A stretch of DNA of 64,000 bases from a virus (lineage: Duplodnaviria > Heunggongvirae > Uroviricota > Caudoviricetes). The notes under the pieces were generated by a model. That model was not told the DNA's origin and searched no databases. It saw only the letters and a list, made by a program, of their open reading frames with translations. This document shows positions 1-64,000 of the stretch, one piece after another; the first letter of the stretch is position 1; each line of letters begins with the position of its first letter. Position numbers and translations under genes: made by a program. The stretch lies in IMG/VR virus record IMGVR_UViG_3300021255_003438, positions 13,508-77,507 of that record, one strand, 5' to 3'.

Positions 1-209
1 TGAGGAATCTTTCTTTAAAATTTTTCATAACTATTTAAATAAAATTATTCCAATCAAAACTAATGTTATAATAAATAGTGCTAACTGTAAAAAATCTAAT
101 GCCTTATAAATTTTTAAAGGCATATAATTACTTCCCTTGTCATTCATATGCTGCAAATATATAAATAATTTTTTAAATAACCAAATATATAGTTATATTT
201 TAACAAAAA

Positions 210-896
210 TTATTCCAATTTCTTCCACATATCTTCTGGATATGAACTATGCAGCTTATTCAACCACCACTTTGTCTTCGTCTTACACATTGGCAGTCTC
301 TGACCACTCATAAGCGTTGACCTCTTAATTACCACACCTTCCTTAATATTAGGATATTGACAGCCCTTTTCCGTCCAATCATTGTTGTTTACGGAGTTGA
401 TGAAATCCATGTTAAGTTTGCCAATGTATATCACCTCTGGAGTTTCAATCCTATCGTCCTCACAGAAGATGTCAATGAATGTGTTAGGCTCAATATAGCC
501 CTTTTTCTTCAAAAACACGTCAATCAATGCAAGGTGCATTTCATCACCATCTTGGTGGAATCCACAAAAGCTGTGCTCACCGTACCATTCAAAGAACAGT
601 GTAATTTCTTCAATGCCGTTGAAGATGCCTTTCTTTCCAGAGTTATTAATAATGATTTCCCTCAAAACATTTTCATAGTTCTTTTTAAAGAACCTTACAG
701 CATCACCAAACCCATCTGTGTTTTCATCCACTAGGGTTTGACGAGAGCCAAACAATGTAAACTGTTGCTTAGTTGCACCCTTGGGAGTATATTTCACCCT
801 AAAATTTTGGCCATCAAGCTTGTTGAACGCAACTACTTGTTCACCATGTAGTGTTTTGTCATCCCTAAAATTTGGTATGCTTAGATATTCTTTCAT
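210..896 (-). CDS. Putative ATP-dependent RNA ligase-like nucleotidyltransferase (KxDG motif)
   Basis: 228 aa ORF. N-terminal 'AFNKLDGQNFRV' matches covalent nucleotidyltransferase motif I (KxDG). Ends with a TAA stop. Confidence 0.45.
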   Translation of the reverse strand: MKEYLSIPNFRDDKTLHGEQVVAFNKLDGQNFRVKYTPKGATKQQFTLFGSRQTLVDENTDGFGDAVRFFKKNYENVLREIIINNSGKKGIFNGIEEITLFFEWYGEHSFCGFHQDGDEMHLALIDVFLKKKGYIEPNTFIDIFCEDDRIETPEVIYIGKLNMDFINSVNNNDWTEKGCQYPNIKEGVVIKRSTLMSGQRLPMCKTKTKWWLNKLHSSYPEDMWKKLE

Positions 897-899
897 GAT

Positions 900-1457
900 T
901 TAATGCCAACAACTTTTTTTATGTAATACTTTAAGCTTTTGAAGCCAATATGTTTCTATACGCTGTTTTTTATAACTGTTAAAACAATTCCTTACAAGTT
1001 CAAATTGATTTTCACCTATTTGCCATTCCGTTCCAATCGTGCAAGAATAGTACATTTTATCACCAGTTTTAATATAAGGCTTCAATTCAATATAAAACGA
1101 TAGATTAGGAGCATGACTAATTAGAGTTAAACATAATTCTTTGACTTTTTCTTCTATCACAAACTCAAACTCTTCAAAATGAGTTTCCATTTCGTTGTCT
1201 ATGTATATTTTGATAGCTATATCATCTGTAAGATAGTTACTGTCTTCGCAATAATATATCCTACCAACACAAAACTTACCAGTAGAAAAATAGTTTTGCC
1301 TAGTAATTTGTTTATAATAATAATCGCCCAAATAATGTTTATAAGAATCGTCCAAATAGCCGCCAAACATTTTTTGAATGGCATATTCATAGTTTATGGT
1401 ATTTGGCTCAAACGGCAGTTCCTTTGTTAAGATGTAATACTTACCTTTTTCTATCAT
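900..1457 (-). CDS. Hypothetical protein, paralog of the next gene
   Basis: 185 aa ORF. Starts MIEKGKYYILTKELP, similar to MFEKGKYYVCIGKP of the adjacent ORF, so a tandem paralog. Confidence 0.5.
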   Translation of the reverse strand: MIEKGKYYILTKELPFEPNTINYEYAIQKMFGGYLDDSYKHYLGDYYYKQITRQNYFSTGKFCVGRIYYCEDSNYLTDDIAIKIYIDNEMETHFEEFEFVIEEKVKELCLTLISHAPNLSFYIELKPYIKTGDKMYYSCTIGTEWQIGENQFELVRNCFNSYKKQRIETYWLQKLKVLHKKSCWH

Positions 1458-1995
1458 AGAAATATCGTCCTCTAATTGCTTTCAATAGTTTACAGTCTTT
1501 TAACACAGCTATTTTGATTTCTCTGAGCAAAATCTTAGCAGTATCAGTTAGTTCATTGCGGCTTATGCCAGTGTAACGGATATATTCATCAGTGGCATAT
1601 ATGCACTCAATTTTAAATTTCACTTCGTCATTTTTTCTATCTATATAGTCTGGTTTTATACTCAAGTTTCTAACGCATTTAAGTTCATAAATTGGTTTAA
1701 ACATCTTGTCATCAAAAGTCACATCTATTTCTTGAAAATAGTTCTCATCCCTTTCTGAAAGTTTATAATACATACCACAGTCATTTTTCAAAAGACCCCA
1801 TGTCACTACTGGACCATATATCTTATCTTTGGTAAAGTTGAATTCACAGTCCTCAGTATAGAACTCACGGTCTTCAAAGTATATTGTGCTTCTTCTCCTA
1901 AATCTATTGTTTCCAAATACAGATGCAATAAAATCATTCACCTCTTCTGTACTTGGTTTACCTATACACACGTAATATTTCCCCTTTTCAAACAT
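1441..1995 (-). CDS. Hypothetical protein, paralog of 900..1457
   Basis: 184 aa ORF with N-terminal similarity to its neighbour. Confidence 0.5.
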   Translation of the reverse strand: MFEKGKYYVCIGKPSTEEVNDFIASVFGNNRFRRRSTIYFEDREFYTEDCEFNFTKDKIYGPVVTWGLLKNDCGMYYKLSERDENYFQEIDVTFDDKMFKPIYELKCVRNLSIKPDYIDRKNDEVKFKIECIYATDEYIRYTGISRNELTDTAKILLREIKIAVLKDCKLLKAIRGRYFYDRKR

Positions 1996-2001
1996 ACTTT
2001 G

Positions 2002-2361
2002 TTAGCATTTTACGTATTTCAGTTTTATTGTCTTTTTATCCCTATCTATTATACAAGAGTCATCATCTTTATTGGAATGTGGATAAATAATGTTATTTCC
2101 ATATTTTTCTTGGTAAAATACATTTAGCCATTTTCGAAAGGCGTAGTATAATCCTATTTTAAAATCTATGTTTTTTTCATGTTTAAACCAATGGGTTATT
2201 GATGAACAACCAAAATCAACAATAATACTTGAAGAATCAAATGGAATTGTTCGATAATACTTAGTATTTCTTTGATACTCCAAAAATTCATGATAGAATC
2301 CTATTTGTTTAAAGAATCTACATAGTAGTTTATATCCGTCTGAAAATGTTTTAGCAGCCAT
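2002..2361 (-). CDS. Hypothetical protein
   Basis: 119 aa ORF, minus strand, packed with its neighbours. Confidence 0.4.
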   Translation of the reverse strand: MAAKTFSDGYKLLCRFFKQIGFYHEFLEYQRNTKYYRTIPFDSSSIIVDFGCSSITHWFKHEKNIDFKIGLYYAFRKWLNVFYQEKYGNNIIYPHSNKDDDSCIIDRDKKTIKLKYVKC

Positions 2362-2782
2362 AAGCCCTTACTTTTCTCCATGTATATTTCCCAAAAGAAT
2401 CTTCCAAGTATAGTTCTGGAAATATATAACCCCTAATTACAAATGATATTGTTTGTCCGTTTCTTGTGAATTTTATGGTGTTACCATAGTATGAATAGGT
2501 GAATGTCTGTGTATACCAATTAACGTCTCTTGCTTGAGCCATCGTGATGTCGCACGTCCTTTCACTTAGGAACTTTATTTCCTTGAACTCAACGCTTCCA
2601 ACAATGCAGCCGTATTCACACTGCCATGTACCCAAAAGCTTTTCAGCACAGAAATAATCATACTTTTGATGGTAATGTGGTATTCCATAATCATCAAACC
2701 CATCTTCATCATGCCCATAGGGGCAATATTCACAAGATATGAATGATAGTGATAGTATGGTAAATAAAATTATTTTTCTCAT
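2351..2782 (-). CDS. Putative lipoprotein (signal peptide + lipobox-like ...FISC)
   Basis: 143 aa. N-terminal hydrophobic MRKIILFTILSLSFISCEY, Cys-rich. Confidence 0.45.
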   Translation of the reverse strand: MRKIILFTILSLSFISCEYCPYGHDEDGFDDYGIPHYHQKYDYFCAEKLLGTWQCEYGCIVGSVEFKEIKFLSERTCDITMAQARDVNWYTQTFTYSYYGNTIKFTRNGQTISFVIRGYIFPELYLEDSFGKYTWRKVRAYGC

Positions 2783-2985
2783 ATTCGTTTAATCTTATTT
2801 ATGTCTAGATTTACGATACTAGCGTTTAGTCTTTCCTCATTGCCTTTCACATTTGTAATCTTTCCATCCCTAATAATGACTATTGTGCACTGTCCATTCC
2901 CATGTAATGAATATAGATACCACTGTCTGTTCGGTTTCCAATCGTCAACATAGGTCACTACATCGCCAACTTGTAGGTTATCCAT
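2779..2985 (-). CDS. Hypothetical small protein
   Basis: 68 aa ORF with a 4-nt overlap to its neighbours. Confidence 0.35.
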   Translation of the reverse strand: MDNLQVGDVVTYVDDWKPNRQWYLYSLHGNGQCTIVIIRDGKITNVKGNEERLNASIVNLDINKIKRI

Positions 2986-3481
2986 TTTCCTTCAACAGCT
3001 TTTCCCTAACCTCATCTAATGCTTTCCCAAGTAGGTTTAAACCGTTCCAATTGGACTTGTCATCAAGTGCTTCTGTCTCTCCGCATTTGATGCCATAAAT
3101 TCCATCGATGGGTGAAGCCTCCACAAAGTGCTTACCCTTTAGCTCATCATTGAGCAAGTTAGCCTTAAGCTCTTCGTTGTTCTTGAACTTGTGATAACAA
3201 GCATCAACCATGACTTGATAACGCTTTTCATCCCAAACTTTATCGTCATAGTTCTTTACCATGCGCCCAAACGTCTTGGCTTTCTTTGGATTCTTGCCCT
3301 CAAGTAGTATCTTAAGTGCCATTTCTTCGTCACCGAATGTCTTGGCTTTGATGTACATGAAATACTGTTCAGAGTTATAGAATGTATAATTATTACCGTC
3401 AATCTTTACATTGAAAAGACATGGAAACCAGTTTGATGGCCATTCTCCCCAAAAAAATACGTGCTTATCTGTTACTCTCAT
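2978..3481 (-). CDS. NADAR (DUF1768/YbiA-like) domain protein, ADP-ribose/NAD-related N-glycosidase family
   Basis: 167 aa. 'FFWGEWPSNW...YNSEQYFMYIKAKTFGD...KFKNNEELKANLL...EASPIDGIYGIKCGE' matches the NADAR consensus (FxSNf...saEqyfq..Ka..F.D...EaSp.D..WGiG). Confidence 0.7.
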   Translation of the reverse strand: MRVTDKHVFFWGEWPSNWFPCLFNVKIDGNNYTFYNSEQYFMYIKAKTFGDEEMALKILLEGKNPKKAKTFGRMVKNYDDKVWDEKRYQVMVDACYHKFKNNEELKANLLNDELKGKHFVEASPIDGIYGIKCGETEALDDKSNWNGLNLLGKALDEVREKLLKENG

Positions 3482-3842
3482 AATAATGGTTTTTTAAAAT
3501 GGTAATTCTAATGGTGGGTTTTTTATCTATTAATTCCTTGGTTTTCAAATTGTATGTATACCTATTGGTTTCTTTCAATTCTTTGTCCAACATGAGCATG
3601 TTTTCTGCCGTTGGTTTGTCTAATATCCAATCTCCGTTGTCAACTATGAAAAGAATGTCATCTATTTTAAACTCTAAATCAAAATCTGAATGTATAAGGC
3701 AAAATTTATACCTAATTGACATTAGAGGACCGAAAGGAGTAGTTTCATCTGTTTTAGTAAATGTTGGATAAACCAATATCCAATTATATGACTGCCATTT
3801 TGATTTTAGTCTGCATAATTTATTTAATGGTATGTTTAACAT
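3465..3842 (-). CDS. Hypothetical protein
   Basis: 125 aa ORF. Confidence 0.4.
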   Translation of the reverse strand: MLNIPLNKLCRLKSKWQSYNWILVYPTFTKTDETTPFGPLMSIRYKFCLIHSDFDLEFKIDDILFIVDNGDWILDKPTAENMLMLDKELKETNRYTYNLKTKELIDKKPTIRITILKNHYYESNR

Positions 3843-3875
3843 TTTTCAATTCTAATGTTTAATAATTAATTCTCT

Positions 3876-4262
3876 TTAGGATTCTCCTTTAATTTTTAAA
3901 CGACTCCTATTTATTCTTAAATGGTTTTCCCTCATTACGTTTTTCAGCTTCATATACTCTTCAAGTGTCGGTTTTCTGATGACACACCTATTATTACACC
4001 CACAAATGGTATTAAAAGACCATTTATCAGTCATTGAATTATAGTACATATAGCAGTATATTTCGTGCCATCCCATACCGAAACCGTTTAAACTGACTGA
4101 TTTAACTATCCCAATTATTTTTTCTGTTAAAACATTATGGTCGTTTATGCCCCATCGCATATGTTTATACTCTAAAGCGAAAACATCACCAATTTTCAAT
4201 TTGTTGACAAATTCAATATTTGGGTCGTTTTTGCCATATTTTTTAGAACATACTTTCTCCAT
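3876..4262 (-). CDS. Hypothetical Cys-containing protein, paralog of 4243..4620
   Basis: 128 aa. Shares GxGWHxIxCY...W..N..CGC with the neighbour. Confidence 0.45.
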   Translation of the reverse strand: MEKVCSKKYGKNDPNIEFVNKLKIGDVFALEYKHMRWGINDHNVLTEKIIGIVKSVSLNGFGMGWHEIYCYMYYNSMTDKWSFNTICGCNNRCVIRKPTLEEYMKLKNVMRENHLRINRSRLKIKGES

Positions 4263-4620
4263 ATTCGTTAGTAAAATTAATATCTTCTCCTCTTGTTAAT
4301 AAACGTTTGTGGTTTAAAATGGTTTTGTTGCCTTTAAGTATGGAAGCCATTTTAAAATAATCTTCCATCGTTGGCTTTAATATTTTAGTCATTGTATCAC
4401 ATCCGCAAGAACCGTTTATATACCACTTTTTATTGGTTAAATTTATCAAAAAATAACAATTTATCTTATGCCAACCTTGTCCATACACATCTAGTGCACA
4501 AGACTTGAAAATGCCAACTATTTTTATTCTTGAGTTAAAGCTATTAAAAGCTATTTTAAATAAATCACCTTTTTTAAAATTAGCGATTATATCTTTATTT
4601 TTATCTTCTAATTCTATCAT
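4243..4620 (-). CDS. Hypothetical Cys-containing protein (paralog). Start moved to the internal Met downstream of the promoter.
   Basis: The ORF track gives 4243..4683, but a host-type promoter (-7 at 4644-4651) lies inside the 5' end. A Met (MIELEDK...) at 4620 fits. Confidence 0.4.
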   Translation of the reverse strand: MIELEDKNKDIIANFKKGDLFKIAFNSFNSRIKIVGIFKSCALDVYGQGWHKINCYFLINLTNKKWYINGSCGCDTMTKILKPTMEDYFKMASILKGNKTILNHKRLLTRGEDINFTNEYGESMF

Positions 4621-4643
4621 TTTACTATCTGCAATTATATTTG

Positions 4644-4675
4644 CAAATATATAAAAAAACATGGAGAATTCAAAA
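4644..4675 (-). promoter_or_regulatory. Bacteroidetes sigma-A type promoter (TTTG -33 / TAnnTTTG -7)
   Basis: Plus strand reads caaatata at 4644-4651 and caaa at 4671-4674 with a 19-nt spacer. Confidence 0.5.
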
Positions 4676-4703
4676 TCCTCCATGTTAATTTATGTTAACT
4701 GAT

Positions 4704-5927
4704 TTAACCAATCTGTTTAATCAGATAATTGCACTTCTCAGTATTTCCCAAGGTTTTACCCTTATCATTGGAAAGCTTAACGCAATCATGCCATTCACGG
4801 CTCTCTGTAAGCCTCATTCCAATCAATTTGATTACAATGTTGCTATAAGGAAATTTCTCTTTTGTTTCCATGTTGGCAACATCAGCGCAAAGATGTGTTC
4901 CAATGCCATAGGAGTCCTTCATACGTCCGCCAAGCCACTTGTGCAACTCAACAGCCTTGTCAATGGTAAGGGCGTTAGAATATACAATAGACTTGGTTGA
5001 TGGGTCAATACCAAGAGAACGATATTTCTCAATCATCTTCTCAGTTTCCTCATGCTCGTCACCACTGTCAATACGGATACCATCGAACATCTTAGCCATC
5101 TTTTTAGAGAAATTGGAAAGGAACACCTTTGAGCCAAAACAGTCAGGAAGGAATATGCCCAAGTCGCCGTCATACACGTCAGACCATTTCTTCATAACTT
5201 GATAATTGCACTCAAACACGCCACTTACGCACTCTTCGAATGAGCAAATCTGGTGTGACATCGTTCCTATCACTCCAAGGTCAAATTCCTTTGCAAACCA
5301 CACATTAGATGTTCCAACGAATTTTCCATTGTAATGAGGGGTTTTCTTAATCTCTATATCAGCATTTTTTAATGCGTTAATTACATTACGCTGAACGTCA
5401 AATGAAAAGCGTCTACGTGTTCCCATGTCAGAAAGCAGCAGTCCATTTGTAAATGCTTTAGCTCCTTTTGCATACGCTTCTCTGTATACGTCATCCATGT
5501 CAACCTTTTCAATGTCGCCTTTAAGTATATGCATCAACTCTGAAATGGTAGATAGAATTGGCATTTCCCACATAATTGTGGAATACCACTTACCCTCAAT
5601 CATAATTGAGAGATAGCCATCAAGGTCTTGGAAAATGTGAACCTCACTAGGATTGAAACGGAATCCACGAAGGAAATTGTAGTACCACTCTGGAAGGAAA
5701 TAAATCTTTTTCTTCATAAACTCAATCTCTTCTTCAGTGATAATTACATTGGCCATTCCGTTAATCTGCTCTTGTAGCATCTGACCAAATCCTTTTGGAT
5801 AGCGAGTATAGTTTCTGTCAAAGAACGAATACCTTACCTCTGCACGAGGATAAGTGTGTAAAATGTAATACTGACAAGTGTACGTATAGAGGTCGTTATC
5901 AGTAAAATGAGTTACAATTTGTTTCAT
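4704..5927 (-). CDS. pncB: Nicotinate phosphoribosyltransferase
   Basis: 407 aa. Has 'LLSDMGTRRRFS' and the overall NAPRTase layout and length. Confidence 0.8.
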   Translation of the reverse strand: MKQIVTHFTDNDLYTYTCQYYILHTYPRAEVRYSFFDRNYTRYPKGFGQMLQEQINGMANVIITEEEIEFMKKKIYFLPEWYYNFLRGFRFNPSEVHIFQDLDGYLSIMIEGKWYSTIMWEMPILSTISELMHILKGDIEKVDMDDVYREAYAKGAKAFTNGLLLSDMGTRRRFSFDVQRNVINALKNADIEIKKTPHYNGKFVGTSNVWFAKEFDLGVIGTMSHQICSFEECVSGVFECNYQVMKKWSDVYDGDLGIFLPDCFGSKVFLSNFSKKMAKMFDGIRIDSGDEHEETEKMIEKYRSLGIDPSTKSIVYSNALTIDKAVELHKWLGGRMKDSYGIGTHLCADVANMETKEKFPYSNIVIKLIGMRLTESREWHDCVKLSNDKGKTLGNTEKCNYLIKQIG

Positions 5928-5962
5928 GCTTTATATATTTTGGTAATAATATAGGTGTTGAC

Positions 5963-6406
5963 CTATTTTTGAATGCTAATCGAAATATCTGGTTTAACAA
6001 CGAGTTCAAATTGATTAAAGTCTTTACCGCCTTCTTTTTCTTTAATATATCTTTGTTTTAAATCAAAATTTTCGTGTTCCCCTTCATTTATAAACAATTC
6101 AACATCAATAATAGTTGCCAACTTGAATACTGGCATACTTCTAAATAATGTTGTATTCCAATAAATCATATCAATTTTGTTTTTAGCAGCCTTTTTAGTA
6201 TTAAACAATTTCGCATTGTTAATGTTTTGGCTGTAACATTTAAAATAATATGCACCGCCATCGTAATACAATGGCTCTTCTCCTTTCCACCCATCAGCAA
6301 TGAATTTTGGGTCTTCTTCAAGATGATACTTTTTTTTACAATTAAGTAACTCTTGTATACCATCTTTGGACGGAAATAATTTAATAATATATTTTTTCAT
6401 ATTCAA
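5963..6406 (-). CDS. Hypothetical protein
   Basis: 147 aa. Uses a TAG stop. Confidence 0.4.
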   Translation of the reverse strand: MNMKKYIIKLFPSKDGIQELLNCKKKYHLEEDPKFIADGWKGEEPLYYDGGAYYFKCYSQNINNAKLFNTKKAAKNKIDMIYWNTTLFRSMPVFKLATIIDVELFINEGEHENFDLKQRYIKEKEGGKDFNQFELVVKPDISISIQK

Positions 6407-6474
6407 TAATTAAAATTTAAAAATATGTTAATTTTTGCTTGGGTCAACTGATATATCATTGCCTATATTTTTAA

Positions 6475-6846
6475 TTAATGTATACTTTGTACAAAAACAT
6501 TTGATGTTGTGTTTTTACCTCGTCTTATAAGTATGATTTGGTCTTTGGTAGAGTCTTTTAACTCAAATACTATGTGTTGATTAATCCTGTTTTTCAGCAA
6601 AATAAGTGCTTCAAAAGGATAAAGTGCTTTAACAGCTATTATCTTCCACTCACGGCTAACAATACTAGTCGAAGGATATTCTGTATCACTACTACAAGGA
6701 ATGTTTGAACTAACGCCAAAAAAAGTTTTACTAGAATGGAGTTGAAAGCACCATTCGTTAGTATCTAGTGCCACAATATCACCAATATTCGGCACACAAT
6801 CGATGTCTGTGTATATACCTAAACGATTTCTAATGTGTATTGTCAT
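6475..6846 (-). CDS. Hypothetical protein
   Basis: 123 aa ORF. Confidence 0.4.
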   Translation of the reverse strand: MTIHIRNRLGIYTDIDCVPNIGDIVALDTNEWCFQLHSSKTFFGVSSNIPCSSDTEYPSTSIVSREWKIIAVKALYPFEALILLKNRINQHIVFELKDSTKDQIILIRRGKNTTSNVFVQSIH

Positions 6847-7364
6847 CTTCTTGGTAGTTTCAGAACTTTAGGAGTGTTGTTCTTGGGGTTATGCTTCACC
6901 ATTGCAAGTCCATCAACGCCAACCAATATACTTCTTTTCAATTCGTCAATAAGTTGGCATATTATATTATGCCCCCTTTCGTGCATAATCATTCCAGCAA
7001 TGCGCCATTTCTTATTTTGCCAATATTTTTCAGGTGGTATTTCACCATTTGCAACAAATAAGTAGCCTCCAGCGTAATAACGGTTATTAAAATCACTTCT
7101 ACCCATCAATCCATTGGGGTATTGTTCTTCTGCCTTAGAAAAACCATGCCATTTCTTTCCCCATAAAGCTTCCATAGCATCTGAATAGGTTGAATATAAG
7201 CATCCGTAATTTACGCACTTAACTATGTCATTTATGTTAAAGCCGCTATTGTTAATAACCGTTTCCATAGTCGTAATCGTATCTATTGTATCTGTGTTTC
7301 TGATAGCTGTTGCTGCCATCTTTTGCCATATCCCCAAGGTAATAGAAAGATTCACAGCAGCCAA
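6843..7364 (-). CDS. Hypothetical protein with HExxH (MIMHERGHN) motif, possible zinc metallopeptidase
   Basis: 173 aa. The single HExxH motif is the only evidence. Confidence 0.3.
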   Translation of the reverse strand: MAAVNLSITLGIWQKMAATAIRNTDTIDTITTMETVINNSGFNINDIVKCVNYGCLYSTYSDAMEALWGKKWHGFSKAEEQYPNGLMGRSDFNNRYYAGGYLFVANGEIPPEKYWQNKKWRIAGMIMHERGHNIICQLIDELKRSILVGVDGLAMVKHNPKNNTPKVLKLPRR

Positions 7365-7424
7365 CCATCAAGAATATTATTAGAATGAGCCTAATAAACC
7401 ATCTGAAAAAATCTCTTCCCATAA

Positions 7425-8327
7425 CTACTTTGCCTCTACGTTGGTATAGTACCATTTCTCAAACTCGTTAAACTCTTCTTCAGAAAATTCTTTTTTCACA
7501 CGGTCAAGTTCGACATAATCACAATATTTAACTTTTACGATTACCCTATTGCCATTGCCACTGCAAAGAGGTACAACTGGACGTGCGACAATACCCTCTT
7601 CAATCATGGTTGGGTCAGCAGCCTTATCGTACTGAGTCGTAAAACCACTACGAACTTTGCGCTCAATTTCCTCAAGCGTCATTACACCTAGGAATGGAAC
7701 AGTCTCAAGCCCAAGACCCTTACAGAGAGAGTCACGAACATCCTTTGGAGTCCACCAGCCTTGCTGCTGGATGTCGAACACTACGAACCCATTTCCGTTC
7801 TGAATATAACGAGAGCCGCATTTCTGAATGCCAGTTCCGAAATACTCGCCATAGATGTAGATGGGGACTTCCTCAAGACGAACACCATACTGCCCTTCAC
7901 TTGTAGGAACTACAGTTAAAAGGCCAAGATGGTCTGACATATCCCAATACTCAACCTTGTTGGTGCTGCTATCCTTTACAGGGGCAAACCTAGCAGTCTC
8001 TTTTGGGAACATGGCCTTTAACTGAGGCTTGATACGCTCACCTATGGCTTGCAGCATTTCAAACTGACCATGCTGAGAATCAGCCTTATCCGTTTTACCA
8101 CCAACACGAATCTCACCAGTTGATGGGAAGTATGCAATCTTGGAGTTAGTTCCGTCAATCTTGGAATATGCCTCCCAAGGACAATTGAACAGATACTTAG
8201 CCTCTACATTGGAGAAGTTACCAATGATGATTTTGTTCTTGAACTTAAGCCAATCCTTGTTAGGACACTCCTTGCCATCGAAAATGTACCTTTTATATAG
8301 GGTATCAATCTTAGTATATGTATTCAT
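7425..8327 (-). CDS. ATP-dependent RNA ligase-like protein
   Basis: 300 aa. 'EAYSKIDGTNSKIAYF' carries the KxDG(T)N motif I of RNA/DNA ligases. TAG stop at 7425-7427. A host-type promoter lies just upstream at 8348-8379. Confidence 0.6.
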   Translation of the reverse strand: MNTYTKIDTLYKRYIFDGKECPNKDWLKFKNKIIIGNFSNVEAKYLFNCPWEAYSKIDGTNSKIAYFPSTGEIRVGGKTDKADSQHGQFEMLQAIGERIKPQLKAMFPKETARFAPVKDSSTNKVEYWDMSDHLGLLTVVPTSEGQYGVRLEEVPIYIYGEYFGTGIQKCGSRYIQNGNGFVVFDIQQQGWWTPKDVRDSLCKGLGLETVPFLGVMTLEEIERKVRSGFTTQYDKAADPTMIEEGIVARPVVPLCSGNGNRVIVKVKYCDYVELDRVKKEFSEEEFNEFEKWYYTNVEAK

Positions 8328-8347
8328 GTTTTCTAATTTTTTTTTTG

Positions 8348-8379
8348 CAAATATACGATAAACTTACGAAATAGCCAAA
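8348..8379 (-). promoter_or_regulatory. Bacteroidetes-type promoter
   Basis: caaatata at 8348-8355 and ccaaa at 8375-8379, spacer 19 nt. Confidence 0.55.
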
Positions 8380-8397
8380 TATGAAATGTTAAAAATG

Positions 8398-8922
8398 CTA
8401 AATATAGGTTTTATACTCTGCATAAGATATAAACATTCCCAAAACTATTGCCACAAGCAAAAGTGCTTTTATTGGAAGAATTATTGTTAAATAGCAAAAG
8501 AAAATCATCAGTCCAACAGTTGTTGTTATTACACCCCCAACCATTTTGTAGTGAACATCAGTATGCTTTGTTACAATTTCATTAGGATGGCTCTTAAAAT
8601 AGTCTTCGATGAATATGTCTTGCAACGATTCTATTGTCACTGGTTCTTTTACATACTTAATTTTTTTTGTCGGCAAACAATGAATAAGTTTTATCCCTTC
8701 CATGAACTCAGTTGGAGGAACGCTTGTTGTTGGAAATTTGACTTTATTCGTCCGTATTATGTAATCATGCCTTACTAGGAAAGAAAGATTATCATCATAA
8801 TAGTAATCGTAAAGGCTTTTATATGAAAGCATAAAACTTCCAAACAACTTTCTTTTTTTAAGAGACCTAAAAAAAGAAATGAAATGTTTTAAATATGGAC
8901 TAGAATGAATTCTTTTTTTCAT
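8398..8922 (-). CDS. Membrane protein
   Basis: 174 aa with C-terminal hydrophobic segments. Confidence 0.4.
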   Translation of the reverse strand: MKKRIHSSPYLKHFISFFRSLKKRKLFGSFMLSYKSLYDYYYDDNLSFLVRHDYIIRTNKVKFPTTSVPPTEFMEGIKLIHCLPTKKIKYVKEPVTIESLQDIFIEDYFKSHPNEIVTKHTDVHYKMVGGVITTTVGLMIFFCYLTIILPIKALLLVAIVLGMFISYAEYKTYI

Positions 8923-9143
8923 TTATAAAATAGGTTGCTAAATGGTTTTATAACACGTTTCCAATTAAACAATCTGTTAATGAAGCCTTCACTTTTCAAA
9001 TCATCAAACAATTCTTTTGCTTCGTTGAACTTTTGTTTGTATATGATTGTTTGATTTTTCTCTTCAATTAAAGAAGATTCCAAGGACTTAACTTTATCCT
9101 TAAGTCCTTGGTACTCTTCCATTGGAATTTCTATACGAGCCAT
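8919..9143 (-). CDS. Hypothetical small coiled-coil protein
   Basis: 74 aa ORF. Confidence 0.3.
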   Translation of the reverse strand: MARIEIPMEEYQGLKDKVKSLESSLIEEKNQTIIYKQKFNEAKELFDDLKSEGFINRLFNWKRVIKPFSNLFYK

Positions 9144-9742
9144 ACTCTTTCTGAATTTTCAATAAAATTAGTAAAGCTATTTGCTGTGTCTTCGGCTATA
9201 GCTGGGCTATATTCCTTCATCACTGCGAAATTAACATCAGGCATCGCTTTAACGCCATCTTTCACTGAGTCTGCAAGGCAATAGTCATATGCAAGGCCGC
9301 ATACATTAATGACTTGCGGTTTAATATAGTTGCAAAGGTTTACGATGAGGTCATGAGACTTTTCGTTCTTGAACACAGAATATTCCTCATGCTCTTCATT
9401 AAGACCCTTGGTGACTACAACATAATCAGCCTTAATTTCGTTGAGCGCGTCAAGAATCGGCTGATAGATAGCTGCTCCATGAGAGTGCTGAACACAGTGC
9501 ATTGGCCACATGCCGCCATTATCCTTAAACGAACAATGTGTGATAGGATGCCAATCAGCAGTTAGAATGATTTTTTCGTAATCCTTTCCGTGACCTCTGA
9601 TAAAGTCAGCCAAGTTATTCATTGCTCTCTCTGCACCATTTACAGGGAGTGTTCCACCCTCTAAAAAATCATATTGTGGGTCTACTACTAATAAAATTTT
9701 ACTTGTCATATTATTATTTGTTTTATTTTTCTTATAAATCAA
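9131..9742 (-). CDS. pncA: Nicotinamidase/pyrazinamidase (isochorismatase family)
   Basis: 'ILLVVDPQYDFLEGGTLPV', 'ADWHP', and a catalytic Cys context (NVCGLAYDYC). The start may be the internal Met at 9709. Confidence 0.75.
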   Translation of the reverse strand: MIYKKNKTNNNMTSKILLVVDPQYDFLEGGTLPVNGAERAMNNLADFIRGHGKDYEKIILTADWHPITHCSFKDNGGMWPMHCVQHSHGAAIYQPILDALNEIKADYVVVTKGLNEEHEEYSVFKNEKSHDLIVNLCNYIKPQVINVCGLAYDYCLADSVKDGVKAMPDVNFAVMKEYSPAIAEDTANSFTNFIENSERVWLV

Positions 9743-9983
9743 TAGAGTCTTCAGTTATGTCATAGGTGACACAACTGTTATGATACTTTTTCACAAATAG
9801 GTCGGTGCAATGACCATCTTCCTTTTTAGTGCCCTTAAATGGGCATTTCTTACATAATGTTCCCATGATTTATTCCTTTTTTGCAAATATATAAAAAATA
9901 TATTAAATATAAAAATATATTAATATATAATTTATTTATTTAATATAATTTAATAATATATATTAATTAATTAAGAGTCCAAC

Positions 9984-11381
9984 TCAAGTTGTTAGGCTCT
10001 TAATTTTATTCTCTACGACCTCAAAGCATTCATCTTTCGTAATATTTGGATTTTCGAAATAGGCATCTTTGACTGCCTCAAGCAGAACTCCAATTATCGG
10101 CCCACCTTTTAATTTAAATTCTGCCATAATGTCTTTTCCATTTATAGGCAGTTTGATGTTGGCCATCTTATCAATGTCCTCAAGCTCTTCTATTCTGTTA
10201 AGAAGGTCGTACACTTGTCGTTTTTTCTTGTCGTATGTGGAATGTAGGTTATTGGCGTTCATTAGGTCAACCACTGTTCCGATGTCGTTTCCGCATAGAT
10301 TCATGAACTTTCTGATTTTCTTATCTGGAGGTACTACGCCATCCGCATAGATTTTGAAAATCCTATGATATTCTATAGCAGTTTGTACGCTTTTAATGAT
10401 ATGGTTTGGAAACTTCATCATCTTCAAGTCTGCTGCTGCAATCTCTCCGCTAAAGTTATCAGGATTAACTGTTTTGTCCTTATCCGTTATAACCTTTCCA
10501 ACGTCATGGAATAATGCTGCCAATCTGCTTTCAAGGTATGGCTGCGTTTCGTCCAACACATTCATGGTATGGTCAAATGTTGTTACCATTGGGTTTTTAG
10601 ACTCATACGCAAAGTTAGTGTCGTATATATCAGGCATTACCTTGTTCAGCACGCCACAGTAATACATTTTCCTTATGCCAACGCTAGGCTTGCTGCATAA
10701 CAGAATTTTTGAAATTTCATCACTGATTCGTTCTTGTGATACGATTTCCAACCTATTTACGTTTTTAATCATACCAAGCCATGTGTCCTTATCAATACCC
10801 CATCCTAGACGAGTTGAGAAACGAATGACACGCATAATCCTCAATGGGTCATCATTGAACGTTATATCTGGGTCTGTTGGTGTTCGTATGATTTTAGCAC
10901 AAAGGTCAGAATATCCAGTGCCGTTAAAATCGCACAGTTTATCTTGGCTTATGTTGTAATATAAAGAATTGATTGTTAAATCTCTTCTTTTTGCGTCTTC
11001 TTCTATAGTTCCAAATACAGTCTCTGGATTCCTATTTTCTTTATGATACTGCTCCTTACGAGTCTGCACACATTCTATTTCAATGTCCTTAAACTCTTCG
11101 TGTTTATATAATTGGAATTTAGCAGTACCATAGGTCTCAAATATTACAGGATTTGTTGACGTAACAAAACATTGATGTTTCATCGTCATGTATGTGGAGA
11201 ATAGAAGTCCTCCATTTGGTATGTCAATTACCAAATCCAAATCCTTAATTGGAAGCCCTAAGATGCTGTCACGGACAGAGCCACCGACAACGTATACATG
11301 ATTGTCGAAGTGGGTGAACTTAATCGTTTCCCTTATTAGATTTAGAAGCTTTTTTATTTTCTCGTCCTTGAATATTTCCAT
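9984..11381 (-). CDS. cca: tRNA nucleotidyltransferase (CCA-adding enzyme) with HD domain
   Basis: 465 aa. 'VVGGSVRDSILGLPIKDLDLV' is the PolyA-polymerase head motif. 'LFHDVGK' is the HD motif. Confidence 0.8.
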   Translation of the reverse strand: MEIFKDEKIKKLLNLIRETIKFTHFDNHVYVVGGSVRDSILGLPIKDLDLVIDIPNGGLLFSTYMTMKHQCFVTSTNPVIFETYGTAKFQLYKHEEFKDIEIECVQTRKEQYHKENRNPETVFGTIEEDAKRRDLTINSLYYNISQDKLCDFNGTGYSDLCAKIIRTPTDPDITFNDDPLRIMRVIRFSTRLGWGIDKDTWLGMIKNVNRLEIVSQERISDEISKILLCSKPSVGIRKMYYCGVLNKVMPDIYDTNFAYESKNPMVTTFDHTMNVLDETQPYLESRLAALFHDVGKVITDKDKTVNPDNFSGEIAAADLKMMKFPNHIIKSVQTAIEYHRIFKIYADGVVPPDKKIRKFMNLCGNDIGTVVDLMNANNLHSTYDKKKRQVYDLLNRIEELEDIDKMANIKLPINGKDIMAEFKLKGGPIIGVLLEAVKDAYFENPNITKDECFEVVENKIKSLTT

Positions 11382-11622
11382 TATCGTTTAAAGATTTTAA
11401 TCTGTATTTTTTGAATTCTTCTAACAAACAACACATCCATTTCATGTTTATATTTTTCCAATACTTAACCCCTTCCTCAGTTTTATCCCAAGGAATCGAT
11501 GTGACAGCAAAACTATTGTCGTTAAGAGCATATTTCCTATAATAGTAGCAATATTTTATATAACATCCGTTTTCCTTCAAGAATTTGGAAAACAAAGGTG
11601 TTATTCGCGTTTTTTCTTCCAT
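11320..11622 (-). CDS. Hypothetical protein
   Basis: 100 aa. Overlaps the cca start by about 60 nt. Confidence 0.3.
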   Translation of the reverse strand: MEEKTRITPLFSKFLKENGCYIKYCYYYRKYALNDNSFAVTSIPWDKTEEGVKYWKNINMKWMCCLLEEFKKYRLKSLNDNGNIQGRENKKASKSNKGND

Positions 11623-12632
11623 TATGATACTAACTCTAAAGGATATAAAAATCTAGCCAATTCATGCTCATAGTAAAAAACTAAGTCAGAATCAACAATT
11701 TCTATCCCATTGAGTAATTTATACACTTGAGGGTAATAAGTGGCAGGAACGCCCTTTAAAATGCGTCTATTGGCATTTAAATAATCTTCTTTCTCATATA
11801 CAGTTAATATTGAGCTAGATGCTGCTAATTTAAAATTTCTTGCATAAAGTTTAAACTTGCTTCCTTTGTATTCAATTCCTTCAAATACAATAGATGGTAA
11901 TATTTCGCATTTTTCAAATTCTTTTTCATTACCATTCCATTTAAAAATTATTTCGTCTGAATTTATAGAAAATAAAGTGAGCTTTCCAGCCATTATATAA
12001 TCTCTACTATGTTCTTTTGCGAAAATATTAATTATTCCATTGGTAGAAGATACGATTGACTTTGCAACTTCATTTGTAATCCACTTTTCAAGATTAATTG
12101 TTCTTTTTGGATTGAGTTTACCAAAAATTACTTGTCTTGTGTATTTTGACTGTTTTATATAATCAAGGTCAGTGAATTTTCCAATAAAATTTTCATAAGT
12201 ATTAGCATCGCAAACTATAGCTGGATTTGCATATTTCAACGTTTGGAAGTTTGCTTTTTTCATATCATATGATATAAACAAGCATCCATCTTGTTCGTTT
12301 GTGTATAAATTTTTATTTGAACAAATTGGAACTATATTCTTGACAAATTTTTCATTAGATATGAAATCTTTATATGCTTCAGAATTTGTTATACTTGTAA
12401 TAATATTGTCTCTTACTTGATGATAATATTCAAGAAACTTATTTGGATTTCCATCGAATTTTTCATCAATCATAAATAACAAATTTTCGTATAAGGTTTT
12501 CGCCATATATTCTTCCTCTAGCAGTTCTAATCTATCTTCAAAGTATGGCGACTGCACCACTTGAATGGGCAGACTGAAATCGCTCACAAAGCGGTTTCTG
12601 AGTTGTTTAATTTCTAATGATGTTTCTATCAT
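11622..12632 (-). CDS. Hypothetical protein
   Basis: 336 aa ORF. Confidence 0.45.
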   Translation of the reverse strand: MIETSLEIKQLRNRFVSDFSLPIQVVQSPYFEDRLELLEEEYMAKTLYENLLFMIDEKFDGNPNKFLEYYHQVRDNIITSITNSEAYKDFISNEKFVKNIVPICSNKNLYTNEQDGCLFISYDMKKANFQTLKYANPAIVCDANTYENFIGKFTDLDYIKQSKYTRQVIFGKLNPKRTINLEKWITNEVAKSIVSSTNGIINIFAKEHSRDYIMAGKLTLFSINSDEIIFKWNGNEKEFEKCEILPSIVFEGIEYKGSKFKLYARNFKLAASSSILTVYEKEDYLNANRRILKGVPATYYPQVYKLLNGIEIVDSDLVFYYEHELARFLYPLELVS

Positions 12633-12940
12633 ATGTCGTATTTTTCTTTATATTCTTGATGATACACAAATGACTTCCATTCCTCATTTATTTTATGCCA
12701 AAAATCAAGTTTTTTAAAAAACCCATTTATATTTTTTGGATAACTAATACTTGATACACTAGAAAATGAATGAATCAAGTCACGCATTTGGCAATTGTTG
12801 AAAATGTCATTGACATATATTCTGTGCCTTTTTGCCTCAATCATATAGTTACCAATGAAATCCCCTAACAGTTTTTTCTCTTTCAAGAATTTAACCAATA
12901 TCTGTTTTTTTTTCAGTCCAATTTGATGTAAATCTTCCAT
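12629..12940 (-). CDS. Hypothetical protein
   Basis: 103 aa ORF. Confidence 0.4.
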   Translation of the reverse strand: MEDLHQIGLKKKQILVKFLKEKKLLGDFIGNYMIEAKRHRIYVNDIFNNCQMRDLIHSFSSVSSISYPKNINGFFKKLDFWHKINEEWKSFVYHQEYKEKYDI

Positions 12941-13000
12941 AGTGCAAATATATGAAAAAAACGTGAGATACCAAAATATCCCACGTTAAAGTTTATTAAA

Positions 13001-13771
13001 TCAACCATTATTGATTGAACATTCAAATATTGTGACTAATGCATTTGGGTCTAGGTTCTTTATAAACCTATCATAAAACGTACTGACCCATTCAGTTTCA
13101 CTACCTTCAAAGGTATCTACGTCAACCCACCCATCTTTGTCAACAAAGGCATAGTTCCAATAAGAGGTGCTGTAGTTTACATACTCTTCTTCTGATTTGA
13201 ATTTACGGAAATATGCTTCTTTGTCTTTCATGGCGTTATAGATGGCCTCTTCTTCCGTATTTGAAGGTGTTTTACCTTCCATAACCATTTCCCAAGCAGC
13301 TTTATAGACACTTGCGTTTGTGTGTGTCATTGATTCCCAATCCACTTCACTTACATGAGCAGAATAGGCTTCCATACCATTTTTTAATAGCAATGGCATA
13401 GAGAAATTCCTTCCTACCCTACAAGTGTTGAAATGGGCATTAGGATTTTCAGTTGACAAGGCATCACCATCTTCATTGTAATACATTCCATCTGTAAGCT
13501 GTCTGTAATACTCGAATGAAGATTGTTTTTTAAGCTCTTCTAAGCGTGTTTTAAGCGTTTCTTGTGTGGTTGGTGGTATTCCTATCTTATCAGCTTCATC
13601 AAGCAACTTCTCAAGCGTTTTAATAGATGCTTGCTGATACTTCTTAGCCTCAAGATATTTGTACTTGACATATGGTTCGACTTCATAGTCTGCGCCATAT
13701 TTCTCCATCATTTTCTGTGGCTCTTCTCCTACGGCCATTACAGAAAAAAATCTACTATTCGTCTGTGCCAT
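13001..13771 (-). CDS. Hypothetical protein
   Basis: 256 aa ORF. Confidence 0.45.
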   Translation of the reverse strand: MAQTNSRFFSVMAVGEEPQKMMEKYGADYEVEPYVKYKYLEAKKYQQASIKTLEKLLDEADKIGIPPTTQETLKTRLEELKKQSSFEYYRQLTDGMYYNEDGDALSTENPNAHFNTCRVGRNFSMPLLLKNGMEAYSAHVSEVDWESMTHTNASVYKAAWEMVMEGKTPSNTEEEAIYNAMKDKEAYFRKFKSEEEYVNYSTSYWNYAFVDKDGWVDVDTFEGSETEWVSTFYDRFIKNLDPNALVTIFECSINNG

Positions 13772-13774
13772 ACA

Positions 13775-15154
13775 TTATCTGTTTGGGGTCGTTTCACCTA
13801 GATAGTTCGGCATTTCAAAATGCATTCTAACTGGTTCATATTCAATATGAGGTACTTGAATGTCAGCAGTTATAGTTGCTGCGATTTGGTTTACACCGTT
13901 CAGTGCTGTGTTGTCAATGAAATCCCTATCCATTTGTTGGCCAATTCTGCCACCAAATATATCATCAAGGGAATCATCATCGTCATTTGCCGCACCAACA
14001 GCACCTACTCCTTCCATAGGTTCGCCACCTTCTACTTCTTCCTCACCTATAAGCTCACCGTTCTCTACCTCATCCTCTTCAATGTCAAAGGCGTTTGTCA
14101 TTTCACTTCCTATGCTTTCAATTTTTTTAATAAGCTCATCCGTTACTTCTTTATTGTAGGAAATTTTGGTTGAAGAATCAAAATTTACTCCAAAATTAGC
14201 AGACACGCAATCATTGAAAGAATATGTTTCTTGTTTGCCTAGAGATTGGAACAGAATATCATTCACGATATTGTTGTGATTTGTTTTATATCTTGTGTAA
14301 AACCAAGTATATGGTTTTTTGTTTTTGCTAATAATCTTTTCATACACCTTATCCATGAGTCTTCTTTCATTAAGAATGTCCTCAAGGAGTGACTTGTCTT
14401 TCAAGGCCCAAGAACTCTTATTGAAGGAGTTGGTGCCAGGAAATGCAAACGATGGGCATGTGCTAGACACTATGCAAGCGATGTCATAGTCTTCTAATAT
14501 ACTATCAATCGCTTTTTCGTTGTAAACAAAACTTTCATCTTTCCAATACAGTTTCCTACCGATTCTTTCTTGCTGCGCCTTTTTCCATTCCCTATCCAAT
14601 GAAATGCTTCCGCCCAAACATAGGCAGTTGAATGATTCAAACTTAACTATTGAATAATCAGGTACTGTCTTCACATTTGACAGATTGATTTCTTCATTGT
14701 TGAACAAACTAGGGTTGTCGCTGTTTCCTCTGACAAACAGCACATGACAATTGTTATCACTTAAAACTGTATTGAAATTGTTAAACTTAGAAATGTAGAA
14801 AGATGTGTCTTTACTACCCAAACCACAATTTCCGCATACGATTATAATAGTGTCATTTAAGAAACCACGCATACTTGACATCATCTTTTTAAGCGATGGC
14901 CTAGAATGGTCAAATGCATGAGCGTGCAAACCAAAAGGATTGACAAAAGGGTTATTAAGTTGTTCTCTAAGTCTTTCCTCTTCTTTCCTTTTAAGCCTTT
15001 CTTGTCTTTCAACTTCTTTTGGATGAATTTCTTTTGATACGTTCTGTGTATTAGGCAGTTTTCTTATAACGTTTTCGATGAATTTGTCAAGGCCGTTTTC
15101 TATACTGCCACAAAGCACACAGTTATTAATCGGTTCGTAATCATAAATTTTCAT
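13775..15154 (-). CDS. Hypothetical protein with degenerate calcineurin-like phosphoesterase motifs and an acidic C-terminus. Start adjusted.
   Basis: 'IIIVCGNCG' and 'FVRGNSDNP' weakly resemble metallophosphoesterase motifs GDxHG and GNH[DE]. The ORF track gives 13775..15352, but a promoter at 15197-15228 lies inside, so the Met at 15154 (MKIYDYEP) is the likely start. Confidence 0.35.
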   Translation of the reverse strand: MKIYDYEPINNCVLCGSIENGLDKFIENVIRKLPNTQNVSKEIHPKEVERQERLKRKEEERLREQLNNPFVNPFGLHAHAFDHSRPSLKKMMSSMRGFLNDTIIIVCGNCGLGSKDTSFYISKFNNFNTVLSDNNCHVLFVRGNSDNPSLFNNEEINLSNVKTVPDYSIVKFESFNCLCLGGSISLDREWKKAQQERIGRKLYWKDESFVYNEKAIDSILEDYDIACIVSSTCPSFAFPGTNSFNKSSWALKDKSLLEDILNERRLMDKVYEKIISKNKKPYTWFYTRYKTNHNNIVNDILFQSLGKQETYSFNDCVSANFGVNFDSSTKISYNKEVTDELIKKIESIGSEMTNAFDIEEDEVENGELIGEEEVEGGEPMEGVGAVGAANDDDDSLDDIFGGRIGQQMDRDFIDNTALNGVNQIAATITADIQVPHIEYEPVRMHFEMPNYLGETTPNR

Positions 15155-15196
15155 ACTTGTTAGGTTTTTTAAAAATTCGACATATATTTCTTTTTG

Positions 15197-15228
15197 CAAA
15201 GATATGTTTTTTTTTCTTAATTTCCAAA
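15197..15228 (-). promoter_or_regulatory. Bacteroidetes-type promoter
   Basis: caaagata at 15197-15204 and ccaaa at 15224-15228, spacer 19 nt. Confidence 0.5.
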
Positions 15229-15290
15229 ATTTGAACAATAAAAAAATGAGTGATACTTTCAAAATAGCACCACTCATTTCTGTATGTAGT

Positions 15291-17333
15291 TTACATTGCT
15301 CTAGTAAGCTCGTATTCCAATGAGTCCTCCGTCTCAACCTCAACGTTGTCATTGAAGATGTCTTTGTTAGGTTTGATATACTCCTTAAGGTCTATCTTAC
15401 AAGACTTTGCGAGTTTCTTGTCCTCTTCCCTAACCTTAAGGTCAGGTCTCTGACCAATAATCTTCAATGCCTCAAGGTTGTTATTCACGATGCACTGTCC
15501 AAGTGCAGCGCAACCAAAATCATTAACGTTGTTGACGTTGACGTTCTTCTTTGCTGCAAGAACCTTCACAACCCACACTTGGCTTGGGAATTCACATGCC
15601 ACGTTAATAGCCGTATCGTGGTTAAGGTCAAGCGTATTGAAGTCGAATGTCTTGCTAGAAAGAACTGACTTAATCATGGTAGTAAGCAGTTTGTTGTCCT
15701 CCTTAGAAGTGACAATTTCATCACTGCCGTGCAGATAAAGAAGTGACTCAAGAAGTGTCTCGCCAAAGCCGTCTTCAATCTTAGAGTTGAACTTAGGATG
15801 GTTCACAATAGCATCGAAAAGCTTATACATCTTGTTGTTGATGGCAGAGAACACAGGAACTCTTGTGTTAAATTCATAGTTAACGTCAATGTTGTTACCC
15901 TCTTTATTAATAAGCTCAATTGCACCAAGCTCATCGTTCTCGTCAATCAGCTTGTGTAGCAAGATGGATGGGTCAATAGCCTCACGGTTCAGATATGCGT
16001 CACTTGAAATGCCAATCTTTGACAGATAGCCTTGCTTGGTCAAGTCTGCGCCGAATGTTTCAGTCGCACGAACCAAAGATAGTGCACCATATTGGTCTTT
16101 GCGGTACTGCATTGCAATCATGGACATGTCATCGTTGTAGTTGAGGTTGAAGTCCATAAAGAGATACAACTTATTATTGGTATCCACAGAGAAGTTTCCA
16201 CTCTTGATGAAACTGTGACCCACAAGCTTGTCAAATCCATTCTTGTTAAGGATGTTGATAATCAAACGGCCATCACCCTCGTATGCAATTGCATAGTTTG
16301 ATGGTTCTTTCTTTACCATTTCAAGAATGGATGCAATAGTCCAAGTGAAACCAATGTTCCTAGGCAGACGCATGAACTTGCTGGCCTTAACGCCAATCTT
16401 TGCAAGAAGCTTGTGGATGTTAAGAGTTTCACTACCTTGCTTGAAATCTTCCATCATGTCCTTGTTGTCACAAGTCTGAGCAATGATAATTCCACTACCA
16501 CCCTCAACTGTGAATCCAACGTGTGCGAAACAGTCAGTTTCCTTACGGCTGAAATCAAACAAGAAGTATTGGTCACGCTTGCCATCGTAACGTGTCACAT
16601 AATCTGAAAAGAAATGTGCCTCACGAGTAATGCACCACTGTGTACGGCCGCTGCCACAAAGCTTGTGGCTAGAATCGAATGACGGAACGCGAATAATAAC
16701 AACAGACCCTTCGTTGTACACGATTTCACAATCGCTAGCATTATGCTCAAGGTAACAAAGCATATCTTCCTTATCCCATTCATATGTCTCTTCAAGACAG
16801 CTATTGATTGCTGCTAGCAAAGAGTCAGCAGTTTTCAGTGCAGAGCAAGTGCTATAGAACTTGTTCTTGCGACCCATAGGCTTTTTATTGAAGAGTTTGA
16901 ATACATTGTACCATTTCTTAATCGTGGCATCGCTGTAAGCTTCGAGAGCCGTATATTCCTTATCAAGGAGTGCCTTGGTAAGAATCTTCCTTTGGTCAGT
17001 GTTAAAGTGCGAAATGATGTTCTTGATGAATGCCAATCTGTCAAGTCCTTCCATTTCCTTTTTCAACTGAGCAATACCTGATTTATTAGAGTAGGACACA
17101 ATGTTCTTTTTCGCAAGCTTACTGATGAGGTTCTGATTTTCAACAATCCAATCGTGAATCTGCTGTAAGTCCTCAAAAGTTAATGACTGCGAGAAAATCA
17201 TCTTAACAGCCCAATTTTGATAGTTGGTCTGTCCATCGAACATTTCTACTACGCTAATAAACAATTTGTTAGTCTCTGGATTGATTTGATACTTATCAAT
17301 CAAGGGCTGCATCTGTTTTTTGTTGTAAGTCAT
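15291..17333 (-). CDS. Large ankyrin-repeat protein with an N-terminal domain paralogous to 17655..20174
   Basis: 680 aa. The C-terminus has ANK-like repeats (G.TLLESLL..., HDTAINVACEF...NDFGCAALGQC). 'TQWCITREAHFFSDYV...QYFLFDFS...HVGFT' aligns with 'TNWCISKNKSYWNNYI...QYMIFDFS...IVGFT' in the next gene. Confidence 0.5.
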   Translation of the reverse strand: MTYNKKQMQPLIDKYQINPETNKLFISVVEMFDGQTNYQNWAVKMIFSQSLTFEDLQQIHDWIVENQNLISKLAKKNIVSYSNKSGIAQLKKEMEGLDRLAFIKNIISHFNTDQRKILTKALLDKEYTALEAYSDATIKKWYNVFKLFNKKPMGRKNKFYSTCSALKTADSLLAAINSCLEETYEWDKEDMLCYLEHNASDCEIVYNEGSVVIIRVPSFDSSHKLCGSGRTQWCITREAHFFSDYVTRYDGKRDQYFLFDFSRKETDCFAHVGFTVEGGSGIIIAQTCDNKDMMEDFKQGSETLNIHKLLAKIGVKASKFMRLPRNIGFTWTIASILEMVKKEPSNYAIAYEGDGRLIINILNKNGFDKLVGHSFIKSGNFSVDTNNKLYLFMDFNLNYNDDMSMIAMQYRKDQYGALSLVRATETFGADLTKQGYLSKIGISSDAYLNREAIDPSILLHKLIDENDELGAIELINKEGNNIDVNYEFNTRVPVFSAINNKMYKLFDAIVNHPKFNSKIEDGFGETLLESLLYLHGSDEIVTSKEDNKLLTTMIKSVLSSKTFDFNTLDLNHDTAINVACEFPSQVWVVKVLAAKKNVNVNNVNDFGCAALGQCIVNNNLEALKIIGQRPDLKVREEDKKLAKSCKIDLKEYIKPNKDIFNDNVEVETEDSLEYELTRAM

Positions 17334-17368
17334 TGATTATTTAATTTATGTTATTCAACTTTTTTGTG

Positions 17369-17399
17369 CAAATATATAGTTAATTTTCAAAAATGCAAA
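17369..17399 (-). promoter_or_regulatory. Bacteroidetes-type promoter
   Basis: caaatata at 17369-17376 and caaa at 17396-17399, spacer 19 nt. Confidence 0.5.
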
Positions 17400-17418
17400 G
17401 TTTTTCGTGTTAATAAAA

Positions 17419-17604
17419 CTAAAAACATGAAAAATATATTGTCCAAGCTATTATAATGACCATCATCATAATGAAGGAATATATCGCACTACTCTTTGTT
17501 TCGTCTTCACTAAATGCAATTACTCTTACTGCTTTGCTGAATTTATCGTTTATGAAAAACACTGTAAATGCAATTGCAATAAATAAAACTAAGGCTTTTA
17601 TCAT
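17419..17604 (-). CDS. Small membrane protein
   Basis: 61 aa with two hydrophobic helices. Confidence 0.3.
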   Translation of the reverse strand: MIKALVLFIAIAFTVFFINDKFSKAVRVIAFSEDETKSSAIYSFIMMMVIIIAWTIYFSCF

Positions 17605-17654
17605 TTTATGTCTAATATTATGTGGTGTGCCTTAACGGCACACCACTTATTATT

Positions 17655-20174
17655 TTAATCGTTACCCCTACGCAAATAAGGAGGGTTCGCACCAACAGCA
17701 ACTAAGTAGTCATTTAACATGGCGGTAGTTACTGGAGTAACGTTTGACTTAGCAAACTTTTCACTGACTTTGATTTGCTCATACAAATCGTTACACAGTT
17801 TCTTAGCCCATCCATGCTTATTGGAAATGTTTTTAGCAATTTCCTTAAGCTCCTCATCACCGTACATGACAGAGTACCTAATAAAATGGGTAGTTGCATC
17901 GTTTCTCTGATTGAAATCAAGCCTGTTAATCATTGCAAGCAAGAATTCTTTAATCGCATCACCAACCAAGCTAGAAGAAAATATGTTCGTGATAACCCTT
18001 CCGTAATGTCTAGAATACTCTACAGTTGTTTTTTCGTTGGAAACCTCTTTCTCTAACAACATTTTCATAAGTATGTAGTTTCCCACATAAACAGTAAAGT
18101 TTCTGTCTGCTATTGAACGATTATAGAATGCTTCAATGTCTTCTTCCGAAGGTTTCTTAAAGTTGTTGTTCTCAAACACCCTTCTGCCATAGTTTTTCAT
18201 AGTGTTGAACACCATTTTGAACAATTCACTGACATAGCCCTCATCCAAGAATTGTGAAAGTATGTAGCCGTTGTCATAGAATATGTCCAAGTAATCAAAT
18301 GAAAGATAATCGTTAACAGACACCCTAATCAAATGATACAAATGCTCATTGTCTATGTAGTTGTTCAATACAATTTCCATGACCTTTTTGTCTTTCTCTA
18401 GACAATCTTTAATCATAGGCGTATTGAAATTTAAAAACGCATTCTTGAACTTCCTAACATTATCATCCGTTCTTCTGATAATGTCATAAGGCACGCCAAA
18501 TTCAATAAGCTTTGCATCGAAATTGTTTAAAATAGGCGTAGAGGTCTCATTATACATTGCATTGCAATAATCTTCATCAGACCCACCATCGTATATAATA
18601 GCAAACTGGAGCTTGTTTGGGTCGTACTGACTCATTGAAAAGTCAATGAAAATGATGTGCTGTTCACCCCAATCGTCAGAAGAAACATTATCCATGTAGG
18701 CATCACCAAAGAAATACTTGATGTTCTCATCAGTGACAGATAAGACAAGTTTGTCACCATCTGACTTAATAATGTCCACATTTTCAGAATTGACGCATTC
18801 ATATAGATAATCCATGAGTGCTTCCCTATCCCACTTGTAAAGCGGCTTGTCGTAATGGGCAACCAAAGTAATATCTATATTGCAGTCTTGCATTATCTTA
18901 TAGATGTTCTTATTATTGTCAAATCTTGAAACATAAGACGTGAGGTACTGCATGGCATTGTTGTCACTAGCCATAAGGTTGTTGTTAACAAAGTCATGGG
19001 CTGACGTAATACCTTTATTATATGTGGTAGTGAATCCAACAATAGATAATTTTTCATCCTCAAGCTTTGAGAAGTCAAATATCATATACTGGGTTGCCTT
19101 GCCATGATGGTTTTCAATGTAGTTGTTCCAATATGACTTGTTCTTGGAAATACACCAGTTGGTTGTCTTACCCAACTGCTTAATCGTCTCATAATCAGCC
19201 ACTTTCACAAGAACGACATTATCACTCTCGTATATTGTTTCATACTTAATACCCTCAACGTTCCTAATGAAGTCCATAAATGAATCTTTGTTCCATTCAA
19301 AATGAACGCTAGTTATGTGGCGCATTTGCCTCATAAGCTCTTGGAAGTCTTCAATGGTCGAAACTTTTTTGATGAAGTTAATGCGCTTTGTATCAGACAG
19401 CTTTGAGAACCTAGCAAGGGTCTTATTGTCAGTTTCAGACAATTCATTAGTCTTTAACAGCTTTTTCTGTGCGGTGTTGAAAGAGTTAATGGCATCGTTG
19501 ATGCGCTTTCCGTTCCTAAGTTCAGAAAGCTCATCCAACAGTTTGGCAATGGCATCAGGAGTTGTGTATGCCGTAATACTACCTTTGCTAAGATTTTTGG
19601 ACAACTGTTTGTAATATTCGTTCCAAGTCAGTATGTTCTGGATTGTCCTCATTGAAATACCATACTGATAATGGAGATTAACTGCCCACTGGAAAAAGTT
19701 CTTAGAACCATCTGTGTAGATGTAAAGCCTTTTGATTCTTACGTCTCTAGTATTGAAGCCAATCTTATCACTGAGCGTTTTAATCATCTTGGCATTTTCT
19801 TTCAAAAATGCTTCGTAATCCTTGTCAAACGTTTTAGGCAATAAATATATTTCATTGAAAAATGCATTATATTCCGTAAAATTGTCATGGTCATGCCTAG
19901 GCTTGACTTCAAGTATTCTTGAATGCTCAATATCCTTTAGCTCCTTTTTCAATTCTTTGTTATAACTCACAATTGAGCTAAACCCATAATTGTTCTGGTT
20001 ATAATAACTGTTGAAGATAAACATACGTTCACCCATAAGGGGATTATCCTTTTCAGTTTTTACAACCTCGCAAATATCATAGCCATGCTCGTTGCAACGG
20101 GCTAGTATTTTCTGGAGAGAGGTATCAGCTACCCTCCAAAGATGTCTGATACCTCTAATGCTTGTTCCTATCAT
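17655..20174 (-). CDS. Very large hypothetical protein (paralogous domain shared with 15291..17333). Start adjusted.
   Basis: The ORF track extends to 20561, but that 5' extension overlaps the upstream gene in another frame. The Met at 20174 (MIGTSIRG...) abuts the stop of the upstream gene. Confidence 0.5.
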   Translation of the reverse strand: MIGTSIRGIRHLWRVADTSLQKILARCNEHGYDICEVVKTEKDNPLMGERMFIFNSYYNQNNYGFSSIVSYNKELKKELKDIEHSRILEVKPRHDHDNFTEYNAFFNEIYLLPKTFDKDYEAFLKENAKMIKTLSDKIGFNTRDVRIKRLYIYTDGSKNFFQWAVNLHYQYGISMRTIQNILTWNEYYKQLSKNLSKGSITAYTTPDAIAKLLDELSELRNGKRINDAINSFNTAQKKLLKTNELSETDNKTLARFSKLSDTKRINFIKKVSTIEDFQELMRQMRHITSVHFEWNKDSFMDFIRNVEGIKYETIYESDNVVLVKVADYETIKQLGKTTNWCISKNKSYWNNYIENHHGKATQYMIFDFSKLEDEKLSIVGFTTTYNKGITSAHDFVNNNLMASDNNAMQYLTSYVSRFDNNKNIYKIMQDCNIDITLVAHYDKPLYKWDREALMDYLYECVNSENVDIIKSDGDKLVLSVTDENIKYFFGDAYMDNVSSDDWGEQHIIFIDFSMSQYDPNKLQFAIIYDGGSDEDYCNAMYNETSTPILNNFDAKLIEFGVPYDIIRRTDDNVRKFKNAFLNFNTPMIKDCLEKDKKVMEIVLNNYIDNEHLYHLIRVSVNDYLSFDYLDIFYDNGYILSQFLDEGYVSELFKMVFNTMKNYGRRVFENNNFKKPSEEDIEAFYNRSIADRNFTVYVGNYILMKMLLEKEVSNEKTTVEYSRHYGRVITNIFSSSLVGDAIKEFLLAMINRLDFNQRNDATTHFIRYSVMYGDEELKEIAKNISNKHGWAKKLCNDLYEQIKVSEKFAKSNVTPVTTAMLNDYLVAVGANPPYLRRGND

Positions 20175-20184
20175 ATCGTAACTG

Positions 20185-21711
20185 TTAGAATTTAATTTCG
20201 TTATTGAATTTTTCGCTGATAGCAGCTTCAAATACATCGAACAAAACATGATTCTGCACGCACAAGTCCTTAACGGCCTCAAGCACCTCTTCCTTAATCG
20301 AGTTGATGTGACCCTCGTAGCGGTTGACGATATACTTAACCGTTTCAAACTTGATTTCGTCCTCTTTCTTGGTGGTGTACGTTGTGGTAGTATTGGTGTT
20401 CGTGTGCGTTGAACCGCTACCATAACCAAAGTAGTTCTTACGAGTGTTGTCACCAAGGTTTTCAAGCTTTGTAATGTCATCAACGTCAACACGCTTGTAT
20501 GTACCATCGTCATTACGCACGTATGTGCCATTGTTACGGTCAGTCCAAGTGCTGCCGCCATGCTTCAAGTAATGCCTTGTGCAACCAATTGATTCGATAA
20601 GGTCAACGCCCATACCACATGCTTGGTCCATGTCTTCAATGATGCAGTACTCATTTTCAGAGTGAGCATAATAACCACCGTTACCAAAGTTCATACAGAT
20701 AACTTCGACTTTCTCACGAATGTTCTTAACGTCCGTGTAAGGCTCTGAGAAGAAACAGCCTTTGGTAAGACCCCAACGGTCACAAACCTCTTTCATATGT
20801 TTCTCGTAGAACTCATAGCTAAACAACTTTGTTCCACTACAAGCCCATGCAGCACGATAAAGGTCTGGAGAGTCATAACCAATCACATAACCTACATCTT
20901 TAAACCAATCCTTGTCAAGGTTATCACTTCCATGACAACCTGTTTCCTCATCCAAAAAGAAGCAAGCCTTAAGTTTGTCAAGGTGATTAAACAACGAAAG
21001 ACAGATACATACACCGCCCTTGTCATCAGCACCAATACCAATTGAAGAGCCACCGTTTGCATCAACGCTAATCTTATGCAAGCCATCCTTGGTGCGCTCG
21101 GTCTTGAGGTCAAGAGGAACACCTGCATAGATGTATGGGTCATGCTTGGTCTGAACAGTATCAAGGTGTGACGTTACGCAAGGATAGTATTCGCCTTCTG
21201 CAAGTTCACCCTTTGTCAGATACACATTGCCAAAGTCATCAAACTCATATTTGATGCCGTTCTTTCTAGCCCACAAGATGATAAATACGACCATTCTGTA
21301 CTCTAACTTACTGTGAGTAGGAACAGACATACAATCATACACGAAATCCTTGTCAAGATACAAGAGCTTCATGTCATCGTCACGAGGGTTCAAAGGAATT
21401 GTAACAGCCTCAGTAGGCTCGGTAGATGTAGGAGGTATTTCAACAGCATCGTCTTCTGTATAATCCTCTACAGTGGTTTGCGCGTTAGTTTCTGCGCTAT
21501 TTTCCACGTTGTTCTCTTTGATTGACTCATTGGTGCTGTCGTTGGCAACATTAGCGTTAGCAACATTAGCGTTTTCTGCGCTAGTATTCTCTACGTTTTC
21601 GTTAGAGTCAGTCTTTGGTTTTTCAACCTCTGCTGATGGTGTCTGAACCACCTCAGTAGGTGTGTTGGCAACAACATTGCCATTCTCATTTAAAATGTTT
21701 GAGTCAGTCAT
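20185..21711 (-). CDS. M20-family metallopeptidase-like protein with an acidic N-terminal extension
   Basis: 'CVTSHLDTV' and 'IGADDKGGV' resemble the M20/ArgE/DapE metal-binding motifs. The start is moved to the Met at 21711 because a promoter at 21739-21770 overlaps the annotated start. Confidence 0.45.
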   Translation of the reverse strand: MTDSNILNENGNVVANTPTEVVQTPSAEVEKPKTDSNENVENTSAENANVANANVANDSTNESIKENNVENSAETNAQTTVEDYTEDDAVEIPPTSTEPTEAVTIPLNPRDDDMKLLYLDKDFVYDCMSVPTHSKLEYRMVVFIILWARKNGIKYEFDDFGNVYLTKGELAEGEYYPCVTSHLDTVQTKHDPYIYAGVPLDLKTERTKDGLHKISVDANGGSSIGIGADDKGGVCICLSLFNHLDKLKACFFLDEETGCHGSDNLDKDWFKDVGYVIGYDSPDLYRAAWACSGTKLFSYEFYEKHMKEVCDRWGLTKGCFFSEPYTDVKNIREKVEVICMNFGNGGYYAHSENEYCIIEDMDQACGMGVDLIESIGCTRHYLKHGGSTWTDRNNGTYVRNDDGTYKRVDVDDITKLENLGDNTRKNYFGYGSGSTHTNTNTTTTYTTKKEDEIKFETVKYIVNRYEGHINSIKEEVLEAVKDLCVQNHVLFDVFEAAISEKFNNEIKF

Positions 21712-21738
21712 TTCGATTATTGATTTAATTAGTTTTTG

Positions 21739-21770
21739 CAAAGATATGAAATTTTAATCAGTTAAACAAA
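21739..21770 (-). promoter_or_regulatory. Bacteroidetes-type promoter
   Basis: caaagata at 21739-21746 and caaa at 21767-21770, spacer 20 nt. Confidence 0.5.
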
Positions 21771-21802
21771 TAATTGGTATAAATTTTAACATTAATTAAC
21801 TA

Positions 21803-22048
21803 TTACTCCACTATTGCACATGCTACCAACGGTGAAACATTGCTTTTAGGGGCAATCTGTATTCTTATTTCGTTTCTTTTACCTATAGTAATATCTTTCT
21901 CATTACAACCTTGCGTTGTGACATTCACACCAATTTTATAACCCAAAGACTTAATTAAACTTGTCCTTAGTTCAATGTTCTTAACATGGTCAACAAAATA
22001 GTTGATGTCACGAATATCAATTGAAAAATCTTTTTTATTCTTACCCAT
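21803..22048 (-). CDS. Hypothetical protein
   Basis: 81 aa ORF. Confidence 0.35.
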   Translation of the reverse strand: MGKNKKDFSIDIRDINYFVDHVKNIELRTSLIKSLGYKIGVNVTTQGCNEKDITIGKRNEIRIQIAPKSNVSPLVACAIVE

Positions 22049-22403
22049 TATTTAATATTGAGTTTAGCAAGATTTTCTTGTCTTGAGGCGATAGCTTAAA
22101 CCATTTGCTTGCGAAATGAGACAACCCAAACTTCTGTTTTATTCGTGTTTTGTCAATATTCGCTAAAGCGTCATAAGTCCTAATCAATTCTCCTTTGATT
22201 AATATGTTCCTCTGTTGTTTCGTGAGGTTAGAAAAATTGTTAGACCAATCGGTACTAGGTAAGTTGTGCTTAACGAAAATATGCTTGTATTTTAGACTAG
22301 AACGCACTTTTTCACTTGGCGTTTTCCTATTCCATCTTTCGCTAGCCTTGTTTGTGATGCTGCGAGTTGATAAAATGTTTTCAATATTTTCATTCTCTGC
22401 CAT
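22041..22403 (-). CDS. Hypothetical basic protein
   Basis: 120 aa. Its start is in frame immediately after the folA TAA stop. Confidence 0.4.
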   Translation of the reverse strand: MAENENIENILSTRSITNKASERWNRKTPSEKVRSSLKYKHIFVKHNLPSTDWSNNFSNLTKQQRNILIKGELIRTYDALANIDKTRIKQKFGLSHFASKWFKLSPQDKKILLNSILNNG

Positions 22404-22928
22404 TTAAATCTTCTTTTTAAGAACTTCAAAATAGAATGACTTGTCCACACCCTCCCATGAACTCACTTGAGCCATTGACTTGTAATATGAATACCAATCA
22501 TCCTCTGTGTACTCAGGAAAAAACACATCCCCATCGCTCTCGTCTTTAACGATGGTCAGCCTCATTTCGTCAACAAGGTTCTGTTCCATAAACTGACGAT
22601 AAATGCTCTCTCCACCTATGACAAACAATTCTTTATCATAGAAGAAAGCATCGCACAGTTCTACCACGTCATTTACAGAATGAGCAATGTAAACATTCTC
22701 ATACTCTGGACTTACACCAAACTCTTCATCTGACGTAAGAATGACATTAATCCTATCCTTTAACGGTTCTCCGTTGGGCAAACTTTCATAGGTCTTACGA
22801 CCCATGATAACAACATTACCAACTGTCATACGCTTGAAGTTAGCAAGGTCATTACCAATGTGGAAAAGAAGCTTACCATCCTTCCCCAATGCCCTTTTTT
22901 GGTTAATACATGCGATAATTTTAAACAT
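22404..22928 (-). CDS. folA: Dihydrofolate reductase
   Basis: 174 aa. Has 'IIACINQKRALGKDGKLLFHI...DLANFKRMTVGNVVIMGRKTYESLP' and 'LFVIGGESIY', the classic DHFR motifs. Confidence 0.85.
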   Translation of the reverse strand: MFKIIACINQKRALGKDGKLLFHIGNDLANFKRMTVGNVVIMGRKTYESLPNGEPLKDRINVILTSDEEFGVSPEYENVYIAHSVNDVVELCDAFFYDKELFVIGGESIYRQFMEQNLVDEMRLTIVKDESDGDVFFPEYTEDDWYSYYKSMAQVSSWEGVDKSFYFEVLKKKI

Positions 22929-22957
22929 ACTGTTGAAATTTAGTTTTTACTTTTGTG

Positions 22958-22989
22958 CAAAGGTATATAAAAAAATTGAGAAATCAAAA
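22958..22989 (-). promoter_or_regulatory. Bacteroidetes-type promoter upstream of folA
   Basis: caaaggta at 22958-22965 and caaa at 22986-22989, spacer 20 nt. Confidence 0.5.
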
Positions 22990-23019
22990 AATGATTCCTC
23001 AATTCTATATTAAAAAATG

Positions 23020-23370
23020 TTAAAGCGGAACTAATGCTTCCATTAAACTTTTCATAAAGCATGTATTAACCACTTTTTCTAGTAGATAGTCCTTTATAGT
23101 TTCCATTGTAGGATATTTGGCGCAAAGGCAGTCTGGTTTGTCACCAATCCACGCCACTTCGGTAAAGTAAAAGTGCACGCCCTCTTCCCCATATTTGAAC
23201 AACTTTTCATCATCACCGTCTTTGTTATAGTATACGGCAACTTTTCCACGATTATAACAATACTTCTTAAGAAGCTTATCTATGTCTTCGTTTAATAAGT
23301 TAATTTTAATTTCCATATCACTTACATTTTTTTTAATTATGCCAATAGCAATAAATACATTTATGCTCAC
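23020..23370 (-). CDS. Hypothetical protein
   Basis: 116 aa ORF. Confidence 0.4.
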   Translation of the reverse strand: MSINVFIAIGIIKKNVSDMEIKINLLNEDIDKLLKKYCYNRGKVAVYYNKDGDDEKLFKYGEEGVHFYFTEVAWIGDKPDCLCAKYPTMETIKDYLLEKVVNTCFMKSLMEALVPL

Positions 23371-24097
23371 ATTGTTTGGGCTTCACTTTTAATAAAGAAG
23401 TTTTATTGGCTGGACAGCCACAGCTCTTCCTTTGTTCAGCACTTCCGACCAATTCTATTTCATCATTTAAACCCAATATATCAATATCTTTTTGCGATAA
23501 ACATGGAATACTTTCAATTCCTGGTTCACCACATGCTTCAACTGATTCAAATCCGCACTCAAAAGCACACTGCTTAATCTTTTCTAAAGCATCTAGCCTT
23601 TCTGCAAGTGGCGCATGGAAACTACCGTCATATAAAATAGGTATATTTTCCTCTTTAAAACGCTCTTGGACGTGTTTATAGTTGTCCAAGAAGGAAATCC
23701 TCACCCTACGTATTCCAAAGTCTCTAAAAGCCCTTAAAACGCGCATAGCAGTCTCTACACCCTTATGTGTGGGAACAATTGGGTCAACCCTTAACACAAC
23801 GTGGGAAATAGGAAATCCACCTTCAATCAGTTTAACAAACTTATTATGCGTCTCTTCAACTGACGGAACAAACGGTTCAATGCGAGTGCTACCCATTCCT
23901 GTGCATGTTAGATGCAATATTACCTTGTCTTGATGCTCTATGAGTTTTTCAATTAACTTATCAGTTAACCTTTTGGTAATAATTATGTTACCTTTATAAA
24001 GTCTGTCAAAGGCATCTAGGTTATAAGAAATTTCGCCACTTTCAGTAGTACCTATCCTATTTTCTGTGTCTAAAACTAATTTTTTTGTCGAAGCCAT
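23333..24097 (-). CDS. Hypothetical protein with C-terminal CxxxCxxC Fe-S-like motif
   Basis: 254 aa. The C-terminus reads '...KPKQCEHKCIYCYWHN'. Start codon verified at 24095-24097. Confidence 0.4.
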   Translation of the reverse strand: MASTKKLVLDTENRIGTTESGEISYNLDAFDRLYKGNIIITKRLTDKLIEKLIEHQDKVILHLTCTGMGSTRIEPFVPSVEETHNKFVKLIEGGFPISHVVLRVDPIVPTHKGVETAMRVLRAFRDFGIRRVRISFLDNYKHVQERFKEENIPILYDGSFHAPLAERLDALEKIKQCAFECGFESVEACGEPGIESIPCLSQKDIDILGLNDEIELVGSAEQRKSCGCPANKTSLLKVKPKQCEHKCIYCYWHN

Positions 24098-24701
24098 GTG
24101 ATTCTATGTGTTCATCGTTTGTTCTACCATCTACAATTTCTTTATCTCTTAGCGAAGAAATATATTCGTATAAATTATTCCACATTTCTTTTGCATCAAT
24201 GAATTTAGGAATATATGTGTTTTTCAATATAGGGTTTTCAATAATATTTATTGGGTTTTTACTAATAGAAACCTCACCTCTATATCTAGTGTATATAACA
24301 TCAGTGCAAATAGATAGAGGGCAATTGCTTAATTTGTGCTTTTTATCAATTTTCTTTTTTTCTATTAATTGCGGCTCTAATATCAAATTATCATTATCAT
24401 CAAGATACCTCTCAACTTTAAAAAAATAATGATAATATCCACTTTCCACTAGAAAATAAAAAAATCTACCTTCCATGACTGGTACTTTAATTCCGTATCC
24501 TTTAACTAGTCTACGTTTTATATCATATGTTTTATCTTTTTCTTTTTTGAAAATGTTATCAAGACCGTGACCAATATAATAATTATTCAAATCAATTGGG
24601 TATGATTTCCTTCTGTCATAAACCACCAATTCATCAATTCCAAAATAATTTTGGAGATAATCATAATAGTCTTTCTCCCCACGTTTGCATAGGATTTTCA
24701 T
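24057..24701 (-). CDS. Hypothetical protein, dispersed paralog of 42392..43009
   Basis: 214 aa. C-terminus 'HGFDKKISFRHRK' versus 'HGFDLKTSFRKRKES' in the paralog. Confidence 0.45.
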   Translation of the reverse strand: MKILCKRGEKDYYDYLQNYFGIDELVVYDRRKSYPIDLNNYYIGHGLDNIFKKEKDKTYDIKRRLVKGYGIKVPVMEGRFFYFLVESGYYHYFFKVERYLDDNDNLILEPQLIEKKKIDKKHKLSNCPLSICTDVIYTRYRGEVSISKNPINIIENPILKNTYIPKFIDAKEMWNNLYEYISSLRDKEIVDGRTNDEHIESHGFDKKISFRHRK

Positions 24702-24802
24702 AATAACAATTATATTTTTAAATGTTAAACGCTAGATGATAGATGTTTTAAGCACCCACCGTCTAGCGTTATTTAAAATTTTTAATAATCTCTTGTTAGG
24801 GA

Positions 24803-24994
24803 TTACTCAGCAACAACCACTGTATCAGCGGCAGTCTCAACAAGTGAGTCAGCTACAACAACAGTCGTATCTGCACCTGCTACTGCTAGACTATCAGTTC
24901 CGTTTGCTGTAGTGTCGCACTTACTTGTACCATTTCCACAAGATGCGAATGTCATAGCCATCATTGCTACGAATAAAAATGCAATCTTTTTCAT
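24803..24994 (-). CDS. Small secreted lipoprotein
   Basis: 63 aa. Signal peptide 'MKKIAFLFVAMMAMTFASCG' with a lipobox Cys. Ala/Thr/Asp-rich mature part. Confidence 0.5.
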   Translation of the reverse strand: MKKIAFLFVAMMAMTFASCGNGTSKCDTTANGTDSLAVAGADTTVVVADSLVETAADTVVVAE

Positions 24995-25056
24995 TTTTTC
25001 TTTAATTTTGTTTGTTTTATAATTGTTATTTTATAATTGTTATTTTTTTTCGAGTG

Positions 25057-25088
25057 CAAAGATATAATAAATATTTCTAATTTCCAAA
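25057..25088 (-). promoter_or_regulatory. Bacteroidetes-type promoter
   Basis: caaagata at 25057-25064 and ccaaa at 25084-25088, spacer 19 nt. Confidence 0.55.
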
Positions 25089-25092
25089 TTTT

Positions 25093-25566
25093 TCAGCAAT
25101 TTTTTTTCACATTTGAAAGAAAACTACGATAATAATGTTGTTTGTTTGAATATTCTTCTTTAGAAATCTTCCCACTATGAGGATGTTCTGAAAACTCTAA
25201 CACGTCCATCAAATGACATTTAGCATCGTAATAATTATATATCTCATTATACAATTTGGCATGGGTAACTTGGTATTTTCCCCATCGTAGGGCAAGGAAA
25301 TAGAAAAAATCATATCCTTGTGCGGATGCTGACCAAATAACTGCCTTATTGATGGTGTCCATATGCTGGCCTTCTTCAAATTTCTCTAGAATTTTATATT
25401 TTTCACAAGTTGCAACGTCATGCACTTCAAGAAAATTGACTAACGCATCAAATAACTTGAGCAGTTGTTTTTTCTTTTCTCCTTTATAGTGCGCAGACAT
25501 ACGTTTGCGAATTATCTGTATTCGGCTTTCTTCCGTTTCTTTGCATTTTGTAAATTTAAGTTTCAT
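25093..25566 (-). CDS. Hypothetical protein
   Basis: 157 aa ORF. Confidence 0.4.
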   Translation of the reverse strand: MKLKFTKCKETEESRIQIIRKRMSAHYKGEKKKQLLKLFDALVNFLEVHDVATCEKYKILEKFEEGQHMDTINKAVIWSASAQGYDFFYFLALRWGKYQVTHAKLYNEIYNYYDAKCHLMDVLEFSEHPHSGKISKEEYSNKQHYYRSFLSNVKKNC

Positions 25567-25574
25567 TGGCTAAA

Positions 25575-26165
25575 TTAATATAAGTTGGAAAAATAAAGGT
25601 AAATTTCATTAATGCGAGTCTTATGATTAAACGCCCATTCATAATTGTCAATGTCATTCACTTTCACCCATTTAATTTCCCCAACTTCTTTACCCTCGTT
25701 GTTTTTCTTGGAAAACTCAAAATCAGTCGTAACCTTGTCTGTAATCCAAGCGCCAAACCTAAACGTAACGTTCTGTCTGTTGGTGGTAACTGGGTCATCC
25801 TCATAGTTGATGAACGTAAGTTGGGATGGGTCAAGTTTAACACCTGTTTCCTCAAAGCACTCACGAACCGCGCATTCCTTTGTGGTCTCGTCAAAGTCAA
25901 GATAACCACAAGGACAATTCCACATGCCTCTGAAATCAGCAGCCTCTTCACCACGTTCAGATGCTAGCACACACCAATCGCCATCAGCATCCTTACAGAA
26001 TACGAAAATGGCTGTTGCCATAGAACGGCTAAACCAACCAATAAATGCTTGGCTTAACACTACTCCAATATCTCCTTCTGAAATGCCCAAACTACTTAAA
26101 TTGGTTGCAAGCAATTTTATTGCTTTTTCCATGTCCAAACAAGGACGATTTGTCATCTTCTCCAT
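25575..26165 (-). CDS. Nudix hydrolase
   Basis: 'GMWNCPCGYLDFDETTKECAVRECFEETGV' fits the Nudix box Gx5Ex7REUxEExGU. Confidence 0.75.
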   Translation of the reverse strand: MEKMTNRPCLDMEKAIKLLATNLSSLGISEGDIGVVLSQAFIGWFSRSMATAIFVFCKDADGDWCVLASERGEEAADFRGMWNCPCGYLDFDETTKECAVRECFEETGVKLDPSQLTFINYEDDPVTTNRQNVTFRFGAWITDKVTTDFEFSKKNNEGKEVGEIKWVKVNDIDNYEWAFNHKTRINEIYLYFSNLY

Positions 26166-26231
26166 ATGTTTTTAAAACGTTTTTCGTAACTTTTTTGTTC
26201 CAAATTTATTCATTACACACTTTATTTGTTG

Positions 26232-26262
26232 CAAATATATGAAAAATAAATGAAATGTCAAA
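26232..26262 (-). promoter_or_regulatory. Bacteroidetes-type promoter upstream of the Nudix gene
   Basis: caaatata at 26232-26239 and caaa at 26259-26262, spacer 19 nt. Confidence 0.5.
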
Positions 26263-26324
26263 ATCTGAAATATTAAAAAACCATAAAAGAGGTTAGGAAT
26301 CCTTTTTCCCAACCCCTTTTGAAA

Positions 26325-26708
26325 TTATTGGTTTATCTTAGATAAATCAAACCCTCTATTCTGTAGAGTTACATTAAGCAAAGTTAAGTATTTACGGTAC
26401 TGCTCCTTATTAAGGACATAACCCATATACCTAGCATTTTTCTTAACTGCGCTAGCTATGACCTTCATACGAGATTCCTCAGTCTCCATAGATGCTGCAA
26501 ATCTCATGTCGTTTACAAACTCGTTAAAAATGCTTTCAAACATTTCCATCTGGTCTAATGTCATTTCTAGCACGCATGCTAGTCTACGATGGTTAAACTT
26601 GAACTCATATCTTTCGATATTGTCAACCTTTGCTGCATTGCTGTCATCAGCAAATGAATAAACGCTCATACTAAGCATCATAAACATAATTAAAATAAAC
26701 TTCTTCAT
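26325..26708 (-). CDS. Secreted protein (signal peptide)
   Basis: 127 aa. N-terminus 'MKKFILIMFMMLSMSVYSFA'. Confidence 0.45.
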   Translation of the reverse strand: MKKFILIMFMMLSMSVYSFADDSNAAKVDNIERYEFKFNHRRLACVLEMTLDQMEMFESIFNEFVNDMRFAASMETEESRMKVIASAVKKNARYMGYVLNKEQYRKYLTLLNVTLQNRGFDLSKINQ

Positions 26709-27063
26709 AATAAATTTCCCTTTTTTTTTTACACTTACTTATTTTTCACTTACTTTGTTTTTAATTTGGAACTGAATATCGGCTTGATGCCGATACCAAT
26801 TCCATTGCACTTACTTTCATAACCCCCAAGCTGTTGCTTATGGATTCATTCTAGGGTGCGAGGAGGATAATGATGCATACTTCATAATTATTTCCCTTTC
26901 ATTTTTTTAATTTGACACTTACTAACTTACTCACTTCATATAATATATATTATACATTTTTCTTTTGTAAACCATTTTCATGGCCAATTTCACTTAAACC
27001 TATCCATTCTTGATGTACATCAAAGTGTGCTGTGCACGTACACACCGTTTAAATTTAACAATG

Positions 27064-27095
27064 CAAAGATATAAAAAATATATTAGAAAGGCAAA
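27064..27095 (-). promoter_or_regulatory. Bacteroidetes-type promoter with a ~350-nt leader
   Basis: caaagata at 27064-27071 and caaa at 27092-27095. The leader 26709-27060 has a 10-codon uORF and a GGTATCGGC/GCCGATA hairpin. Confidence 0.4.
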
Positions 27096-27298
27096 ATTTT
27101 TCATCAAAAAAGGTATCAAATACACTTATTATTGATATAAATCATTATATAAAAAATGAGCACCCATCGCTGGATGCTCTTGAAAAATCTTATCGCAACA
27201 AGAAAGATTTTAAAAAACAAGGAACAATAATGGTCGGATTCTAACCGACACAAGATTGATTTGCAATCAATTGAGTTAACTTGCTGTATGTTCCTTTG

Positions 27299-27370
27299 TA
27301 GCGAGAGAGAGAATCGAACTCTCACCTAATGAATATGAGTCACTTGTTCTAGCCGTTAGACTATCTCGCT
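27299..27370 (-). tRNA. tRNA-Met/Ile2-type (anticodon CAT)
   Basis: Acceptor AGCGAGA/TCTCGCT. T-arm GAGAG-TTCGATT-CTCTC. Anticodon stem AGTGA/TCATT with loop CTCATAT. Confidence 0.65.
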
Positions 27371-27529
27371 ATGAATTTATTAAATTCTTCTTCTACAAAT
27401 TTGGGGTCATATTTACCCATATCTTTGATTATATATGGAGTGTAACCGCAATTTATAATTTCTTTAATCTTTATTTTATCTCTATTGATATTTTTCCTAA
27501 ACGATTGACCACTCTGCCACCTCGTCATA

Positions 27530-27781
27530 TCAATTAAATATGCTCATAGGGTCTTCATTAACCTTAACAAGCTCAACAGACAATTGGAATCGTGGATTTT
27601 CATCCTTTTCCTTATACTCTTCTGGATGCTCTTCCATCTGTTTCACTTGCTCTTCAAGCCTTTTAATAGCCTCCTTGAGCATTTCAACTTTGTCAGTTCC
27701 AGGATAGTTTAAACCAAACCTAAACTCCTTCCCTTCCATAAGCAACATTTTTGCTTGCAACATTTTTGTAAACTTATCCAT
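27530..27781 (-). CDS. Hypothetical coiled-coil protein. Start uncertain because the 5' end overlaps a tRNA-like element.
   Basis: The ORF track gives 27530..27838. The start is moved to the internal Met (MDKFTKML). Confidence 0.3.
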   Translation of the reverse strand: MDKFTKMLQAKMLLMEGKEFRFGLNYPGTDKVEMLKEAIKRLEEQVKQMEEHPEEYKEKDENPRFQLSVELVKVNEDPMSIFN

Positions 27782-27797
27782 AACCTTAAATAATTTG

Positions 27798-27859
27798 TCG
27801 GTGGTGTTGGACTCGAACCAACCATGCTCTAGAATCATCGCGCCAAAAATTTACCACCG
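27798..27859 (-). ncRNA. Truncated tRNA-like element (no D-arm) with a TTCTAGA loop (anticodon-like CTA)
   Basis: Perfect acceptor CGGTGGT/ACCACCG and T-arm GTTGG-TTCGAGT-CCAAC. Only 62 nt. Weak ATG(A)/(G)CAT stem around a TTCTAGA loop. Confidence 0.3.
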
Positions 27860-27861
27860 TT

Positions 27862-27905
27862 TTGTTAAAAAATGGCTGTTAAGTTAGCTACTCCTAACAG
27901 CCATA
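27862..27905 (-). terminator. Rho-independent terminator-like hairpin (ATGGCTGTTA...TAACAGCCAT + T-tract on the minus strand)
   Basis: 10-bp perfect inverted repeat at 27873-27905, followed on the minus strand by TTTTTTAACAAAA. Confidence 0.4.
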
Positions 27906-28363
27906 AAGCCCATCATATCCCAATCTCCCTCACGTGTTGGGTAGGTGATATGATATAGTCACGAAAGTTTCCATTTTTATAATACAAATATTAATTAATC
28001 AATAAATATAATCTATTTTTTTCCGAGTCATTTTATCTAAAATAGATTCATAATTAACTTCCGTAACTTTTTAAGACTTTTTGTTGTATTCTAATCCGTA
28101 TTTAAAGAACTTCTCACATAGTATCATCACTTGGTTCTGTGACATAAATGATGGCTCACCTAGTAATTCTATTCTCATTTTCTTACGGAAAAATTCTAGT
28201 GCTTCCTTATCCATCATTGTATTCTTTTTAAATAAGTTATTTTCAATAAGTCGTTCTCTCTAGGAACTCGTCATCATCTTCTTCTTTTACAATTATTCCC
28301 ATGTCGAAAATGCAACGTTTTCTTTTGCCACTTGCTTCACACTTCCCATATAACCGACATTTT

Positions 28364-28675
28364 TCATTGCAAGGTATCATGGTCTAATTCTTTTAAAACG
28401 TTATTGGTTAAATCTTTACTTTCTTTTCTGAGGGTTTTAATCTTTTTGTGCGCATTATATTGGTCATATCTGTACGTCCACTTTGTAGCAGTTTTTTTGT
28501 ACTGTTTGACCTTTGAGGATGGGTCAGAGTCAAGTTCTTTCCAATTTTTCGCATTCCTATACCCTCTAGGGGCATTTTTATCTTTAACTATCCAATAGTA
28601 CAAGTTTTTGCTAATGCGAGACACATATTTTGTGTGTGACTTCCACATTCTGAACGCTTTGCCTCTTTTTGTCAT
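28364..28675 (-). CDS. Hypothetical basic protein
   Basis: 103 aa, Lys/Arg-rich. Confidence 0.4.
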   Translation of the reverse strand: MTKRGKAFRMWKSHTKYVSRISKNLYYWIVKDKNAPRGYRNAKNWKELDSDPSSKVKQYKKTATKWTYRYDQYNAHKKIKTLRKESKDLTNNVLKELDHDTLQ

Positions 28676-28771
28676 AGATAAATAGTTTGTAAAGATTATT
28701 TATTCGCTAAATTAATAACGAAATGTTACCAAATGATATGTTTAAAAAGTGTACGAAAAAAACGAACCTTG

Positions 28772-28844
28772 TGATTGGGATGGGACTCAAACCCATATGA
28801 ACAGACTTAGGAGGTCTGTGCCTAATTCTTTCAGCCACCCAACC
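28772..28844 (-). tRNA. tRNA-Arg (anticodon CCT)
   Basis: Acceptor GGTTGGG/CCCAATC (one G-U pair). Anticodon stem CAGAC/GTCTG with loop CTCCTAA. T-arm ATGGG-TTTGAGT-CCCAT. Confidence 0.55.
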
Positions 28845-28898
28845 AAGTAATAAAAAGGCTTACCAACCATTCTCCTAATTGATAAGCCTTAAAAGTGT

Positions 28899-29453
28899 TT
28901 AGTGTCTGCCAAGTCTGAATCTACGATTCATAACTACGCTTGGGTCAGTATCCGCTACCACTGGCGGAGTCTTCCAAGGCTCGTCACTCTCCGTCTTACG
29001 GACGAATCGTCCTCTAGCGTCACGTTTTGCAAGCTCTAGAGCACACGGTGCTTCACGAGGAGCTTCAAAGCGAGGGCAATCTCTACGAACCTCTGGTCTA
29101 CCACACTGAGACTGTCTTGGCTGCACGCAACCGTTAAGCAGTTCAGTAACCACGCAAAGCAATACGGCTGAAGCCACTGGAAGCTCTGGGGTGCTGTCAA
29201 TCAAGTAGACCTCACCACCCTTTACATCGAAAGCAAGGATAGCGTGTACGCCATTCTGTGCATCACGGCTGATTGCGCGTGCCTCTTCGCTACTGAGCTT
29301 ATACTCGCGGTTAGCGTTAGGCGTGGTAGCGCACTCTACATGATTCTCAGAGAGGTGGTAGATTACAAGACGCAGATTTGACTTGTCGCTACACTGTGAC
29401 AGAATTTCAGCCATAGGGCTGTTGTCAGAATGAAGTCTAATGTAATTCCACAT
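28899..29453 (-). CDS. Hypothetical protein, GC-rich compositional outlier
   Basis: 184 aa. Markedly higher GC and Arg/Pro/Ala content than the surrounding AT-rich genes. Confidence 0.4.
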   Translation of the reverse strand: MWNYIRLHSDNSPMAEILSQCSDKSNLRLVIYHLSENHVECATTPNANREYKLSSEEARAISRDAQNGVHAILAFDVKGGEVYLIDSTPELPVASAVLLCVVTELLNGCVQPRQSQCGRPEVRRDCPRFEAPREAPCALELAKRDARGRFVRKTESDEPWKTPPVVADTDPSVVMNRRFRLGRH

Positions 29454-29477
29454 AAATTTCTCTTGTTAGCTAATTAA

Positions 29478-29530
29478 TACTCGTTTGTTTTAAAAAAAAT
29501 AGGTGGGTAGCTTGGTGGCCACCCACCTTT
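29478..29530 (-). terminator. Rho-independent terminator (AGGTGGGT...ACCCACCT hairpin + T-tract on the minus strand)
   Basis: 8-bp stem. The minus strand continues with ATTTTTTTTAAAA. Lies downstream of 29549..29893. Confidence 0.5.
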
Positions 29531-29548
29531 AAAAGAGAGATACAACGA

Positions 29549-29893
29549 TTAATCTGCGTCAGCAGTCTCCTCATCGTCATCGAAGAACTCGTCAAAGGTT
29601 GCCTGAGCAATCTTGAGTTCAACGTTCAGCTCGTAGAGACGAGTCTTAGCGTCCTGCAAGTCAGCAGCCCACTTGGTTGGATTCCAACCCTTCACACCAG
29701 GACGGAGTGAATCAGTGGTGTCTGGAGCGAAATCGGTCAGACCCTGAATCTGCATTTCCACGTTGGTCTTCTCAATCTTAAGCTTGTGGATGATTTCCTC
29801 TTGGGCAATCTTTGCCTGAGTGTTAATCTGTGAAGCACGTGCTACAAGAGCCTTAGAGTCATTCTGACTCATCATCTGTAAAAACTTTCCCAT
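29549..29893 (-). CDS. Hypothetical coiled-coil protein
   Basis: 114 aa. Tandem promoters upstream at 29975-30006 and 30082-30113. Confidence 0.45.
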   Translation of the reverse strand: MGKFLQMMSQNDSKALVARASQINTQAKIAQEEIIHKLKIEKTNVEMQIQGLTDFAPDTTDSLRPGVKGWNPTKWAADLQDAKTRLYELNVELKIAQATFDEFFDDDEETADAD

Positions 29894-29974
29894 TGTTGTT
29901 TAAGTTTTAAAAGGTTTATAAAATGTGAACTATAAATAATTGTTTTACAACTTGTTGTTGTCTTTTTTACAGTG

Positions 29975-30006
29975 CAAAGATATATTTTTTATTTGTAATT
30001 TCCAAA
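29975..30006 (-). promoter_or_regulatory. Bacteroidetes-type promoter (first of a tandem pair)
   Basis: caaagata at 29975-29982 and ccaaa at 30002-30006, spacer 19 nt. Confidence 0.5.
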
Positions 30007-30081
30007 TTTTTTTGGATTAATTTTTCAAAAAAATTACCTTTGTTTTTTTGATGTTGTTTTCATCGTTTCTTTTTAACAATG

Positions 30082-30113
30082 CAAAGATATATCTTTTTTT
30101 CGTAATTTCCAAA
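30082..30113 (-). promoter_or_regulatory. Bacteroidetes-type promoter (second of a tandem pair)
   Basis: caaagata at 30082-30089 and ccaaa at 30109-30113, spacer 19 nt. Confidence 0.5.
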
Positions 30114-30123
30114 ATTTTCAGTG

Positions 30124-31110
30124 TTAATGCTTGTTAAAAGTTTTAAAAGCCTCATCTGCAAGTTGTGATACTAGGTCTATCTGAGCAGTTGCTAACGCAC
30201 TTCTGAACATTCTAGGGTTAATGCGCCTTTTAGAGTCTTTCTTGCCCTTTCTAGAAGCTATTACCTTGTCTACAAGCTCTTTGGAGGGTTTCAACTGTTC
30301 TTTCTCTGACGAATAACCAACGTGGGTAAACCCAAGGAAAGAACCGCTTTTTTCAATCTTACAAAGCTCAACATGGTTTTCGCCATATTTAAACTCTCCA
30401 GTGCGAACTTTAATCTGCTTGATGTACCTAATGGTTGGGTCTTTAATGCTTGCGCCAATTGCAAACATGGCGTCAAAGAAATTGGTCAGCTTTTTACTGC
30501 CACTAAGACTGTTCTGCGTTAAAGGAGTGCCCAAGTTACGCTTTGGAGTATGGGAAAGCACAAGAATGCTTATATCATATTTCTTCTTCAATGTACAAAG
30601 GTTTTTCATGAGCTTTCCAGCAGTAGTTGCGGTGTCTTTCATATTCACCAACCAACTGAGGTTGTCAACAATGATTACCTTTGAGTTGTATTTGTTAATG
30701 TTGGCCTCAATGCCGCCAATAATAACCTCGTCAAAGCTTTGCTTGGAGGCATCACAATAATCCCTCACTTTGTCACTGTCAAGCTCAACACGAATAAACT
30801 TGTCGTTGAACTTGAAAGTGCTCTTATTCTTCTCGTCAGTATAACGTAGTTCAAATTGCTTCTTGCTCAACTCAAAGTCATAATACAAAACAGTTTCATC
30901 CTTACCCAACTTATCAGCAATCATATTGCTAATCTGAACGGCAAGGATGCTCTTACCAACATTGGCATCAGCAAAAAGGCAACATACCTCATTCTCAATC
31001 CAAAACTCTTTCCAAAGTTTCTTCGGATTCTTCTGCACCTTTGCAGCCTCGATTGTCTCATTGGCTGTCATTGCGCTAAAGATGTCTGTTAAATTTGGTT
31101 TGTTTGCCAT
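30124..31110 (-). CDS. RecA-like P-loop ATPase (DnaB/RepA-family C-terminal-like, AAA_25-type)
   Basis: 328 aa. Walker A 'ADANVGKS'. Walker B 'VIIVDNLSWL'. Confidence 0.45.
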   Translation of the reverse strand: MANKPNLTDIFSAMTANETIEAAKVQKNPKKLWKEFWIENEVCCLFADANVGKSILAVQISNMIADKLGKDETVLYYDFELSKKQFELRYTDEKNKSTFKFNDKFIRVELDSDKVRDYCDASKQSFDEVIIGGIEANINKYNSKVIIVDNLSWLVNMKDTATTAGKLMKNLCTLKKKYDISILVLSHTPKRNLGTPLTQNSLSGSKKLTNFFDAMFAIGASIKDPTIRYIKQIKVRTGEFKYGENHVELCKIEKSGSFLGFTHVGYSSEKEQLKPSKELVDKVIASRKGKKDSKRRINPRMFRSALATAQIDLVSQLADEAFKTFNKH

Positions 31111-31297
31111 ATATAAAAATTAAATTGATTTCTAAAAAAAAAAAATAAAAATTAGCTGCTAGGGGCAGGCTACGTTCTAACGATTATCCCCTCTTAACTG
31201 AGTACGCCCATAGGTATTATTACGTAATTATCCCCTATTGCTTTCTCTGCCCTGTGGTAGACCTTTATCAAATTACGTCCGCAACAGCTAATTATTG

Positions 31298-31368
31298 TAC
31301 CCCCTCAAGGAATCGAACCTCGTTGTTACAGCACTACGCCAAATGTCCTACCATTAGACGAAAGGGGT
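31298..31368 (-). ncRNA. tRNA-like element with a non-canonical anticodon region
   Basis: Acceptor ACCCCTT/AGGGGGT. D-arm GTC-TAATGGTAG-GAC. T-arm CGAGG-TTCGATT-CCTTG. No clean anticodon stem found. Confidence 0.35.
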
Positions 31369-31454
31369 ATAGACGAGAAATGATTTTGCTAGCGTTGCTC
31401 ATTTCTCGCAAAAGCAACAGTTGTACTCAACCAACGAGACGGTTTAAAAGACAC

Positions 31455-31540
31455 CCACATGACTCGAAATCCGACAACCCAGTCAGTTGCTTGAGAGCAA
31501 CCACTCTACAACCTTATGCGTCATACCATTACGCAATATA
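31455..31540 (-). ncRNA. tRNA-like hairpin element. Perfect GTTGC/GCAAC stem with loop TCTCAAG (anticodon-like TCA).
   Basis: Hairpin at 31485-31502 and a T-loop-like GACTCGAAATCC at 31461-31472. No acceptor pairing found. Confidence 0.25.
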
Positions 31541-31568
31541 AAAGGGAAGGTTGTATACCCTTAGTTCG

Positions 31569-32390
31569 TTATTTTATTGGATACATCATTGTTGTACCTC
31601 CACCGACAACTACGTCAACGTTAGCATCCTTCTTCTTTTCAATGACTTCCCACTTACGTAACTCAATATACTGAGGCACAGTAAGATTCAATGCTGTCAT
31701 ATATGCTTTATCAGCAATAGCCCTCTGACGTTCAGCCTTTTCACGAGCCAACTGTACCTCTGCTTCACGCTCTTGCGTCTGCTTTGCTTGCACAGCCCTA
31801 GCAGTTTTGTTCATTTCAGCCAACTGTTCCTCATTAGGTGTAGCCTTACCAATCGTCACTTGGCGAATGGTCACTGGAAATTCCTTGTCCTTTGACAGCT
31901 CTGCCACATAATCTTGCATCTGTTTCAATACCCTATCGTCAATCTCATTCAGAATCGCACGATTGGACATAAGGTCAAACGGACTATGCTGTGAAATATG
32001 GTCTCGCACTAGGTTACAGTAGTAGTTATAAATGTTGGTATTAAACCAATCCTCGCCATAATTCTGCAATAGTACTGGAGACTTTCCCTTCTGAATCTGA
32101 GTGATAATCACGGTATGGAAATCCAACGGTGTATTGTCATCAGAGAACAAATCGTTCATATCCACTTGATGCTTCACTGGAACAATCTTGAACGTAACCG
32201 CATCAGTTGTCCACACACACCAAGTAAGACCACTCTCCACTGGAGTCATGTCAATACCACCATGACCAAAGAACCAAGGCTTGTAAATCAGCACAGCCTC
32301 CTCGTCTGCGTTAGGTTTAACGCCATGACATGAACATGTCATCACTAGCGTAAGAAACGCCATCAAACTAAGAACTAAATATTTCTTCAT
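31569..32390 (-). CDS. Lipoprotein (signal peptide + Cys)
   Basis: 273 aa. N-terminus 'MKKYLVLSLMAFLTLVMTCSC'. Confidence 0.45.
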   Translation of the reverse strand: MKKYLVLSLMAFLTLVMTCSCHGVKPNADEEAVLIYKPWFFGHGGIDMTPVESGLTWCVWTTDAVTFKIVPVKHQVDMNDLFSDDNTPLDFHTVIITQIQKGKSPVLLQNYGEDWFNTNIYNYYCNLVRDHISQHSPFDLMSNRAILNEIDDRVLKQMQDYVAELSKDKEFPVTIRQVTIGKATPNEEQLAEMNKTARAVQAKQTQEREAEVQLAREKAERQRAIADKAYMTALNLTVPQYIELRKWEVIEKKKDANVDVVVGGGTTMMYPIK

Positions 32391-32415
32391 GTTCTTTTGT
32401 TTTTTAAAGTTAAAA

Positions 32416-32778
32416 TCAATAGAAACTGCTTATCTTTACCTCAAGAGAAGACACGGTATCTGCTGTAGCGGCCTCTTTCTCTACGATGTTGATTTCTGCA
32501 TAACCGCAGTCACCACCTTGAATGAAGATGCTACCATCCTTTTTACGTTCAACATTCTCGTTCTCCCACTCTTTAAGGTGGTCATCATCGCGGAAAGTGC
32601 AGTTATCAAGAATCTTCTCGTAAACTTTTTCCACTACAGCTTTTGCTGTTTCTTTACTGTCGCAAGGGATGACCTCAGTATTTACGTAAAAGTCATCACT
32701 GTTGAAAAACATTGTTTCTACTACTACCATTGTTTTTTGTTTTTTAAAGTTAATAATGTTGTTGCTAAATTTTGGCAA
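32416..32778 (-). CDS. Hypothetical protein
   Basis: 120 aa ORF. Confidence 0.4.
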   Translation of the reverse strand: MPKFSNNIINFKKQKTMVVVETMFFNSDDFYVNTEVIPCDSKETAKAVVEKVYEKILDNCTFRDDDHLKEWENENVERKKDGSIFIQGGDCGYAEINIVEKEAATADTVSSLEVKISSFY

Positions 32779-32987
32779 TTATATAGTACTTGACCCAAAT
32801 AGTTAATCTACTATTGCGTACATATATTCTTCGCCATTTGCTTCTTTATCCATTATGGATTTAATCTCCTCTTTGCTTTTTTTAGCAGTTTTGTTCCAAT
32901 AAATAAAATGTTTCATACGTTATTAATATAAATTATTTTTTTTTTTTCTAAAATGTCTAATTGTATATAGTTACCTAAATTTTTGTG

Positions 32988-33019
32988 CAAATATATGAAA
33001 AACAAATGGAATAACCAAA
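32988..33019 (-). promoter_or_regulatory. Bacteroidetes-type promoter
   Basis: caaatata at 32988-32995 and ccaaa at 33015-33019. Drives a 37-codon ORF at about 32808-32921 (-). Confidence 0.45.
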
Positions 33020-33046
33020 TATTTTAACATTTATTATGCATTTTGT

Positions 33047-33119
33047 TGCGGAGAAAGGACTCGAACCTCTAACCTCCCCATTATACGTGGGGTGAGCTTC
33101 CCAACTTGCTCTACTCCGC
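33047..33119 (-). tRNA. tRNA (anticodon TAT, Ile-like)
   Basis: Acceptor GCGGAGT/TCTCCGC. D-arm GAGC-AAGTTGGGAA-GCTC. Anticodon stem CCCCA/TGGGG with loop CGTATAA. T-arm AGAGG-TTCGAGT-CCTTT. Confidence 0.5.
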
Positions 33120-33216
33120 GAAACTAAGTATACCTAGAACACCTTTCAACATTGATGAACTTCATAACAGTAACGGCCTATTACCGTTATGCTCTATCAA
33201 CATCTAATCAATGTTG

Positions 33217-33293
33217 TGGGTCTAGAGGGGTTTGAACCCACGTGTAACCAACTACGGTTTCAACTGCTTATGAGGCAGAGCCGATATAGACCC
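33217..33293 (-). ncRNA. Non-canonical tRNA-like gene: no recognizable D-arm, CTCATAA (CAT) anticodon loop, extra hairpin in the variable region
   Basis: Acceptor GGGTCTA/TAGACCC is perfect. Hairpin TCTGC-CTCATAA-GCAGT. Extra AACC-GTAGTT-GGTT hairpin. T-arm GTGGG-TTCAAAC-CCCTC. Confidence 0.4.
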
Positions 33294-33446
33294 AAATTGC
33301 CAAAGGAACTTTCAATTTAATTCTATCATGTATGCTGCGCCTTACGCCCAGACTCTGACGCATTAATTAAATAAGATAAGTACTCCTGCCGTAACAAATC
33401 ACATACATGAATCCTATGTTAGACTCTCTTTGGCTATATGGTTTAT

Positions 33447-33713
33447 TCAATAATAATCGTCTTCGTCATAAAACTCGTCATCATAAACATCATAGTCTTC
33501 GTAATCATCGTATTCATTATAATCCTCGTAGTCTTCGTCTTCATACTCTTCGTCCTCGTAGCCCTCATCTTCGTAGCCCTCGTCATAGTCCTCTTCGTCT
33601 TCATCACCGTTTTCTATGATGTCCATTACGTCCTCTTCGGAGATTCCTAACTCATCGGCTATGTCTTCTACTGTATAGCCATCTTCAATCATGTTGTAAA
33701 TTTCTTCTTCCAT
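33447..33713 (-). CDS. Highly acidic small protein (HTH-like N-terminus + D/E/Y-rich tail)
   Basis: 88 aa. 'YTVEDIADELGISEEDVMDII' followed by a tail of about 55 residues made almost only of D/E/Y. Confidence 0.5.
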   Translation of the reverse strand: MEEEIYNMIEDGYTVEDIADELGISEEDVMDIIENGDEDEEDYDEGYEDEGYEDEEYEDEDYEDYNEYDDYEDYDVYDDEFYDEDDYY

Positions 33714-33726
33714 AGTGATTTTTTTG

Positions 33727-33758
33727 CAAATATATGATTTTTATTTTTAATAACCAAA
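33727..33758 (-). promoter_or_regulatory. Bacteroidetes-type promoter
   Basis: caaatata at 33727-33734 and ccaaa at 33754-33758, spacer 19 nt. Confidence 0.55.
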
Positions 33759-33762
33759 TATT

Positions 33763-34026
33763 TTAACATTTATTAATGCTATACATCCAATAAATTAAAA
33801 AAAATATCCAACCAACCAAAAACACGATACCATAAGATACGGCCATACAAACATACACATAAACAACATCAAGCAAATTCATAAGGCTTTTGGCGAGCAT
33901 TTCCTTAGTTGGTATGTCACTCACATCACTAGGCACTATGCTATCTTTGAATATAAGAAAACTAGTTAAACAGAATAATGCGATGAGCAATATGATTTTG
34001 AATCTATTTTTATTTTTCATAATCAA
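33763..34026 (-). CDS. Small membrane protein
   Basis: 87 aa with two TM helices. Confidence 0.4.
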   Translation of the reverse strand: MIMKNKNRFKIILLIALFCLTSFLIFKDSIVPSDVSDIPTKEMLAKSLMNLLDVVYVYVCMAVSYGIVFLVGWIFFLIYWMYSINKC

Positions 34027-34048
34027 TTATAACAGAAATAAAAACTAA

Positions 34049-34456
34049 CTAGTAATTCATACGTGAGGGTATAACACCTCTTACGCCACCTCTAGGGTTT
34101 TCAACGTCACCCTCATATCTAGGAATTATGTGTATGTGACAATGATGAATGGTTTGCCCAGCAACCTCTCCACAGTTAATACCAATATTATAACCTTGGG
34201 GATGGTATCTTTCGTCTAATATTTTTTTGGCATTCTCTATCGCATAATGCAATGACTCCTTTTGAGAATCTGATAAATCAAAATATGTTTCAACGTGTTC
34301 CTTTGGTATAATAAGTGTGTGACCTTTAGATACTGGATATTCATCTAATACGGCTTTCCATATAGTTCTGTCGAACAACACATTCTCTTCCTTTTGATTT
34401 TCACAAAAAACACACTTATCCATTGTTCTGCTGCCCATTCTCTCTAATGTGTTCAA
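34049..34456 (-). CDS. HIT-family (histidine triad) nucleotide hydrolase/transferase
   Basis: 135 aa. 'IHHCHIHIIPR' is the HxHxHxx motif. Confidence 0.75.
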   Translation of the reverse strand: MNTLERMGSRTMDKCVFCENQKEENVLFDRTIWKAVLDEYPVSKGHTLIIPKEHVETYFDLSDSQKESLHYAIENAKKILDERYHPQGYNIGINCGEVAGQTIHHCHIHIIPRYEGDVENPRGGVRGVIPSRMNY

Positions 34457-34934
34457 CTGCGCTCTTAAGTGCTACCGAAATGGCTTTTTCAATATTATTG
34501 CTTCTAGAAGAATCAGCTTCAATCTTTACATACTTGAAAGTGACTCTTCCATTTATTTTCTTGCACACACAAATCCATATTGTACCATTTTCACTGTCCT
34601 CATGGATAAATGCGTCACCAATAACACTAATACATACATCTACGTTAAACATATAAGACGCACATAATGCAGTTTTCATTGCCACTTGAGAACTGTATAA
34701 GCCATTCGCCTTTATAACATCTTCACCTATTCCCATCAACGTTTTAAGGGCATCGTCATTGAAATAGTTAAGAGTGCCCTTATATATTGTTGGAACGGCA
34801 CATACGCTTCCTATGGTTGCTCCAAGCAGTCCACAAGTACAATTTTCAACCGTTGCTATCGTTAGACCTCTGTTGAGGATTTCTAGGGCTAATTCTTTCA
34901 ATTCTTCACTCATCGAAATAAACGTTTTTGTCAA
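34416..34934 (-). CDS. pncC: CinA C-terminal domain protein (PncC-like NMN deamidase)
   Basis: 172 aa. 'TIATVENCTCGLLGATIGSV...YSSQVAMKTA...DVCISVIGDA...GTIWI' matches the CinA_C/PncC consensus (ESCTGGLLA...SNE.K...GAVS...MA.GA...ISVTGIAGP...GTV). Confidence 0.6.
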   Translation of the reverse strand: MTKTFISMSEELKELALEILNRGLTIATVENCTCGLLGATIGSVCAVPTIYKGTLNYFNDDALKTLMGIGEDVIKANGLYSSQVAMKTALCASYMFNVDVCISVIGDAFIHEDSENGTIWICVCKKINGRVTFKYVKIEADSSRSNNIEKAISVALKSAVEHIRENGQQNNG

Positions 34935-35286
34935 TATTAAACTCTCTAAACACGTCCATGATTTTTTTGTTGATGTCTTGTTTCTGCTTTTTCAATTTGG
35001 CTATGATGCACCTTAAAGCTTCTTCCTTGTTAAGGAAATATACATTATTTACAGATGATTTTTTCATATCATCAGAATGCCAAATACTGAATTGGCAGCT
35101 ATCACCCCACCAATCATGCGTTTGCCTACCTAGCTTATCCACGAAGAGGCAAAGTAATCGCCCTTGGTCTCTACCATCAATTATGCCATTGGTAGGCTTA
35201 ATTCTTTTGGTTTCAACCTTATTCCCTTTTATTACGTATATTGGATAAATCTCTCCAATAGTTAAATCTTTAAATGTAAGTGCCAT
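34906..35286 (-). CDS. Hypothetical protein. Start moved to the Met downstream of the promoter.
   Basis: The ORF track gives 34906..35361, but a promoter at 35318-35349 lies inside. The Met at 35286 (MALTFKDL) fits. Confidence 0.4.
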   Translation of the reverse strand: MALTFKDLTIGEIYPIYVIKGNKVETKRIKPTNGIIDGRDQGRLLCLFVDKLGRQTHDWWGDSCQFSIWHSDDMKKSSVNNVYFLNKEEALRCIIAKLKKQKQDINKKIMDVFREFNIDKNVYFDE

Positions 35287-35398
35287 TCCATATATTTTTT
35301 TTTTATTAAACTTTTTGCAAATATATAAAAAAAAATTGGAAGATACAAATATATCTCCCAACTTTAATTTTGTTTAACAATTTGCCTATATGGATGTG

Positions 35399-35472
35399 TG
35401 AGCGTAGTGGGATTCGAACCCACGAACAACGGTTTTAGAGACCGCCCCAATAGACCACTCTAGCATACGCCC
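35399..35472 (-). tRNA. Candidate suppressor tRNA (anticodon CTA, would read UAG)
   Basis: Acceptor GGGCGTA/TACGCTC. T-arm GTGGG-TTCGAAT-CCCAC. Anticodon stem (G)CGGT/ACCG(T) with loop CTCTAAA (U33, CUA, A37). The D-arm is irregular. Own promoter at 35481-35511. Confidence 0.45.
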
Positions 35473-35480
35473 TTATGTTG

Positions 35481-35511
35481 CAAATATATGAAAAATAATT
35501 TGCATAGCAAA
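35481..35511 (-). promoter_or_regulatory. Bacteroidetes-type promoter driving the CUA tRNA
   Basis: caaatata at 35481-35488 and caaa at 35508-35511, spacer 19 nt. Confidence 0.5.
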
Positions 35512-35576
35512 ATAATTTAAAGAATTTTAATAAAAAAGCACCATAAGCAAGAGCCTATAGTGCTTTTTATATTGTA

Positions 35577-35936
35577 TTAGTCTTCGGTAACAATATCTAA
35601 ATTCTTAAATAGCTCTTCATGACCGTGTACCGCGATTGCAGTAATTCTATCGTCCAAGTCAGGTTCTCTGAACTCAGAATAATCAACGCCTAGAAGGTCT
35701 AACTTCCTTCTCCACTTTATTATGTCAGCTCTTAAGTAAATCAGATATTCGTTATCCCATAGGTGGGTATTTTTATGCTCTAGCATCCATTGCGCTACGG
35801 CATGACCCCCTTGGACACAACCATATACTGGTTTCAACGTCTTGTCAATCAAGACATAAAGTTTATTCTTCTCCATCAGTTGATGCATATTTGTTGTAAG
35901 TGTTAATAACACGGTTTTTAAATGCTGGAACCACAT
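35577..35936 (-). CDS. Hypothetical protein
   Basis: 119 aa ORF. Confidence 0.4.
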   Translation of the reverse strand: MWFQHLKTVLLTLTTNMHQLMEKNKLYVLIDKTLKPVYGCVQGGHAVAQWMLEHKNTHLWDNEYLIYLRADIIKWRRKLDLLGVDYSEFREPDLDDRITAIAVHGHEELFKNLDIVTED

Positions 35937-36177
35937 AGCTTTCGGTCATTTCACCTCCGCTTACTCCCCAACGGCCACTGTATAACATCTTCCAACAACG
36001 ATGTCTTATTTCATCCTCAAGATACTTGTCACGCTCCTCACCTTCAATACGATGCTTAAAAATGTAATAAGCAACATAATCAGAATGGTCTTTTTCTGCG
36101 TCTGACTTAATAAACTCTTTAAACTTAAGATACTGTTCCTTAGTGGTGGCTTCGTTTGTAAAAATTTTCTTTTCCAT
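35863..36177 (-). CDS. Hypothetical protein
   Basis: 104 aa ORF. Overlaps the downstream gene. Confidence 0.35.
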   Translation of the reverse strand: MEKKIFTNEATTKEQYLKFKEFIKSDAEKDHSDYVAYYIFKHRIEGEERDKYLEDEIRHRCWKMLYSGRWGVSGGEMTESYVVPAFKNRVINTYNKYASTDGEE

Positions 36178-36429
36178 ATGATATATTTTTTAATTTGTTT
36201 GTTATTATTAATGAATTTAAATTACTTCACTTATATTTCCCATTCAAACTAAAATATATCAGGACCACGAATCTTTTTCAGCTACCAGAATTCGTCAGAA
36301 ATCTACCAAAAACTGTTCTTTTTCATAATGTTAATTAATTTAATTTGTTATTAAAAAACGGAAGCTCTTTTTCTAGAATAAATTGATTACAAGTCAAGCC
36401 CTATTAGAAATTGCTGTAAGCTTCCTTAC

Positions 36430-36456
36430 GATAAAAATAAGGAGATTATTCTCCCA
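36430..36456 (-). terminator. Rho-independent terminator after tRNA-Met (GGAGA-ATAA-TCTCC + TTATTTTTAT on the minus strand)
   Basis: Hairpin at 36441-36454, followed on the minus strand by a T-tract. Confidence 0.5.
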
Positions 36457-36462
36457 CTCTAG

Positions 36463-36535
36463 TAGCGACCCTTGGAGTCGAACCAAGTGTTACAAGGTTA
36501 TGAGCCTTGTGTGTAAGCCGTTTCACTCGGTCACT
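36463..36535 (-). tRNA. tRNA-Met/fMet/Ile2-type (anticodon CAT)
   Basis: Acceptor AGTGACC/GGTCGCT. Anticodon stem CAAGG/CCTTG with loop CTCATAA. T-arm CTTGG-TTCGACT-CCAAG. Confidence 0.65.
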
Positions 36536-36564
36536 ATTAAATCTTCACCCTTCCGCAATGTTAA

Positions 36565-36650
36565 AACTCAATATATAGGATTCAAACCCATGTATTCCAA
36601 TGCTAGTGTCTATCTGTTGCTCTACTCAAATCCATTTAAGGTTAGTTAGC
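36565..36650 (-). ncRNA. tRNA-like element (type-II-like length). Structure unresolved.
   Basis: T-arm ATGGG-TTTGAAT-CCTAT and acceptor-like GCTCAAT/ATTGAGT pairing. Inconsistent internal arms. Confidence 0.25.
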
Positions 36651-37076
36651 GATTGAGCTAATATTGAGTTATATTAAAACTTACGGATATACTTTATCAG
36701 GAATCTGGCTTTCTCTGCTGAAGACTTATTTTTACCCATCCACTCATAGGAACTTCACAGAGTGCTTCACACACCATTAGGTAGCATCGAATGAGATAGT
36801 ATTCCATACGCTAGTGGAACTATATAGACATTGTTACATACCTCAATCTACATTCTTCTTAGTGTGTACCCTTGCGACAAATGTACCCACGCTTGTATAT
36901 CTACGCCTCTATCGTAAGTTTTGTGTTGAAGGGAACTTTTTTTTTCGGTATTCGTTTCAAGCAAATTCCATATAGTCATTGCTGTAAGTTCCCGCTATTG
37001 GTTAAGGAATTGGAAACGGTAGAGCCACACTACGAAACTCTCTACCTACTCATCGTAGCATTATCCAAAACCTTAG

Positions 37077-37149
37077 TGGAGGTAGAGAGACTCGAACTCT
37101 CAAATATAGCTTGCAGAGCTATCAGTTTAGCCTGTTAGCCTATACCCCC
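37077..37149 (-). tRNA. tRNA-Ala (anticodon TGC)
   Basis: Acceptor GGGGGTA/TACCTCC with the G3:U70 Ala identity pair. Anticodon stem ATAGC/GCTAT with loop TCTGCAA. T-arm GAGAG-TTCGAGT-CTCTC. Confidence 0.65.
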
Positions 37150-37193
37150 AATGTTAGTCAGAAGGAATCGAACCTTCATACAACCATTTGACC

Positions 37194-37520
37194 TTAAAGT
37201 TTCTCTACGACCTTTCCGTAGATTTGGTTTCTACCTATCCATCCATTCATGTGACCGTGAGTATTGCCTATTAGGTATTCACTATCATTCTTTATGGCAT
37301 GGATTAGATGCAAATAATGATGACCTCTAACCTTACATAATACAATGTCCTTTTTGTTAAGTTTAGTGTCATCTTTCACAGGTTCACATATTACTGCTTG
37401 CCTTGATTTCAAAAGTGGTAACATAGAATTGCCTATTCCAGTCACCTTACATGTCTCACCTCCTCTGAGGTGGTTGCATGTCTCTTGGTTTTCAAAACCA
37501 CTATAAGTAAAATCTCTCAT
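37194..37520 (-). CDS. S24-family (LexA/UmuD-like) peptidase domain protein
   Basis: 108 aa. 'GNSMLPLL' is the G(D/N)SMxP motif, with a downstream Lys (CKVRG). Confidence 0.5.
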   Translation of the reverse strand: MRDFTYSGFENQETCNHLRGGETCKVTGIGNSMLPLLKSRQAVICEPVKDDTKLNKKDIVLCKVRGHHYLHLIHAIKNDSEYLIGNTHGHMNGWIGRNQIYGKVVEKL

Positions 37521-37686
37521 ATATTGTTAAGTTTTAGATTCACTTACCTAAAAAGATTGAGATTCTTGCAAGCTACATAGTAGTATCTCCTCATTTATGT
37601 CCAGCCCACCGATGAAGGCTTCTACTAGAACTGGTTACCTCCGATTCACACGTGCTTCGCTTTTCTACTATGTAAATCTCAATTTG

Positions 37687-37811
37687 CAGGGACTGATGGA
37701 CTCGAACCACCATTTTTCATTAACAGTTAAAGGCGTAATCTGTTCCGCAGTCGAGACTACGTTAATTCCTTAAATCGTAACAAACCACTCTTACCCTTGA
37801 GCTAAATCCCT
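37687..37811 (-). ncRNA. Long tRNA-like gene (~125 nt) with acceptor + D-arm + T-arm and ~50 extra nt
   Basis: Acceptor AGGGATT/AGTCCCT. D-arm GCTC-AAGGGTAA-GAGT. T-arm GGTGG-TTCGAGT-CCATC. Extra internal hairpins, including AACAG...CTGTT. Confidence 0.35.
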
Positions 37812-38612
37812 ATATAAATATACAAAAGACTGAGAATGTTGTCTTATGTTGATGCCGTCACACAACGGTTGGACGTTGCTCTTCACACGCTGCCTTACAG
37901 CAGACGTAGACACCATGCACGATGATTTTGCGAAAACCACCAAAAAACTTACTAGTTTAAACCTCTCGGTGCAGCATCATAGCTTTCAGTTCTTCGCCAA
38001 GCTCTTGCGGATTCATAGGATGCCTCCTATTAACTCAGGCGAGTACTTTTACACGCTCATTGAATTCCTTGCGAGTCCTCAATGTCTTCATATTGCAGAA
38101 GAATAAGTGCATTTTAGCTGCCTAGTGTCGCGCACTTTTGCTAATATAAAACCGTTTGAATCAACATTTCAAAATTTTATTGCCCATGACCTTGGAAGAC
38201 GAGGCGCGACCCATCGCATTCGTACCTTTTGAGTACGACCCACGAAATCGCCTTCCTACAAAGACTCACCACAAGTCCAATTGCTGTTATGCACTATCAG
38301 CCTTACGGTTCTCACGCCTTTCAGCGCAAGACTAGCGAATAACTAAACCCAACACGCCAACTGGTGATTATTGCATCGAGTTCAGCACAGTAATCTATTG
38401 TGTCACCACTCATCCAAAGACTCTTCGCCCTTGGAAACCTACACCTATGGTGTTACCCACGATGTAGACCGTACTATGCTCTTTTCAGTGAAATGCCTCA
38501 GTCAGCCAAGGCATCTGCAACGCTACTTGGTCAATTTCACGCCACATTTATCCTATCACTAGATTATCCTTAATGGCTACGAAAGCTAGCCAAAACCCCT
38601 TGCGAGATTCGT
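37800..38612 (-). ncRNA. GC-richer ~0.8 kb region with no ORFs: candidate large structured RNA or degenerate tRNA-like array
   Basis: No ORF over 90 codons on either strand. GC visibly higher than its flanks. Long-range complementarity (for example GGAAGACGAGGCG...CGCCTTCC, TTCGTAC...GTACGA). Embedded between tRNA genes on the transcribed strand. Confidence 0.3.
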
Positions 38613-38722
38613 TGGTAAGAAGAGATTTGCACTCTTGAAGCCTCCGAAGAGGCACATCAAGCACGAACTTGATGCCCATTTGTCTACATCAGTCTCTCGA
38701 CTGTTCTCCTCTGGTACTTACC
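38613..38722 (-). ncRNA. Long tRNA-like gene A (~110 nt), tandem paralog of 38760..38866
   Basis: Acceptor GGTAAGT/TCTTACC. T-arm AAGAG-TGCAAAT-CTCTT. Internal hairpins (GCATCAAG...CTTGATGTGC, GCCTC-TTCG-GAGGC). Conserved 5' blocks AGAGGAGAACA and GATGTAGACAAAT shared with its neighbour. Confidence 0.4.
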
Positions 38723-38759
38723 AAAAGGTGGTTTTTCAATTTGTCCACCACAAAATAGT

Positions 38760-38866
38760 TGGTAGAGCTAGATTTGCACTAGCGAAGCCACCTAAGTAGC
38801 ACAATACTTACCGTATTGCCGATTTGTCTACATCACCATCACTGGTGTTCTCCTCTCGTATCTACC
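38760..38866 (-). ncRNA. Long tRNA-like gene B (~107 nt), tandem paralog
   Basis: Acceptor GGTAGAT/CTCTACC. T-arm CTAG(A)-TGCAAAT-CTAG. Shares the 5' conserved blocks with gene A. Confidence 0.4.
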
Positions 38867-38875
38867 AAATGTAGT

Positions 38876-38954
38876 TGCGGAAGTGGGATTTGCACCCACG
38901 AACCTTACGGACTAGCTTATGAAACTAGCGAGATTGACTACTCCTCCATTCCGC
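38876..38954 (-). tRNA. tRNA (anticodon CAT) with an extended variable region
   Basis: Acceptor GCGGAAT/(C)TTCCGC. Anticodon stem CTAGT/GCTAG with loop TTCATAA. T-arm GTGGG-TGCAAAT-CCCAC. Confidence 0.5.
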
Positions 38955-39067
38955 TATGTTAAAAATAAGGAAACGTTTTTGTTTTTTCAAGAAACATTTA
39001 CATACTTAAGCTAGTTGCTGTGCGTTTCCACTATTCTATGAATTTTATTATCTTTTTTCCAACTGCG

Positions 39068-39099
39068 CAAAGATATAAAAAATATTTTTAATATCCAAA
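39068..39099 (-). promoter_or_regulatory. Bacteroidetes-type promoter upstream of the tRNA cluster unit
   Basis: caaagata at 39068-39075 and ccaaa at 39095-39099, spacer 19 nt. Confidence 0.55.
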
Positions 39100-39103
39100 T
39101 TTT

Positions 39104-39370
39104 TTACGAACTTTTTTCAGCTTTTTTGAAAAATTCTTTCAACTTGGCCAATTCTGCAAGTTGGAAAGTGTATTCATCAGCACTGATTATCAATTCATCT
39201 TTATCTTCTTCAATGTTAACAATCTGTGCCTTTAGCTTTTCAATAAGGCTTGCTTTTAATGCATCACGATACTTGACGCTAACTATATTAGTAGCTTCGC
39301 CTTTACTGTACCCAGCATCACATAAGTTCTTATACAACTCGTTTCTAAACTCTTTGTCTAATATTTTCAT
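39104..39370 (-). CDS. Hypothetical protein
   Basis: 88 aa. Promoter at 39393-39424. Confidence 0.4.
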   Translation of the reverse strand: MKILDKEFRNELYKNLCDAGYSKGEATNIVSVKYRDALKASLIEKLKAQIVNIEEDKDELIISADEYTFQLAELAKLKEFFKKAEKSS

Positions 39371-39392
39371 AACCGTTTTGTTTTTAACAGTG

Positions 39393-39424
39393 CAAAGATA
39401 TATAAAATTTTTGAAACTTCCAAA
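39393..39424 (-). promoter_or_regulatory. Bacteroidetes-type promoter
   Basis: caaagata at 39393-39400 and ccaaa at 39420-39424, spacer 19 nt. Confidence 0.55.
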
Positions 39425-39427
39425 TTT

Positions 39428-39676
39428 TTATGAACCTTTTTTCTTAAAAATCACAATTTCTTTTGATTTTTCCCATATCAGCCATCCAATCATCACAAAA
39501 AAGGCAAATATCATAAATAGTACCACAAACCAAGATAATGTACAACATATCAAAGCTGCAATAATGTCAGATAGCCTAATTTCATCAATTCGGAATTTTT
39601 CGCTTCTGTCACATCTTACTAGTAGAACTAATAGAAATGCAACAAAGCACCCAATAAGATAAATTGTCATAACCAT
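39428..39676 (-). CDS. Small membrane protein
   Basis: 82 aa with two TM helices. Confidence 0.4.
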   Translation of the reverse strand: MVMTIYLIGCFVAFLLVLLVRCDRSEKFRIDEIRLSDIIAALICCTLSWFVVLFMIFAFFVMIGWLIWEKSKEIVIFKKKGS

Positions 39677-39690
39677 TTGTCCATCAATTT

Positions 39691-40391
39691 GTTAAGTGGA
39701 GCTAGAGTGAAATAAATCTCATTAAACTCCGTACTTTTCCACATTTGTAAATATTTATATTAAAATCAATATTACTATGTCAAAAAAATATAACTTTAAT
39801 CGTAAACTAGGTACAGTTAAATGTGATAATTGCGGCAAAGAATTCCAAAAGCCCCAATCAGAAATTAACCGTAACGCTAAACTCAATAGAAATAACTACT
39901 GCTGTAGAGAATGTTCTGCTGAAGGGGTTAGAAAAACTAGATTGAATTTACCTTATAAACCAGCATCTAAAAAAATGTTAGAACATTTAAAAGATATTTG
40001 TGGAAATCATCGTGATGATTACACTCCATTCAGATATTCTTTAAGATGCGCTAAAAGACGTTTTAAAGACGTTAATGTAACTTTGGAAGACTTAAAAGAA
40101 ATATGGGAAAAACAAAATGGTGTTTGCCCATACACTGGTTTTAAACTAATTCTTCCTGAAAACTCTAATGTGAATAAAATCGATTTTTTTCATAGAGCAT
40201 CTTTAGATAGAATAGATTCTTCACTTGGTTACATTAAAGGTAACATTCAATTTATTTCTACACCTATTAACTTGATGAAACAAACACAAAGTGATGCAAG
40301 CGTTAAACAATTCCTAAAAGAAATTTCAAGTTATACATCAAAACTTTTATAAGTGTCTGATTTTCAAGTAGTTAAGTGGAGCTAGAGTGAA
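39691..40391 (+). mobile_element. Free-standing HNH homing endonuclease insertion flanked by a 21-bp direct repeat derived from a tRNA 3' end
   Basis: Identical gttaagtggagctagagtgaa at 39691-39711 and 40371-40391. The right copy continues into an intact T-arm (GAGTG-TTCGATT-CACTC). The only sizeable plus-strand gene in the window. Confidence 0.55.
39777..40352 (+). CDS. HNH homing endonuclease
   Basis: 191 aa. 'FFHRASLDRIDSSLGYIKGNIQFIS...N' matches the HNH_3 motif. N-terminal Cys pairs (CDNCGK...CCREC). Confidence 0.65.
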   Translation: MSKKYNFNRKLGTVKCDNCGKEFQKPQSEINRNAKLNRNNYCCRECSAEGVRKTRLNLPYKPASKKMLEHLKDICGNHRDDYTPFRYSLRCAKRRFKDVNVTLEDLKEIWEKQNGVCPYTGFKLILPENSNVNKIDFFHRASLDRIDSSLGYIKGNIQFISTPINLMKQTQSDASVKQFLKEISSYTSKLL

Positions 40392-40762
40392 TCGAACACT
40401 CGTCCATACTACCATCCCATAAGAGATTATACAAGCTTTAAAATTGGAAAGTTGACATTGCTGTCCTCACCGCCACCTCATTTTGCGAAAACGAGGAAAA
40501 CTAGGGGGATGACTAGAGTCATCAGTCCACCATTCGGTTTTAAGAAACCGACAAAAAGTTGCTAGGATGTTCTGTTCCTAAGAGCCTAGCCTCTCGGCTT
40601 ACATTACGCAGCTATTGCGTACTCGTAAGCAGGAGTATCAATATACTCGCCGTTTATTTTTTTCTTGCTATTTCTAGTGTATGCCCACTGCTTGTCTCTT
40701 ACCAAATGCATAGCTGTCTATACCATTGTAGCCCCATTGTGTCAAAGAACTCTTTCTTGTTG

Positions 40763-40839
40763 TCGAGACGGCAGGAGTTGAACCTGCGTGTGACCTACTA
40801 CACTTTCTACTCCTTATCAGGGAGAGGTGATACGTCTCG
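40763..40839 (-). ncRNA. Non-canonical tRNA-like gene (no clear D-arm, CTGATAA/GAT Ile-like loop, extra variable hairpin)
   Basis: Acceptor CGAGACG/CGTCTCG is perfect. CTCC-CTGATAA-GGAG hairpin. GTGT-AGTAGGTC-ACAC hairpin. T-arm GCAGG-TTCAACT-CCTGC. Confidence 0.4.
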
Positions 40840-40842
40840 CTG

Positions 40843-41052
40843 TTATAAAAATACTGTTTTAGCTTTATTTAAAACTTCATCTACCCTACCATCAAAAGTA
40901 AAACTATTACCATCTACTCTAATGCAAGTTTTTTCTTCACCTTCGTTGGTTGTGTAATCATAAATATTCTTTATGTCAGTTTTTCTAATCAATATTTTAT
41001 GACCATCTTGATTAGTTATTTCCAAAAACGCATTCGTATAATCGTAATTCAT
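40843..41052 (-). CDS. Hypothetical protein
   Basis: 69 aa ORF. Confidence 0.35.
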   Translation of the reverse strand: MNYDYTNAFLEITNQDGHKILIRKTDIKNIYDYTTNEGEEKTCIRVDGNSFTFDGRVDEVLNKAKTVFL

Positions 41053-41123
41053 ATTTTTATTTTTAAAAAACGGAAACGATTCAATTTAAAGTTGAACTAT
41101 TAGAAATTGCTGTATGTTTCCTT

Positions 41124-41191
41124 GGTGCTTGCGATAGGATTTGAACCTACTGTACCCCACTATAAGATGGCGTGTGTCTGCCAATATATCA
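41124..41191 (-). ncRNA. tRNA-like element with encoded CCA. Internal structure unresolved.
   Basis: T-arm GTAGG-TTCAAAT-CCTAT. 3' end ...CGCAAGC-A-CCA. 5' GCTTGAG pairs 6/7. No clean anticodon stem. Confidence 0.3.
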
Positions 41192-41390
41192 CCCCTCAAG
41201 CATGTTCGCACTCTGTACTCTTTCAAGCCATCGAGCACTTGTCTTGCATTATCGTAGTTAAGACCAATATACGGCATTCTTGACCTAAAGTATGCTTACG
41301 ATGGAGTTAAATGTGTGTCCTCTGTTTTAAGTCCGCGCAATTTCCTCATAGCTCCCAAGAGACTTATGCGCTTGACTGATACTCAAGTAG

Positions 41391-41466
41391 TTGGAGGTAA
41401 CGGATTCGAACCGATGACCTTCTGCTTGTAAGGCAGACGCTGCTGAACCAACTGAGCTAACCTCCA
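41391..41466 (-). tRNA. tRNA-Val (anticodon TAC)
   Basis: Acceptor TGGAGGT/ACCTCCA. Anticodon stem TCTGC/GCAGA with loop CTTACAA. T-loop TTCGAAT. Confidence 0.6.
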
Positions 41467-41678
41467 ATTTGGGAGCGTTTGTTTTACGTGTGACTCGCCC
41501 TTTCAACAAGACCTGAGGTTTCCGAAGATTCCACTATTACAGTTCTCTTGTTCCACAATCCCTATTGTCTGTTTACTTGTCCATCAGAAACTTATATCCG
41601 AAAACTCCACAAACAGCACCAACAATAAATGTAAGCATAATGATTTTTTTTATTAGTTAGACATTTGAATTAACAGTG

Positions 41679-41710
41679 CAAAGATATATAAAATATTTGA
41701 AACTTCCAAA
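41679..41710 (-). promoter_or_regulatory. Bacteroidetes-type promoter
   Basis: caaagata at 41679-41686 and ccaaa at 41706-41710, spacer 19 nt. Confidence 0.55.
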
Positions 41711-41729
41711 TTTTATTCCTTAAAAAATG

Positions 41730-42395
41730 TTACCATTTGTCTATATTGTCAGCTACCCATTGTTTTGCCGCTTTCTTTTCGTATTCCTCTTGGATTGCGT
41801 CAGTAGCATCAAACTCATCTTCCAATTCGCTTTCGTCAAACTGAACATGCAACCCATATTTTTTCTTACGAGGTTTCTTGCAAGTTTCTTGTTTGCAAAT
41901 CACTGCATTCTTGCCATCACCCCAACGGTATTGTAGCCACCCTTCGTATTCTCCAGTGTCAAATAAATATCCTTTTGGAATTTCATCATCACCTCTAAAG
42001 AAATCATCAAGCATTTCCAACCCCATGCGTACAGTTCCACGACATATTTTCATGACATTGCCATGATATTTGTAAATGCCATCACCACCTGTTTTTAATA
42101 TCTTGTTTTTTTCAAAATCAAGAACCAAATACCCCCAAAAGCGGCTTTCAATTTTAAACTCCCAAATTTCTTCATGCCTTTTGGAACGCAAATTGGGAAC
42201 TTTATATGGCCTTGGCGTGTCTGCGTAAACCTCTTCTATAAGTTTAACCTCTTCTTTCCATTCAGCTTCGGTATTAAATTCTGTCTCAGAATGAGAATAT
42301 TCTTTCAACTGATACAAATCTTGCATATCCCTAGCTGTAGGGGATTTACCCCACATGGAAAAAATCACCATATATCTTTTTGTATGCTTTTTCAT
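41730..42395 (-). CDS. Hypothetical protein
   Basis: 221 aa ORF. Confidence 0.45.
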   Translation of the reverse strand: MKKHTKRYMVIFSMWGKSPTARDMQDLYQLKEYSHSETEFNTEAEWKEEVKLIEEVYADTPRPYKVPNLRSKRHEEIWEFKIESRFWGYLVLDFEKNKILKTGGDGIYKYHGNVMKICRGTVRMGLEMLDDFFRGDDEIPKGYLFDTGEYEGWLQYRWGDGKNAVICKQETCKKPRKKKYGLHVQFDESELEDEFDATDAIQEEYEKKAAKQWVADNIDKW

Positions 42396-43009
42396 GATTC
42401 TTTTCTTTTTCTAAAAGATGTCTTCAAATCAAAACCGTGAGCTAATATTTTACCTTCGTTGGTTTGTGTTTTCACACCCTCTGGAGAACCAAATAAATCA
42501 CAGAAACAGTCATGTTTAAACTCATTTATTTTTTTCTCATCATATTTGTTTTCATATAAAAAAGTAACGATGTTATTCATTACCTTTTCCAAATCACTAA
42601 TGAGGTGGTCTTCAATTCCGTTTCCAATCAAATCCCAAGGTCTAATTTCATAGCCTATGGAAGTGTTATTCCTATTTGTTAAATAACTTATGTCATAGTA
42701 GCCACCTTGAAACTCTATCCTATACACCTTTCTAATACCTTCCTCTTGGTATTTTTTCTTATTGTTTAAAGAACTTTCGCTTTTGTAGTAGTAAAAGCCC
42801 AAAGGAGAGAGACATTTCAATTTCCTTCCACCTTTACCTACACGGCTAACAACTCTTTCATCACGAACAATTTCTTCTCCTTTTTGAAAGGTAATGGTGT
42901 TGCTATATATAAATTGAGCATTAATTGCGGGGTTTTCTACTTTCTGTACAATAACCTCACATTTACTGAACAATATCTTCCTTTTTTCTCTTACCTTATT
43001 GTCTTTCAT
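42392..43009 (-). CDS. Hypothetical protein, dispersed paralog of 24057..24701
   Basis: 205 aa with a conserved C-terminus HGFDLKTSFRKRKES. Confidence 0.45.
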   Translation of the reverse strand: MKDNKVREKRKILFSKCEVIVQKVENPAINAQFIYSNTITFQKGEEIVRDERVVSRVGKGGRKLKCLSPLGFYYYKSESSLNNKKKYQEEGIRKVYRIEFQGGYYDISYLTNRNNTSIGYEIRPWDLIGNGIEDHLISDLEKVMNNIVTFLYENKYDEKKINEFKHDCFCDLFGSPEGVKTQTNEGKILAHGFDLKTSFRKRKES

Positions 43010-43218
43010 GACGCGAAACTTTCAAACCAATTTTTAATAAGTTTTACAGGCCAAAAGAACATAAGGAAAACTATAAGCAGAACAGCCATAGACTCTTCAA
43101 CCTCGTCAGCGTCTTTCTCATATTCGTACTCTGGTTTATATTCATCATTCCACCACACTAGTGCTAGAACCAAGCCTATTACAAAATAAGCTATTAATAT
43201 AACTTGACCTACACTCAT
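43006..43218 (-). CDS. Small membrane protein. Start adjusted to avoid the tRNA overlap.
   Basis: The ORF track gives 43006..43266, but its first 16 codons overlap the tRNA 3' end. The Met at 43218 (MSVGQVIL) fits. Confidence 0.35.
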   Translation of the reverse strand: MSVGQVILIAYFVIGLVLALVWWNDEYKPEYEYEKDADEVEESMAVLLIVFLMFFWPVKLIKNWFESFAS

Positions 43219-43241
43219 AACAATAAAAATTAAATTAACAG

Positions 43242-43330
43242 CTCGCAGGGTGCGATTCGAACACACGGTAGGATTTTAAACCTACGGCAGTTTTGGAGAC
43301 TGCTGGGTTAAACCACTCCCCCACCTGCGA
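43242..43330 (-). tRNA. tRNA with a Trp anticodon (CCA) but a type-II-like long variable arm
   Basis: Acceptor TCGCAGG/CCTGCGA is perfect. Anticodon stem GCAGT/ACTGC with loop CTCCAAA. Variable hairpin GTAGG-TTTAAAAT-CCTAC. T-arm GTGTG-TTCGAAT-CGCAC. Confidence 0.5.
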
Positions 43331-43386
43331 ATATATACCTAAATTCCTAGATATGTTTTTAACTCCTTTTTAGATGTTGGTAAATT

Positions 43387-43644
43387 TTAGTTCAAATACC
43401 CATGTTCAATAAGGTATTTCTCGCCTTTCTTTGTGCAACGATACCGCGTTTTCACGATACTTCCATACCGATACTTCTTACGGGCAACCTTTTCAATGAT
43501 AAAGTTTTTTTTAATCAGCATTTCGATTGAAAAACTAATACCATAATAAGAAATTGTCTTTAAATATGGGAGTTGTTCTATTTCCCCATAAGACATCGGC
43601 ATCGCATATATGCTAGCTAATATTTTTTCAGTCACTTCTAACAT
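43387..43644 (-). CDS. Small hypothetical protein (possible winged-helix regulator)
   Basis: Start moved from 43665 to the Met at 43644, downstream of the promoter at 43663-43694. Confidence 0.3.
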   Translation of the reverse strand: MLEVTEKILASIYAMPMSYGEIEQLPYLKTISYYGISFSIEMLIKKNFIIEKVARKKYRYGSIVKTRYRCTKKGEKYLIEHGYLN

Positions 43645-43662
43645 ATTCTGTAGTTTTTTTTG

Positions 43663-43694
43663 CAAATATACGAAAAAAAATTCATATAGCCAAA
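43663..43694 (-). promoter_or_regulatory. Bacteroidetes-type promoter
   Basis: caaatata at 43663-43670 and ccaaa at 43690-43694, spacer 19 nt. Confidence 0.55.
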
Positions 43695-43698
43695 TCCT

Positions 43699-44274
43699 TT
43701 AACGTATATTAACAAAATCTATTGCCAATATGTCTTTATCCGTTCCCTTTTTAAGTGTTTTTTTGTTATTCAACTTAGCAAATAACCAAGGAAACCAATC
43801 ATCTATTATCTTAGGACTTTGAACTGACGAATATACAGCCTCCTCAGTTGGCTCATACTCATACTTATAGTCAAATTCCCAATTGTAAAGATTCCTACCA
43901 CAATAGAATTTTATATTAGGAAACCTAATTTCCATTGCTTGACAGAAATCCTTGAATCTTTCAACACTTTCTTTAGTATATTGTTTTTTGTTCCTTGCCT
44001 CATGCAATACTCTAACAATGCACCCATTATCATTCATGAACTCCAAATGCTTCATTAAAGTCATGTAGTTAATGCCAAATTGAAAGAATCCATGAGCAAT
44101 TACAATTCTGCCCTTCTTGTCGAATCTTATCCTCAAATCAAAACTTCTAACACCATAATCATAATATTGATGATATATTGAAGCTTTTTGGCATCTAGCC
44201 ATAAATCTAAATGGCCTTAACCACCATTTCTCTGGCCTTAAATATGACCACGAATTGTGAGATTGTAATATCAT
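43699..44274 (-). CDS. PI-PLC X-domain-like phosphodiesterase
   Basis: 'YDYGVRSFDLRIRFDKKGRIVIAHG' resembles the PLC-like phosphodiesterase motif (GiR.fDlRv...v.HG). The N-terminal part of the ORF-track ORF (to 44460) is a read-through of two tRNA genes. The start is set at the Met at 44274 and is uncertain. Confidence 0.4.
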   Translation of the reverse strand: MILQSHNSWSYLRPEKWWLRPFRFMARCQKASIYHQYYDYGVRSFDLRIRFDKKGRIVIAHGFFQFGINYMTLMKHLEFMNDNGCIVRVLHEARNKKQYTKESVERFKDFCQAMEIRFPNIKFYCGRNLYNWEFDYKYEYEPTEEAVYSSVQSPKIIDDWFPWLFAKLNNKKTLKKGTDKDILAIDFVNIR

Positions 44275-44281
44275 TTGCTTT

Positions 44282-44354
44282 CCATTTTTTGAGCCTTGTG
44301 TCGGAATCGAACCAACGACATTCACGTTACGAAGGTGACGCTCTACCGTCTGAG
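44282..44354 (-). tRNA. tRNA-Thr (anticodon CGT)
   Basis: Acceptor GCCTTGT/ACAAGGC is perfect. D-arm GCTC-AGACGGTA-GAGC. Anticodon loop TTCGTAA. T-arm GTTGG-TTCGATT-CCGAC. Confidence 0.7.
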
Positions 44355-44361
44355 CTAACAA

Positions 44362-44445
44362 GGCATTACCTTTAATGTCCTCCGTGTTGGAGTCGAACCA
44401 ACGTTGCGTTTCCGCACAGATTAAGAGTCTGTTGCATGACCTCTC
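44362..44445 (-). ncRNA. tRNA-like element with a Lys-type anticodon arm (ACAGA-CTCTTAA-TCTGT, CTT). Acceptor pairing not found.
   Basis: Perfect T-arm GTTGG-TTCGACT-CCAAC and anticodon hairpin. No complementary 5' acceptor strand. Confidence 0.3.
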
Positions 44446-44460
44446 TGCCAGGTGCATCAT

Positions 44461-45306
44461 TTATTGTATGTCCTTCTTTCTATATGGTAAACCGTAGTAT
44501 TTACACCATTTTCTTACAGCGTTGTCTGATACCCCATAAGTCCTTCCTATTGCACTGAAATTGCTCTCTTGCAGCAGCATACTAAGTTCTTCCTTACTTG
44601 GTCTCTCAACTTTTCTCTGAAGTTTCTTATTACATTCATCACATCTAGTACTATGCGAATCTATATGTTTACCACAATTAATGCACACGCCATAATATCT
44701 AACTCTTGGATGTGGCATTATACTGTTTGTTTTTAATTCACCATTGACCATCTTCTTATAACATTCATCGCAAAGTCCTGTCTGAGTCTTGTTTATTTCC
44801 TTTCCACAGCATTTACAATAATGTTTCTTATCTACACCATTGTGATGATTATTAGCGCCACAATAGTTATCTGTTTGTGAATGGCAATTGGGGCATAGTA
44901 TTTGTAAATTTTCTAGCCTATTGTCTGTATTATCCCCATTTATATGGTGTAGTTGTAAACTTATTTGTTCACCATTCCAATGAATTATACCGCATTTCTC
45001 GCATTTATATTCTTTTAGTCCACTAGAAAATAGTTTCCATTTAAGTCTATCAGCCTTAATATATGAGTTAGTAGTAAGGTAATCTTCTACTTTTTTCTCG
45101 TTGTGTTTAACACCACTATTGGACTTTCCTTTCATTGTGAAATGACTAGTATCAAGCTCTAACTCATTTATGTATTTTTTGACATATCTGTAGTTACCGC
45201 CTTGTGGCTTCCATCCAATCTTTCTACATACATCAGCGTATGTGTGGCTCTCTTCAACGAACCTTTTAAAATCCTCGTTACTAATTCTTTTCATATGCAA
45301 AATCAT
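44461..45306 (-). CDS. HNH homing endonuclease-like protein with a C-terminal HTH
   Basis: 281 aa. 'LQLHHINGDNTDNRLENLQILCPNCH' is the HNH motif. Several CxxC pairs. Confidence 0.6.
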   Translation of the reverse strand: MILHMKRISNEDFKRFVEESHTYADVCRKIGWKPQGGNYRYVKKYINELELDTSHFTMKGKSNSGVKHNEKKVEDYLTTNSYIKADRLKWKLFSSGLKEYKCEKCGIIHWNGEQISLQLHHINGDNTDNRLENLQILCPNCHSQTDNYCGANNHHNGVDKKHYCKCCGKEINKTQTGLCDECYKKMVNGELKTNSIMPHPRVRYYGVCINCGKHIDSHSTRCDECNKKLQRKVERPSKEELSMLLQESNFSAIGRTYGVSDNAVRKWCKYYGLPYRKKDIQ

Positions 45307-45370
45307 TTCCTATATAAATAAATAGTTAACGACTTGCAAAAATCAAGTCTTAGTTCGATTTTTTTTTTTG

Positions 45371-45442
45371 TGCCCCCAGAGAATTTTGCAATCTCGACCC
45401 CATGTTTAAGAGACACGTGCTCTACTTCTGAGCTATGGAAGC
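45371..45442 (-). tRNA. tRNA-Lys (anticodon CTT)
   Basis: Acceptor GCTTCCA/TGGGGGC (two G-U pairs). D-arm GCTC-AGAAGTA-GAGC. Anticodon stem CGTGT/ACATG with loop CTCTTAA. T-loop-like TTGCAAAAT. Confidence 0.5.
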
Positions 45443-45452
45443 ATATGAACTG

Positions 45453-45527
45453 TACGCCTGGTGGGATTCGAACCCACGTAGTCACAGATTAAAAGTCTGG
45501 TGCATAAAGCCACTCTGCCACAAGCGC
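45453..45527 (-). tRNA. tRNA-Lys-like (anticodon TTT)
   Basis: Acceptor GCGCTTG/CAGGCGT (two G-U pairs). Anticodon stem (C)CAGA/TCTG(T) with loop CTTTTAA. T-arm GTGGG-TTCGAAT-CCCAC. Confidence 0.45.
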
Positions 45528-45535
45528 AAATATTG

Positions 45536-45607
45536 TGCGCCCAGAGGATTCTGCCACCTCGACTCCTAGTTTAAAAGACTAGTGCTCTACTTCTGAGCTA
45601 TGAGCGC
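45536..45607 (-). tRNA. tRNA-Lys (anticodon TTT)
   Basis: Acceptor GCGCTCA/TGGGCGC. D-arm GCTC-AGAAGTA-GAGC. Anticodon stem CTAGT/ACTAG with loop CTTTTAA. Confidence 0.55.
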
Positions 45608-45609
45608 AA

Positions 45610-45680
45610 TTTCTACTATTTTACCTATAGTTAAAAGAGGCCGCAGCTCTACCGTTAAGCTATAGGAGCAATTATCTATA
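45610..45680 (-). ncRNA. tRNA 5'-fragment-like element (acceptor + D-arm, no T-arm)
   Basis: The sense strand reads GCTCCTA-TA-GCTT-AACGGTA-GAGC..., then closes on itself (CCTATAG...CTATAGG) without a T-arm. Confidence 0.3.
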
Positions 45681-45775
45681 TCTTATTCATAACGCTCCTA
45701 GTCCAACGGTGTTGGTACTCGACAGAGCATTACATCTGTTTACGTTTTATACACTTTATCTTTCTCATACGTTTT

Positions 45776-46084
45776 TTACTTCTTTTTCTTATACTTATTA
45801 AGTTCATTTAAGAACATTTCTTTAGTGTTTAAATTATCCAATTCATACTCTTTCTTTCTTTCGCTGTACATATTTAAATCAAATACACCTATAACAAAGT
45901 TAATTGCTGCCAATACGTAACGACCGTGTAAAAGACACCCAATTCCATTGCAAATGATACCTATGGCCATAAACAACAAACCAAGAACAACCTTTTTTTT
46001 GTCAACATTCATCGTAAGAGACATACCCCAAAGAATGAACACTAGACATAATATTGAAAAAATTGAACTAATAATTGAAATCAT
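45776..46084 (-). CDS. Small membrane protein
   Basis: 102 aa with three hydrophobic helices. Confidence 0.4.
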   Translation of the reverse strand: MISIISSIFSILCLVFILWGMSLTMNVDKKKVVLGLLFMAIGIICNGIGCLLHGRYVLAAINFVIGVFDLNMYSERKKEYELDNLNTKEMFLNELNKYKKKK

Positions 46085-46106
46085 AACACTTAGTTTTAAA
46101 ATTATG

Positions 46107-46192
46107 CGGAGGGGCAGGAATTCGAATCCTATACCCTAATGGGTACGTTCTGATTAGCAGTCAGACCCAGTTCCTTTCTGGTTGCGCCCTCC
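46107..46192 (-). tRNA. tRNA-Ser (anticodon GCT), type II
   Basis: Acceptor GGAGGGC/CCCCTCC. D-stem CCAG/CTGG. Anticodon stem TCTGA/TCAGA with loop CTGCTAA. Variable-arm hairpin TACCC-ATTA-GGGTA. T-loop TTCGAAT. Confidence 0.6.
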
Positions 46193-46339
46193 TTCATATC
46201 TTCTACTATTATACGCCACTATTTAAATACTTACATTCCACTATCTCGTACAACTGTAAAGAATACCTTGATAAATGATATATTCCATCGTTGCCTACGA
46301 TAACTTCTTCAAGTAATTAGCTTGATGTTTCCTTCAGTA

Positions 46340-46633
46340 TTATAATGTTCCATTAAATTCTATACTTTTAATATTAGCCCTTTCTAGTGTCACATAAAGA
46401 TTTTCCTTGTGCAAATGACTTGGCGAACTAATTACCCATCTATGTTGTTCAATTACTAAATCAACTGAATCATTATTGAATTTTGCCTTTATTATTTTAT
46501 CGTCAGCAAATGAATGGCATAACAAATTCCACCTATTATAGAATTCTCCATTAACTTCTACAGATTCAAACAAATCAATTCGATAAGTTTCATTAATTCT
46601 TCTCTTCCAGTCATTCCAAAATTTTTTAGTCAT
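46340..46633 (-). CDS. Hypothetical protein
   Basis: 97 aa ORF. Confidence 0.4.
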   Translation of the reverse strand: MTKKFWNDWKRRINETYRIDLFESVEVNGEFYNRWNLLCHSFADDKIIKAKFNNDSVDLVIEQHRWVISSPSHLHKENLYVTLERANIKSIEFNGTL

Positions 46634-46662
46634 TTTATATCAACCGCCACCAACTATATTTG

Positions 46663-47037
46663 TTACTCCCCTAATGTTGGAAGGGATGCTTTTCTTATCA
46701 TTGTCGGCATAAGTGGGTCATCAGTTCTTTCAAACCCAAATTTCTTATAGAAAGCAACCAAACCGCTTACAGTTCTATGATTAATACTTTCATCCACTCT
46801 TGGCATAGGTACTACGTTTAGACGTAATTCATAACCTTTAAAGTCTTCAATCATCTTGTTCAACATAGAGGTTGCTATACCATTTCCACAAGCTGATAGG
46901 TTAGTTATGACATATATAATTTTAGCAACTTTTCCATCGACATATACGCCCAACTTGCCTATTCTGTTGTCGTTATTGTCAAAAGCATTAACATAATAAT
47001 AGTCTTTGCCTCTTTTAACTTGTAGTTTATACTCCAT
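46663..47037 (-). CDS. GNAT-family acetyltransferase-like protein
   Basis: 124 aa. C-terminal 'LVAFYKKFGFER' resembles the GNAT motif. Confidence 0.4.
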   Translation of the reverse strand: MEYKLQVKRGKDYYYVNAFDNNDNRIGKLGVYVDGKVAKIIYVITNLSACGNGIATSMLNKMIEDFKGYELRLNVVPMPRVDESINHRTVSGLVAFYKKFGFERTDDPLMPTMIRKASLPTLGE

Positions 47038-47043
47038 AACTGT

Positions 47044-47844
47044 TTAAATATTTTGCAAATTGTTTAATATATGTTCTTTCCAATAATTTCTTCTAGTGCT
47101 GTTTTTATTTTTTGACTTAAATGTGTCTAACTGACTATCACAATTAGGACATATCATCCGCAAATTTTCTCTTTTGTTGTTAGAAGCATCACCATCAATA
47201 TGGTCTAGTACAAATACTAACGGTTTACCATTATGTTCTGGTTTACCTCCACATATTGGGCATATACCACCTTGTTCCTTTAAGAATTCTTTTTTAAAAG
47301 CTTTTGGTGTATAATTTCCTCTACAGTATTTATTGTTATTTTCTAGAAAATCTTTATAAGATTCTCTATGCCTATGTTCTGCAACACATTTTTCAGAACA
47401 ATATTTAGCATCTTTTACTGTAGTTTCAAAATATTTTCCACAAACAACACATTTTTTTGTATATTTAATTAATTTCTTTTCTTTTTTAATGTGTTCTTTT
47501 TTCGTTTTCTTTAACTTACTAGCAATACCATCATAAACAGATTTATCCCTATGTTCATTGTTATACTTCGCAGCACAAGAACGGCAACAAAATTCCTTAC
47601 CCCATTTATTAGTAATTTCTTTTCCGCATTGCTTACAATATTTAATTATTTTTTTCTTTTTATAAGTATCTAAATCAAATCCAACTGACGTTGCAATTTC
47701 TTTCAAATATTCAGAACCTTGTTTATTATCGCTTATTCCGAAATATTCATGTGCTTGATTTTTGCTAGTAAAACTATCAAATTTATCAAAGACCTCTTTC
47801 TTTTTTTCTTCTGTACTAATGTCAATAATCTTTCTTTTCCTCAT
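47044..47844 (-). CDS. HNH homing endonuclease-like protein
   Basis: 266 aa. 'VLDHIDGDASNNKRENLRMICPNCDSQ' is the HNH motif. Many CxxC pairs. Confidence 0.6.
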   Translation of the reverse strand: MRKRKIIDISTEEKKKEVFDKFDSFTSKNQAHEYFGISDNKQGSEYLKEIATSVGFDLDTYKKKKIIKYCKQCGKEITNKWGKEFCCRSCAAKYNNEHRDKSVYDGIASKLKKTKKEHIKKEKKLIKYTKKCVVCGKYFETTVKDAKYCSEKCVAEHRHRESYKDFLENNNKYCRGNYTPKAFKKEFLKEQGGICPICGGKPEHNGKPLVFVLDHIDGDASNNKRENLRMICPNCDSQLDTFKSKNKNSTRRNYWKEHILNNLQNI

Positions 47845-47933
47845 AATTAAATGTATTATATATAATATATAATACTTTTTGCGGAAAAATCAAGGTTTTG
47901 ACCAAACTTTTTTTTGTTTTTTTTTTTGAAATG

Positions 47934-48028
47934 CGGTGGGAGTAGGATTCGAACCCACGCTCCGATATATCTCAACCGAACTAAGAGATTTCAAGTCTCC
48001 CCCCTTATAACCACTTGGGTATCCCACC
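47934..48028 (-). tRNA. tRNA-Ser (anticodon TGA), type II
   Basis: Acceptor GGTGGGA/TCCCACC. D-stem CCC/GGG with a long loop. Anticodon stem GGAGA/TCTCT with loop CTTGAAA. Long variable region. T-arm GTGGG-TTCGAAT-CCTAC. Confidence 0.55.
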
Positions 48029-48299
48029 AAAATAAAGGAATATACTAGCGAATCGTGTGTTGTATTTCACTCCACGTCTTTGACCACTACCATTTCATCA
48101 ATCCATTTCGTCTACCATACTTTCACATGTTTGGAATAATTAGATAATCAGTAATAACGACTATAGTCTCCTGAAGTTTGTCCATCTAATCCATGTTATT
48201 CATACAGCCTATTCTTTCATTTGTAATTTAATACAGATGATACTCTATGCATCACGAACTTACTGTTCTTCCGACCTTTATTCCTTTGTGGAGCTGAAG

Positions 48300-48372
48300 A
48301 GAATCGAACTCTCCCACGAACCTTGCAAAAGTCCATCGCCAGCCTTGGAACATGCAACCCCAAGCAATGCAC
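48300..48372 (-). ncRNA. tRNA-like element (acceptor with G3:U70, canonical T-arm, no clean anticodon stem)
   Basis: Acceptor GGGGTTG/CAGCTCC. T-arm GAGAG-TTCGATT-CTCTT. A palindromic TTTTGCAA sits where the anticodon arm should be. Confidence 0.3.
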
Positions 48373-48500
48373 AGCAGCAGTATCGTTGGCTTAGTGCGTC
48401 CTTACGGCTAGGTAAAAACCAATCCATCATGGGGGGAACAACCCTAGCCACTCATATGTACATCTTTGAGTGTTGTTTTAGACCCACGTCTGGGTGCGTT

Positions 48501-49571
48501 CTATTTCTTGTCAAATATCACCCCATCTGGTAAATCATTGTCTACCACTTTCTTCTCCTTGTAGTAGTCCAAATAGGCATTTCCATCGTCATTGATGATG
48601 TATTCGATGCCTCTTGAATATTCATAGGTAGATGCAACACCTTGCAGCATAAAGAAGAAAAATCCATCCTTATCTACTAGTCGCAACCAATGGGAATCAT
48701 TTGTATTTTCCTCTTGTATGATTTTGTACTTGTCCGTTGCCTTTACCTTTTCTATGTATTTGTTGAAAGTTGGGGCAAACTTACCAGTTGCACAATCACC
48801 TCTGAAACGAACAGATTCAAACCCTATTTTCTTAGCCCATTCGACAAAATTCTCAACGAATGTAGGAAAGTTCTCAATTTCCTTATACACAACACTCACT
48901 GCTGATGTTGTTATGTTTCTGTCAAGAAGCTGTACTATCAAGCTAGTAAGCTCTTCGTCTGTCGGAATTCTCCAAGTGTTAAATATCTCTCTTCGTGCAT
49001 CTAAATTATAATGATGGATTGAAATATTTACATAGTTAACCACGCCAATTAATGAATCTAAAACTTCATTCAGCTTATATCCATTTGTGGTAAGGGTCAC
49101 TCTGTTAATTTTATCCAACCATTTAGAGTTTTTTAGCCTCCTTAACACTTTCCTTAACAAGTCTGGATTGAACGTTGGTTCATTTCCAGTTATGTCAAGA
49201 CTAATTGGCTGTTTGCCGTATACTCTATCAACCACATCGCCAAGAGAATCAATAAATCTGCTCAAGAATAAGTCATAGTCATGCTCCATGTTCTTATATC
49301 CGTTCATAAAACAAAACTCACACTTTGCTTGGCAGAAAGATGGGATTATCAACTTAATTGAAACCACATTCTCATAGTCAACTCTTACGTTGTAATTGTC
49401 AAGTACCCATAAATGCCATTTTGCAGCATTCACAACATTTTCATTCTCATGCTTTAGAAGAGATTCAACATAACCTCTGTCCAAGGTAAAATCCTTTTTC
49501 AGCTTATGGTATATGTCTGTCCATTTCTCCCTTTTGTGTTCTAAAATTGTCTTTTTGACATCTTTCCACAT
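48501..49571 (-). CDS. Radical SAM domain protein
   Basis: 356 aa. N-terminal 'CQAKCEFCF' is the CxxxCxxC motif. Confidence 0.6.
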   Translation of the reverse strand: MWKDVKKTILEHKREKWTDIYHKLKKDFTLDRGYVESLLKHENENVVNAAKWHLWVLDNYNVRVDYENVVSIKLIIPSFCQAKCEFCFMNGYKNMEHDYDLFLSRFIDSLGDVVDRVYGKQPISLDITGNEPTFNPDLLRKVLRRLKNSKWLDKINRVTLTTNGYKLNEVLDSLIGVVNYVNISIHHYNLDARREIFNTWRIPTDEELTSLIVQLLDRNITTSAVSVVYKEIENFPTFVENFVEWAKKIGFESVRFRGDCATGKFAPTFNKYIEKVKATDKYKIIQEENTNDSHWLRLVDKDGFFFFMLQGVASTYEYSRGIEYIINDDGNAYLDYYKEKKVVDNDLPDGVIFDKK

Positions 49572-49599
49572 ACTACTGAGTTATTAATTGATGAAACAT

Positions 49600-49670
49600 T
49601 GCGGAGGTAGAGGGAATCGAACCCACACCTAATGGTTAACAGCCACTTGCTCGACCTTCGAGCTACACCT
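49600..49670 (-). tRNA. tRNA-Asn (anticodon GTT)
   Basis: Acceptor GGAGGTG/TACCTCC. D-arm GCTC-GAAGGTC-GAGC. Anticodon stem AGTGG/CCATT with loop CTGTTAA. Confidence 0.6.
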
Positions 49671-49677
49671 CCAATTT

Positions 49678-49748
49678 TGTGGATGCAATAGGATTCGAAC
49701 CTATGTTTTTTTACCATTGTATATGGTCACTCCCCAGAGGAGTCCTTA
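49678..49748 (-). ncRNA. tRNA-like element (good acceptor/T-arm, aberrant D/anticodon region)
   Basis: Acceptor GGATGCG/TGCATCC. T-arm ATAGG-TTCGAAT-CCTAT. ACCA-TATACAA-TGGT hairpin. Confidence 0.35.
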
Positions 49749-49761
49749 CACGCATCCATAT

Positions 49762-49953
49762 TTAGTCATTACAAAAATGTACCCAATAGGTATCATCTTT
49801 AATATCCTTTAAAACTTTTTTCCTATCCCAATTATGTAGTATACATAATTTCCATAACATTTTTTTAGATAAAGGATTTATACACCCAAAAGGTGTAGTT
49901 CCAATAAGAGAATTTAACACCTCAATATGCTTTGTGTTACGTATTTTATGCAT
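49762..49953 (-). CDS. Small hypothetical protein. Start adjusted because the annotated 5' end overlaps tRNA-Asp.
   Basis: The ORF track gives 49762..50022. Its first 23 codons translate tRNA-Asp. The Met at 49953 (MHKIRNTK) fits. Confidence 0.25.
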   Translation of the reverse strand: MHKIRNTKHIEVLNSLIGTTPFGCINPLSKKMLWKLCILHNWDRKKVLKDIKDDTYWVHFCND

Positions 49954-49975
49954 AGTTATTATAATTTCAATTTTG

Positions 49976-50047
49976 CAGTGACGATGGGATTCGAACCCAC
50001 GACTTTTGGTTAGACAGACCAACGCTCTACCACTGAACTACGCCACT
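49976..50047 (-). tRNA. tRNA-Asp (anticodon GTC)
   Basis: Acceptor AGTGGCG/CGTCACT. D-arm GTTC-AGTGGTA-GAGC. Anticodon stem TTGGT/ACCAA with loop CTGTCTA. T-loop TTCGAAT. Confidence 0.65.
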
Positions 50048-50065
50048 ATTTGAACTAATTTTTTG

Positions 50066-50138
50066 AGCCGTGTGAGGGATTCGAACCCACGACATTCACA
50101 TTACAAGGGTGACGCTCTACCAACTGAGCTAACACGGC
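50066..50138 (-). tRNA. tRNA-Thr (anticodon TGT)
   Basis: Acceptor GCCGTGT/ACACGGC is perfect. D-arm GCTC-AGTTGGTA-GAGC. Anticodon loop CTTGTAA. T-loop TTCGAAT. Confidence 0.7.
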
Positions 50139-50220
50139 ATTGTTAAACTAGGTCTGCACTCCCCTCGCATGCTACGTGTCGGAGTTACTTGCATTGCTGC
50201 ATTTGTTGTTACCTAGTTTG

Positions 50221-50293
50221 TGGGGCTGGGTGGAGTTGAACCACCGACACGAGGATTTTCAGTCCTCTGCTCTACCACCTGAGCTACAGCCCC
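50221..50293 (-). tRNA. tRNA-Phe (anticodon GAA)
   Basis: Acceptor GGGGCTG/CAGCCCC. D-arm GCTC-AGGTGGTA-GAGC. Anticodon stem GAGGA/TCCTC with loop CTGAAAA. T-arm GGTGG-TTCAACT-CCACC. Confidence 0.75.
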
Positions 50294-50298
50294 AATAT

Positions 50299-50589
50299 TC
50301 ATTTGTCAATTTTATCAAGAATCTCTTGAGCCAAATTTATCATCTTTCCTAATGTCTGTAGATGCTCATGTAAAAGCAAACAGCTTGGTGCTTCGGCTGC
50401 ATTCTCTTTAGTTAAATGAGAGTTTTCTTTCCACCACTTTTTAAACACCCTCGGATGTACGTCACAATGATGCTCTATTACCTTTGTTATTGGCACTAGC
50501 ACCATGCCGTTACATTCCTCTTTGTACCCATCTACCACCTCTTTTTGTGGACAGTAGTTTTGGCAATCTAAGCAACTATACTTTCCCAT
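50299..50589 (-). CDS. Cys-rich small protein
   Basis: 96 aa. 'CLDCQNYC...HHCDVH'. Promoter at 50598-50629. Confidence 0.4.
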   Translation of the reverse strand: MGKYSCLDCQNYCPQKEVVDGYKEECNGMVLVPITKVIEHHCDVHPRVFKKWWKENSHLTKENAAEAPSCLLLHEHLQTLGKMINLAQEILDKIDK

Positions 50590-50597
50590 TTTTTTTG

Positions 50598-50629
50598 CAA
50601 ATATATGATTTTTTTTTCAAATAGCCAAA
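50598..50629 (-). promoter_or_regulatory. Bacteroidetes-type promoter
   Basis: caaatata at 50598-50605 and ccaaa at 50625-50629, spacer 19 nt. Confidence 0.55.
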
Positions 50630-50960
50630 TTTTTTCTCCACTTTAACATACCTTAACTATAGGCACATAAAAAAGCTGCTGAATACTTTTTTGAGAGTTC
50701 TTCAACAGCTTGGGAAATATATAGTGAAGTAAGTGCCTACATTAAACCTTTCATACCTCTATATCACCGTCTAGCTGTCCTAGAACTGCGTCTGAATTAA
50801 ACACAACTGTATCATTCCATTTACTATTCGCAAATGAATCAGATGTCTTAATGATATTTTTAATAGTTGTGTTCATGATATAAAAGTTTAATTGATTTTT
50901 CTATAATTATATATTAACTCTCAAAAAGTTCTATTTTTCGTGAATTTTTTTTTAATTTTT

Positions 50961-51392
50961 TTATTTAAGTATATTTCCCACTTCTTTACACTTAGCTTTC
51001 AATGCCTCAAGGTGTTGCATGGCACTTTCATTGTCTTTAAAATATTGTGTATTGTTAAGCCTACATTCAACACAGTTAACCCTAACCTTGGCTTTATCGT
51101 ACACATCATTACCTTTCAAAAAGGTATTCCCCCAAGGGAAGTTAATATCATACGCTTTCTGTAAATCACTAAACCTATAGAATGGGTTATTCGATGTCCT
51201 ATAAAGGTCTTTTTTAGCTACCAATGGAATCAGTGGAATAAAGCCCCAAAGTCTCCAAAAATATAGCTTGCCTTTACGCACTTTAGGATTAAGAGTTATG
51301 CGTTTCTCAACTGGAGTAAAGCTAATATTTGTTATATTCTTATAATAAGCTTCTCCTTCCAATTTAATTGGTGTATAATTTTTACCTTCCAT
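50961..51392 (-). CDS. Hypothetical protein
   Basis: 143 aa. Promoter at 51430-51461. Confidence 0.45.
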   Translation of the reverse strand: MEGKNYTPIKLEGEAYYKNITNISFTPVEKRITLNPKVRKGKLYFWRLWGFIPLIPLVAKKDLYRTSNNPFYRFSDLQKAYDINFPWGNTFLKGNDVYDKAKVRVNCVECRLNNTQYFKDNESAMQHLEALKAKCKEVGNILK

Positions 51393-51429
51393 TTATATGG
51401 TTATTTAAAGTTTCACAATGCAAAGATAT

Positions 51430-51461
51430 ATATTTTTTTTATAAATTCCAAATTTTTAGAA
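51430..51461 (-). promoter_or_regulatory. Bacteroidetes-type promoter
   Basis: caaagata at 51430-51437 and ccaaa at 51457-51461, spacer 19 nt. Confidence 0.55.
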
Positions 51462-51523
51462 AACTTTTTTCAAAAAAAATTGCCTTTTTTTTATGTATAA
51501 AGTTCCATATTTTAAGTCTCTTT

Positions 51524-51871
51524 TTAATGATATTTATAAGTAATCGTATGAACGTTTAACCCATATCGTTCATAATCTTCAACAATAACATTACTGATTG
51601 GGCAATTTTCTTTTCGTTCTGCCATTCTATATCCACACACAGCATTATCGTATACTTCATTTGCTCTCTTTTTATTCTCTACGATATAGATGTTTCTTCT
51701 TTCATTTGAATTGGGTTTGAAACAAGTCATAAGGTGACAGCCACAAATAGTGTTAATAGAAAAACCGCCATCACGATGATAACCACATCCAAATTCAAGC
51801 CAAATGGGAATGTGCTTTTTTTTAGAAACTCCACTTTCATTCAGATAACTGTAATTAATTTCTTTGTCCAT
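51524..51871 (-). CDS. Hypothetical Cys-containing protein
   Basis: 115 aa ORF. Confidence 0.4.
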   Translation of the reverse strand: MDKEINYSYLNESGVSKKKHIPIWLEFGCGYHRDGGFSINTICGCHLMTCFKPNSNERRNIYIVENKKRANEVYDNAVCGYRMAERKENCPISNVIVEDYERYGLNVHTITYKYH

Positions 51872-51924
51872 TATACATTATTCTATTTTAAAAGTTAAAC
51901 ATGAAACCATTGAAAAGAAAATTT

Positions 51925-51960
51925 TGTATAGGGGGTGGGAGTCGAACCCACAACTACCTT
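51925..51960 (-). ncRNA. Orphan tRNA 3' half (T-arm + acceptor 3' strand) directly downstream of tRNA-Arg
   Basis: GTGGG-TTCGACT-CCCAC then CCCCTAT. No 5' partner strand within 100 nt. Confidence 0.35.
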
Positions 51961-51965
51961 ATTCG

Positions 51966-52040
51966 TTGCTCGTCTGGGACTCAAACCCAGGACCCTATCT
52001 TTCGTAGAGATATGCTCTAATTCAACTGAGCTAACGAGCA
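51966..52040 (-). tRNA. tRNA-Arg (anticodon ACG)
   Basis: Acceptor TGCTCGT/ACGAGCA. D-arm GCTC-AGTTGAATTA-GAGC. Anticodon stem TATCT/AGATA with loop CTACGAA. T-arm CTGGG-TTTGAGT-CCCAG. Confidence 0.65.
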
Positions 52041-52459
52041 ATAAAAAGGAAACGTAGGTTTTCGAGCTTGCTTATTCTGCTATTACTATGAGGGTGGTAT
52101 TTCAAGATTGACTCCACACATCCTAGCGAATATGCTTCAACGTCTCCCACCTATCCTACACTCATATGCCATTGCTACTGTTATTCACAAGAGTAACACG
52201 TTATGCAGCCCTAGCCTTATCTTTTGGAATTGTAACGAGTTAAGATTTCATATGCTGTACGTTTCCGATATATTGTGTCAATTGCGACAAAAGAAAAAAG
52301 GAACGACCAATTTTATGTCTTGGCTCGACATTCGCCCCGAAGAGCATAGGTAAGTGCCTCGCAATGATGATTTAACGCTTCTCTTACCTTCGTCTAGTCT
52401 GAATTAAAAATGTGTTCTTATAAATTTATTTTAATCAAACTGCTGTACGTTCCTACTTG

Positions 52460-52533
52460 TACATCCGCTGGGACTCGAACCCAGAACCTACGGCTTAGAA
52501 GGCCGTTGCTCTAATCCATTGAGCTACGGATGC
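52460..52533 (-). tRNA. tRNA-Arg (anticodon TCT)
   Basis: Acceptor GCATCCG/CGGATGT. D-arm GCTC-AATGGATTA-GAGC. Anticodon stem ACGGC/GCCGT with loop CTTCTAA. T-arm CTGGG-TTCGAGT-CCCAG. Confidence 0.7.
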
Positions 52534-52867
52534 ATTTACATTAACTCAACGTTGGGTCATTTTTTGGGTCGTAGTCATCGTGCAAGAAAGGCTCTGTTGA
52601 TGGAACTTCTACTGCATTGCGAAATTCATACACCATTATGCCTATAAATGCTACTAAAAACGCCAATACGATTATTCCAATTATTCTCATTTTATTTATT
52701 TCTTTTTTTAGAATATTTTTCCAACTCTTCTTTAAAGGATTTCATTTTTTCCTTTTTACTTGGACGTTTCTTAGGGAAACTACAAACTAGCATAATAAGC
52801 ATGTATCCCCATATAAACGAAAGTAAAATAAATAGTAACCTTCCCATAGCATTTTCTATTTACGTTG

Positions 52868-52899
52868 CAAATATATGAAAAAAAATTGAAATAGCCAAA
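52868..52899 (-). promoter_or_regulatory. Bacteroidetes-type promoter (drives two small TM-peptide ORFs at about 52536-52851, then tRNA-Arg)
   Basis: caaatata at 52868-52875 and ccaaa at 52895-52899, spacer 19 nt. Confidence 0.5.
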
Positions 52900-53922
52900 T
52901 TATTTTGACCTTTTTAACTTATTTCTATACCAATTTTTCAAAATATCATAAATTCCTTTATTTCTTTTAACAAATATATCACCTTGTGGAATCTCCTTTG
53001 ATGAATATTTTTTGAAACTACCTCTAGCAGTACCATTTTCCTCATTCCATCTTCCAATGACCCTTCTCATTTTCTTAATCAAATAAGAAATGTTGGCATC
53101 GCATAATTTAAAATAGTTTTTTGGTTCATCTATTCTCCTAATAGATGCATCAATATATTCTTTTGTGTTATCTTTTGTGTAATAATCATCTTTTGAAACA
53201 TACACTCGTTTCAACAATTTGTAGTCTTTAATTGTACCAGATAGCATTTTATAGGTCTTAGTGTCTCTGATGTCATTTTCATATTGTGACTCCATATACA
53301 TTTCTTGAACCCATGCATCTATCTCGTCTCTATCTAATCTATAGTATATCCAAGGTATTGTAAAATCTACAATTTGTTTCATAGGAGTATTCGCGCTTGG
53401 ATTGAAGCCAAATTTATTCCTCATTTCGCTTTGCGCTTTGGAGTATTGAGGTGTAATATTAGTGCCACCTCTTTTATACGATTGGTAAGCATGTTTTACT
53501 TCATGATTGATTGTAGATACGATATAGTTTTTTTCCCTATGAGGTATGACATCTGTCATTGTCCATACAAATGAAAATGTTATTACTCTATTACTAGGAG
53601 AAAAATTATTTTTTAAATAGCCATTACTAGAAATAAAATCCATAACATCATCAAACGTTTCATTCTGTGGGTTATAGTAGTATAGGTTAACAGTGATTCC
53701 ATTCAAAAAAGACAATATTTGAATATTATTAATATCTAAATTAAATGTTTTACCATATATTTTTTTACCCCCAATCTGGAACATTTGACCTCTATATTCT
53801 CTATGATGCTCATATATCAAATTAAAAATGGTCATAGATATTTGCATAATATCATTTGACACACCGCCATATTCTAATATTACTTCTTTTACTATGGATT
53901 CTATGAGATTATTTTTAATCAT
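52900..53922 (-). CDS. Hypothetical protein with HExxH (INHEVKHAY) motif, possible metalloprotease
   Basis: 340 aa with a single zincin-like motif. Confidence 0.35.
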   Translation of the reverse strand: MIKNNLIESIVKEVILEYGGVSNDIMQISMTIFNLIYEHHREYRGQMFQIGGKKIYGKTFNLDINNIQILSFLNGITVNLYYYNPQNETFDDVMDFISSNGYLKNNFSPSNRVITFSFVWTMTDVIPHREKNYIVSTINHEVKHAYQSYKRGGTNITPQYSKAQSEMRNKFGFNPSANTPMKQIVDFTIPWIYYRLDRDEIDAWVQEMYMESQYENDIRDTKTYKMLSGTIKDYKLLKRVYVSKDDYYTKDNTKEYIDASIRRIDEPKNYFKLCDANISYLIKKMRRVIGRWNEENGTARGSFKKYSSKEIPQGDIFVKRNKGIYDILKNWYRNKLKRSK

Positions 53923-54299
53923 AACAAAAAATGATATTTTATTATTTTAACTAATAATAAATATCATTTTAAGCTAAAAATAACTGAATGTGTTGTTACA
54001 CCAAAGACAACGCTTGTACTTTACGTCTCACGATTTACGTTTACATTCGACTAAGAATCCAGCAGCGGCTTTAAAGGTTCTCCAACTTGACTTCACGAGC
54101 CTCATTCGGTCTTATATTTCAGATTCTCAGACTTCGACCTCTCGTCTCTCGCCAATTAGGGATTTGCAACTCCCACGTTATTTGGATGCACCTAGGGTTT
54201 TTATATGAGGTGTAAACCCATAAAACATTCTACCTCACCACTTACTGAGTACTGTCACTCCTTAGAAGATGGACACTACCAATCCCACTTTTTCAGTTA

Positions 54300-54340
54300 T
54301 CTATGTAGGGTAGAAGGGATTCGAACCCCCCACAAACCTT
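54300..54340 (-). ncRNA. Orphan tRNA 3' half downstream of the 54343..54420 tRNA
   Basis: GGGGG-TTCGAAT-CCCTT then CTACCCT-A. No partner 5' strand. Confidence 0.35.
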
Positions 54341-54342
54341 TG

Positions 54343-54420
54343 TACCGCTGGTGGGAGTCGAACCCACAAAATGACGCTACCCCTAAAATAGCCGACTTTA
54401 CCTAATTTGCCCACAGCGGT
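54343..54420 (-). tRNA. tRNA (anticodon TAG, Leu-like) with an irregular D region
   Basis: Acceptor ACCGCTG/CAGCGGT is perfect. Hairpin GCTAT-TTTAGGG-GTAGC. T-arm GTGGG-TTCGACT-CCCAC. Confidence 0.4.
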
Positions 54421-54547
54421 ATTATTTAGACAGATTGAATTTTTGACTCCATTTATGTATTGCTTTATCACTAACCTCAAAATATTTTCCAGTTTTTGTT
54501 TTGTTCCAATTGCGATTAGCGGTTTTGAACAAATATTGCTGTTTGTT

Positions 54548-54621
54548 TCCTTACAAGTGGACTCGGAGGGAATTGAACCCACGACCTTCAGATTATGAGT
54601 CTGCTGCTCTAACCAACTGAG
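54548..54621 (-). tRNA. tRNA-Met/Ile2-type (anticodon CAT)
   Basis: Acceptor GGACTTG/CGAGTCC. D-arm GCTC-AGTTGGTTA-GAGC. Anticodon stem (G)CAGA/TCTG(A) with loop CTCATAA. Confidence 0.6.
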
Positions 54622-54825
54622 CTACAAGTCCTTACACCAATATGGATAATTCCTCTTTTCAGATTCTGGTGTATCTGTCAACTCATACCTTGCGCCACAG
54701 TAAGGACAATGGGCATAAGTCACCATTGCATCGTCTTCTTCACTCAAATCTTCTCCGTTGATTTCACTGAGCATAAAGTTTCCCTCTAGAATTAGGTCAT
54801 GCTCACAACGCATACATTTTTCCAT
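54622..54825 (-). CDS. Small zinc-ribbon protein
   Basis: 67 aa. CxxC...CxxC. Confidence 0.35.
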   Translation of the reverse strand: MEKCMRCEHDLILEGNFMLSEINGEDLSEEDDAMVTYAHCPYCGARYELTDTPESEKRNYPYWCKDL

Positions 54826-54843
54826 ATTGAATTAGTTTTACTG

Positions 54844-54957
54844 AGCCGTGTGCTGGATTCGAACCAACGTTTGTACTTAAACACCCCTTGTGCATATGCT
54901 GGTACCTACTGGGGTCGCCTCGTTTGCGCTGTGCTGACCGTCTTACACTAACACGGC
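54844..54957 (-). ncRNA. Long tRNA-like gene (~114 nt) sharing the acceptor stem with tRNA-Thr(TGT)
   Basis: Acceptor GCCGTGT/ACACGGC. T-arm GTTGG-TTCGAAT-CCAGC. About 85 nt internal with GGTACC/GCATATGC palindromes. Confidence 0.35.
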
Positions 54958-55231
54958 AATTTCTTGAGCAGTGTAGGAGATTCGAACTCCCTCCTTGACC
55001 TTGGCAAGGTTATATGCTACCATTAACACCAACACTGCAAAGTCAGTTTTTATAACCGTAAAACTGAAAAACTTCCTCCACCTACGATGAGGCAATAGTT
55101 TGAATCCCTTCAGGGACTACTGACGTTACGTTGAGCCTCAAATCTCTTTTGATAGTCTTTTTTAACGTGCAGATAATCTAGCAAGTAGTATGTACACGAT
55201 ATTTTAAGGAAACGTTTGTTGTTTATTTTTT

Positions 55232-55320
55232 AGTGCTCTAACCAACTGAGCTACCACGCTATGTTATTATGATTTAGTAGCGTGGACAGGATTCGAACCT
55301 GTGACCCCTAGCTTGAAATG
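55232..55320 (-). ncRNA. Permuted/split tRNA-like unit A: 3' half then 17-nt linker then 5' half
   Basis: On the sense strand: ...GGGTC-ACAGG-TTCGAAT-CCTGT-CCACGCT-A, then CTAAATCATAATAACAT, then AGCGTGG-TA-GCTC-AGTTGGTTA-GAGC-A, then an A-rich tail. The acceptor strands are perfectly complementary (7/7). Confidence 0.45.
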
Positions 55321-55358
55321 CTTTTTAAACGATGTACTTTGCTGTACGTTTCCACTTG

Positions 55359-55430
55359 AGCGAGTAAAGGGAATCGAACCCTCATCAGAAGATTGGAAAT
55401 CTCCTACACTAACCGTTGTGCTATACTCGC
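55359..55430 (-). tRNA. tRNA-Gly (anticodon TCC)
   Basis: Acceptor GCGAGTA/TACTCGC. D-arm GCAC-AACGGTTA-GTGT. Anticodon stem GGAGA/TCTTC with loop TTTCCAA. T-loop TTCGATT. Confidence 0.65.
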
Positions 55431-55666
55431 AACGATGAACTAACTTAGTGATACTTCGATTTATTATCGGAAAATGAACAAATGAAAATAGTATCTAGTT
55501 TGGTATTAGTCCGTGAGCTGTTTACTTTTCGCAGCAACCGTTTATCTAACTATCTTTACCATCATAATAGCAGAAAGGAGAATGTAGACAACTTGATAGT
55601 TGATAAACTTGCGGTTTTAACGATTTACCGCCAACGCCTTACTTTTTAGTATTCTCCTAAAACTTT

Positions 55667-56689
55667 TTACTGAGCAGTAGTTGGCTTAACGATTACCAAA
55701 CGGTTAAGCTTAACGCCCTCACCTACGGACTTGTTAACTCTTACACCACGAGCCTTAAGGTACTCTGCAACAGCATCTGCTCTGCGCTGTGAAAGCTCCT
55801 TGTTATAAGCTTCACTACCCTCTGGTGATGCATATCCGAACACGTCAACGATACCATCTTGTCCGATTGTGTTAAGAACTGCCTTTGCATCACTTGTAAG
55901 CTCTGCGCTATTGAAAGCGAACTCAACCATCCACTCGTTAGTCTTTTCAACAGCACGGAAGATAGGCTTCTCAACAACAACTTGCGTTACAACCGTATCA
56001 ACTGGATGTTGTCTTTGACACTCATCAAGTGCGCCACGAAGTCTATTAATCTCATCATTCATAGCACCAATATCCCATGTCTTGAAGTGATGTGTACCGT
56101 TGCTAGTCTTGAAGTGGTATACATAACTTACGTTAAGTGCCAACTGTGAACCACGCTTATCAAACTGAATATCGCCAAACTTGTGGAGATTCCAATAGAT
56201 TGCTGGAGTCAAGACCAACGAATGAGCTTTTTTCTTACCAATGTTCCAAGCAAAGTCAAGACCTGTCTTAGAACTTAGATAGTTGTTACTTGTGTTCCAT
56301 GTATGAAGCCAACCGATACCTGCAATTGCACTAACTTCAAACTTCCTAGGAGTACCTTGGTATCCACCAAATACATTTGACAAATTGAGTGCGCCATTAA
56401 GACCTACGTTTGTTGCCTTTACTGATGTCTTGATGTCAGTGAAATGGTTGTCATTCAAAAATGCCAAACCTTCTACTTGGAAACCGAATGCTGGAGTGAA
56501 ATCCTTAGTGAACTTAAGACCAACATTTGTGTTGAGAGGGAAAACTGAGTTGAAGTCAAGCGGAGTTGAAACGCCACCAGTGATACCGATGCCAATGTTA
56601 TCAAGTGCTGAACTGTTCTCAGTTGCAATCTGTGCCTTTGCACCAACTACGGCACTAAAAAGTGCCAACATTAAAATTAATTTTCTCAT
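55667..56689 (-). CDS. OmpA-family outer membrane protein (signal peptide + beta-barrel + OmpA_C peptidoglycan-binding domain)
   Basis: 340 aa. 'MRKLILMLALFSAVVGAKAQ'. C-terminal 'FAFNSAELTSDAKAVL...GYASPEGSEAYNKELSQRRADAVAEYL'. Confidence 0.7.
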   Translation of the reverse strand: MRKLILMLALFSAVVGAKAQIATENSSALDNIGIGITGGVSTPLDFNSVFPLNTNVGLKFTKDFTPAFGFQVEGLAFLNDNHFTDIKTSVKATNVGLNGALNLSNVFGGYQGTPRKFEVSAIAGIGWLHTWNTSNNYLSSKTGLDFAWNIGKKKAHSLVLTPAIYWNLHKFGDIQFDKRGSQLALNVSYVYHFKTSNGTHHFKTWDIGAMNDEINRLRGALDECQRQHPVDTVVTQVVVEKPIFRAVEKTNEWMVEFAFNSAELTSDAKAVLNTIGQDGIVDVFGYASPEGSEAYNKELSQRRADAVAEYLKARGVRVNKSVGEGVKLNRLVIVKPTTAQ

Positions 56690-56734
56690 AACTTTTTTTT
56701 AATTGTGCTATTTTTAATAATGTTATTTCAAATG

Positions 56735-56766
56735 CAAAGATATACAAAAAAATTGTAAATTCCAAA
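56735..56766 (-). promoter_or_regulatory. Bacteroidetes-type promoter upstream of the OmpA-like gene
   Basis: caaagata at 56735-56742 and ccaaa at 56762-56766, spacer 19 nt. Confidence 0.55.
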
Positions 56767-56768
56767 TT

Positions 56769-57074
56769 TTAGAATGGCAATTTATCAATTTTTTTTAATT
56801 TCCATTTGTACGTATACGTTCTAACCCCATTGTTCTTAACCATTTTATATGTTGGAGTGCTCACATAAAAACTTTTTCTTGTGAACGCTTTTATTATCAA
56901 CGTAAATGCATCAGAACAATAAGGATGACTAGATGTTTCTATCGTAACCTCTATTTCATCACCGACATTTTTGATGTCATATTCATCAATGCTGTCTTGA
57001 ATTTCCTTAATGAAGAAATAGCAATACCTTGGAAAATCAATATACTCTTTTGTTATTTTCTTATATTCACCCAT
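56769..57074 (-). CDS. Hypothetical protein
   Basis: 101 aa ORF. Confidence 0.4.
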   Translation of the reverse strand: MGEYKKITKEYIDFPRYCYFFIKEIQDSIDEYDIKNVGDEIEVTIETSSHPYCSDAFTLIIKAFTRKSFYVSTPTYKMVKNNGVRTYTYKWKLKKIDKLPF

Positions 57075-57100
57075 AACATTACCTTAAAAAACGGATACTT

Positions 57101-57165
57101 TTGTTTAATATACCAATACCCACGAATGGGTGCTTAAACCATTTGTTTAGGTTTAGCTTGGATTC
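57101..57165 (-). ncRNA. Permuted/split tRNA-like unit C (3' half then 8-nt linker then 5' half)
   Basis: On the sense strand: CTTGG-TTCGAAT-CCAAG-CTAAACC-T, then AAACAAAT, then GGTTTAA-GC-ACCC-ATTCGTG-GGT. Acceptor strands pair 6/7. Confidence 0.4.
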
Positions 57166-57359
57166 GAACCAAGAAATTGTAACAAAATTACATTGCTGTA
57201 AGTATCCTTGCGTTAATTATATCAACTATCACGTTTGGACTGCTACTAGAGACCTTACCCCCATCCATACCTCTCTAGGAAGATAACCTAGCACATTCTT
57301 TCAATTTCCATGACCCCACAGTTTATTGGACTTACGTGGCACGATTATTTGATATATAG

Positions 57360-57432
57360 TCTAGGTGAAGGGACTTGAACCCCCGACCACAGCCGCCCAA
57401 GGGCCGCATTCTACCTACTGAACTACACCTAG
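57360..57432 (-). tRNA. tRNA-Pro (anticodon TGG)
   Basis: Acceptor CTAGGTG/CACCTAG is perfect. D-arm GTTC-AGTAGGTA-GAAT. Anticodon stem CGGCC/GGCTG with loop CTTGGGC. T-loop TTCAAGT. Confidence 0.6.
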
Positions 57433-57460
57433 ATTTTTCGGAAACATTTTTTATTTTTTA

Positions 57461-57530
57461 CATTGCTCTACCAACTGAGCTACAACGAGCTATTGCCCAT
57501 TGAAGAGACTCGAACTCTTGACCTACGGAT
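57461..57530 (-). ncRNA. Permuted/split tRNA-like unit B (3' half then 5-nt linker then 5' half)
   Basis: On the sense strand: AAGAG-TTCGAGT-CTCTT-CAATGGG-C, then AATAG, then CTCGTTG-TA-GCTC-AGTTGGTA-GAGC-A, then an A-rich tail. Acceptor strands pair 7/7 with two G-U. Confidence 0.4.
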
Positions 57531-57732
57531 TACAAATCATAATAAAAACGTTTGCATTGCTGTATGTTTCCTTTTATGTTTTATGAAACTGTTTTGGCTC
57601 TATGCTTTCTGTTCTATCACGTTCCAATACGTAATCCCTAAGAAGGGTTAGGCTTAACGAATTATTCTTTTACATTTCATTCGCCCTCTTGCTACGATAG
57701 CAAGACTGTGATTACTCACCGTTCAGTCTCAT

Positions 57733-57810
57733 TGAGCAAGCCTATGGAATCGAACCATTCTTTCCCTCGGATGAGGGCTGTGCTAGCCATTACACCAAAG
57801 CCGCATTTTA
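57733..57810 (-). ncRNA. tRNA-like element (T-arm AATGG-TTCGATT-CCATA). Anticodon region is a tetraloop hairpin.
   Basis: T-arm present. CCCTC-ATCC-GAGGG hairpin. Poor acceptor pairing. Confidence 0.25.
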
Positions 57811-57821
57811 TTTTAACGATG

Positions 57822-57853
57822 CAAAGATATAAAAAATATTTGAGAACTCCAAA
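57822..57853 (-). promoter_or_regulatory. Bacteroidetes-type promoter
   Basis: caaagata at 57822-57829 and ccaaa at 57849-57853, spacer 19 nt. Confidence 0.55.
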
Positions 57854-58016
57854 TTTTTTACCATTTTTTGGCATTAAAATCCCATTTCTTCCTTAGTTGG
57901 TTCTTCTGAACCGCCTATTCTTATACCTTCTGCCAATAGTTTCAGCATTTCCCTATCTTTTTCGTTTGGGAATCTTTTTTCAGCTAGCCTATAATATTTT
58001 CTTTTTTTCATATTTG

Positions 58017-58090
58017 GGTGTACGACAGGATTCAAACCTGCGTATACAAGTGCCACAAACTTGCGCCTAAGTCTCTCGGCCACGTACACC
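58017..58090 (-). tRNA. tRNA-His (anticodon GTG) with encoded G-1
   Basis: G-1 pairs with C73. Acceptor GTGTACG/CGTACAC is perfect. Anticodon stem CAAGT/ACTTG with loop TTGTGGC. T-arm GCAGG-TTTGAAT-CCTGT. Confidence 0.65.
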
Positions 58091-58242
58091 ATGTTTAAAA
58101 CTAGGTGTTGCAACATTAGAAATGGGCTTACAATATTCGACATTCGGCTCAACCGCTCTAGATTTCGGTATCATAGCCTCCTCCTCGTAGCCTCTTACTG
58201 CCATTCTAAACCTAGTTTTATGAAAACGGAATCTATAAACTT

Positions 58243-58313
58243 TCGGTAGGTTGAGACTCGAACTCAAATCTCTTAGTAAAAGCCAAGGCTCTAACCCATT
58301 GAGCTACCCATCG
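58243..58313 (-). ncRNA. tRNA-like gene (canonical D- and T-arms, unresolved anticodon stem)
   Basis: D-arm GCTC-AATGGGTTA-GAGC. T-arm TTGAG-TTCGAGT-CTCAA. Acceptor pairs 6/7. Confidence 0.4.
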
Positions 58314-58340
58314 CGTTACCTTATGCTGTTAGATTCCTTT

Positions 58341-58421
58341 GTCGGAAGGGTAGGATTCAAACCTACGAACTCTGCTATATCAACACGGCTAGTTTGCAGA
58401 ACTGCTGCCGTTTCCTTCCGA
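58341..58421 (-). ncRNA. tRNA-like gene (perfect acceptor TCGGAAG/CTTCCGA, T-arm GTAGG-TTTGAAT-CCTAC), internal arms unresolved
   Basis: 81 nt. GCAG-TT-CTGC hairpin inside. Confidence 0.35.
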
Positions 58422-58426
58422 TTTTG

Positions 58427-58499
58427 TCAGGGTACTTGGACTCGAACCAAGAACAGCGTGTCTCCAAAGCACGTCGTCTACCTATTGACGTACACCCTG
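58427..58499 (-). tRNA. tRNA-Pro-like (anticodon TGG), second copy
   Basis: Acceptor CAGGGTG/TACCCTG. D-arm CGTC-AATAGGTA-GACG. Anticodon stem CGTG(C)/(A)CACG with loop TTTGGAG. T-arm CTTGG-TTCGAGT-CCAAG. Confidence 0.5.
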
Positions 58500-58593
58500 A
58501 GTTAAAATGCCAACACGTTAGAATTCTTGCATTATTACCTCTATAGTCTTATGCTGCTCTTAGAGAGGTTGCCTAAAGACTTGTGTTAGCTTG

Positions 58594-58679
58594 TCGGAGG
58601 AGAGGGATTCGAACCCCCTGCGTATCTTACGTGCTAGATTTACAGTCTAGTGCCCATCCACCATCTGAGCAGCCCTCCG
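58594..58679 (-). tRNA. tRNA-Tyr (anticodon GTA), type II
   Basis: Acceptor CGGAGGG/TCCTCCG. D-arm GCTC-AGATGGTGGAT-GGGC. Anticodon stem CTAGA/TCTAG with loop CTGTAAA. Variable-arm hairpin CGTA-AGA-TACG. T-loop TTCGAAT. Confidence 0.65.
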
Positions 58680-58902
58680 ATTTTAAAGCATAGGTTTCTC
58701 AACCACAATCCTTTCGAATTGACCACAGTGGTGAACTGTGTATGCTTTTATGTTTATTTAATTTTTCTATTTCATTTATTTATTATCGTCATAACAACAC
58801 GGATATGGACATTTCACCCTTAATGCTCTATCACGCCCATCACAAGGATTGCAAGAACATGCGTCACAACGTTTTTTCCACTTTTCTTCGTATTCGTTCA
58901 TG

Positions 58903-59340
58903 TTACTTAAACTTACCCAATCGTATACTTTCCACTAAATAATCGTATAATATTTCCCAATCTGTTTCAGCATCAAATCCAAATTTATCATCAATGCCTA
59001 CATTGAAATATGTTTTTTCATCGAAACAAGACAACGATGTATTTTTTGTTTCAATGTTTCGGTTAATATAATCAAACCGAATGCCATTAGCTTTAAAATA
59101 TCCAATATACTCATCTATTATGTTTTTATAAGTTGATGTCCAAAGAATTAAAGAAATTTGTTGCGCATGGCTCATAATATCCAATGCTTCTTTCGCAAAG
59201 GGATACCATTTATATTCTTCCTTGTTGTGATAGCACGCTTCAAACACTGTATCGTGTATATCCACAAGGACATAGATTTTCTCCCAATTACGTTCTTTCA
59301 TTCTTTTGAAAGCGCCTTCGAAACTCTTAGTTATACTCAT
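58903..59340 (-). CDS. HAD-superfamily 5'(3')-deoxyribonucleotidase-like (NT5C family)
   Basis: 145 aa. 'IYVLVDIHDTV' is the DxDxT motif at the N-terminus. Size fits NT5C. Confidence 0.45.
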   Translation of the reverse strand: MSITKSFEGAFKRMKERNWEKIYVLVDIHDTVFEACYHNKEEYKWYPFAKEALDIMSHAQQISLILWTSTYKNIIDEYIGYFKANGIRFDYINRNIETKNTSLSCFDEKTYFNVGIDDKFGFDAETDWEILYDYLVESIRLGKFK

Positions 59341-59775
59341 ACTTATAATTTCATTTTAGAAAAGATTCCTACATCTGTCATAGAGCAATTAACTCAAAGG
59401 CAAATAGACTTCATATTCGATGTAAAATTGCTTCTACAAGTTTTCAATCCATCACCACTTTTATTTACCTGGAAGTGCAGATTCTCACTGCTTTTCTCTT
59501 ACACAGTCTCCATCTGGTTGCTTTACCAATCACACTGGCCTCAATCACGTGTTTGCCACTACAAGGTCTTCCAACTGTCAATTCAGTATCCCCATTGAAA
59601 TAAATTATTTCGCCCTCGGAATCTTTTGTTAAAAAAAGGATAGTAGTCTCAAATCAAGCAAACAAACCAAAGTACCCTCTATGGCTGTTATGACATTCTC
59701 ATATGCCTTGGGTAATCTGCATCAAATGACATATCTCGAAAGACTTGCTATCCTACAAGGCTTACATACCCATTT

Positions 59776-59800
59776 TGTCAGCCAAGGTAGATTCGAACTA
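59776..59800 (-). ncRNA. Orphan T-arm/acceptor 3' fragment (GGTAG-TTCGAAT-CTACC + TTGGCTG)
   Basis: No complementary 5' strand found. Confidence 0.25.
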
Positions 59801-60101
59801 CCACCGTTATTTCTAACGCCATCAAGTCTTCCCAATTGCACTATAACTTGAAACCTCCTAGCCCAATGTAGGTGTGCTACCATTACTCCATTGACTGAAT
59901 TTGCTACATCGGTGGGATTCGAACCCAACGTAGAAACGAAAATGTTTCGACTCATATCTAACAAGGATGCACTTTTAAGGTCTTTGCTAGCAATTGACCT
60001 CCTAGTTTCATTGACTGTTTGTCTCATTTGTCCCAGATGTGGCATTAAGACTTGCAATTTTCTTAAAAATCCATATCCATTCCTCTGATACGATGCAGTT
60101 G

Positions 60102-60174
60102 TTGGGATTAAGGGAATCGAACCCCTACAGACCAAGAGTCAGAGTCTTGCGTACTACCATTATACTAAACCCCA
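60102..60174 (-). tRNA. tRNA-Gln (anticodon CTG)
   Basis: Acceptor TGGGGTT/AATCCCA. D-arm GTA-TAATGGTAG-TAC. Anticodon stem CAAGA/TCTTG with loop CTCTGAC. T-arm AGGGG-TTCGATT-CCCTT. Confidence 0.55.
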
Positions 60175-60262
60175 AAGTAAAGGGAACATTTTTAACCGTA
60201 TTCTTAAAACCCAAATTTAATTACTTGTTAATTCAATAATACTTGCTGTAAGTTCCCACTTG

Positions 60263-60334
60263 TAGCGCATAGGAGAGTCGAACTCCTCTTTAGAGAATGA
60301 AAATCTCTCGTCCTAGCCGATAGACGAATGCGCC
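60263..60334 (-). tRNA. tRNA-Glu (anticodon TTC)
   Basis: Acceptor GGCGCAT/ATGCGCT. D-stem GTCT/GGAC. Anticodon stem AGAGA/TCTCT with loop TTTTCAT. T-arm AGGAG-TTCGACT-CTCCT. Confidence 0.6.
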
Positions 60335-60484
60335 ATTAAAGAAAGATGCTGTGTTGGAGGCGTGAATCTCTCGCCCACTATTCTCATACTACGGATGGAA
60401 AACACCAGTGCATGTAGGGTACGACTTTCCACATTTAATATACTTCGGTGCATTTCGAACTACACCTTTTCTAACATCTTTTTG

Positions 60485-60557
60485 TAGTCGTAGGGAGGCT
60501 CGAACTCCCATTCTCTGCGTGAGAGGCAGTACTCCTAACCTTTTAGAGGATACGACC
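60485..60557 (-). tRNA. tRNA-Glu (anticodon CTC)
   Basis: Acceptor GGTCGTA/TACGACT. D-arm CTCT-AAAAGGTTA-GGAG. Anticodon stem (A)CTGC/GCAG(A) with loop CTCTCAC. T-arm GGGAG-TTCGAGC-CTCCC. Confidence 0.55.
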
Positions 60558-60576
60558 ATTTTCAAATTTCACGTTG

Positions 60577-60608
60577 CAAATATATGAAAAAAAATCGGAA
60601 TATCCAAA
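60577..60608 (-). promoter_or_regulatory. Bacteroidetes-type promoter at the head of the tRNA island
   Basis: caaatata at 60577-60584 and ccaaa at 60604-60608, spacer 19 nt. tRNA-Glu 5' end at 60557. Confidence 0.55.
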
Positions 60609-60892
60609 TTTTTAGCCAATTTTTAACGTATTTAAACAATTTAAGGTGGATAATCCGTAGACTACCCACCTATACATTATATTTTACCGATGTAAGAAAT
60701 CTTGTTTAAATATAATAATAAAATGATTGAGTCTACACTTAACATATGGACATACCGCCTAGTCTTGGGTATTCATATCCAAGCTCTCTAGGCTGTTCTA
60801 TATGTAGACTAAAAGTAATCATATTATTATTAACTGTTTATTATAAATATAATGTATTTCAAAAAAATTTAAATGGAAAATGAAAAATATTT

Positions 60893-61321
60893 TTATTCCC
60901 CATTATGTTCTTCCCAAGAGGTTCTTATTTCGTCAGTAACCTTTTGGTATATGTCCGTGCCCTTTGCAAGGCCATAGACTTTCTTTGTCCATCCGAAAAC
61001 GGACGTTCCAGTGCTACCAATCTTAAACCAAAGTTCATGATTGTGGCTTGAACTTGATATTTCCCACACTTGGTGCACCATAGGATATTCGTTGCCGTAT
61101 CCGTCATCAATAAGGCAGAATACACAATCGCCTCTTTTAATGTCAATAGGAACACAAGGTTTAATCTTGCAGTATTCCATGTGGTTAATCAATGGACGAA
61201 GTGATGTTCCAGCTTCCCAATGATATACGGTTTCACCATGTTTAAGGGCTTCTTCAATTTCCTTATAGTCTTGAACTACCCTTATTCCATCTATTTCTTT
61301 TGGTTCATTTACTATCCTCAT
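60893..61321 (-). CDS. Hypothetical protein
   Basis: 142 aa ORF. Confidence 0.4.
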   Translation of the reverse strand: MRIVNEPKEIDGIRVVQDYKEIEEALKHGETVYHWEAGTSLRPLINHMEYCKIKPCVPIDIKRGDCVFCLIDDGYGNEYPMVHQVWEISSSSHNHELWFKIGSTGTSVFGWTKKVYGLAKGTDIYQKVTDEIRTSWEEHNGE

Positions 61322-62787
61322 AACATTTCAAATAATTTATAAAGTTCGTTTGTGTCATCATCGACTGCTGTTTTTCTCTTCTTTTTTACGCCACTGAGTT
61401 TACACATTGTGTCCAAGTCTTCTTTCATAATTGCAATAGAAGAGTTAAGAGACTTTACATAGTTGTTCAGAGAGTTGACCATCATGTCAACTGATGCCAC
61501 ACTACCATTGAAATTCATTCGTGGCAAAGAAGGAATTGTGGGCATTTTAATGTTGTAGTTTTTCATTCTGAAAACTGCTGCTTCTGCCCTTTTCCTTTGT
61601 TCTTTGATTCTTCTTTCCTCTGCTTCTATTCTTTTACGTTTTTCTTCCTCTTCTCTTCTAGCCCTTTCAGCAGCTTCTTTAGCTTTCCTTTCCTTTTCAG
61701 CTTCGTACTCTTCAATGGTAATTGCGCCTAGTTCATCCCAACTAATTGTGAAATATTCATTTGGGTTAACGCCATCGAAATAAGCTCTATCAACACCAAA
61801 ACATCTATCAATTGAGTCTTCTACACCTTTTTTCGTTAATTTGATTAGAATGTAAATAGTATCCTCAGATGATATAAAATTGCCATGATTGAACAGCATA
61901 CCTTTTGGATAAACAATTTGAATATCCAAATTTGTTTTATCTTTGGTGATATAACCGTTGCCATATACTAATGGTTCAATTGTCTGAATCCTTACACTCT
62001 TCTCAAACTGCTTTTCGGTAATAAGATGACCACTAGGAGTTAGGACATACCCATCAAAGTAATCCTTAAACCCATCAAGTCTTATAAGTATGTTCCTAAC
62101 GGTGTTATCAATGTCTGACAATGGAGTAGTACCTAAGTTGTTCTTATCAAATGGTATAATGTCTTTAACTCTTTTCCAAGCTAGTTTCTTAGGAAAAAGC
62201 TGCAAACCAGTCTGATATTCAATTCCAAGCTGTGCACAGTCATTTTTGGATAATGTAAATATTAATCCTTTTTCTCCACCCACTTGTTTTACGATGACAG
62301 AATCAACTTTAACTCCATGAAACTCATCAACCATACCAACAAGTTCATAGACTTTCTCTTCCATCTTAAACCCATCGCAAGCTACACCCCTTAAAGCATA
62401 CTTCTCACCTTCAATAAACTTAGGTATCATATGCTTTGGTTCATTTACCACGCTCATGTCGGTAAAGTCAACAGCTTCAAACAACTCTTTAGGCTGAGAA
62501 AATAGCTTCTCAACCTTTGGCGTGCTGCGTTTGCGAGGACAGCCTATAGCTTCCAAAGCAGCGTTGTTAATTTCGTCTACCACCTTAAAAACGGTGCTAT
62601 TACTATTCCACAAACTCATTATATTAGTATCTACTATATCAGTCAACGGAAAAACTATTCCATCATCTGTGCTTTTTAATAAAAGGTTATTACCTTGCGC
62701 ATCTGTTACTATCTTAACAACACCTAACCCACTAGGCAGTTTAGTCCTAGTGGGAGGTGGTATTCTAGATGGAGTTATTTTTGCCAT
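61318..62787 (-). CDS. Hypothetical protein with a charged coiled-coil segment
   Basis: 489 aa. 'EAEKERKAKEAAERARREEEEKRKRIEAEERRIKEQRKRAE'. Confidence 0.45.
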   Translation of the reverse strand: MAKITPSRIPPPTRTKLPSGLGVVKIVTDAQGNNLLLKSTDDGIVFPLTDIVDTNIMSLWNSNSTVFKVVDEINNAALEAIGCPRKRSTPKVEKLFSQPKELFEAVDFTDMSVVNEPKHMIPKFIEGEKYALRGVACDGFKMEEKVYELVGMVDEFHGVKVDSVIVKQVGGEKGLIFTLSKNDCAQLGIEYQTGLQLFPKKLAWKRVKDIIPFDKNNLGTTPLSDIDNTVRNILIRLDGFKDYFDGYVLTPSGHLITEKQFEKSVRIQTIEPLVYGNGYITKDKTNLDIQIVYPKGMLFNHGNFISSEDTIYILIKLTKKGVEDSIDRCFGVDRAYFDGVNPNEYFTISWDELGAITIEEYEAEKERKAKEAAERARREEEEKRKRIEAEERRIKEQRKRAEAAVFRMKNYNIKMPTIPSLPRMNFNGSVASVDMMVNSLNNYVKSLNSSIAIMKEDLDTMCKLSGVKKKRKTAVDDDTNELYKLFEML

Positions 62788-63971
62788 TACTTCTCAAGCA
62801 TTCTTATGCCATCATTTTGAAGCTCCTTGGCAATAACACGCTGTGTCGATTCAGCAACACCAAGTGCTGTCTGAGACATCTGCTTCTCCAACTTGGCAAT
62901 TTCAGCCTCGGCAGCAGCACGCTTCTGAGCACCCTCTTGCTGGGCTTTCTGCACGCCCTCAACCGTAGCCAACAAATCTGTCGTAGTCTTACGAAGCGTT
63001 TCAATGTCAATTACTGTACGCTGATTCTGCTTTGCAACCTCAATTGCTTGGGTCTTCATCATTTCAGAATTCTTTCTGAAGATTTCATTGGTTGCATTTG
63101 CAACCTTACTACTAACTTCAAGACTCTGCTTCTGATTATACAAAGCCACTGCAAGTGAAAGCTGATTCTTCCAAAGAGGAATTGTCATGGCAATCTGAGA
63201 CTCTGTATTGTTGGCATCCATAATATTGGTGCGCTGAATAATGCGAATCTGCGTGAGAGACTGCTTAAACGCATAGCGAAGCATTGTAAGGTCTGTGAGA
63301 CGCTTATCCAAAGAATTTTTGTACTCTTCGATGTCGCTAATCTGATAGTCCTCATACTCGCCAACCCTAGACTTCATGTCTTCAATCAGTGTTCCAAGCT
63401 CATCGGACTTAATCTTACCTGCAATGATAAGGTCTTCAAGTTGGTCTACATAATCACAGTTGTTTTCAAACTGCTTCTGCAAAAGGTTGTTGTCACGAAT
63501 TGCAATCTGACGAGTGGCCTCAAGCTTATTGACAATACCATCAATGTTCTTCTGAATGGTGTTGTACTTGGCTTTAATCTGCTCAACAGATACCACAAGT
63601 TTGCGCAGCATAGGAATCTTACGCAAAAACCTCTTCATCTTACTAGGTGCTTCAAGGTCATCAATGTTGACCTCATGCAGTTCACCCAAAAGATTGGAAA
63701 TAAGCTCTGCTGATTCGATGCTTGTACGAGAGTCCATCTGCTGAGACAAAAAGTCATTGGAATAGGTGTCCATAGCCCTCTGTAGGTCAGAGCCATAGCT
63801 AGAGATACTTGTCAAGTCCTTTTCGTCAAGAACCTTTGCAATTTCAGCATAATAAGCTTTCTTTTGAGCTGGCAAGTTTTCCGTGTTAATCGTGCCATCA
63901 TCAGATACTCTCTTCTGAGGCAGATTTCCACTAATGTTCTCGCCATTAAGCTCTGCTTCTGCTTCTTCCAC
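62787..63971 (-). CDS. TelA-like (toxic anion resistance family) protein
   Basis: 394 aa. Mostly helical/coiled-coil. Length and sequence character fit the TelA/KlaB family. The start lies close to the window end. Confidence 0.4.
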   Translation of the reverse strand: MEEAEAELNGENISGNLPQKRVSDDGTINTENLPAQKKAYYAEIAKVLDEKDLTSISSYGSDLQRAMDTYSNDFLSQQMDSRTSIESAELISNLLGELHEVNIDDLEAPSKMKRFLRKIPMLRKLVVSVEQIKAKYNTIQKNIDGIVNKLEATRQIAIRDNNLLQKQFENNCDYVDQLEDLIIAGKIKSDELGTLIEDMKSRVGEYEDYQISDIEEYKNSLDKRLTDLTMLRYAFKQSLTQIRIIQRTNIMDANNTESQIAMTIPLWKNQLSLAVALYNQKQSLEVSSKVANATNEIFRKNSEMMKTQAIEVAKQNQRTVIDIETLRKTTTDLLATVEGVQKAQQEGAQKRAAAEAEIAKLEKQMSQTALGVAESTQRVIAKELQNDGIRMLEK

Positions 63972-64000
63972 AATAGTTTCAGCTACTTTCTTAGCCTTAC

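Follow-up and report, generated by a model that had tools for sequence, protein, structure and literature searches.

The tRNA array of this phage is interleaved with what are very probably members of a single family of modular small RNAs, in which, as judged from sequence comparison, a terminal helix of 6-7 bp with a mostly unpaired loop closes a variety of internal RNA structures. We refer to the helix and its loop as the handle, to the enclosed RNA as the cargo, and to the whole stretch of DNA that was analysed (64,000 nucleotides) as the window. Some of the cargos are look-alikes of RNAs involved in translation, and we assign a probability of roughly 0.6 to the explanation as a whole, namely that these elements are modular, Y-RNA-like phage small RNAs which combine a shared handle with mimics of translation RNAs.

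The handle and its terminal helix

The 5' part of the handle reads RGRAAC-N followed by NN-CAGCA-N, and the 3' strand, N-GTTYCY, lies 27-200 nt downstream and is preceded by an A-rich tract. A search for GGAACNTACAGCAA with at most one mismatch yields seven matches in the window, all on the minus strand, against an expectation of 0.07 from shuffled sequences (0 of 100 shuffles reach seven), which confirms the conserved motif that the initial annotation of this DNA had noted in the tRNA array. All nine sites given there are present, at 27281-27294, 36411-36425, 36979-36993, 41107-41121, 52440-52454, 55339-55353, 57557-57571, 60243-60257 and 57193-57207, the last having been misplaced to 57181-57197; the sharing of an extended sequence, TACAGCAATTTCTAATAG, by the copies at 36401-36425 and 41097-41121 is also borne out. 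Missing from that list were the copies at 58323-58337, 52252-52266, 39015-39029 and 54536-54550, as was the complementary downstream partner strand of every complete copy. Two of the supposed degenerate copies are not members of the family: the one at 38286 lies in the 5' part of a GOLLD-like RNA and is not kept in relatives, and the one at 40438 lies inside the tmRNA gene. The third, at 50185, has a bracket of its own and is probably a diverged member, judging by its sequence. Altogether, 12 complete handle elements are spread over the window from 27.2 to 60.3 kb, and every one of them is on the minus strand, as are the tRNAs (Table 1).

Table 1. Handle elements of the window, with their stems, loops, cargos and surroundings
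Element	Position	Strand	Stem (5'/3')	Loop	Cargo	Flanks	Fold z	Orthologues
m27	27220..27295	-	AGGAACA/TGTTCCT	TACAGCAA	anticodon-like hairpin and T-arm-like hairpin GTCGG-TTAGAAT-CCGAC	2-3 nt past tRNA-Met; 3' T-run		
m36a	36360..36425	-	GGAAGCT/AGCTTCC	TACAGCAA	stalk TTTCTA/TAGAAA with anticodon-like hairpin TTGA-CTTGTAA-TCAA at the tip	followed by GTTTTTT and an ORF		L077
m36b	36931..36993	-	GGGAACT/AGTTCCC	TACAGCAA	small hairpin; A9 tract before 3' strand		-2.6	
m39	38969..39029	-	GGAAACG/CGTTTCC	CACAGCAA (variant)	small	ends 13 nt before tRNA-Met 38874-38955		L092
m41	41072..41121	-	GGAAAC/GTTTCC (6 bp)	TACAGCAA	anticodon-like hairpin TTCAA-CTTTAAA-TTGAA	2 nt past tRNA-like 3' end; followed by GTTTTTT and an ORF		
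Diverged relative (probable)	50145..50219	-	AAACTAGGT/ACCTAGTTT (9-bp bracket)	GCAGCAA in 5' loop		spans gap between tRNA-Phe and tRNA-Thr		
m52b	52048..52266	-	GGAAACG/CGTTTCC	TACAGCAT	L1-stalk copy	ends 7 nt before tRNA-Arg(acg)		L132
m52a	52299..52454	-	AGGAACG/CGTTCCT	TACAGCAG	class A	4 nt past tRNA-Arg(tct); 3' T-run		nine
5' handle only	54536..54550	-	GGAAACA/	AACAGCAA		6 nt past tRNA-Met 54557		L138
m55	55208..55353	-	GGAAACG/CGTTTCC	TACAGCAA	YrlA-like: T arm, acceptor-like stem closed by 17-nt linker, D arm	4 nt past tRNA-Gly(tcc)	-3.9	
m57a	57093..57207	-	GGATACT/AGTATCC	TACAGCAA	hairpin, T arm, acceptor-like stem-loop, one more hairpin	followed by GTTTTTT and a conserved 101-aa ORF	-3.2	
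m57b	57440..57571	-	GGAAACA/TGTTTCC	TACAGCAA	YrlA-like: anticodon-like hairpin, T arm, acceptor stem closed by 6-nt loop, D arm	ends 8 nt before tRNA-Pro		
m58	58228..58337	-	GGAATCT/AGATTCC	AACAGCAT	complete non-permuted tRNA-like cloverleaf with 6-nt anticodon loop; ARAGORN 'tRNA-???' 58243-58313			L136, L131, L138
m60	60182..60257	-	GGGAAC/GTTCCC (6 bp)	TACAGCAA	hairpin	5 nt past tRNA-Glu(ttc); ends 8 nt before tRNA-Gln	-3.1	

In all 12 complete elements, at least 6 nt of the 5' strand are matched by a perfect complement no more than 225 nt downstream; an upstream complement of this kind occurs in none of them (0/12). When sites in viral loci were picked by the 5' motif alone (n = 244), the complement was found downstream in 119 and upstream in 11. 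Stem position 7, which is variable, forms a Watson-Crick pair in 81 of the 119, compared to the 25% expected, and is unpaired in about one quarter of the elements. Pairing is maintained inside orthologue groups: GGATACT/AGTATCC is kept in five orthologues (the m57a group), AGGAACG/CGTTCCT in eight of nine, the ninth having AGGAGCG with a G-U pair, and the variants GGAAGCT/AGCTTCC, GGAATCT/AGATTCC, GGGTACA/TGTACCC and GAAAACA/TGTTTTC within groups of their own. Additional G-U pairs are seen in GGAAACG/TGTTTCC and GGAATCT/GGATTCC, and such bases pair only in RNA of this strand; the asymmetry between G-U and A-C mismatches, taken as a strand test, was swamped by chance 6-of-7 matches.

The minimum-free-energy folds of all window elements close the handle stem and leave the conserved loop mostly unpaired (z from -0.8 to -3.9). 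Elements that were found via homology of their cargos instead of the motif still have the loop NN-CAGCA-N, with CAGCA kept, and an orthologue of m39 (in locus L092) that is 97% identical to it carries TACAGCAA in place of the variant loop. Because the motif is always paired with a distant, co-varying strand, we take it to be one strand of an RNA helix, with a distinct structured RNA lying inside. The copy at 54536-54550 has no closing strand within 250 nt; given that its orthologue in L138 is intact and closes after 127 nt, the window copy has probably decayed or been interrupted.

The same architecture is present in approximately 80 elements from about 38 IMG/VR stretches, mostly large-phage contigs of up to 412 kb, and orthologous elements of related phages are found in synteny, every one having a stem variant of its own. 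In INPHARED, we found no near relative of this phage, and the tRNA region of Lak-A1 contains no handle. A search of 185,579 bacterial and archaeal species genomes with one narrow pattern produced 28 matches, compared to about 34 estimated for chance; apart from a 2.2-kb phage-like contig (L156), they were all in coding-like sequence, and host-encoded relatives that deviate from this pattern may exist. Neither ribozymes or other families of Rfam nor, specifically, its CRISPR-DR families match at the handles at E ≤5. A lone, weak CRISPR-DR match is located away from the handles, on the plus strand at 42728-42756. The literature on phage YrlA, permuted tRNAs, tRNA decoys and L1-stalk mimics yielded no description of the family; with the common handle in neither Rfam 15 nor the literature searched, this RNA family appears to be undescribed.

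Several other readings of the motif were rejected. Pairing of the handle loop with the GOLLD-like RNA (CUGCUGUAAGG, 37896-37906) is contradicted by L077, where the segment reads CUAUCGUAAGGUAG, the hairpin being kept and the complementarity to the handle lost. Pairing between tRNA leaders and trailers would require the complement TTGCTGTA, which the transcribed strand does not contain ahead of the tRNAs. Finally, if the motif were a phage promoter, a transcript starting within it would miss the co-varying 5' strand.

Cargos and their likeness to translation RNAs

The full-length Rfam model of YrlA (RF02553) matches m55 with 39.8 bits and m57b with 34.1 bits (E ~1e-5 to 1e-3), and all scores in the window (39.8, 34.1 and 24.3 bits) are far under the gathering score of 69. 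Similarly to YrlA, the 5' and 3' ends of the elements pair into a terminal stem beside an internal loop, and m55 and m57b have a tRNA-like domain at the far end, which runs from a T arm through a closed acceptor-like stem-loop to a D arm. The modular logic of YrlA, some representatives of which are phage-encoded, with a stem that binds Ro60 joined to a module that tethers an effector such as PNPase, might be shared as well. The conserved 5' sequence of YrlA, GNCGAAN0-1G (CGAA), is thought to contact Ro60/Rsr (Chen et al. 2014, PMC4201824; PMC12135203), and phage-encoded YrlA is known to occur alongside Ro60 (PMC12135203). This sequence is absent here: the 5' parts read GGAAACGTACAGCAAAGTACATCGTTT and GGAAACATACAGCAATGCAAACGTTTT, and RGRAAC-N-NN-CAGCA stands in its place. 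No TROVE/Ro60 domain was detected with Pfam among the window ORFs of at least 300 aa and 26 smaller ORFs (64 kb of the ~201-kb genome). With both the Ro60-binding motif and, in the 64-kb window, the Ro60 gene absent, the handle RNAs are not canonical YrlA. Moreover, YrlA is present in one to three copies per genome as opposed to a dozen handle paralogues; the handle elements sit within a tRNA array; and the handle also carries cargos other than tRNA bodies (the L1 stalk and small hairpins).

A second comparison is with the circularly permuted tRNA genes of Cyanidioschyzon merolae and the permuted two-piece tmRNA genes (the latter being the Rfam family tmRNA_permuted, RF04321), in which the 3' half is located upstream of the 5' half. 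In m55 and m57b, the T arm and the 3' acceptor strand are likewise encoded before the 5' acceptor strand and the D arm, and the leader and trailer pair, so that the earlier proposal that the motif precedes permuted units holds for both. Their acceptor strands are complementary (AGCGTGG/CCACGCT in m55, CTCGTTG/CAATGGG in m57b) and co-vary in orthologues; RNAalifold, applied to 10 orthologues, predicts the handle stem, the T arm, the acceptor-like stem (five compensatory pairs) and the D arm, with covariation in the T and acceptor stems. In contrast to permuted tRNA genes, the flanks of the m55 class rebuild no anticodon stem-loop, leaving only a 3-bp CUA/UAG remnant; a bulge-helix-bulge is absent; and flanks of this kind also surround cargos other than tRNA-like ones. 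Members of the m57b class have an acceptor stem capped by a loop of 4-6 nt, and accordingly no chargeable 3' end is expected. The order T arm, acceptor, D arm is absent from the small-cargo, L1-stalk and class A elements.

Ribosomal protein uL1 binds the L1 stalk of 23S rRNA as well as the mimic of this stalk in its own mRNA, in the L11 operon. Within m52b, positions 52087-52166 reproduce the 23S L1 stalk almost perfectly (LSU model positions 2131-2210; 57-63 bits, gathering score 50). This copy holds all conserved nucleotides of L1-stalk helices 76-78 and hence could bind uL1 or tRNA elbows, like the natural site; it differs from that site in being a free-standing phage RNA inside a handle, with neither a ribosome nor an r-protein operon leader around it. 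BLAST of 52040-52460 against distant sequences returned only genuine 23S rRNA in contaminated records.

Hairpins with 7-nt loops of the form YU...R are present in 45 of the 80 cargos, compared to 10.5 expected. The cargo of m52a, which we denote class A, is a conserved structured RNA with no match in Rfam. Many of the small cargos show no recognisable mimicry, so that the term decoy may fit only a subset of the elements. As for a canonical tRNA with the handle stem as its acceptor, the best case is m27, which the tRNA model (RF00005) matches over its whole length (27225-27295) with 25.3 bits (E 0.35), missing the gathering score of 29. A reading of UA-CAGC-AA as tRNA positions 8-15, with a D stem, was rejected because there is no GCUG partner in the cargos; UACAGC at positions 8-13 was found in 0 of the 325 ARAGORN tRNAs in related loci and in no tRNA of the array. 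Given the 25-bit match of m27, the D-stem idea is retained solely as a weak hint on evolutionary origin.

RNA ends and alternative roles of the handle

Across related loci, all 965 comparisons of elements with tRNAs agree in strand, and we infer that handle RNAs would be co-transcribed with tRNAs. Among the 80 elements in relatives, 22 lie 2-10 nt (within 12 nt) past a tRNA 3' end and 34 end 4-14 nt upstream of the next tRNA; a promoter-like box of the Bacteroidota type, TAnnTTTG, precedes 14-15 (background 4%), and the 3' strand is followed by a T-run in 35. In the window, 5 of 13 copies begin 2-6 nt past a tRNA called by ARAGORN (Met 27298, Arg-tct 52459, Met 54557, Gly-tcc 55358, Glu-ttc 60262) and the copy ending at 41121 is 2 nt past a tRNA-like 3' end without an ARAGORN call, the remaining copies having no adjoining tRNA 3' end; the at least six copies reported to start 1-8 nt after a discriminator thus comprise five called tRNAs and one uncalled end. 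Under the proposed scheme, the 5' ends would form where RNase Z cuts the upstream tRNA or where transcription starts from a Bacteroidota-type promoter, and the 3' ends where RNase P cuts the downstream tRNA or where transcription stops at the T-run; such processing would turn the handle into a clamp whose overhangs are short. The spacing suggests that this route, together with the RNA ends and the expression that it presupposes, is reasonably probable.

RNase P and RNase Z free small RNAs from tRNA-containing transcripts in the case of MALAT1/mascRNA and of the gammaherpesvirus tRNA-miRNA units. In those transcripts, as here, a RNA that is not a tRNA lies a few nucleotides from one, so that tRNA-processing enzymes can set its ends; however, the RNAs released there share neither a closing helix nor a conserved loop, and both examples come from eukaryotic or viral nuclear systems. 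The tRNA genes of the window lack an encoded CCA, and therefore their 3' ends need an endonucleolytic cut. The window also encodes a CCA-adding enzyme, an RNA ligase and a NAD-salvage set, which fit tRNA biology and counter-defence, as well as tRNA(CUA). Among the conserved ORFs embedded in the array, Pfam detects one OmpA-like match, a weak DUF3127 match and a zinc-ribbon match; the 101-aa ORF and the RNA ligase have no sequence match in PDB.

Alternatively, the handle could be a processing signal, with a dedicated endoribonuclease of the host or the phage reading the stem and CAGCA and excising the cargo, the ends of which would perhaps be circularised; analogues are Cas6 at CRISPR repeats, RNase III at rRNA stems and the archaeal bulge-helix-bulge. 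The handle brackets every cargo, even the complete cloverleaf and the permuted tRNA-like domains, and, with neither a tRNA nor a promoter box just upstream of 44 of the 80 elements and neither a called tRNA nor a T-run downstream of 22, another route of end formation is needed for these. For the circular variant, an RNA ligase is encoded by the phage; this ligase, however, is a member of PF09414, a Pfam family of Rnl2-like, nick-sealing enzymes, and such ligases are ill-suited to closing a loop between two overhangs. Furthermore, RNase III needs a stem longer than 7 bp, the bulge-helix-bulge geometry is absent, a candidate nuclease was not found among the window ORFs examined, and the spacing of 2-14 nt to tRNAs already accounts for many ends via RNase Z and RNase P. 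A handle that is removed also would give little cause for group-specific, co-varying stems across phages. We therefore regard a processing signal as unlikely.

A role in cis, in which the stem and the T-run would form a conditional terminator or attenuator that depends on a ligand of the cargo and sets read-through into ORFs or tRNAs, is considerably less probable. Such a role would agree with the T-runs right after the 3' strand and with the location of m36a, m41 and m57a 15-35 nt before ORF starts; moreover, the 101-aa ORF that follows m57a is conserved together with the element in relatives. Nevertheless, more than half of the elements have no T-run and many lie between two tRNAs with no ORF near, an AU-rich 7-bp stem around an insert of 27-200 nt is a poor intrinsic terminator, and no anti-terminator pairing is conserved across the classes.

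The view taken in the initial annotation, that the motif is a tRNA 3' trailer signal for a processing nuclease or else a target of a homing endonuclease, now seems very improbable. What stands of the claimed specificity to tRNA 3' flanks is a strand-bound signal of tRNA arrays with several copies at 3' processing sites, where CCA-less tRNAs need a cut; a trailer role does not follow. A total of 58 of the 80 elements in relatives do not follow a tRNA, the number near a tRNA 3' end (22) being lower than the number upstream of a tRNA (34), some elements are located behind promoter-like boxes, and a distant, co-varying partner strand is always present. In gut Caudoviricetes, mostly those infecting Bacteroidota, HDV-like theta ribozymes lie within about 5 nt of the 3' ends of CCA-less phage tRNAs, i.e. 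they are processing elements at exactly such sites, and the respective genomes often carry suppressor tRNAs (PMC10879173). The handle elements resemble theta ribozymes in the location of some copies (5-6 of 13 in the window) a few nucleotides past CCA-less tRNA genes and in the presence of tRNA(CUA) in the window. They differ in lacking the compact nested double pseudoknot (P1, P1.1, P2, P3, P4) that is cleaved at the 5' end of P1, in that the partner strand of the handle is the 3'-most part of the element, 27-200 nt away, and in that only a minority of them are preceded by a tRNA. Next to the 5' strand of the handle, the adjoining downstream segment finds no complement on its own strand; known ribozyme families give no match, and no HDV-type Rfam family matches at E ≤5, although Rfam 15 may hold no theta-specific model. 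With regard to a homing endonuclease, no motif copy comes within 3 kb of the two HNH-like ORFs (44461-45306 and 47044-47844), and such a target is unlikely since a protein site would keep its sequence rather than co-vary with a distant partner.

Equally improbable is a function at the DNA level, as attC-like recombination sites or ends of mobile cassettes that shuffle cargos among tRNA arrays: short inverted repeats do recur in identical form around very different cargos, the AAC...GTT ends faintly resemble attC core sites, and the copy at 54536-54550 looks interrupted, but the coupling to the transcribed strand is strict, the conserved loop is one-sided, the cargo is inside the repeats and not between elements, stem variants are stable within syntenic orthologue groups, the G-U pairs of the stem work only in RNA of this strand, and no integrase or transposase was found among the scanned window ORFs. 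The attC sites of integrons are imperfect inverted repeats with RYYYAAC/GTTRRRY cores that lie at cassette boundaries and are served by a tyrosine-recombinase integrase; the handle core, RGRAAC/GTTYCY, by contrast, encloses its cargo and is strictly confined to the tRNA strand. Syntenic orthologues that each have their own stem variant also provide no support for the suggestion that the motif is a recombination hotspot.

A putative docking site in phage tRNA arrays

Under the preferred explanation, the handle would close modular small RNA genes that are scattered among the tRNA genes in a clade of huge phages, and would serve as a sequence-specific docking site for one common protein. The cargos would then be non-chargeable mimics that bind, titrate or recruit factors which otherwise act on tRNAs or ribosomes, candidate targets being tRNA-targeting defence nucleases of the host, enzymes of tRNA processing and modification, and uL1. 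No candidate for a handle-binding protein was found among the window ORFs examined. Protein docking combined with a decoy function, which extends the logic of Y RNAs to these elements by analogy, is a tentative proposal to which we give somewhat less than even odds. More speculative still, and rather unlikely to be correct in full, is the notion of a universal RNA display scaffold in huge, probably Bacteroidota-infecting phages: the 7-bp clamp and the CAGCA loop, with a putative dedicated protein, would show a dozen non-functional mimics (closed tRNA bodies, bare anticodon loops, the L1 stalk), either against defences that target tRNAs or ribosomes or for takeover of translation. If this were the case, handle RNAs would represent a new class of viral ribonucleoprotein that is independent of Ro60.

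Phage tRNA arrays are commonly read as lists of tRNAs with meaningless spacers. The present results indicate that about a dozen spacers of one such array are members of one widely conserved family of structured RNAs, and RGRAAC-N-NN-CAGCA ... N-GTTYCY provides a simple search key for annotating handle RNAs in metagenomic phage genomes. To our knowledge, a free-standing copy of the L1 stalk is an unreported kind of viral rRNA mimic. Were docking by the handle and mimicry by the cargos both borne out, RNA would offer huge phages a route to bind or mislead factors that bind tRNAs and ribosomes. Such a route would bear on anti-phage defences that target tRNAs and on the role of phage tRNAs in counter-defence, and the idea behind Y RNAs, a handle joined to a tRNA mimic, would reach beyond Ro60.

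The handle stem and its relatives

The motif that the initial annotation read as a tRNA trailer has a partner strand. Its first 6-7 nt (GGAAAC-N and variants) always find a perfect complement 27-200 nt downstream (170 nt past each copy was inspected), usually preceded by an A-rich tract and often followed by a T-run; examples are GGAAGCT...AGCTTCC-GTTTTTT in the copy under study, GGATACT...AGTATCC, GGGAACT...AGTTCCC and AGGAACG...CGTTCCT. We refer to this terminal stem and its 5' loop as the handle, and to the RNA it encloses as the cargo. When 15 window sites were taken by the 5' motif alone, a 6-nt complement was present within 225 nt downstream in 12 and upstream in none. In the minimum-free-energy folds of ten elements the handle stem always forms the closure, and TACAGCAA stays largely single-stranded (z-scores -0.8 to -3.9); the stem likewise closes the Python folds of ten elements, two longer ones included. 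Because the loops of elements recovered by cargo homology rather than by the motif (TGCAGCAA, CACAGCAA, AGCAGCAA, TCCAGCAC) read NN-CAGCA-N, the invariant loop core is CAGCA. A 75-nt element that exactly spans the tRNA-Phe to tRNA-Thr gap has a different 9-bp closing stem (AAACTAGGT/ACCTAGTTT) and GCAGCAA in its 5' loop, and may be a diverged family member.

Every motif copy listed in the initial annotation is present in the window, one coordinate set being about 10 nt off, and four were overlooked (58323-58337, 52252-52266, 39015-39029 and 54536-54550); the last lacks its closing strand and, judged against its intact orthologue in the related locus L138, looks decayed. With at most one mismatch, GGAACNTACAGCAA matches 7 times, on the minus strand only, compared to 0.07 expected. 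Five copies do abut a tRNA 3' end, beginning 2-6 nt behind a called tRNA, and a sixth follows an uncalled tRNA-like 3' end. The 27 kb of protein-coding sequence contain no full unit, and two loose matches in coding sequence, at 689 (+) and 15565 (-), are without a partner strand.

IMG/VR was scanned with two narrow exact patterns, GGAAACNTACAGCAA and the same pattern plus GTTTCC 95-125 nt downstream. Many phage contigs matched, some of them 200-412 kb long, and 38 loci yielded about 80 non-redundant elements built in the same way. Stem variants are paired, each being retained inside its own orthologue group. Among 244 distinct sites chosen by the 5' motif only, the complement lies downstream in 119 and upstream in 11, a count that serves as the control for several element sets first picked by complementarity; the variable seventh stem position is Watson-Crick in 81 of the 119, the covariation being uncorrected for phylogeny. 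Element and tRNA strands agree in 965 of 965 comparisons. Across 185,579 species genomes of bacteria and archaea, the same narrow pattern gave 28 matches, close to the roughly 34 that we estimate for chance, all in coding-like sequence save one 2.2-kb phage-like contig, and the tRNA region of the Prevotella megaphage Lak-A1 holds no handle element. Four IMG/VR contigs of 30-60 kb (L080, L122, L127, L133) share a conserved segment of some 140 nt, GGAAACC-TACAGCAA...GGTTTCC, that is not close to any tRNA and includes what looks like a ribosome-binding site with an ATG; this segment was left out of the element set as probably unrelated to the handle family.

Cargo types and known RNA classes

The cargo varies between elements. 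Two window elements carry a YrlA-like domain, in which the permuted units of the initial annotation are recognizable: T arm, closed acceptor-like stem and D arm follow one another as they do in the tRNA-like domain of YrlA, a bacterial Y RNA. The Rfam YrlA model aligns to both full-length, but their scores of 39.8 and 34.1 bits stay below the gathering score of 69, and RNAalifold on ten orthologues recovered the handle stem, T arm, acceptor-like stem, with compensatory changes at five pairs, and D arm. The copy of the 23S rRNA L1 stalk scores 57-63 bits, above the gathering score, keeps all conserved nucleotides and shares 77-83% identity with enterobacterial 23S across 71 nt; ribosomal protein uL1 and tRNA elbows are possible ligands. 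Calls similar to the cloverleaf cargo occur in related loci (L037, L121, L125, L136). Several small cargos are anticodon-arm-like stalks with 4-5 bp stems and 7-nt CU-NNN-AA loop tips, and 45 of the 80 cargos contain hairpins with 7-nt YU...R loops, most of them T arms, where 10.5 would be expected. The conserved class A cargo, for which an Rfam search gave no match, has eight orthologues (L037, L090, L094, L124, L131, L132, L137, L138), all with the loop variant TACAGCAG and the stem AGGAACG/CGTTCCT, with one G-U exception.

Four known classes were rejected: canonical YrlA (the GNCGAAN0-1G Ro60-contact motif is absent, no TROVE protein was found among the scanned ORFs of the 64-kb window, and scores fall under the gathering threshold); theta/HDV-like ribozymes (PMC10879173; wrong topology, no Rfam match); permuted tRNA genes of the C. 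merolae type (anticodon arm not restorable, acceptor stems closed); and attC-like sites (handles strand-coupled, cargo within the repeats, no integrase among the scanned window ORFs).

Genome setting

The window, read as 64 kb out of a genome of about 201 kb, appears to be a segment of a huge phage. Every gene is on the minus strand, G+C is about 35%, and 32 ARAGORN tRNAs, several additional Rfam tRNA matches and a tmRNA lie at 27-61 kb. A 201-kb ENA metagenome contig encodes a protein identical to a window protein; no close relative was found among deposited phage genomes. Gene products include TelA, a radical-SAM protein, and an RNA ligase and CCA-adding enzyme, 1.7 kb apart, that could form a tRNA-repair module. 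NAPRTase, the nicotinamidase-like and NUDIX proteins and an NAD synthase just beyond the window edge (L001 1-838) look like an NAD-salvage set, possibly countering NAD-depleting defences. The CUA suppressor tRNA suggests TAG reassignment in some portion of the genome.

Features of the window
Feature	Position	Strand	Remarks
NAPRTase	4704-5927	-	
RNA ligase	7425-8327	-	PF09414
Isochorismatase/nicotinamidase-like protein	9131-9742	-	
CCA-adding enzyme	9984-11381	-	HD-domain
NUDIX hydrolase	25575-26165	-	
Suppressor tRNA	35398-35472	-	anticodon CUA
Element under study	36360-36425	-	
Rfam tRNA match	37687-37811	-	125 nt; possibly contains intron
GOLLD-like large RNA	37827-38256	-	between tRNA genes; RF02032, 73 bits, E 3e-17, gathering score 150 not reached; 84-96% identity with L077 and L092 copies
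tmRNA	40376-40735	-	tag peptide GEYIDTPAYEYAIAA
tRNA-like piece	41121-41390	-	T arm and acceptor 3' strand, end at 41123; long upstream region
Possible diverged element	50145-50219	-	
L1-stalk copy (23S helices 76-78)	52087-52166 inside 52048-52266	-	near-perfect, free-standing; orthologue in L132
Class A cargo	52299-52454	-	structured; core ...GAAGCGTTAA...GCGAGGCAC...
T-arm/acceptor-like sequence	54100-54340	-	3' of tRNA-Leu 54342
YrlA-like domain	55208-55353, 57440-57571	-	T arm, acceptor-like stem closed by loop or linker, D arm
OmpA-like protein, 340 aa	55667-56689	-	beta-barrel N-terminus; inside tRNA array; kept in 17 related loci
101-aa protein	56769-57074	-	weak DUF3127 match; inside tRNA array; directly 3' of GGATACT-class element; kept in 13 related loci
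Whole cloverleaf	58243-58313 inside 58228-58337	-	6-nt anticodon loop; ARAGORN 'tRNA-???', anticodon 'tt'

Proposed RNA ends and function

Of 80 elements, 22 start 2-10 nt past the 3' end of a tRNA and 34 end 4-14 nt ahead of the next tRNA; a T-run follows the 3' handle strand in 35, and a TAnnTTTG box, which we take to be the Bacteroidota -7 promoter element, lies 10-38 nt upstream in 14-15 of 80, versus a 4% background. Given that CCA is not encoded in the tRNA genes and the phage has a CCA-adding enzyme, established knowledge of tRNA processing leads us to infer that an RNase Z-type cut behind the upstream tRNA would create the element 5' end and an RNase P cut ahead of the downstream tRNA its 3' end. 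The released element would keep both handle strands, with short overhangs only. That the handle is itself a dedicated processing or circularisation signal appears doubtful. It is highly improbable that it acts as a cis-acting attenuator, as the trailer or homing target of the initial annotation, or as a recombination site at the DNA level.

The elements have in common a short clamp between the two RNA ends, an adjoining invariant pentanucleotide that is mostly single-stranded, an A-rich opposite strand and a distal module that can be freely exchanged, a combination characteristic of modular RNAs with a protein-binding handle. Y RNA comes nearest as a precedent: Ro60 binds its terminal stem, and another factor is engaged by its distal module, which in YrlA is tRNA-like (PMC4201824, PMC12135203). 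On the strength of these features and this precedent, we favour a common ribonucleoprotein handle as the most likely mechanism; it would stabilise the RNAs, tether them to one partner, or both. The cargos would then imitate tRNA bodies, anticodon arms and the L1 stalk without being chargeable; their closed acceptor stems argue against aminoacylation. The tRNA array and the neighbouring RNA ligase, CCA-adding enzyme and NAD-salvage genes suggest that these RNAs may serve in counter-defence or in the takeover of translation.

Follow-up and report, generated by a model that had tools for sequence, protein, structure and literature searches.

What is encoded by a stretch of phage DNA that lies within a tRNA island and contains neither a canonical tRNA nor a long open reading frame (ORF)? 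The window considered here, meaning the whole stretch of 64,000 nt that was analyzed, comes from the IMG/VR virus record IMGVR_UViG_3300021255_003438; in it, ARAGORN places 32 tRNAs and a tmRNA (40374-40735), all on the minus strand, between 27.3 and 60.6 kb (at least 32 tRNAs for the window). Under genetic code 11, the longest stretch of the window that is devoid of an ORF of at least 90 codons runs from 37521 to 39125, a total of 1605 nt, and encloses positions 37800-38612. The latter segment had been singled out in an initial annotation, based on inspection of the sequence, as the longest in the window that has no ORF over 90 codons and no canonical tRNA. Both observations were confirmed: the longest ORF that overlaps the segment is 86 aa, and no tRNA is called inside 37812-38610 by either ARAGORN or the Rfam tRNA model. 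The segment had also been described as richer in GC than its surroundings, at about 30%. It is indeed richer (44.3%, with 45.0% for the RNA proper described below and a mean of 36.0% for the window), but the quoted figure holds on one side only, the flanks having 29.1% and 37.7% GC. Another 800-nt stretch, at ~28.9 kb, has a GC content even higher than that of 37800-38612. The borders are formed by an atypical tRNA (37684-37811) on one side and by tRNA-like genes, from 38611 upward, on the other.

The ORF-free, GC-richer stretch is explained by a structured non-coding RNA of ~789 nt encoded on the minus strand at 37823-38611, the strand used by every tRNA of the island; the initial annotation had given no strand. 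This RNA is very probably a divergent member of the GOLLD family, representing a lineage carried by uncultivated huge phages; what is new is the sequence lineage, the kind of element being already known. Evidence for the assignment includes a match of the 3' half of the RNA (37827-38256, minus strand) to the Rfam GOLLD model, RF02032, over all of its positions (1-416 of 416), with a score of 73.2 bits and an E-value of 1.3e-18 in a search of the region or 4.8e-17 in a search of the whole window. A large structured RNA had been proposed for this locus, with GOLLD named first among the candidates, and the end-to-end match bears this out; the accession supplied for GOLLD at the time, RF01998, was incorrect. 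The other candidates that had been put forward, ROOL, a group I intron, and RNase P RNA, give no match in the region even at E-values up to 10; the search, which covered 37400-39100 with permissive filters, likewise returned nothing for group II introns, HEARO, or tmRNA.

A search against Rfam by cmscan, which had been recommended as the check, reports nothing in the region at gathering thresholds and reports GOLLD when E-values are used instead. Since the score of 73.2 bits lies below the GOLLD gathering score of 150, the match is invisible to default cmscan, and the lack of an Rfam hit, which had been offered as grounds for abandoning the idea, would have been invoked wrongly. The gathering score is an annotation cut-off rather than a biological feature. 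In the cryo-EM study of Kretsch et al., a cmsearch E-value below 1e-5 was used to recognize GOLLDs. Furthermore, the alignment to the Rfam model reproduces the architecture of the family: a first hairpin capped by a UCAAAAG loop, a linker that is A/U-rich and unstructured, the AGCAAAAGU motif, a long-range helix, the CUCGCAAGG motif, a three-way region toward the 3' end, and a terminal hairpin that carries UCUCAG. The signature motifs (the A-rich L14 loop, AGCAAAAGU, CUCGCAAGG, and UCUCAG) sit at the aligned model positions, and they are invariant or nearly so in the 21 related sequences discussed below. A CCGCAAG motif is also present. The alignment is poor in the central arm of the 3' domain, where non-canonical pairs are marked and insertions of unequal length occur.

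Where this RNA stands within the family was addressed by scanning IMG/VR for AGCAAAAGU followed, after a gap of 50-80 nt, by CUCGCAAGG. The scan yielded at least 120 loci. Among the matches listed, four (L068, L040, L069, and L016) closely resemble the 1.3-kb block along its whole length: L068 is 93% identical and lies on a 129-kb contig, L040 and L069 are ~80% identical and lie on 412-kb contigs, and L016 is 73% identical and lies on a 93-kb contig. The matches listed also include 6 canonical GOLLDs and 10 other large-phage loci. Scores against the GOLLD model are 70-79 bits for the clade of the window RNA, 77-105 bits for the other large-phage loci, and 182-280 bits for the canonical members found by the same scan; the matches are full-length in all three groups, and all of the loci adjoin tRNAs. 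Full-length matches extend across the groups, so the scores are taken as one continuum that spans 70-280 bits, the clade lying at its low end, and because the large-phage loci at 77-105 bits fill part of the gap, the gathering threshold removes a whole lineage rather than marking the boundary of the family. In addition, a profile HMM of the clade 3' domain matches ~50 sub-threshold large-phage loci end to end, with E-values of 1e-32 to 1e-16. A profile HMM of the clade 5' domain, searched with nhmmer, matches clade members only. Scanning for a motif specific to this 5' domain recovered 8 viral and 23 metagenome contigs.

From ~30 clade loci, drawn from IMG/VR and metagenome contigs, an alignment (A4) of 21 distinct and nearly complete sequences was assembled. 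The single sequence folds with an energy that is modestly better than that of shuffled sequences (z = -2.33, 20 shuffles); the firm evidence for structure comes from comparison. RNAalifold applied to A4 gives 199 pairs, 90 of them with compensatory changes. The structure used for counting omits one spurious two-pair helix and includes a pseudoknot, for a total of 203 pairs. Over these pairs and the 21 sequences, 98.7% of cells are paired, as opposed to 89.6% in shuffled alignments and 34-44% when the structure is slid; the number of pairs changed on both sides is 90, as opposed to 50.4 ± 3.5 after shuffling (0 of 500 shuffles reach 90) and 5-19 after sliding. In the 3' domain, P14 and the long-range helix are 98-100% paired with compensatory changes, as are the terminal hairpin, the three-way region at the 3' end, and the hairpins whose loops are of the CGCAA type. 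The RNA is conserved, non-coding, and ~790 nt long, and its layout is the two-domain one of GOLLD, in which a 5' domain is followed by the P14 hairpin, by a linker that varies, and by a conserved 3' domain that contains a pseudoknot.

All elements of the RNA lie on the minus strand, and the coordinates therefore fall from its 5' to its 3' end. The 5' domain (38257-38610, ~354 nt), defined by RNAalifold and pair counts, contains ~15 helices. Among the elements predicted by RNAalifold are a P1-like hairpin, CUC-GCAA-GGG, at 38598-38606; a hairpin at 38575-38591; a multi-branch region at 38384-38480, which includes a GGGUAACACC loop at 38449-38458; a long hairpin, GAUGCAAUAAUCACCAGUUGGCGUGUUGG, at 38345-38383; and a hairpin with a GAAA tetraloop at 38313-38328. 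When counted on 5 sequences, 95% of the cells of this domain are paired and 27 of 118 pairs are compensatory (13.7 ± 2.2 after shuffling), and the counts on 21 sequences agree.

The relationship of this domain to the 5' domain of canonical GOLLDs is a more difficult matter. A covariance model, R1, was built from the 3' part of the clade 5' domain. Its matches outside the clade are weak (10-18 bits), and in 9 loci, L092, L093, L024, L056, L010, L067, L018, and the canonical L005 and L001, they abut the start of the 3' domain exactly. Chance matches within ~0.9 Mb would not be expected to be placed in this way against the 3' domains. Comparison by eye with the GOLLD env-38 reveals motifs that occur in the same order, GGAUAAAGUGG, GGGUAACAC, and a GAAA hairpin, and these are taken as a lead only. 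When the clade 5' and 3' HMMs were searched against env-38 with nhmmer, no match was returned (the copy from the supplement is 816 nt, versus 833). Global alignment compared to shuffles gives z = 0.1 for the 5' domains and z = 1.6 for the 3' domains, which are known to be related. Given that even related 3' domains reach only 1.6, tests based on primary sequence are powerless here. From the placement of the R1 matches, it is likely that the clade 5' domain is homologous to the canonical GOLLD 5' domain (P1-P13).

The 3' domain begins with P14 (38194-38256; Rfam model positions 1-64). Its loop, CAAAAG at 38226-38231, is invariant in the 21 sequences, and its two helices (16 and 17 of A4) have 100% of cells paired, with compensatory changes in 11 of 21 pairs. 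In the solved GOLLD cages, the run of A residues in L14 is reported to make an intermolecular A-minor contact (PMC12286853, supplementary text). After P14 comes a variable and apparently unstructured linker of 51 nt (38143-38193; A4 columns 524-630), which carries no tRNA here; the corresponding columns vary in both length and sequence. A complete tRNA occupies this position in the relatives L016, L124, L129, L132, and L144, and in L016 it falls within the GOLLD match itself. The body of this linker tRNA is nearly constant among the relatives and the anticodons differ: UGA as read by ARAGORN, and UAU and GCC as read by eye. A disordered interior linker in which tRNAs are embedded has been described for GOLLD (PMC12286853, PMC12990946), and this linker lies within the cage (PMC12286853).

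The core of the 3' domain, defined by the Rfam GOLLD alignment and covariation, spans 37823-38142. It includes AGCAAAAGU at 38134-38142, a long-range helix in which 38117-38126 is paired with 37971-37975 and 37951-37955, CUCGCAAGG at 38067-38075, and a 3'-terminal hairpin (37826-37845) with UUCUCAG at 37830-37836. Long-range complementary segments had been noted in the initial annotation, and these proved to be both real and conserved. Thus, ACUAG (38122-38126) is complementary to CUAGU (37951-37955), and AUGCAC (38107-38112) is complementary to GUGCAU (37915-37920); the latter pair forms the pseudoknot. Within the clade the pseudoknot sequence is invariant. In 42 other large-phage sequences, it reads AACAAC/GUUGUU and is 97.9% paired, versus 22-49% when slid, and in the Rfam GOLLD consensus it reads gugaC/Gucac. 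Three positions have changed on both sides between lineages, and because the changes occur on both sides, the pseudoknot is kept across lineages. In the same 42 non-clade sequences, whose alignment was built by HMM and not by structure, most of the helices defined in the clade hold: pairing is 94-99% for the pseudoknot, P14, helix a of the long-range pairing, and helices 22, 23, 25, and 33, and it falls to 70-80% for helices 26, 27, and 32.

The part of the 3' domain that departs from the Rfam consensus is the central arm (37981-38057). In the clade, this arm is built of different helices (25-27), each of which has compensatory changes, and the CCGCAAG motif (38004-38010) is single-stranded. 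In solved GOLLDs, the central-arm region of the 3' domain bears inter-subunit kissing loops. Since the remodelled arm corresponds to the site of these loops, the assembly of the RNA or its stoichiometry could differ.

In the direction of the minus strand, a tRNA-Met, tRNA-like copy 2, tRNA-like copy 1, the GOLLD-like RNA, and the atypical tRNA follow one another, and this order is conserved in relatives. The tRNA-Met (CAU; 38874-38955, 82 nt), called by ARAGORN and scoring 44.2 bits with the Rfam tRNA model, has an extra variable region and a T-loop of UGCAAAU; its place in the order is also found in L016 and L124, and the GOLLD env-38 is likewise downstream of a Met-tRNA (PMC12286853). tRNA-like copy 2 (38758-38869; 120.5 bits with R2, a model of the tRNA-like genes) has an anticodon-like loop, CGGUAAG, and is read by relaxed ARAGORN as a tRNA-Tyr(gta) with an 'intron'. 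tRNA-like copy 1 (38611-38725; R2, 132 bits), which abuts the 5' end of the GOLLD-like RNA, is called neither by default ARAGORN nor by the Rfam tRNA model. In the cloverleaf of these genes, 22 of 32 pairs are compensatory in 44 copies. The tRNA-like genes were also observed to constitute a family derived from tRNA-Tyr, and a mimic of the 23S L1 stalk was noted as a side finding. On the other side, 15 nt downstream of the last helix of the RNA, lies the atypical tRNA (37684-37811, ~125 nt; Rfam tRNA, 35.3 bits with a 68-nt insertion), whose acceptor, D, and T arms are normal and whose anticodon/variable region is expanded by ~55-68 nt. L068, L040, L069, and L016 all retain it, and its acceptor, D, and T stems show compensatory changes among them. 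tRNA-like copy 1 is probably a processing signal, and the atypical tRNA is probably a 3' processing signal. In a scan for promoters and terminators, the counts equal chance expectation, so the scan provides no usable transcript boundaries; other promoter types, such as those of Bacteroidota, lie outside the coverage of the tool.

That the region might be an array of degenerate tRNA fragments had been entertained at the outset, and the description is apt for the flanks (38611-38869 and 37684-37811) but not for the RNA, which has no cloverleaf units. A degenerate tRNA array was rejected for 37812-38610, where neither ARAGORN, in default or relaxed mode with introns allowed, nor R2 finds any unit.

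Could the RNA belong instead to a different family of large RNAs, such as ROOL, group I or II introns, RNase P RNA, HEARO, or tmRNA, with its likeness to GOLLD being fortuitous? ROOL, given as Rfam RF03087 in the initial annotation, is a large ornate phage RNA that occurs near tRNA islands and forms RNA-only cages (octamers). A phage tRNA island thus suits ROOL as well, and the score here is under the GOLLD gathering threshold. Nevertheless, none of the other large-RNA models matches at E-values up to 10, whereas GOLLD is matched over 416 of 416 positions at E = 1e-18; the tmRNA of the island is elsewhere, at 40374-40735; and the GOLLD-specific motifs, the pseudoknot, and, in relatives, the linker tRNA are present. 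Furthermore, the 5' and 3' parts of ROOL are intertwined, unlike the two separable domains of the window RNA. Membership in another family is therefore very improbable. Even less can be said for the idea that the stretch encodes protein under an alternative genetic code in which TAG is a sense codon read by a suppressor tRNA with the anticodon CUA. There is a tRNA(CUA) at 35398-35472, and reading TAG as sense opens plus-strand ORFs of 183 codons (38371-38922) and 111 codons (38156-38491). However, every gene of the island lies on the other strand, and the 183-codon ORF crosses the two tRNA-like genes into tRNA-Met. No long ORF is common to the homologues, in which stop-free runs reach at most 82-166 of ~280 possible codons, and the substitutions are compensatory in helices and the indels are not multiples of three. 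We give this proposal almost no credence. When any stop codon is taken as sense, several ORFs of 79-183 codons appear, nearly all on the plus strand; coding through reassignment of TAG, TGA, or TAA was rejected, as the ORFs are short, on the wrong strand, or run through tRNA-like genes.

A subtler proposal accepts the ancestry and disputes the function: the RNA would be a relic of a GOLLD that has retained its helices, has lost the ability to form a cage, and now serves as a spacer or processing scaffold in a tRNA polycistron. The remodelling of the arm that bears kissing loops in solved structures would fit such a loss, as would the aberrant tRNA-like genes on both flanks. On the other hand, purifying selection has acted on ~200 base pairs and many invariant loops, including the A-rich L14 loop and the CGCAA-type loops, among sequences that are only 70-80% identical, which exceeds what a spacer would need. 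In addition, solved GOLLDs survive the loss of several helices and still assemble with an altered number of subunits (PMC12990946). Loss of the cage is thus considered improbable, and the divergent GOLLD remains the preferred explanation.

If so, the locus might work as follows. The RNA would be co-transcribed with the surrounding minus-strand tRNA genes as part of a tRNA polycistron, and RNase P together with the enzymes of tRNA 3'-end maturation would release it at the tRNA-like genes on its flanks. The mature RNA would then begin directly behind the tRNA-like gene at 38611 and end directly ahead of the atypical tRNA at 37811. By analogy with the three solved GOLLD assemblies (10-, 12-, and 14-mers), copies of it may join by kissing loops and A-minor contacts to form a closed, homo-oligomeric cage of RNA, with the linker directed inward. 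Retention of such contacts would agree with the invariance of the A-rich L14 loop and of the CGCAA-type loops, and the subunit number may differ from that of the solved GOLLDs. During infection, the RNA would presumably have a role in the translation and tRNA program of the phage; most likely, it would either engage ribosomes or serve in holding or shielding tRNAs or tRNA-like RNAs. Handling of tRNA or engagement of ribosomes is a published hypothesis for GOLLD (PMC12286853).

A bolder and rather unlikely version of this idea, which we offer tentatively, would have the huge-phage GOLLD operate as one module with the tRNA-like RNAs, derived from tRNA-Tyr and arranged in tandem, by which it is always preceded. 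Because the central arm is remodelled, the number of subunits in the cage or the contacts between them would differ from those of the known 10-, 12-, and 14-mers. As cargo or clients, the cage would have the tRNA-like RNAs or, in some relatives, a linker tRNA with an anticodon that is swapped between phages. If this were true, the function of GOLLD would be tied directly to the storage, protection, or decoy activity of tRNA in infection.

GOLLD is among the very few natural RNAs known to form protein-free cages. In this family, the 3' domain (P14-P27) is conserved and the 5' domain varies, and the helices that are present determine whether 10, 12, or 14 subunits assemble (PMC12990946). Solved examples are env-38 (833 nt, a 14-mer cage, PDB 9MEE) and the GOLLD of Streptococcus agalactiae (700 nt, a 12-mer, PDB 9L0R). 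The window RNA resembles these in its length of ~0.8 kb and in having a 5' domain that is separate from its conserved 3' domain. It shares with GOLLD the P14 hairpin with a CAAAAG loop, the variable linker after P14, which bears a tRNA in some members, the long-range helix, the pseudoknot, and the AGCAAAAGU, CUCGCAAGG, and UUCUCAG motifs; as for env-38, it is located in a phage tRNA cluster, downstream of tRNA-Met. It differs in scoring 73 bits, compared to the 182-280 bits of canonical members in the same scan, and in the folding of its central arm (the P19-P21 region), where CCGCAAG is single-stranded instead of forming a hairpin loop. Its 5' domain can be aligned by sequence only within the clade, and the sequence of its pseudoknot is different. 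Furthermore, the genes on its flanks are tRNA-like and not ordinary tRNAs, and it is carried by huge uncultivated phages, in contrast to the Lactobacillales prophages and the lake or marine samples of the GOLLD seed. For the tRNA-array GOLLD of Mycobacterium/Mycolicibacterium (Morgado et al. 2020, to the extent that it is cited in PMC12990946), a tRNA-Phe is embedded in J13/15. As far as that account goes, the two systems are alike in their location in a tRNA array and in the presence of a tRNA in the linker of the five tRNA-bearing relatives named above, and they are unlike in that the 51-nt linker of the window RNA itself has no tRNA.

These findings indicate that the GOLLD family reaches far below the Rfam gathering threshold and into huge uncultivated phages. 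Because the family extends well under this threshold, default annotation misses a whole branch of it. The ~30 clade loci, of which 21 sequences were aligned, and the ~50 further sub-threshold loci provide fresh covariation data, and the lineage represents a natural variant of the arm that controls contacts within the oligomer. The genomic partners, both the tRNA-like genes and the linker tRNAs with differing anticodons, point to tRNA biology and could make the function of GOLLD testable.

Finally, what kind of phage carries this RNA? A blastn search of 37600-39000 against GenBank phages (INPHARED, sensitive mode) returned no match, and Pfam and PHROGs searches gave no informative match for the ORFs that adjoin the RNA. 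The related contigs in IMG/VR, which are viral, are as large as 412 kb. Since the sequence is absent from GenBank phages and the relatives include contigs of 409-412 kb, an uncultivated lineage of huge phages is indicated. Elsewhere, the window encodes a tellurite-resistance-like protein, a radical-SAM protein, and a CCA-adding enzyme (PHROG E = 1.5e-61); the last is closest, at ~36% identity, to the enzymes of a 735-kb uncultured phage and the Prevotella Lak megaphages.

A family of tRNA-like RNAs accompanies the divergent GOLLD-like RNA of the window and its relatives in IMG/VR and metagenome contigs (the GOLLD clade). Two copies are present in the window (38611-38725 and 38758-38869, both on the minus strand), and clade loci carry from one to five in tandem, as in L016 (9666-10506) and L124 (5641-6097), two of the contig loci with relatives of the window GOLLD. 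Altogether, 54 distinct copies have been found. The family matches no Rfam family, is confined to loci that have the GOLLD clade, and usually lies immediately upstream of GOLLD. An alignment that took in 44 of the 54 distinct copies has revealed compensatory changes in 22 of the 32 pairs of the cloverleaf fold.

The family appears to have originated from a type-II tRNA-Tyr. Some copies retain the loop CUGUAAA; in others the loop is CGGUAAG, or an 8-bp stem is capped by the loop UUCGUG. The D-loop contains a conserved insertion of ~28 nt, in which GAGGAGAAC is followed by a GNRA hairpin and then by GAUGUAGACAAA, and the T-loop reads UGCAAAU. At the acceptor end, U1 pairs with A72 as the first pair, and A73 and C74 come next. 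The inner five pairs of the stem vary among tandem copies. The genes do not encode CCA. Possible roles for the RNA are those of processing signal, decoy, and cargo of the cage. The window encodes a CCA-adding enzyme (tRNA nucleotidyltransferase; 9984-11381, minus strand; PHROG match E = 1.5e-61); a 735-kb uncultured phage and the Prevotella Lak megaphages have its nearest matches (~36% identity). The presence of this enzyme is consistent with the large number of island tRNA and tRNA-like genes that lack an encoded CCA.

tRNA sequences are also found within and just downstream of GOLLD. In several relatives, a tRNA is embedded in the linker, the variable stretch between the P14 hairpin and the 3' core (10969-11041 in L016 and the equivalent position in L144, L124, L129, and L132; columns ~535-606 of A4, the alignment of 21 distinct clade GOLLD sequences). 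The body of this tRNA is nearly constant, and its anticodon varies from contig to contig: ARAGORN assigns UGA in L016, and reading by eye gives UAU in L144 and GCC in L124, L129, and L132. Downstream of the window GOLLD lies an atypical tRNA of ~125 nt (37684-37811, minus strand), which is kept in L068, L040, L069, and L016. Its acceptor, D, and T arms are normal, and an expansion of 55-68 nt occupies the expected place of the anticodon and variable arms; a relaxed ARAGORN search calls it tRNA-Pro(cgg) with a 31-nt "intron".

Elsewhere in the window, a suppressor-type tRNA with the anticodon CUA (35398-35472, minus strand; labeled tRNA-Pyl by ARAGORN) suggests that TAG is possibly a sense codon in some genes of this phage. 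If so, real genes may be broken up in ORF predictions that use code 11. The GC peak of the window, 800 nt within 28600-29800 with up to 49% GC, overlaps a 184-aa ORF (28899-29453, minus strand) that has no Pfam match, next to a tRNA-Arg (28771-28844); an Rfam search of the region at E up to 0.01 gave no match.

The tRNA island holds other minus-strand RNAs and RNA-like matches. A phage-encoded tmRNA (40374-40735) scores 57.9 bits, exceeding the gathering score, and specifies the tag peptide GEYIDTPAYEYAIAA; short, weak tmRNA-like matches lie at 48286-48361 (23.3 bits) and 49677-49784 (18.8 bits). Two matches to YrlA (Y RNA-like, RF02553), at 55206-55324 (39.8 bits, E = 2.9e-5) and 57431-57549 (34.1 bits, E = 1.3e-3), are full-length yet fall under the gathering score of 69. 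In addition, the L1 stalk of 23S rRNA (helices 76-78) occurs as an isolated 80-nt copy flanked by tRNAs (52087-52166; Rfam LSU model positions 2131-2210; 57-63 bits, E = 1.8e-16), which hardly departs from the consensus at the strands GGAUAGGUGGGAG and UGAAAUACCAC. With this copy, the phage may mimic the site to which ribosomal protein uL1 binds. Finally, a tRNA at 58243-58313 scores 44.2 bits against the Rfam tRNA model, although ARAGORN calls its anticodon loop irregular and gives the anticodon as "tt".

Follow-up and report, generated by a model that had tools for sequence, protein, structure and literature searches.

The window analysed here, 64,000 nt of a Caudoviricetes virus (IMG/VR record IMGVR_UViG_3300021255_003438), carries 32 tRNA genes and a tmRNA, all on the minus strand, and the two tandem tRNA-like genes which form the subject of this analysis, copies A and B, lie on that same strand. 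They belong to a block with the conserved order tmRNA, tRNA(CAU), A/B array, GOLLD, long tRNA-like gene. The features of this block, and a further long tRNA-like gene elsewhere in the window, are as follows.

40735 to 40376, minus strand: tmRNA, a separate gene
39068 to 39099, minus strand: Bacteroidota-type promoter-like element, TTTG-N20-TATCTTTG, read from the sequence
38874 to 38955, minus strand: tRNA(CAU), 82 nt, called tRNA-Met by ARAGORN; Rfam tRNA model 44.2 bits
38868 to 38758, minus strand: copy A of the A/B family, 111 nt including U(-1) and C74
38725 to 38754, minus strand: leader H-type pseudoknot between A and B, adjoining the 5' end of B
38724 to 38611, minus strand: copy B of the A/B family, 114 nt
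37827 to 38610, minus strand: divergent GOLLD-type RNA, about 784 nt; RF02032 73.2 bits, E 1.1e-18
37811 to 37687, minus strand: D-type tRNA-like gene, 125 nt; Rfam tRNA model 35.3 bits
54957 to 54844, minus strand: C-type tRNA-like gene, 114 nt, a third and separate kind

A tandem pair of tRNA-like genes of about 110 nt had been predicted at 38613-38866 and proved to be real, with refinement of the ends adding just 2-3 terminal bases. The blocks said to be shared by the pair, AGAGGAGAACA and GATGTAGACAAAT, occur exactly twice each in the window and are both confined to copies A and B. The perfect 7-bp acceptor stem and T-arm described for each copy are also borne out, the former by U1-A72, G2-C71 and five covarying pairs and the latter by 5 bp and the loop UGCAAAU. 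Minimum free energy z-scores are -3.2 for copy A (MFE -35 kcal/mol) and -3.0 for copy B. R1, a covariance model made from homologues, scores copy A at 117.2 bits (E 1.9e-33) and copy B at 132.6 bits (E 4.2e-38), while the next-best match in the window reaches 34.5 bits; on these scores the pair is no chance resemblance.

Searches of IMG/VR and metagenome contigs with nhmmer returned 244 full copies, 168 of them unique and with many acceptor types, from 27 loci in IMG/VR and at least 120 metagenome contigs; copy B itself is identical to L007:4916-4803. It should be noted that these loci were retrieved by an exact pattern, so part of the invariance of the two motif blocks stems from the retrieval itself, and just 16 model-only variants show which changes the blocks allow. 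This exact pattern was not found in 185,579 reference genomes, and no close relatives were detected in INPHARED phages, where the matches consisted of tRNA and endonuclease fragments alone. Across 41 sequences (RNAalifold and pair counts), 97.8% of positions are paired, 24 pairs are double-changed and the covariation score is 0.593, compared with about 0.08 in slid controls; across 134 distinct sequences 98.6% of cells pair, 26 of 34 pairs are double-changed, compensatory cells number 1125 and the score rises to 0.658 (0.09 in slid controls). Covariation in homologues, which the original prediction had put forward as a check together with Rfam, is therefore very strong. Neither copy matches Rfam 15 at E ≤ 10, be it the tRNA model RF00005 (gathering score 29 bits) or those for tmRNA, tRNA-Sec, and Y RNA, and ARAGORN makes no call with introns allowed or not. 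As these genes escape both tools, annotation relying on such tools probably misses them in hundreds of contigs. The A/B family is a previously undescribed and widespread group of phage RNAs of about 112 nt, and for the tandem pair the suggestion of a new class of small RNA derived from tRNA is upheld: although Rfam and ARAGORN return nothing for it, it is part of a large family that has a tRNA core and covaries strongly.

The fold of the family is that of a class-II tRNA, with a 7-bp acceptor stem, U8, A14, a G15-C48 pair, a D-stem, a variable-arm hairpin and a 5-bp T-arm, and its ends (U(-1), A73, and C74) are as in the tRNA genes of the array. The D-stem has 3+1 bp, and its 13-22 pair switches between G.A and A.C, with G13.A22 and A13.C22 co-varying in 6 unique copies. 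The family has AG where tRNAs have G18G19, and also A21. Alignment of R1 with the ordinary tRNAs of the window runs from end to end at 15-35 bits and places P2 on the D-arm, P3 on the anticodon arm and P4 on the variable arm, so that alignment, covariation, global model alignment and end pattern all point to a cloverleaf core. A tRNA-Sec-like 8/5 acceptor/T helix was considered and rejected: the eighth pair would be U(-1):A73, and since U(-1) is widespread in the array (28 of 33 window tRNAs, with C after the discriminator in 32 of 33) the A/B helix is an ordinary 7/5.

The D-loop holds an insert, a hairpin of 27-33 nt set between the invariant GAGGAGAAC and GAUGUAGAC and mostly capped by a GNRA tetraloop, although not in every copy. 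All stems covary, and the near-invariant positions are the insert flanks and a UUCGUG loop. The flanks do not fit a K-turn or a bulge-helix-bulge, judged by eye, and the idea that G55 of the T-loop covaries with the A of GUAGAC, hinted at by L008 (UUCAAAU with GUGGAC), is contradicted by L148 (UUCAAAU with GUAGAC). The extra internal nucleotides of the pair had been read as additional hairpins; this is correct for one hairpin in the D-loop, whereas the rest belong to a lengthened, closed anticodon arm and an ordinary class-II variable arm. At the position of the anticodon loop, copy A reads C-G-G-U-A-A-G, in which GUA is kept, U33 has become G and 32 and 38 are able to pair, and copy B has, instead of an anticodon arm, a stem of 8 bp capped by the invariant 6-nt loop UUCGUG. 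The canonical arrangement, a 5-bp stem bearing a 7-nt loop with U33, is absent from both. The copy B arrangement is found in about 73% of unique copies, the copy A type of loop (YGGUAAR, with G33 and a closable 32-38 pair) in about 18% and the canonical CUGUAAA loop in about 4% (some 7 of 168 with CUGUAA-type loops, near-canonical or canonical). A usable anticodon loop is gone in about 95% of copies, closed or replaced, and most A/B copies therefore cannot decode.

Several observations point to tyrosine tRNA as the ancestor. When the insert is deleted in silico, 21 unique copies, copy A among them, are called tRNA-Tyr(gta) by ARAGORN, which makes no such call while the insert is present. The D-loop AGUAGACAAA, the T-loop UGCAAAU and the UUC linker are found again in an 84-nt phage tRNA-Tyr that lacks the insert, the D-loop and T-loop signature is also shared by four tRNA-Tyr genes of bacteria, and excision of GAGAAC...GAUG from the family recreates exactly the D-loop of the insert-free tRNA-Tyr. 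The class-II variable arm, A73, GUA, and the D- and T-loops all agree with the tRNA-Tyr lineage, the anticodon of copy B being the exception. A search for members that keep a canonical Tyr anticodon gave 49 loci, 48 of them at chance level and one a true insert-free tRNA-Tyr. The ‘UGC’ of the T-loop was also considered as a sign of non-ribosomal tRNAs, an idea weakened by the presence of UGCAAAU in ordinary phage and bacterial tRNA-Tyr. We are confident that copies A and B are two paralogues of a phage RNA family descended from a class-II tyrosine tRNA, and the sequence comparisons make this identity and ancestry very probable for the A/B family at large.

The genes at 37811 to 37687 and 54957 to 54844 had been predicted as tRNA-like and are so, but the grouping of all three long loci together does not stand, as they represent three different families (R1 scores of 6.9 and 10.6 bits, respectively). 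The low R1 score places the D-type gene outside the A/B family. It exceeds the 29-bit gathering score of the Rfam tRNA model, whose alignment shows 68 nt inserted where the anticodon arm would be; the gene has a canonical acceptor stem, D-arm and T-arm, and a branched, conserved hairpin of some 50 nt takes the place of the anticodon loop. Covariation is seen in 14 of its 24 pairs (RNAalifold). In the window its start lies 15 nt downstream of the 3' end of GOLLD, and at least 16 loci conserve a D-type gene of 121-126 nt at a distance of 12-16 nt behind a GOLLD-like RNA. The C-type gene has a perfect 7-bp acceptor stem, a D-arm, a T-arm (UUCGAAU) and three extra internal hairpins, and has no Rfam match at E ≤ 10. 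It is nearly identical in the related phage contigs L153 and L155 despite diverged flanks; these two, the loci aligned out of 7 found by a 17-mer scan, are genuine homologues, and a D-arm/T-arm pattern search for homologues gave none. ARAGORN can fit introns to the C- and D-type genes (Cys(gca) and Pro(cgg), introns at 33/34), however, these fits are forced and non-canonical and we do not trust them.

The closest in-window relative of the A/B family is the tRNA(CAU) gene, which aligns globally to R1 at 34.5 bits. It lies 6 nt upstream of copy A, is conserved in 9 loci and has a long variable arm, a 1:72 mismatch, the T-loop UGCAAAU and the D-loop GAGUAGUCAAU. The leader pseudoknot takes the form NUUG-Y-GGUGG-A-CAAN'-(N3-6)AAAAA-CCACC-UU and stands upstream of 99 of 243 family copies. 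In its 29 unique sequences every cell is paired and each helix has one pair with compensatory changes, and as the sequences were gathered by a restrictive pattern this invariance is in part by construction. The topology resembles that of a preQ1-type riboswitch, but there is no Rfam match even on 56 nt. The promoter-like element precedes tRNA(CAU), A, B, GOLLD, and D and matches TAnnTTTG at 39068-39075 (minus strand). As TAnnTTTG is not enriched window-wide (94 found and 89 expected), the element is a lead only.

The GOLLD-type RNA scores below the RF02032 gathering score of 150 and consists of a 5' domain (38610 to 38257) and the Rfam-modelled part (38256 to 37827). Copies A and B fall outside the RF02032 match and are thus neighbours, not members, of the modelled GOLLD. 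Copy B is the family copy immediately upstream, and the 5' domain starts directly after its 3' end. This interval between copy and model is a conserved part of GOLLD, visibly covarying in 33 unique sequences. All 42 GOLLD-like matches have a same-strand A/B copy 354-646 nt upstream of the Rfam-modelled part, and the family is present in 12 of 12 loci from a separate GOLLD-pattern scan. The arrays between tmRNA and GOLLD-type RNA comprise 2-5 copies, the last of which adjoins the GOLLD 5' domain, and in some loci an ordinary tRNA lies within the GOLLD linker. The link is not obligatory, since 96 A/B loci have 900 nt or more of flank downstream and 60 of these lack GOLLD. These GOLLD-less loci hold mostly solitary copies behind an uncharacterised 121-aa gene. 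Candidates for an aaRS, Ro, ligase or nuclease were not found among the neighbours, which encode just HNH/NUMOD4 endonucleases and the 121-aa protein. Earlier work places GOLLD among arrayed tRNA genes, behind a tRNA-Met and in some cases with tRNAs embedded in it, and its cages have been proposed to enclose or display tRNAs (PMC12286853, PMC12990946).

The best overall explanation, to which we give slightly better than an even chance, is that the A/B RNAs are non-decoding tRNA-Tyr mimics released by tRNA processing. The whole block would be transcribed as one precursor from the promoter-like element upstream, and RNase P together with the tRNA 3'-end machinery would excise each tRNA-like unit; by analogy with MALAT1/mascRNA, the same excision may set both ends of GOLLD. 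That the units are processed as tRNAs is likely. The released L-shaped, CCA-completed RNAs could then act in trans, most likely by titrating or occupying a factor that recognises the tRNA-Tyr body, with dosage supplied by the tandem copies. This role as mimic or decoy we put forward tentatively and at less than an even chance. The target would be, for example, an enzyme acting on tRNA-Tyr or a host defence nuclease directed at tRNAs, and a phage tRNA-Tyr is known to counteract a retron effector that degrades tRNA-Tyr (PMC11555353). As regards anticodon nucleases, a decoy would be expected to keep the anticodon loop, which is lost in most copies.

Alternatively, the units may serve in cis only, recruiting RNase P and RNase Z to set the ends of GOLLD, tmRNA, and other neighbours, the released pieces being by-products. 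The processing signals are certainly well placed for this, with a copy always set against the GOLLD 5' domain, a D-type gene against its 3' end, copies about 60 nt upstream of the tmRNA in L003, L009, and L027, and U(-1), A73, and C74 as in real tRNAs. The pseudoknot, with its A-rich loop, sits right at the predicted RNase P site and, by analogy, could cap the 3' end of the upstream RNA after cleavage. However, cleavage by RNase P calls for no more than the acceptor and T domain, whereas conservation is highest in the insert flanks, the UUCGUG loop and the tertiary bases of the core; up to 5 adjacent copies are superfluous for one RNA, and solitary copies occur without a large RNA nearby. Since punctuation of GOLLD could be done by any ordinary tRNA, it leaves the specialised body unexplained, and we regard it as an unlikely full account. 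It is less likely again that the A/B RNAs are stoichiometric cofactors, cargo or a gate of the GOLLD nanocage, docking through the GNRA hairpin or the invariant loops, or staying covalently attached at its 5' end. Strict co-location of GOLLD-like RNAs with A/B copies, multiple copy number, the mostly GNRA-capped insert and the proposal of tRNA-bearing cages are all in keeping with a partnership, as is GUCUAC, which is complementary to the invariant GUAGAC and occurs in 27 of 27 GOLLD-like RNAs. The latter is probably coincidence, since this motif falls within one of the modelled helices of a conserved block and is one of some 10 tried; kissing between A/B loops and GOLLD was rejected on this ground and because GOLLD has no conserved CACGAA to complement UUCGUG. 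The many adequately flanked loci without GOLLD and the tetraloops that depart from GNRA also count against it.

Could the family simply be working tyrosine tRNAs, in which the D-loop hairpin is tolerated or removed as a new mini-intron? The ARAGORN calls after insert removal would suit this, as would the handful of unique copies with CUGUAAA-type loops and the exact D-loop left by excision, but we consider it very unlikely. Most copies have UUCGUG on an 8-bp stem or G33 with a closable 32-38 pair, and the phage has a standard tRNA-Tyr in the window at 58679 to 58593. Of the options originally proposed, mini-introns are disfavoured, given that insert removal yields a callable tRNA in just 24 of 168 unique copies and the most conserved bases flank the insert, the opposite of what is expected of an intron interior. 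The insert sits in the D-loop, its GAGAAC and GAUG boundaries form no 3-4-3 bulge-helix-bulge by eye, and no intron family in Rfam, group I included, matches 37600-39000 at E ≤ 10. To our knowledge, 30 nt is too short for self-splicing. Decay into functionless tRNA pseudogenes might be read from the lost anticodon loop and the many other degenerate tRNA-like elements in the same array, although this is strongly disfavoured and close to negligible in view of the near-complete pairing and compensatory changes in 134 distinct sequences, the invariant loops, the conserved synteny and the hundreds of copies. Nor can a few recent clones account for the pattern, given 168 unique sequences of many acceptor types.

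Returning to the non-decoding mimics, a broader and speculative reading, which we think improbable at present, would treat the mimic array, the GOLLD nanocage RNA and the second long tRNA-like unit of these huge rumen phages as one three-part RNA module. The mimics might then be dedicated cage partners or cargo, or else a dosage-amplified decoy against a tRNA-Tyr-directed immune nuclease of the host, with the tRNA shape also serving to cut the cage RNA from its precursor. The GOLLD cage structure is now solved, and we know of no function or partner for this RNA since 2009; were the module reading true, its first functional partner would have been found. In any case, two dedicated non-decoding tRNA-like families bracket a GOLLD subfamily in each of the loci analysed, which provides a new experimental handle on GOLLD and turns the remark that it is often near tRNAs into testable terms, namely processing by RNase P and RNase Z, cage co-assembly and array dosage. 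The hairpin in the D-loop of an otherwise intact core is an unreported tRNA architecture, and the A/B family, which spans apparently decodable tRNA-Tyr to anticodon-less mimics, offers a natural series for tRNA repurposing with relevance to phage-host conflict over tRNA-Tyr.

Among known systems, mascRNA/MALAT1 and MEN-beta likewise place a non-decoding tRNA-like unit next to a large structured ncRNA whose end is made by the RNase P cut, and in MALAT1 the triple helix is an A-rich structured element at the cleavage site. The A/B pseudoknot would be its analogue at the predicted site, and the geometry is that of a processing signal, with the D-type gene starting 12-16 nt after the GOLLD end and copy B ending where the GOLLD 5' domain starts. 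Those systems are eukaryotic, whereas ours is a phage/bacterial one with tRNA-like units at both ends and with arrays as well as solitary copies. Species 1 and 2 of phage T4 (rnaC and rnaD) are small stable RNAs of about 120-140 nt which lie in the T4 tRNA cluster and are matured with the tRNAs. By description they resemble the A/B RNAs as small RNAs among phage tRNA genes, but they are single-copy and lack a GOLLD or tmRNA context and a demonstrated tRNA-Tyr ancestry. The tRNA-like domain of tmRNA and the bacterial Y RNA YrlA put a tRNA-like acceptor, T-arm and D-loop to non-decoding use (PMC4201824). The ends of YrlA, however, form a Ro-binding stem and not an acceptor stem, no Ro gene was seen near A/B loci, and the tmRNA of this phage is a gene apart, the A/B copies matching neither the tmRNA nor the Y RNA model of Rfam.

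A close comparison is with the class-II tRNA-Tyr(GUA) of bacteria and phages, above all the variant with D-loop AGUAGACAAA and T-loop UGCAAAU, with which the A/B family shares acceptor stem, D-stem, variable-arm hairpin, UUC linker, T-arm and core tertiary bases; the 3' half of the D-loop and the T-loop are identical and a few members keep CUGUAAA. Unlike this tRNA, the family adds the invariant-flanked D-loop hairpin, closes or replaces the anticodon loop in nearly all copies, has U1-A72 and G2-C71 and is missed by ARAGORN and the Rfam tRNA model. With respect to genomic context, tRNA-shaped units are likewise coupled to GOLLD elsewhere, as in the tRNA-Met upstream of env-38 and the tRNA-Phe in J13/15 of Mycolicibacterium (PMC12286853, PMC12990946). 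Those are ordinary decoding tRNAs, whereas the units which flank GOLLD here come from two dedicated non-decoding families.

Copies A and B belong to a single family of tRNA-Tyr-like RNAs, and all of the genes around them, including 32 tRNAs and a tmRNA called by ARAGORN, lie on the minus strand. The features considered here are as follows.

40735->40376, minus: tmRNA (ARAGORN)
39099->39068, minus: promoter-like element of Bacteroidota type, TTTG-N20-TATCTTTG; tRNA(CAU), A, B, GOLLD and D all lie downstream of it
38955->38874, minus: tRNA(CAU), 82 nt, just upstream of A, with the T-loop and D-loop type of the family
38868->38758, minus: copy A
38754->38725, minus: H-type pseudoknot, 30 nt, with an A-rich loop, immediately 5' of B
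38724->38611, minus: copy B
38256->37827, minus: match to GOLLD, a giant cage-forming RNA
37687-37811, minus: D, a long tRNA-like gene starting 15 nt after the GOLLD end
54957->54844, minus: C, a tRNA-like gene with a perfect acceptor stem, a D-arm, a canonical T-arm and three internal hairpins

The original prediction of a tandem tRNA-like pair with acceptor stem and T-arm is borne out by A and B, both of which start with UUG, end with CAAC and carry a perfect acceptor helix plus a 5-bp T-arm whose loop is UGCAAAU. The conserved blocks described as common to the two copies, AGAGGAGAACA and GAUGUAGACAAAU, are indeed present in both and absent elsewhere in the window, and their MFE folds exceed those of shuffled sequences in stability by 3 sd. 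Neither copy is called by ARAGORN, even with introns allowed, and the proposed Rfam check returned no family matching A or B at E<=10 in Rfam 15. R1, the family covariance model built from homologues, identified only A (117 bits) and B (133 bits) as members when run on the window with filters off. The two further loci that had been grouped with the pair, D and C, are tRNA-like as described, but neither belongs to the A/B family. C (10.6 bits with R1) is a conserved gene with a predicted fold and little variation among copies. Two related phage contigs carry it almost unchanged amid differing flanks, it has no Rfam match, and its acceptor stem and T-arm recur in a tRNA-Thr(UGU) of L050 with a long variable arm.

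Loci were retrieved with the exact pattern GAGGAGAAC-N8-20-GATGTAGACAAAT, which matched 27 IMG/VR loci holding 50 copies, often 2-5 in tandem with a period of 115-117 nt, and at least 120 metagenome contigs, with no match in 185,579 bacterial and archaeal species (one genome each). Tandem amplification is evident, and nhmmer recovered 244 full-length copies (168 unique; mostly 110-118 nt) from all fetched loci. Family members score 92-137 bits with R1 and the next class 30-38 bits. Two members are outsized (L095 2276-2475 (-), 200 nt; L010 2442-2576 (-), 135 nt), and the much larger insertion in their D-loop hairpins marks this hairpin as an expansion site.

Covariation among homologues, which had been suggested as a check, bears out a common fold on which RNAalifold and explicit pair counts agree. 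Across 41 unique copies 97.8% of cells pair and 24/34 pairs have changed on both sides (covariation score 0.593 vs ~0.08 with slid partners), while 134 distinct model-aligned sequences give 98.6%, 26/34 and 0.658 (vs ~0.09). The modelled fold is a five-way junction, and global alignment of R1 with ordinary tRNAs equates P2 with the D-arm, P3 with the anticodon arm and P4 with the variable arm. In tRNA numbering the family reads as follows.

5' part: U(-1), U1 G2 N3-7, U8 A9
D-stem: C10 S11 A12 and G13.A22
D-loop, 5' side: A14 G15 G16 A17, then the insert
Insert: GAAC, a 4-5-bp hairpin (mostly GNRA), GAUGU
After the insert: A18 G19 ACAA A21
Anticodon-arm region: G26.U44 and the anticodon stem, then the variable-arm hairpin, UUC48
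T-arm and 3' end: loop U54 G55 C56 A A58 A U; positions 66-72, A73, C74

G13.A22 is replaced by A13.C22 in six unique copies, both changes always occurring together. The family end pattern is that of the surrounding real tRNA genes: window tRNA genes have U at -1 in 28/33 cases, C right after the discriminator in 32/33 and CAA there, not CCA, in 23/33, and such uniform flanks imply shared processing. An 8-bp tRNA-Sec-like acceptor helix was rejected since the U(-1) and C flanks are this common, leaving an ordinary 7/5 helix.

The leader pseudoknot, of the form NUUG-Y-GGUGG-A-CAAN'-N3-6-AAAAA-CCACC-UU, stops 2 nt short of the tRNA-like 5' end and precedes 99/243 family copies, with compensatory changes in both helices. 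Its topology resembles that of small pseudoknot riboswitches or a 3'-end cap, and it has no Rfam match. Downstream of B, the divergent GOLLD RNA matches RF02032 with 73 bits (E 1e-18 in an Rfam E-value scan), below the gathering score of 150. In six loci checked with Rfam the same order recurs, namely tmRNA, tRNA(CAU), family array, ~350-640 nt, GOLLD-like RNA and a 121-126-nt tRNA-like gene, with the linker sometimes holding an ordinary tRNA (Asn, Ser or Leu in some homologues). An HMM built on the GOLLD-like part detected 42 instances in the fetched loci, and each of the 42 is preceded on its own strand by a family copy, 354-646 nt away. A family-independent GOLLD-like pattern matched 12 IMG/VR loci; 11 of these were known from the family search, and in the twelfth (L148) a divergent copy of the family occupies the expected place. 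The stretch that separates the last copy from the Rfam-modelled part is conserved and visibly covarying, and together with the first modelled hairpin amounts to ~420 nt, which matches in extent the 5' domain of the env-38 GOLLD structure, residues 1-420 (PMC12286853). By this match the window GOLLD spans ~38610->37827 (~784 nt, minus), its conserved 5' domain lying outside the coverage of the Rfam model. The 3' end of copy B is the GOLLD start, and the family has a fixed placement at the GOLLD 5' boundary. At the other end, at least 16 loci have a D homologue that begins 12-16 nt past the GOLLD end; D is a separate family, with canonical acceptor, D- and T-arms and a conserved branched insert replacing the anticodon loop.

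Several further tRNA-like genes in the tRNA array are degenerate or repurposed. Four acceptor-plus-T-arm minihelices, all on the minus strand (59778-59897, 120 nt; 58341-58421, 81 nt; 49680-49757, 78 nt; 48289-48361, 73 nt), received no ARAGORN or Rfam call. A solitary family copy in L001, with a TAnnTTTG promoter-like element ~140 nt upstream, is closely followed by an uncalled ~80-nt tRNA-like unit (5440-5520 (-); acceptor UGAUAGG/CCUAUCA, T-loop UUCGAUU, and CAUCUAA as a 7-nt loop without U33) and then by a terminator-like hairpin. Long class-II-type variable arms occur on many non-Ser/Leu/Tyr tRNAs (window 38874-38955 (-) and 43241-43330 (-); L003, L008, L009, L025 and other loci), including Met/CAU (82-86 nt, mismatched at 1:72 and with D- and T-loops of the Tyr type), Trp/CCA (87-90 nt), Lys/CUU (83-85 nt), Thr/UGU (83-85 nt) and amber suppressor CUA (85-92 nt) types, and an altered charging identity is a possibility. 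A CUA suppressor at 35398-35472 (-), labelled 'Pyl' by ARAGORN, has counterparts in related loci; such tRNAs suggest TAG reassignment in these phages. In mid array, 52087-52166 (-) is an isolated 80-nt match (GGAUAGGUGGGAGAC...CUUGAAAUACCACCCU; 63 bits, gathering score 50) to bacterial 23S rRNA 2131-2210 in the L1-stalk region, and may mimic the L1-protein site or the tRNA-elbow-binding stalk. Protein genes are interleaved with the array (48501-49571 (-), 34416-34934 (-), 62787-63971 (-)), including radical-SAM/4Fe-4S (possibly QueE-like), CinA-family and TelA-family proteins, with several HNH endonucleases alongside.

The family has a tRNA-Tyr-derived body with its core intact. With the D-loop insert deleted in silico, ARAGORN calls tRNA-Tyr(gta) for 21 unique copies including A; with the insert retained it calls none of the family copies. 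A natural insert-free phage tRNA-Tyr of 84 nt (L195:97-14) shares the D-loop AGUAGACAAA, the T-loop UGCAAAU and the UUC linker, and removing GAGAAC...GAUG from a family member gives exactly its D-loop. The D-loop and T-loop strings also occur in four bacterial tRNA-Tyr genes, mostly from Patescibacteria MAGs, that lie in ordinary Thr-Tyr tRNA clusters, and tRNA(CAU) is the nearest relative within the window. The RNAs could still be true tRNA-Tyr in which the insert is tolerated or excised, and ~7/168 unique copies (e.g., L040:3615-3505 and L080:9041-9151) do have a 5-bp stem with CUGUAAA, the tRNA-Tyr(GUA) anticodon loop, in near-canonical or canonical form. However, a usable anticodon loop has been lost in ~95% of copies: ~31/168 have Y-G-G-U-A-A-R (copy A: C32 G33 G34 U35 A36 A37 G38), and in ~123/168, the class of copy B, an essentially invariant UUCGUG caps an 8-bp stem. 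Such loss could also describe pseudogenes, but the insert flanks and UUCGUG loop are under strong purifying selection while every helix covaries, the invariance of the two blocks used for retrieval being partly by construction.

The tRNA(CAU)-A-B-GOLLD-D block, within which no intrinsic terminator was detected, would be transcribed as one precursor; from the accession series and the promoter form we infer a rumen-type sample and a Bacteroidota host. RNase P, which favours U(-1), and the 3'-end machinery would release each tRNA-like unit. RNase P sets the MALAT1 end at mascRNA, and by analogy the same cuts would set both GOLLD ends. The released RNAs would be L-shaped, with an extra hairpin at the elbow, and unable to decode. 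The weakest step of the proposal, which we put forward only tentatively, is that they act in trans as tRNA-Tyr mimics, occupying or titrating a factor that recognises tRNA-Tyr. The family may instead serve purely in cis as punctuation; the best-conserved parts are irrelevant to RNase P and the copies are amplified, which favours the trans mimic. Phage tRNA-Tyr is documented to counter host tRNA-Tyr-degrading immunity (PMC11555353). Another possible role is as partner or cargo of the GOLLD cage, and tRNAs and GOLLD cages have been discussed (PMC12286853, PMC12990946). The GOLLD link is not obligatory, since GOLLD is missing from 60 of the 96 loci whose downstream flank reaches 900 nt or more. 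Most of these loci hold a solitary copy behind an uncharacterised gene of 121 aa, with no Rfam family nearby, and at least one such locus shares a contig with an array-plus-GOLLD locus (L001 and L017).

The family is absent from Rfam 15 and its description was not found in literature searches. Known tRNA-derived mimics include the tmRNA tRNA-like domain, YrlA, mascRNA and the T4 stable RNAs; the D-loop-insert architecture, the graded anticodon loss and the fixed coupling to GOLLD, with a second tRNA-like family at its other end, are new.
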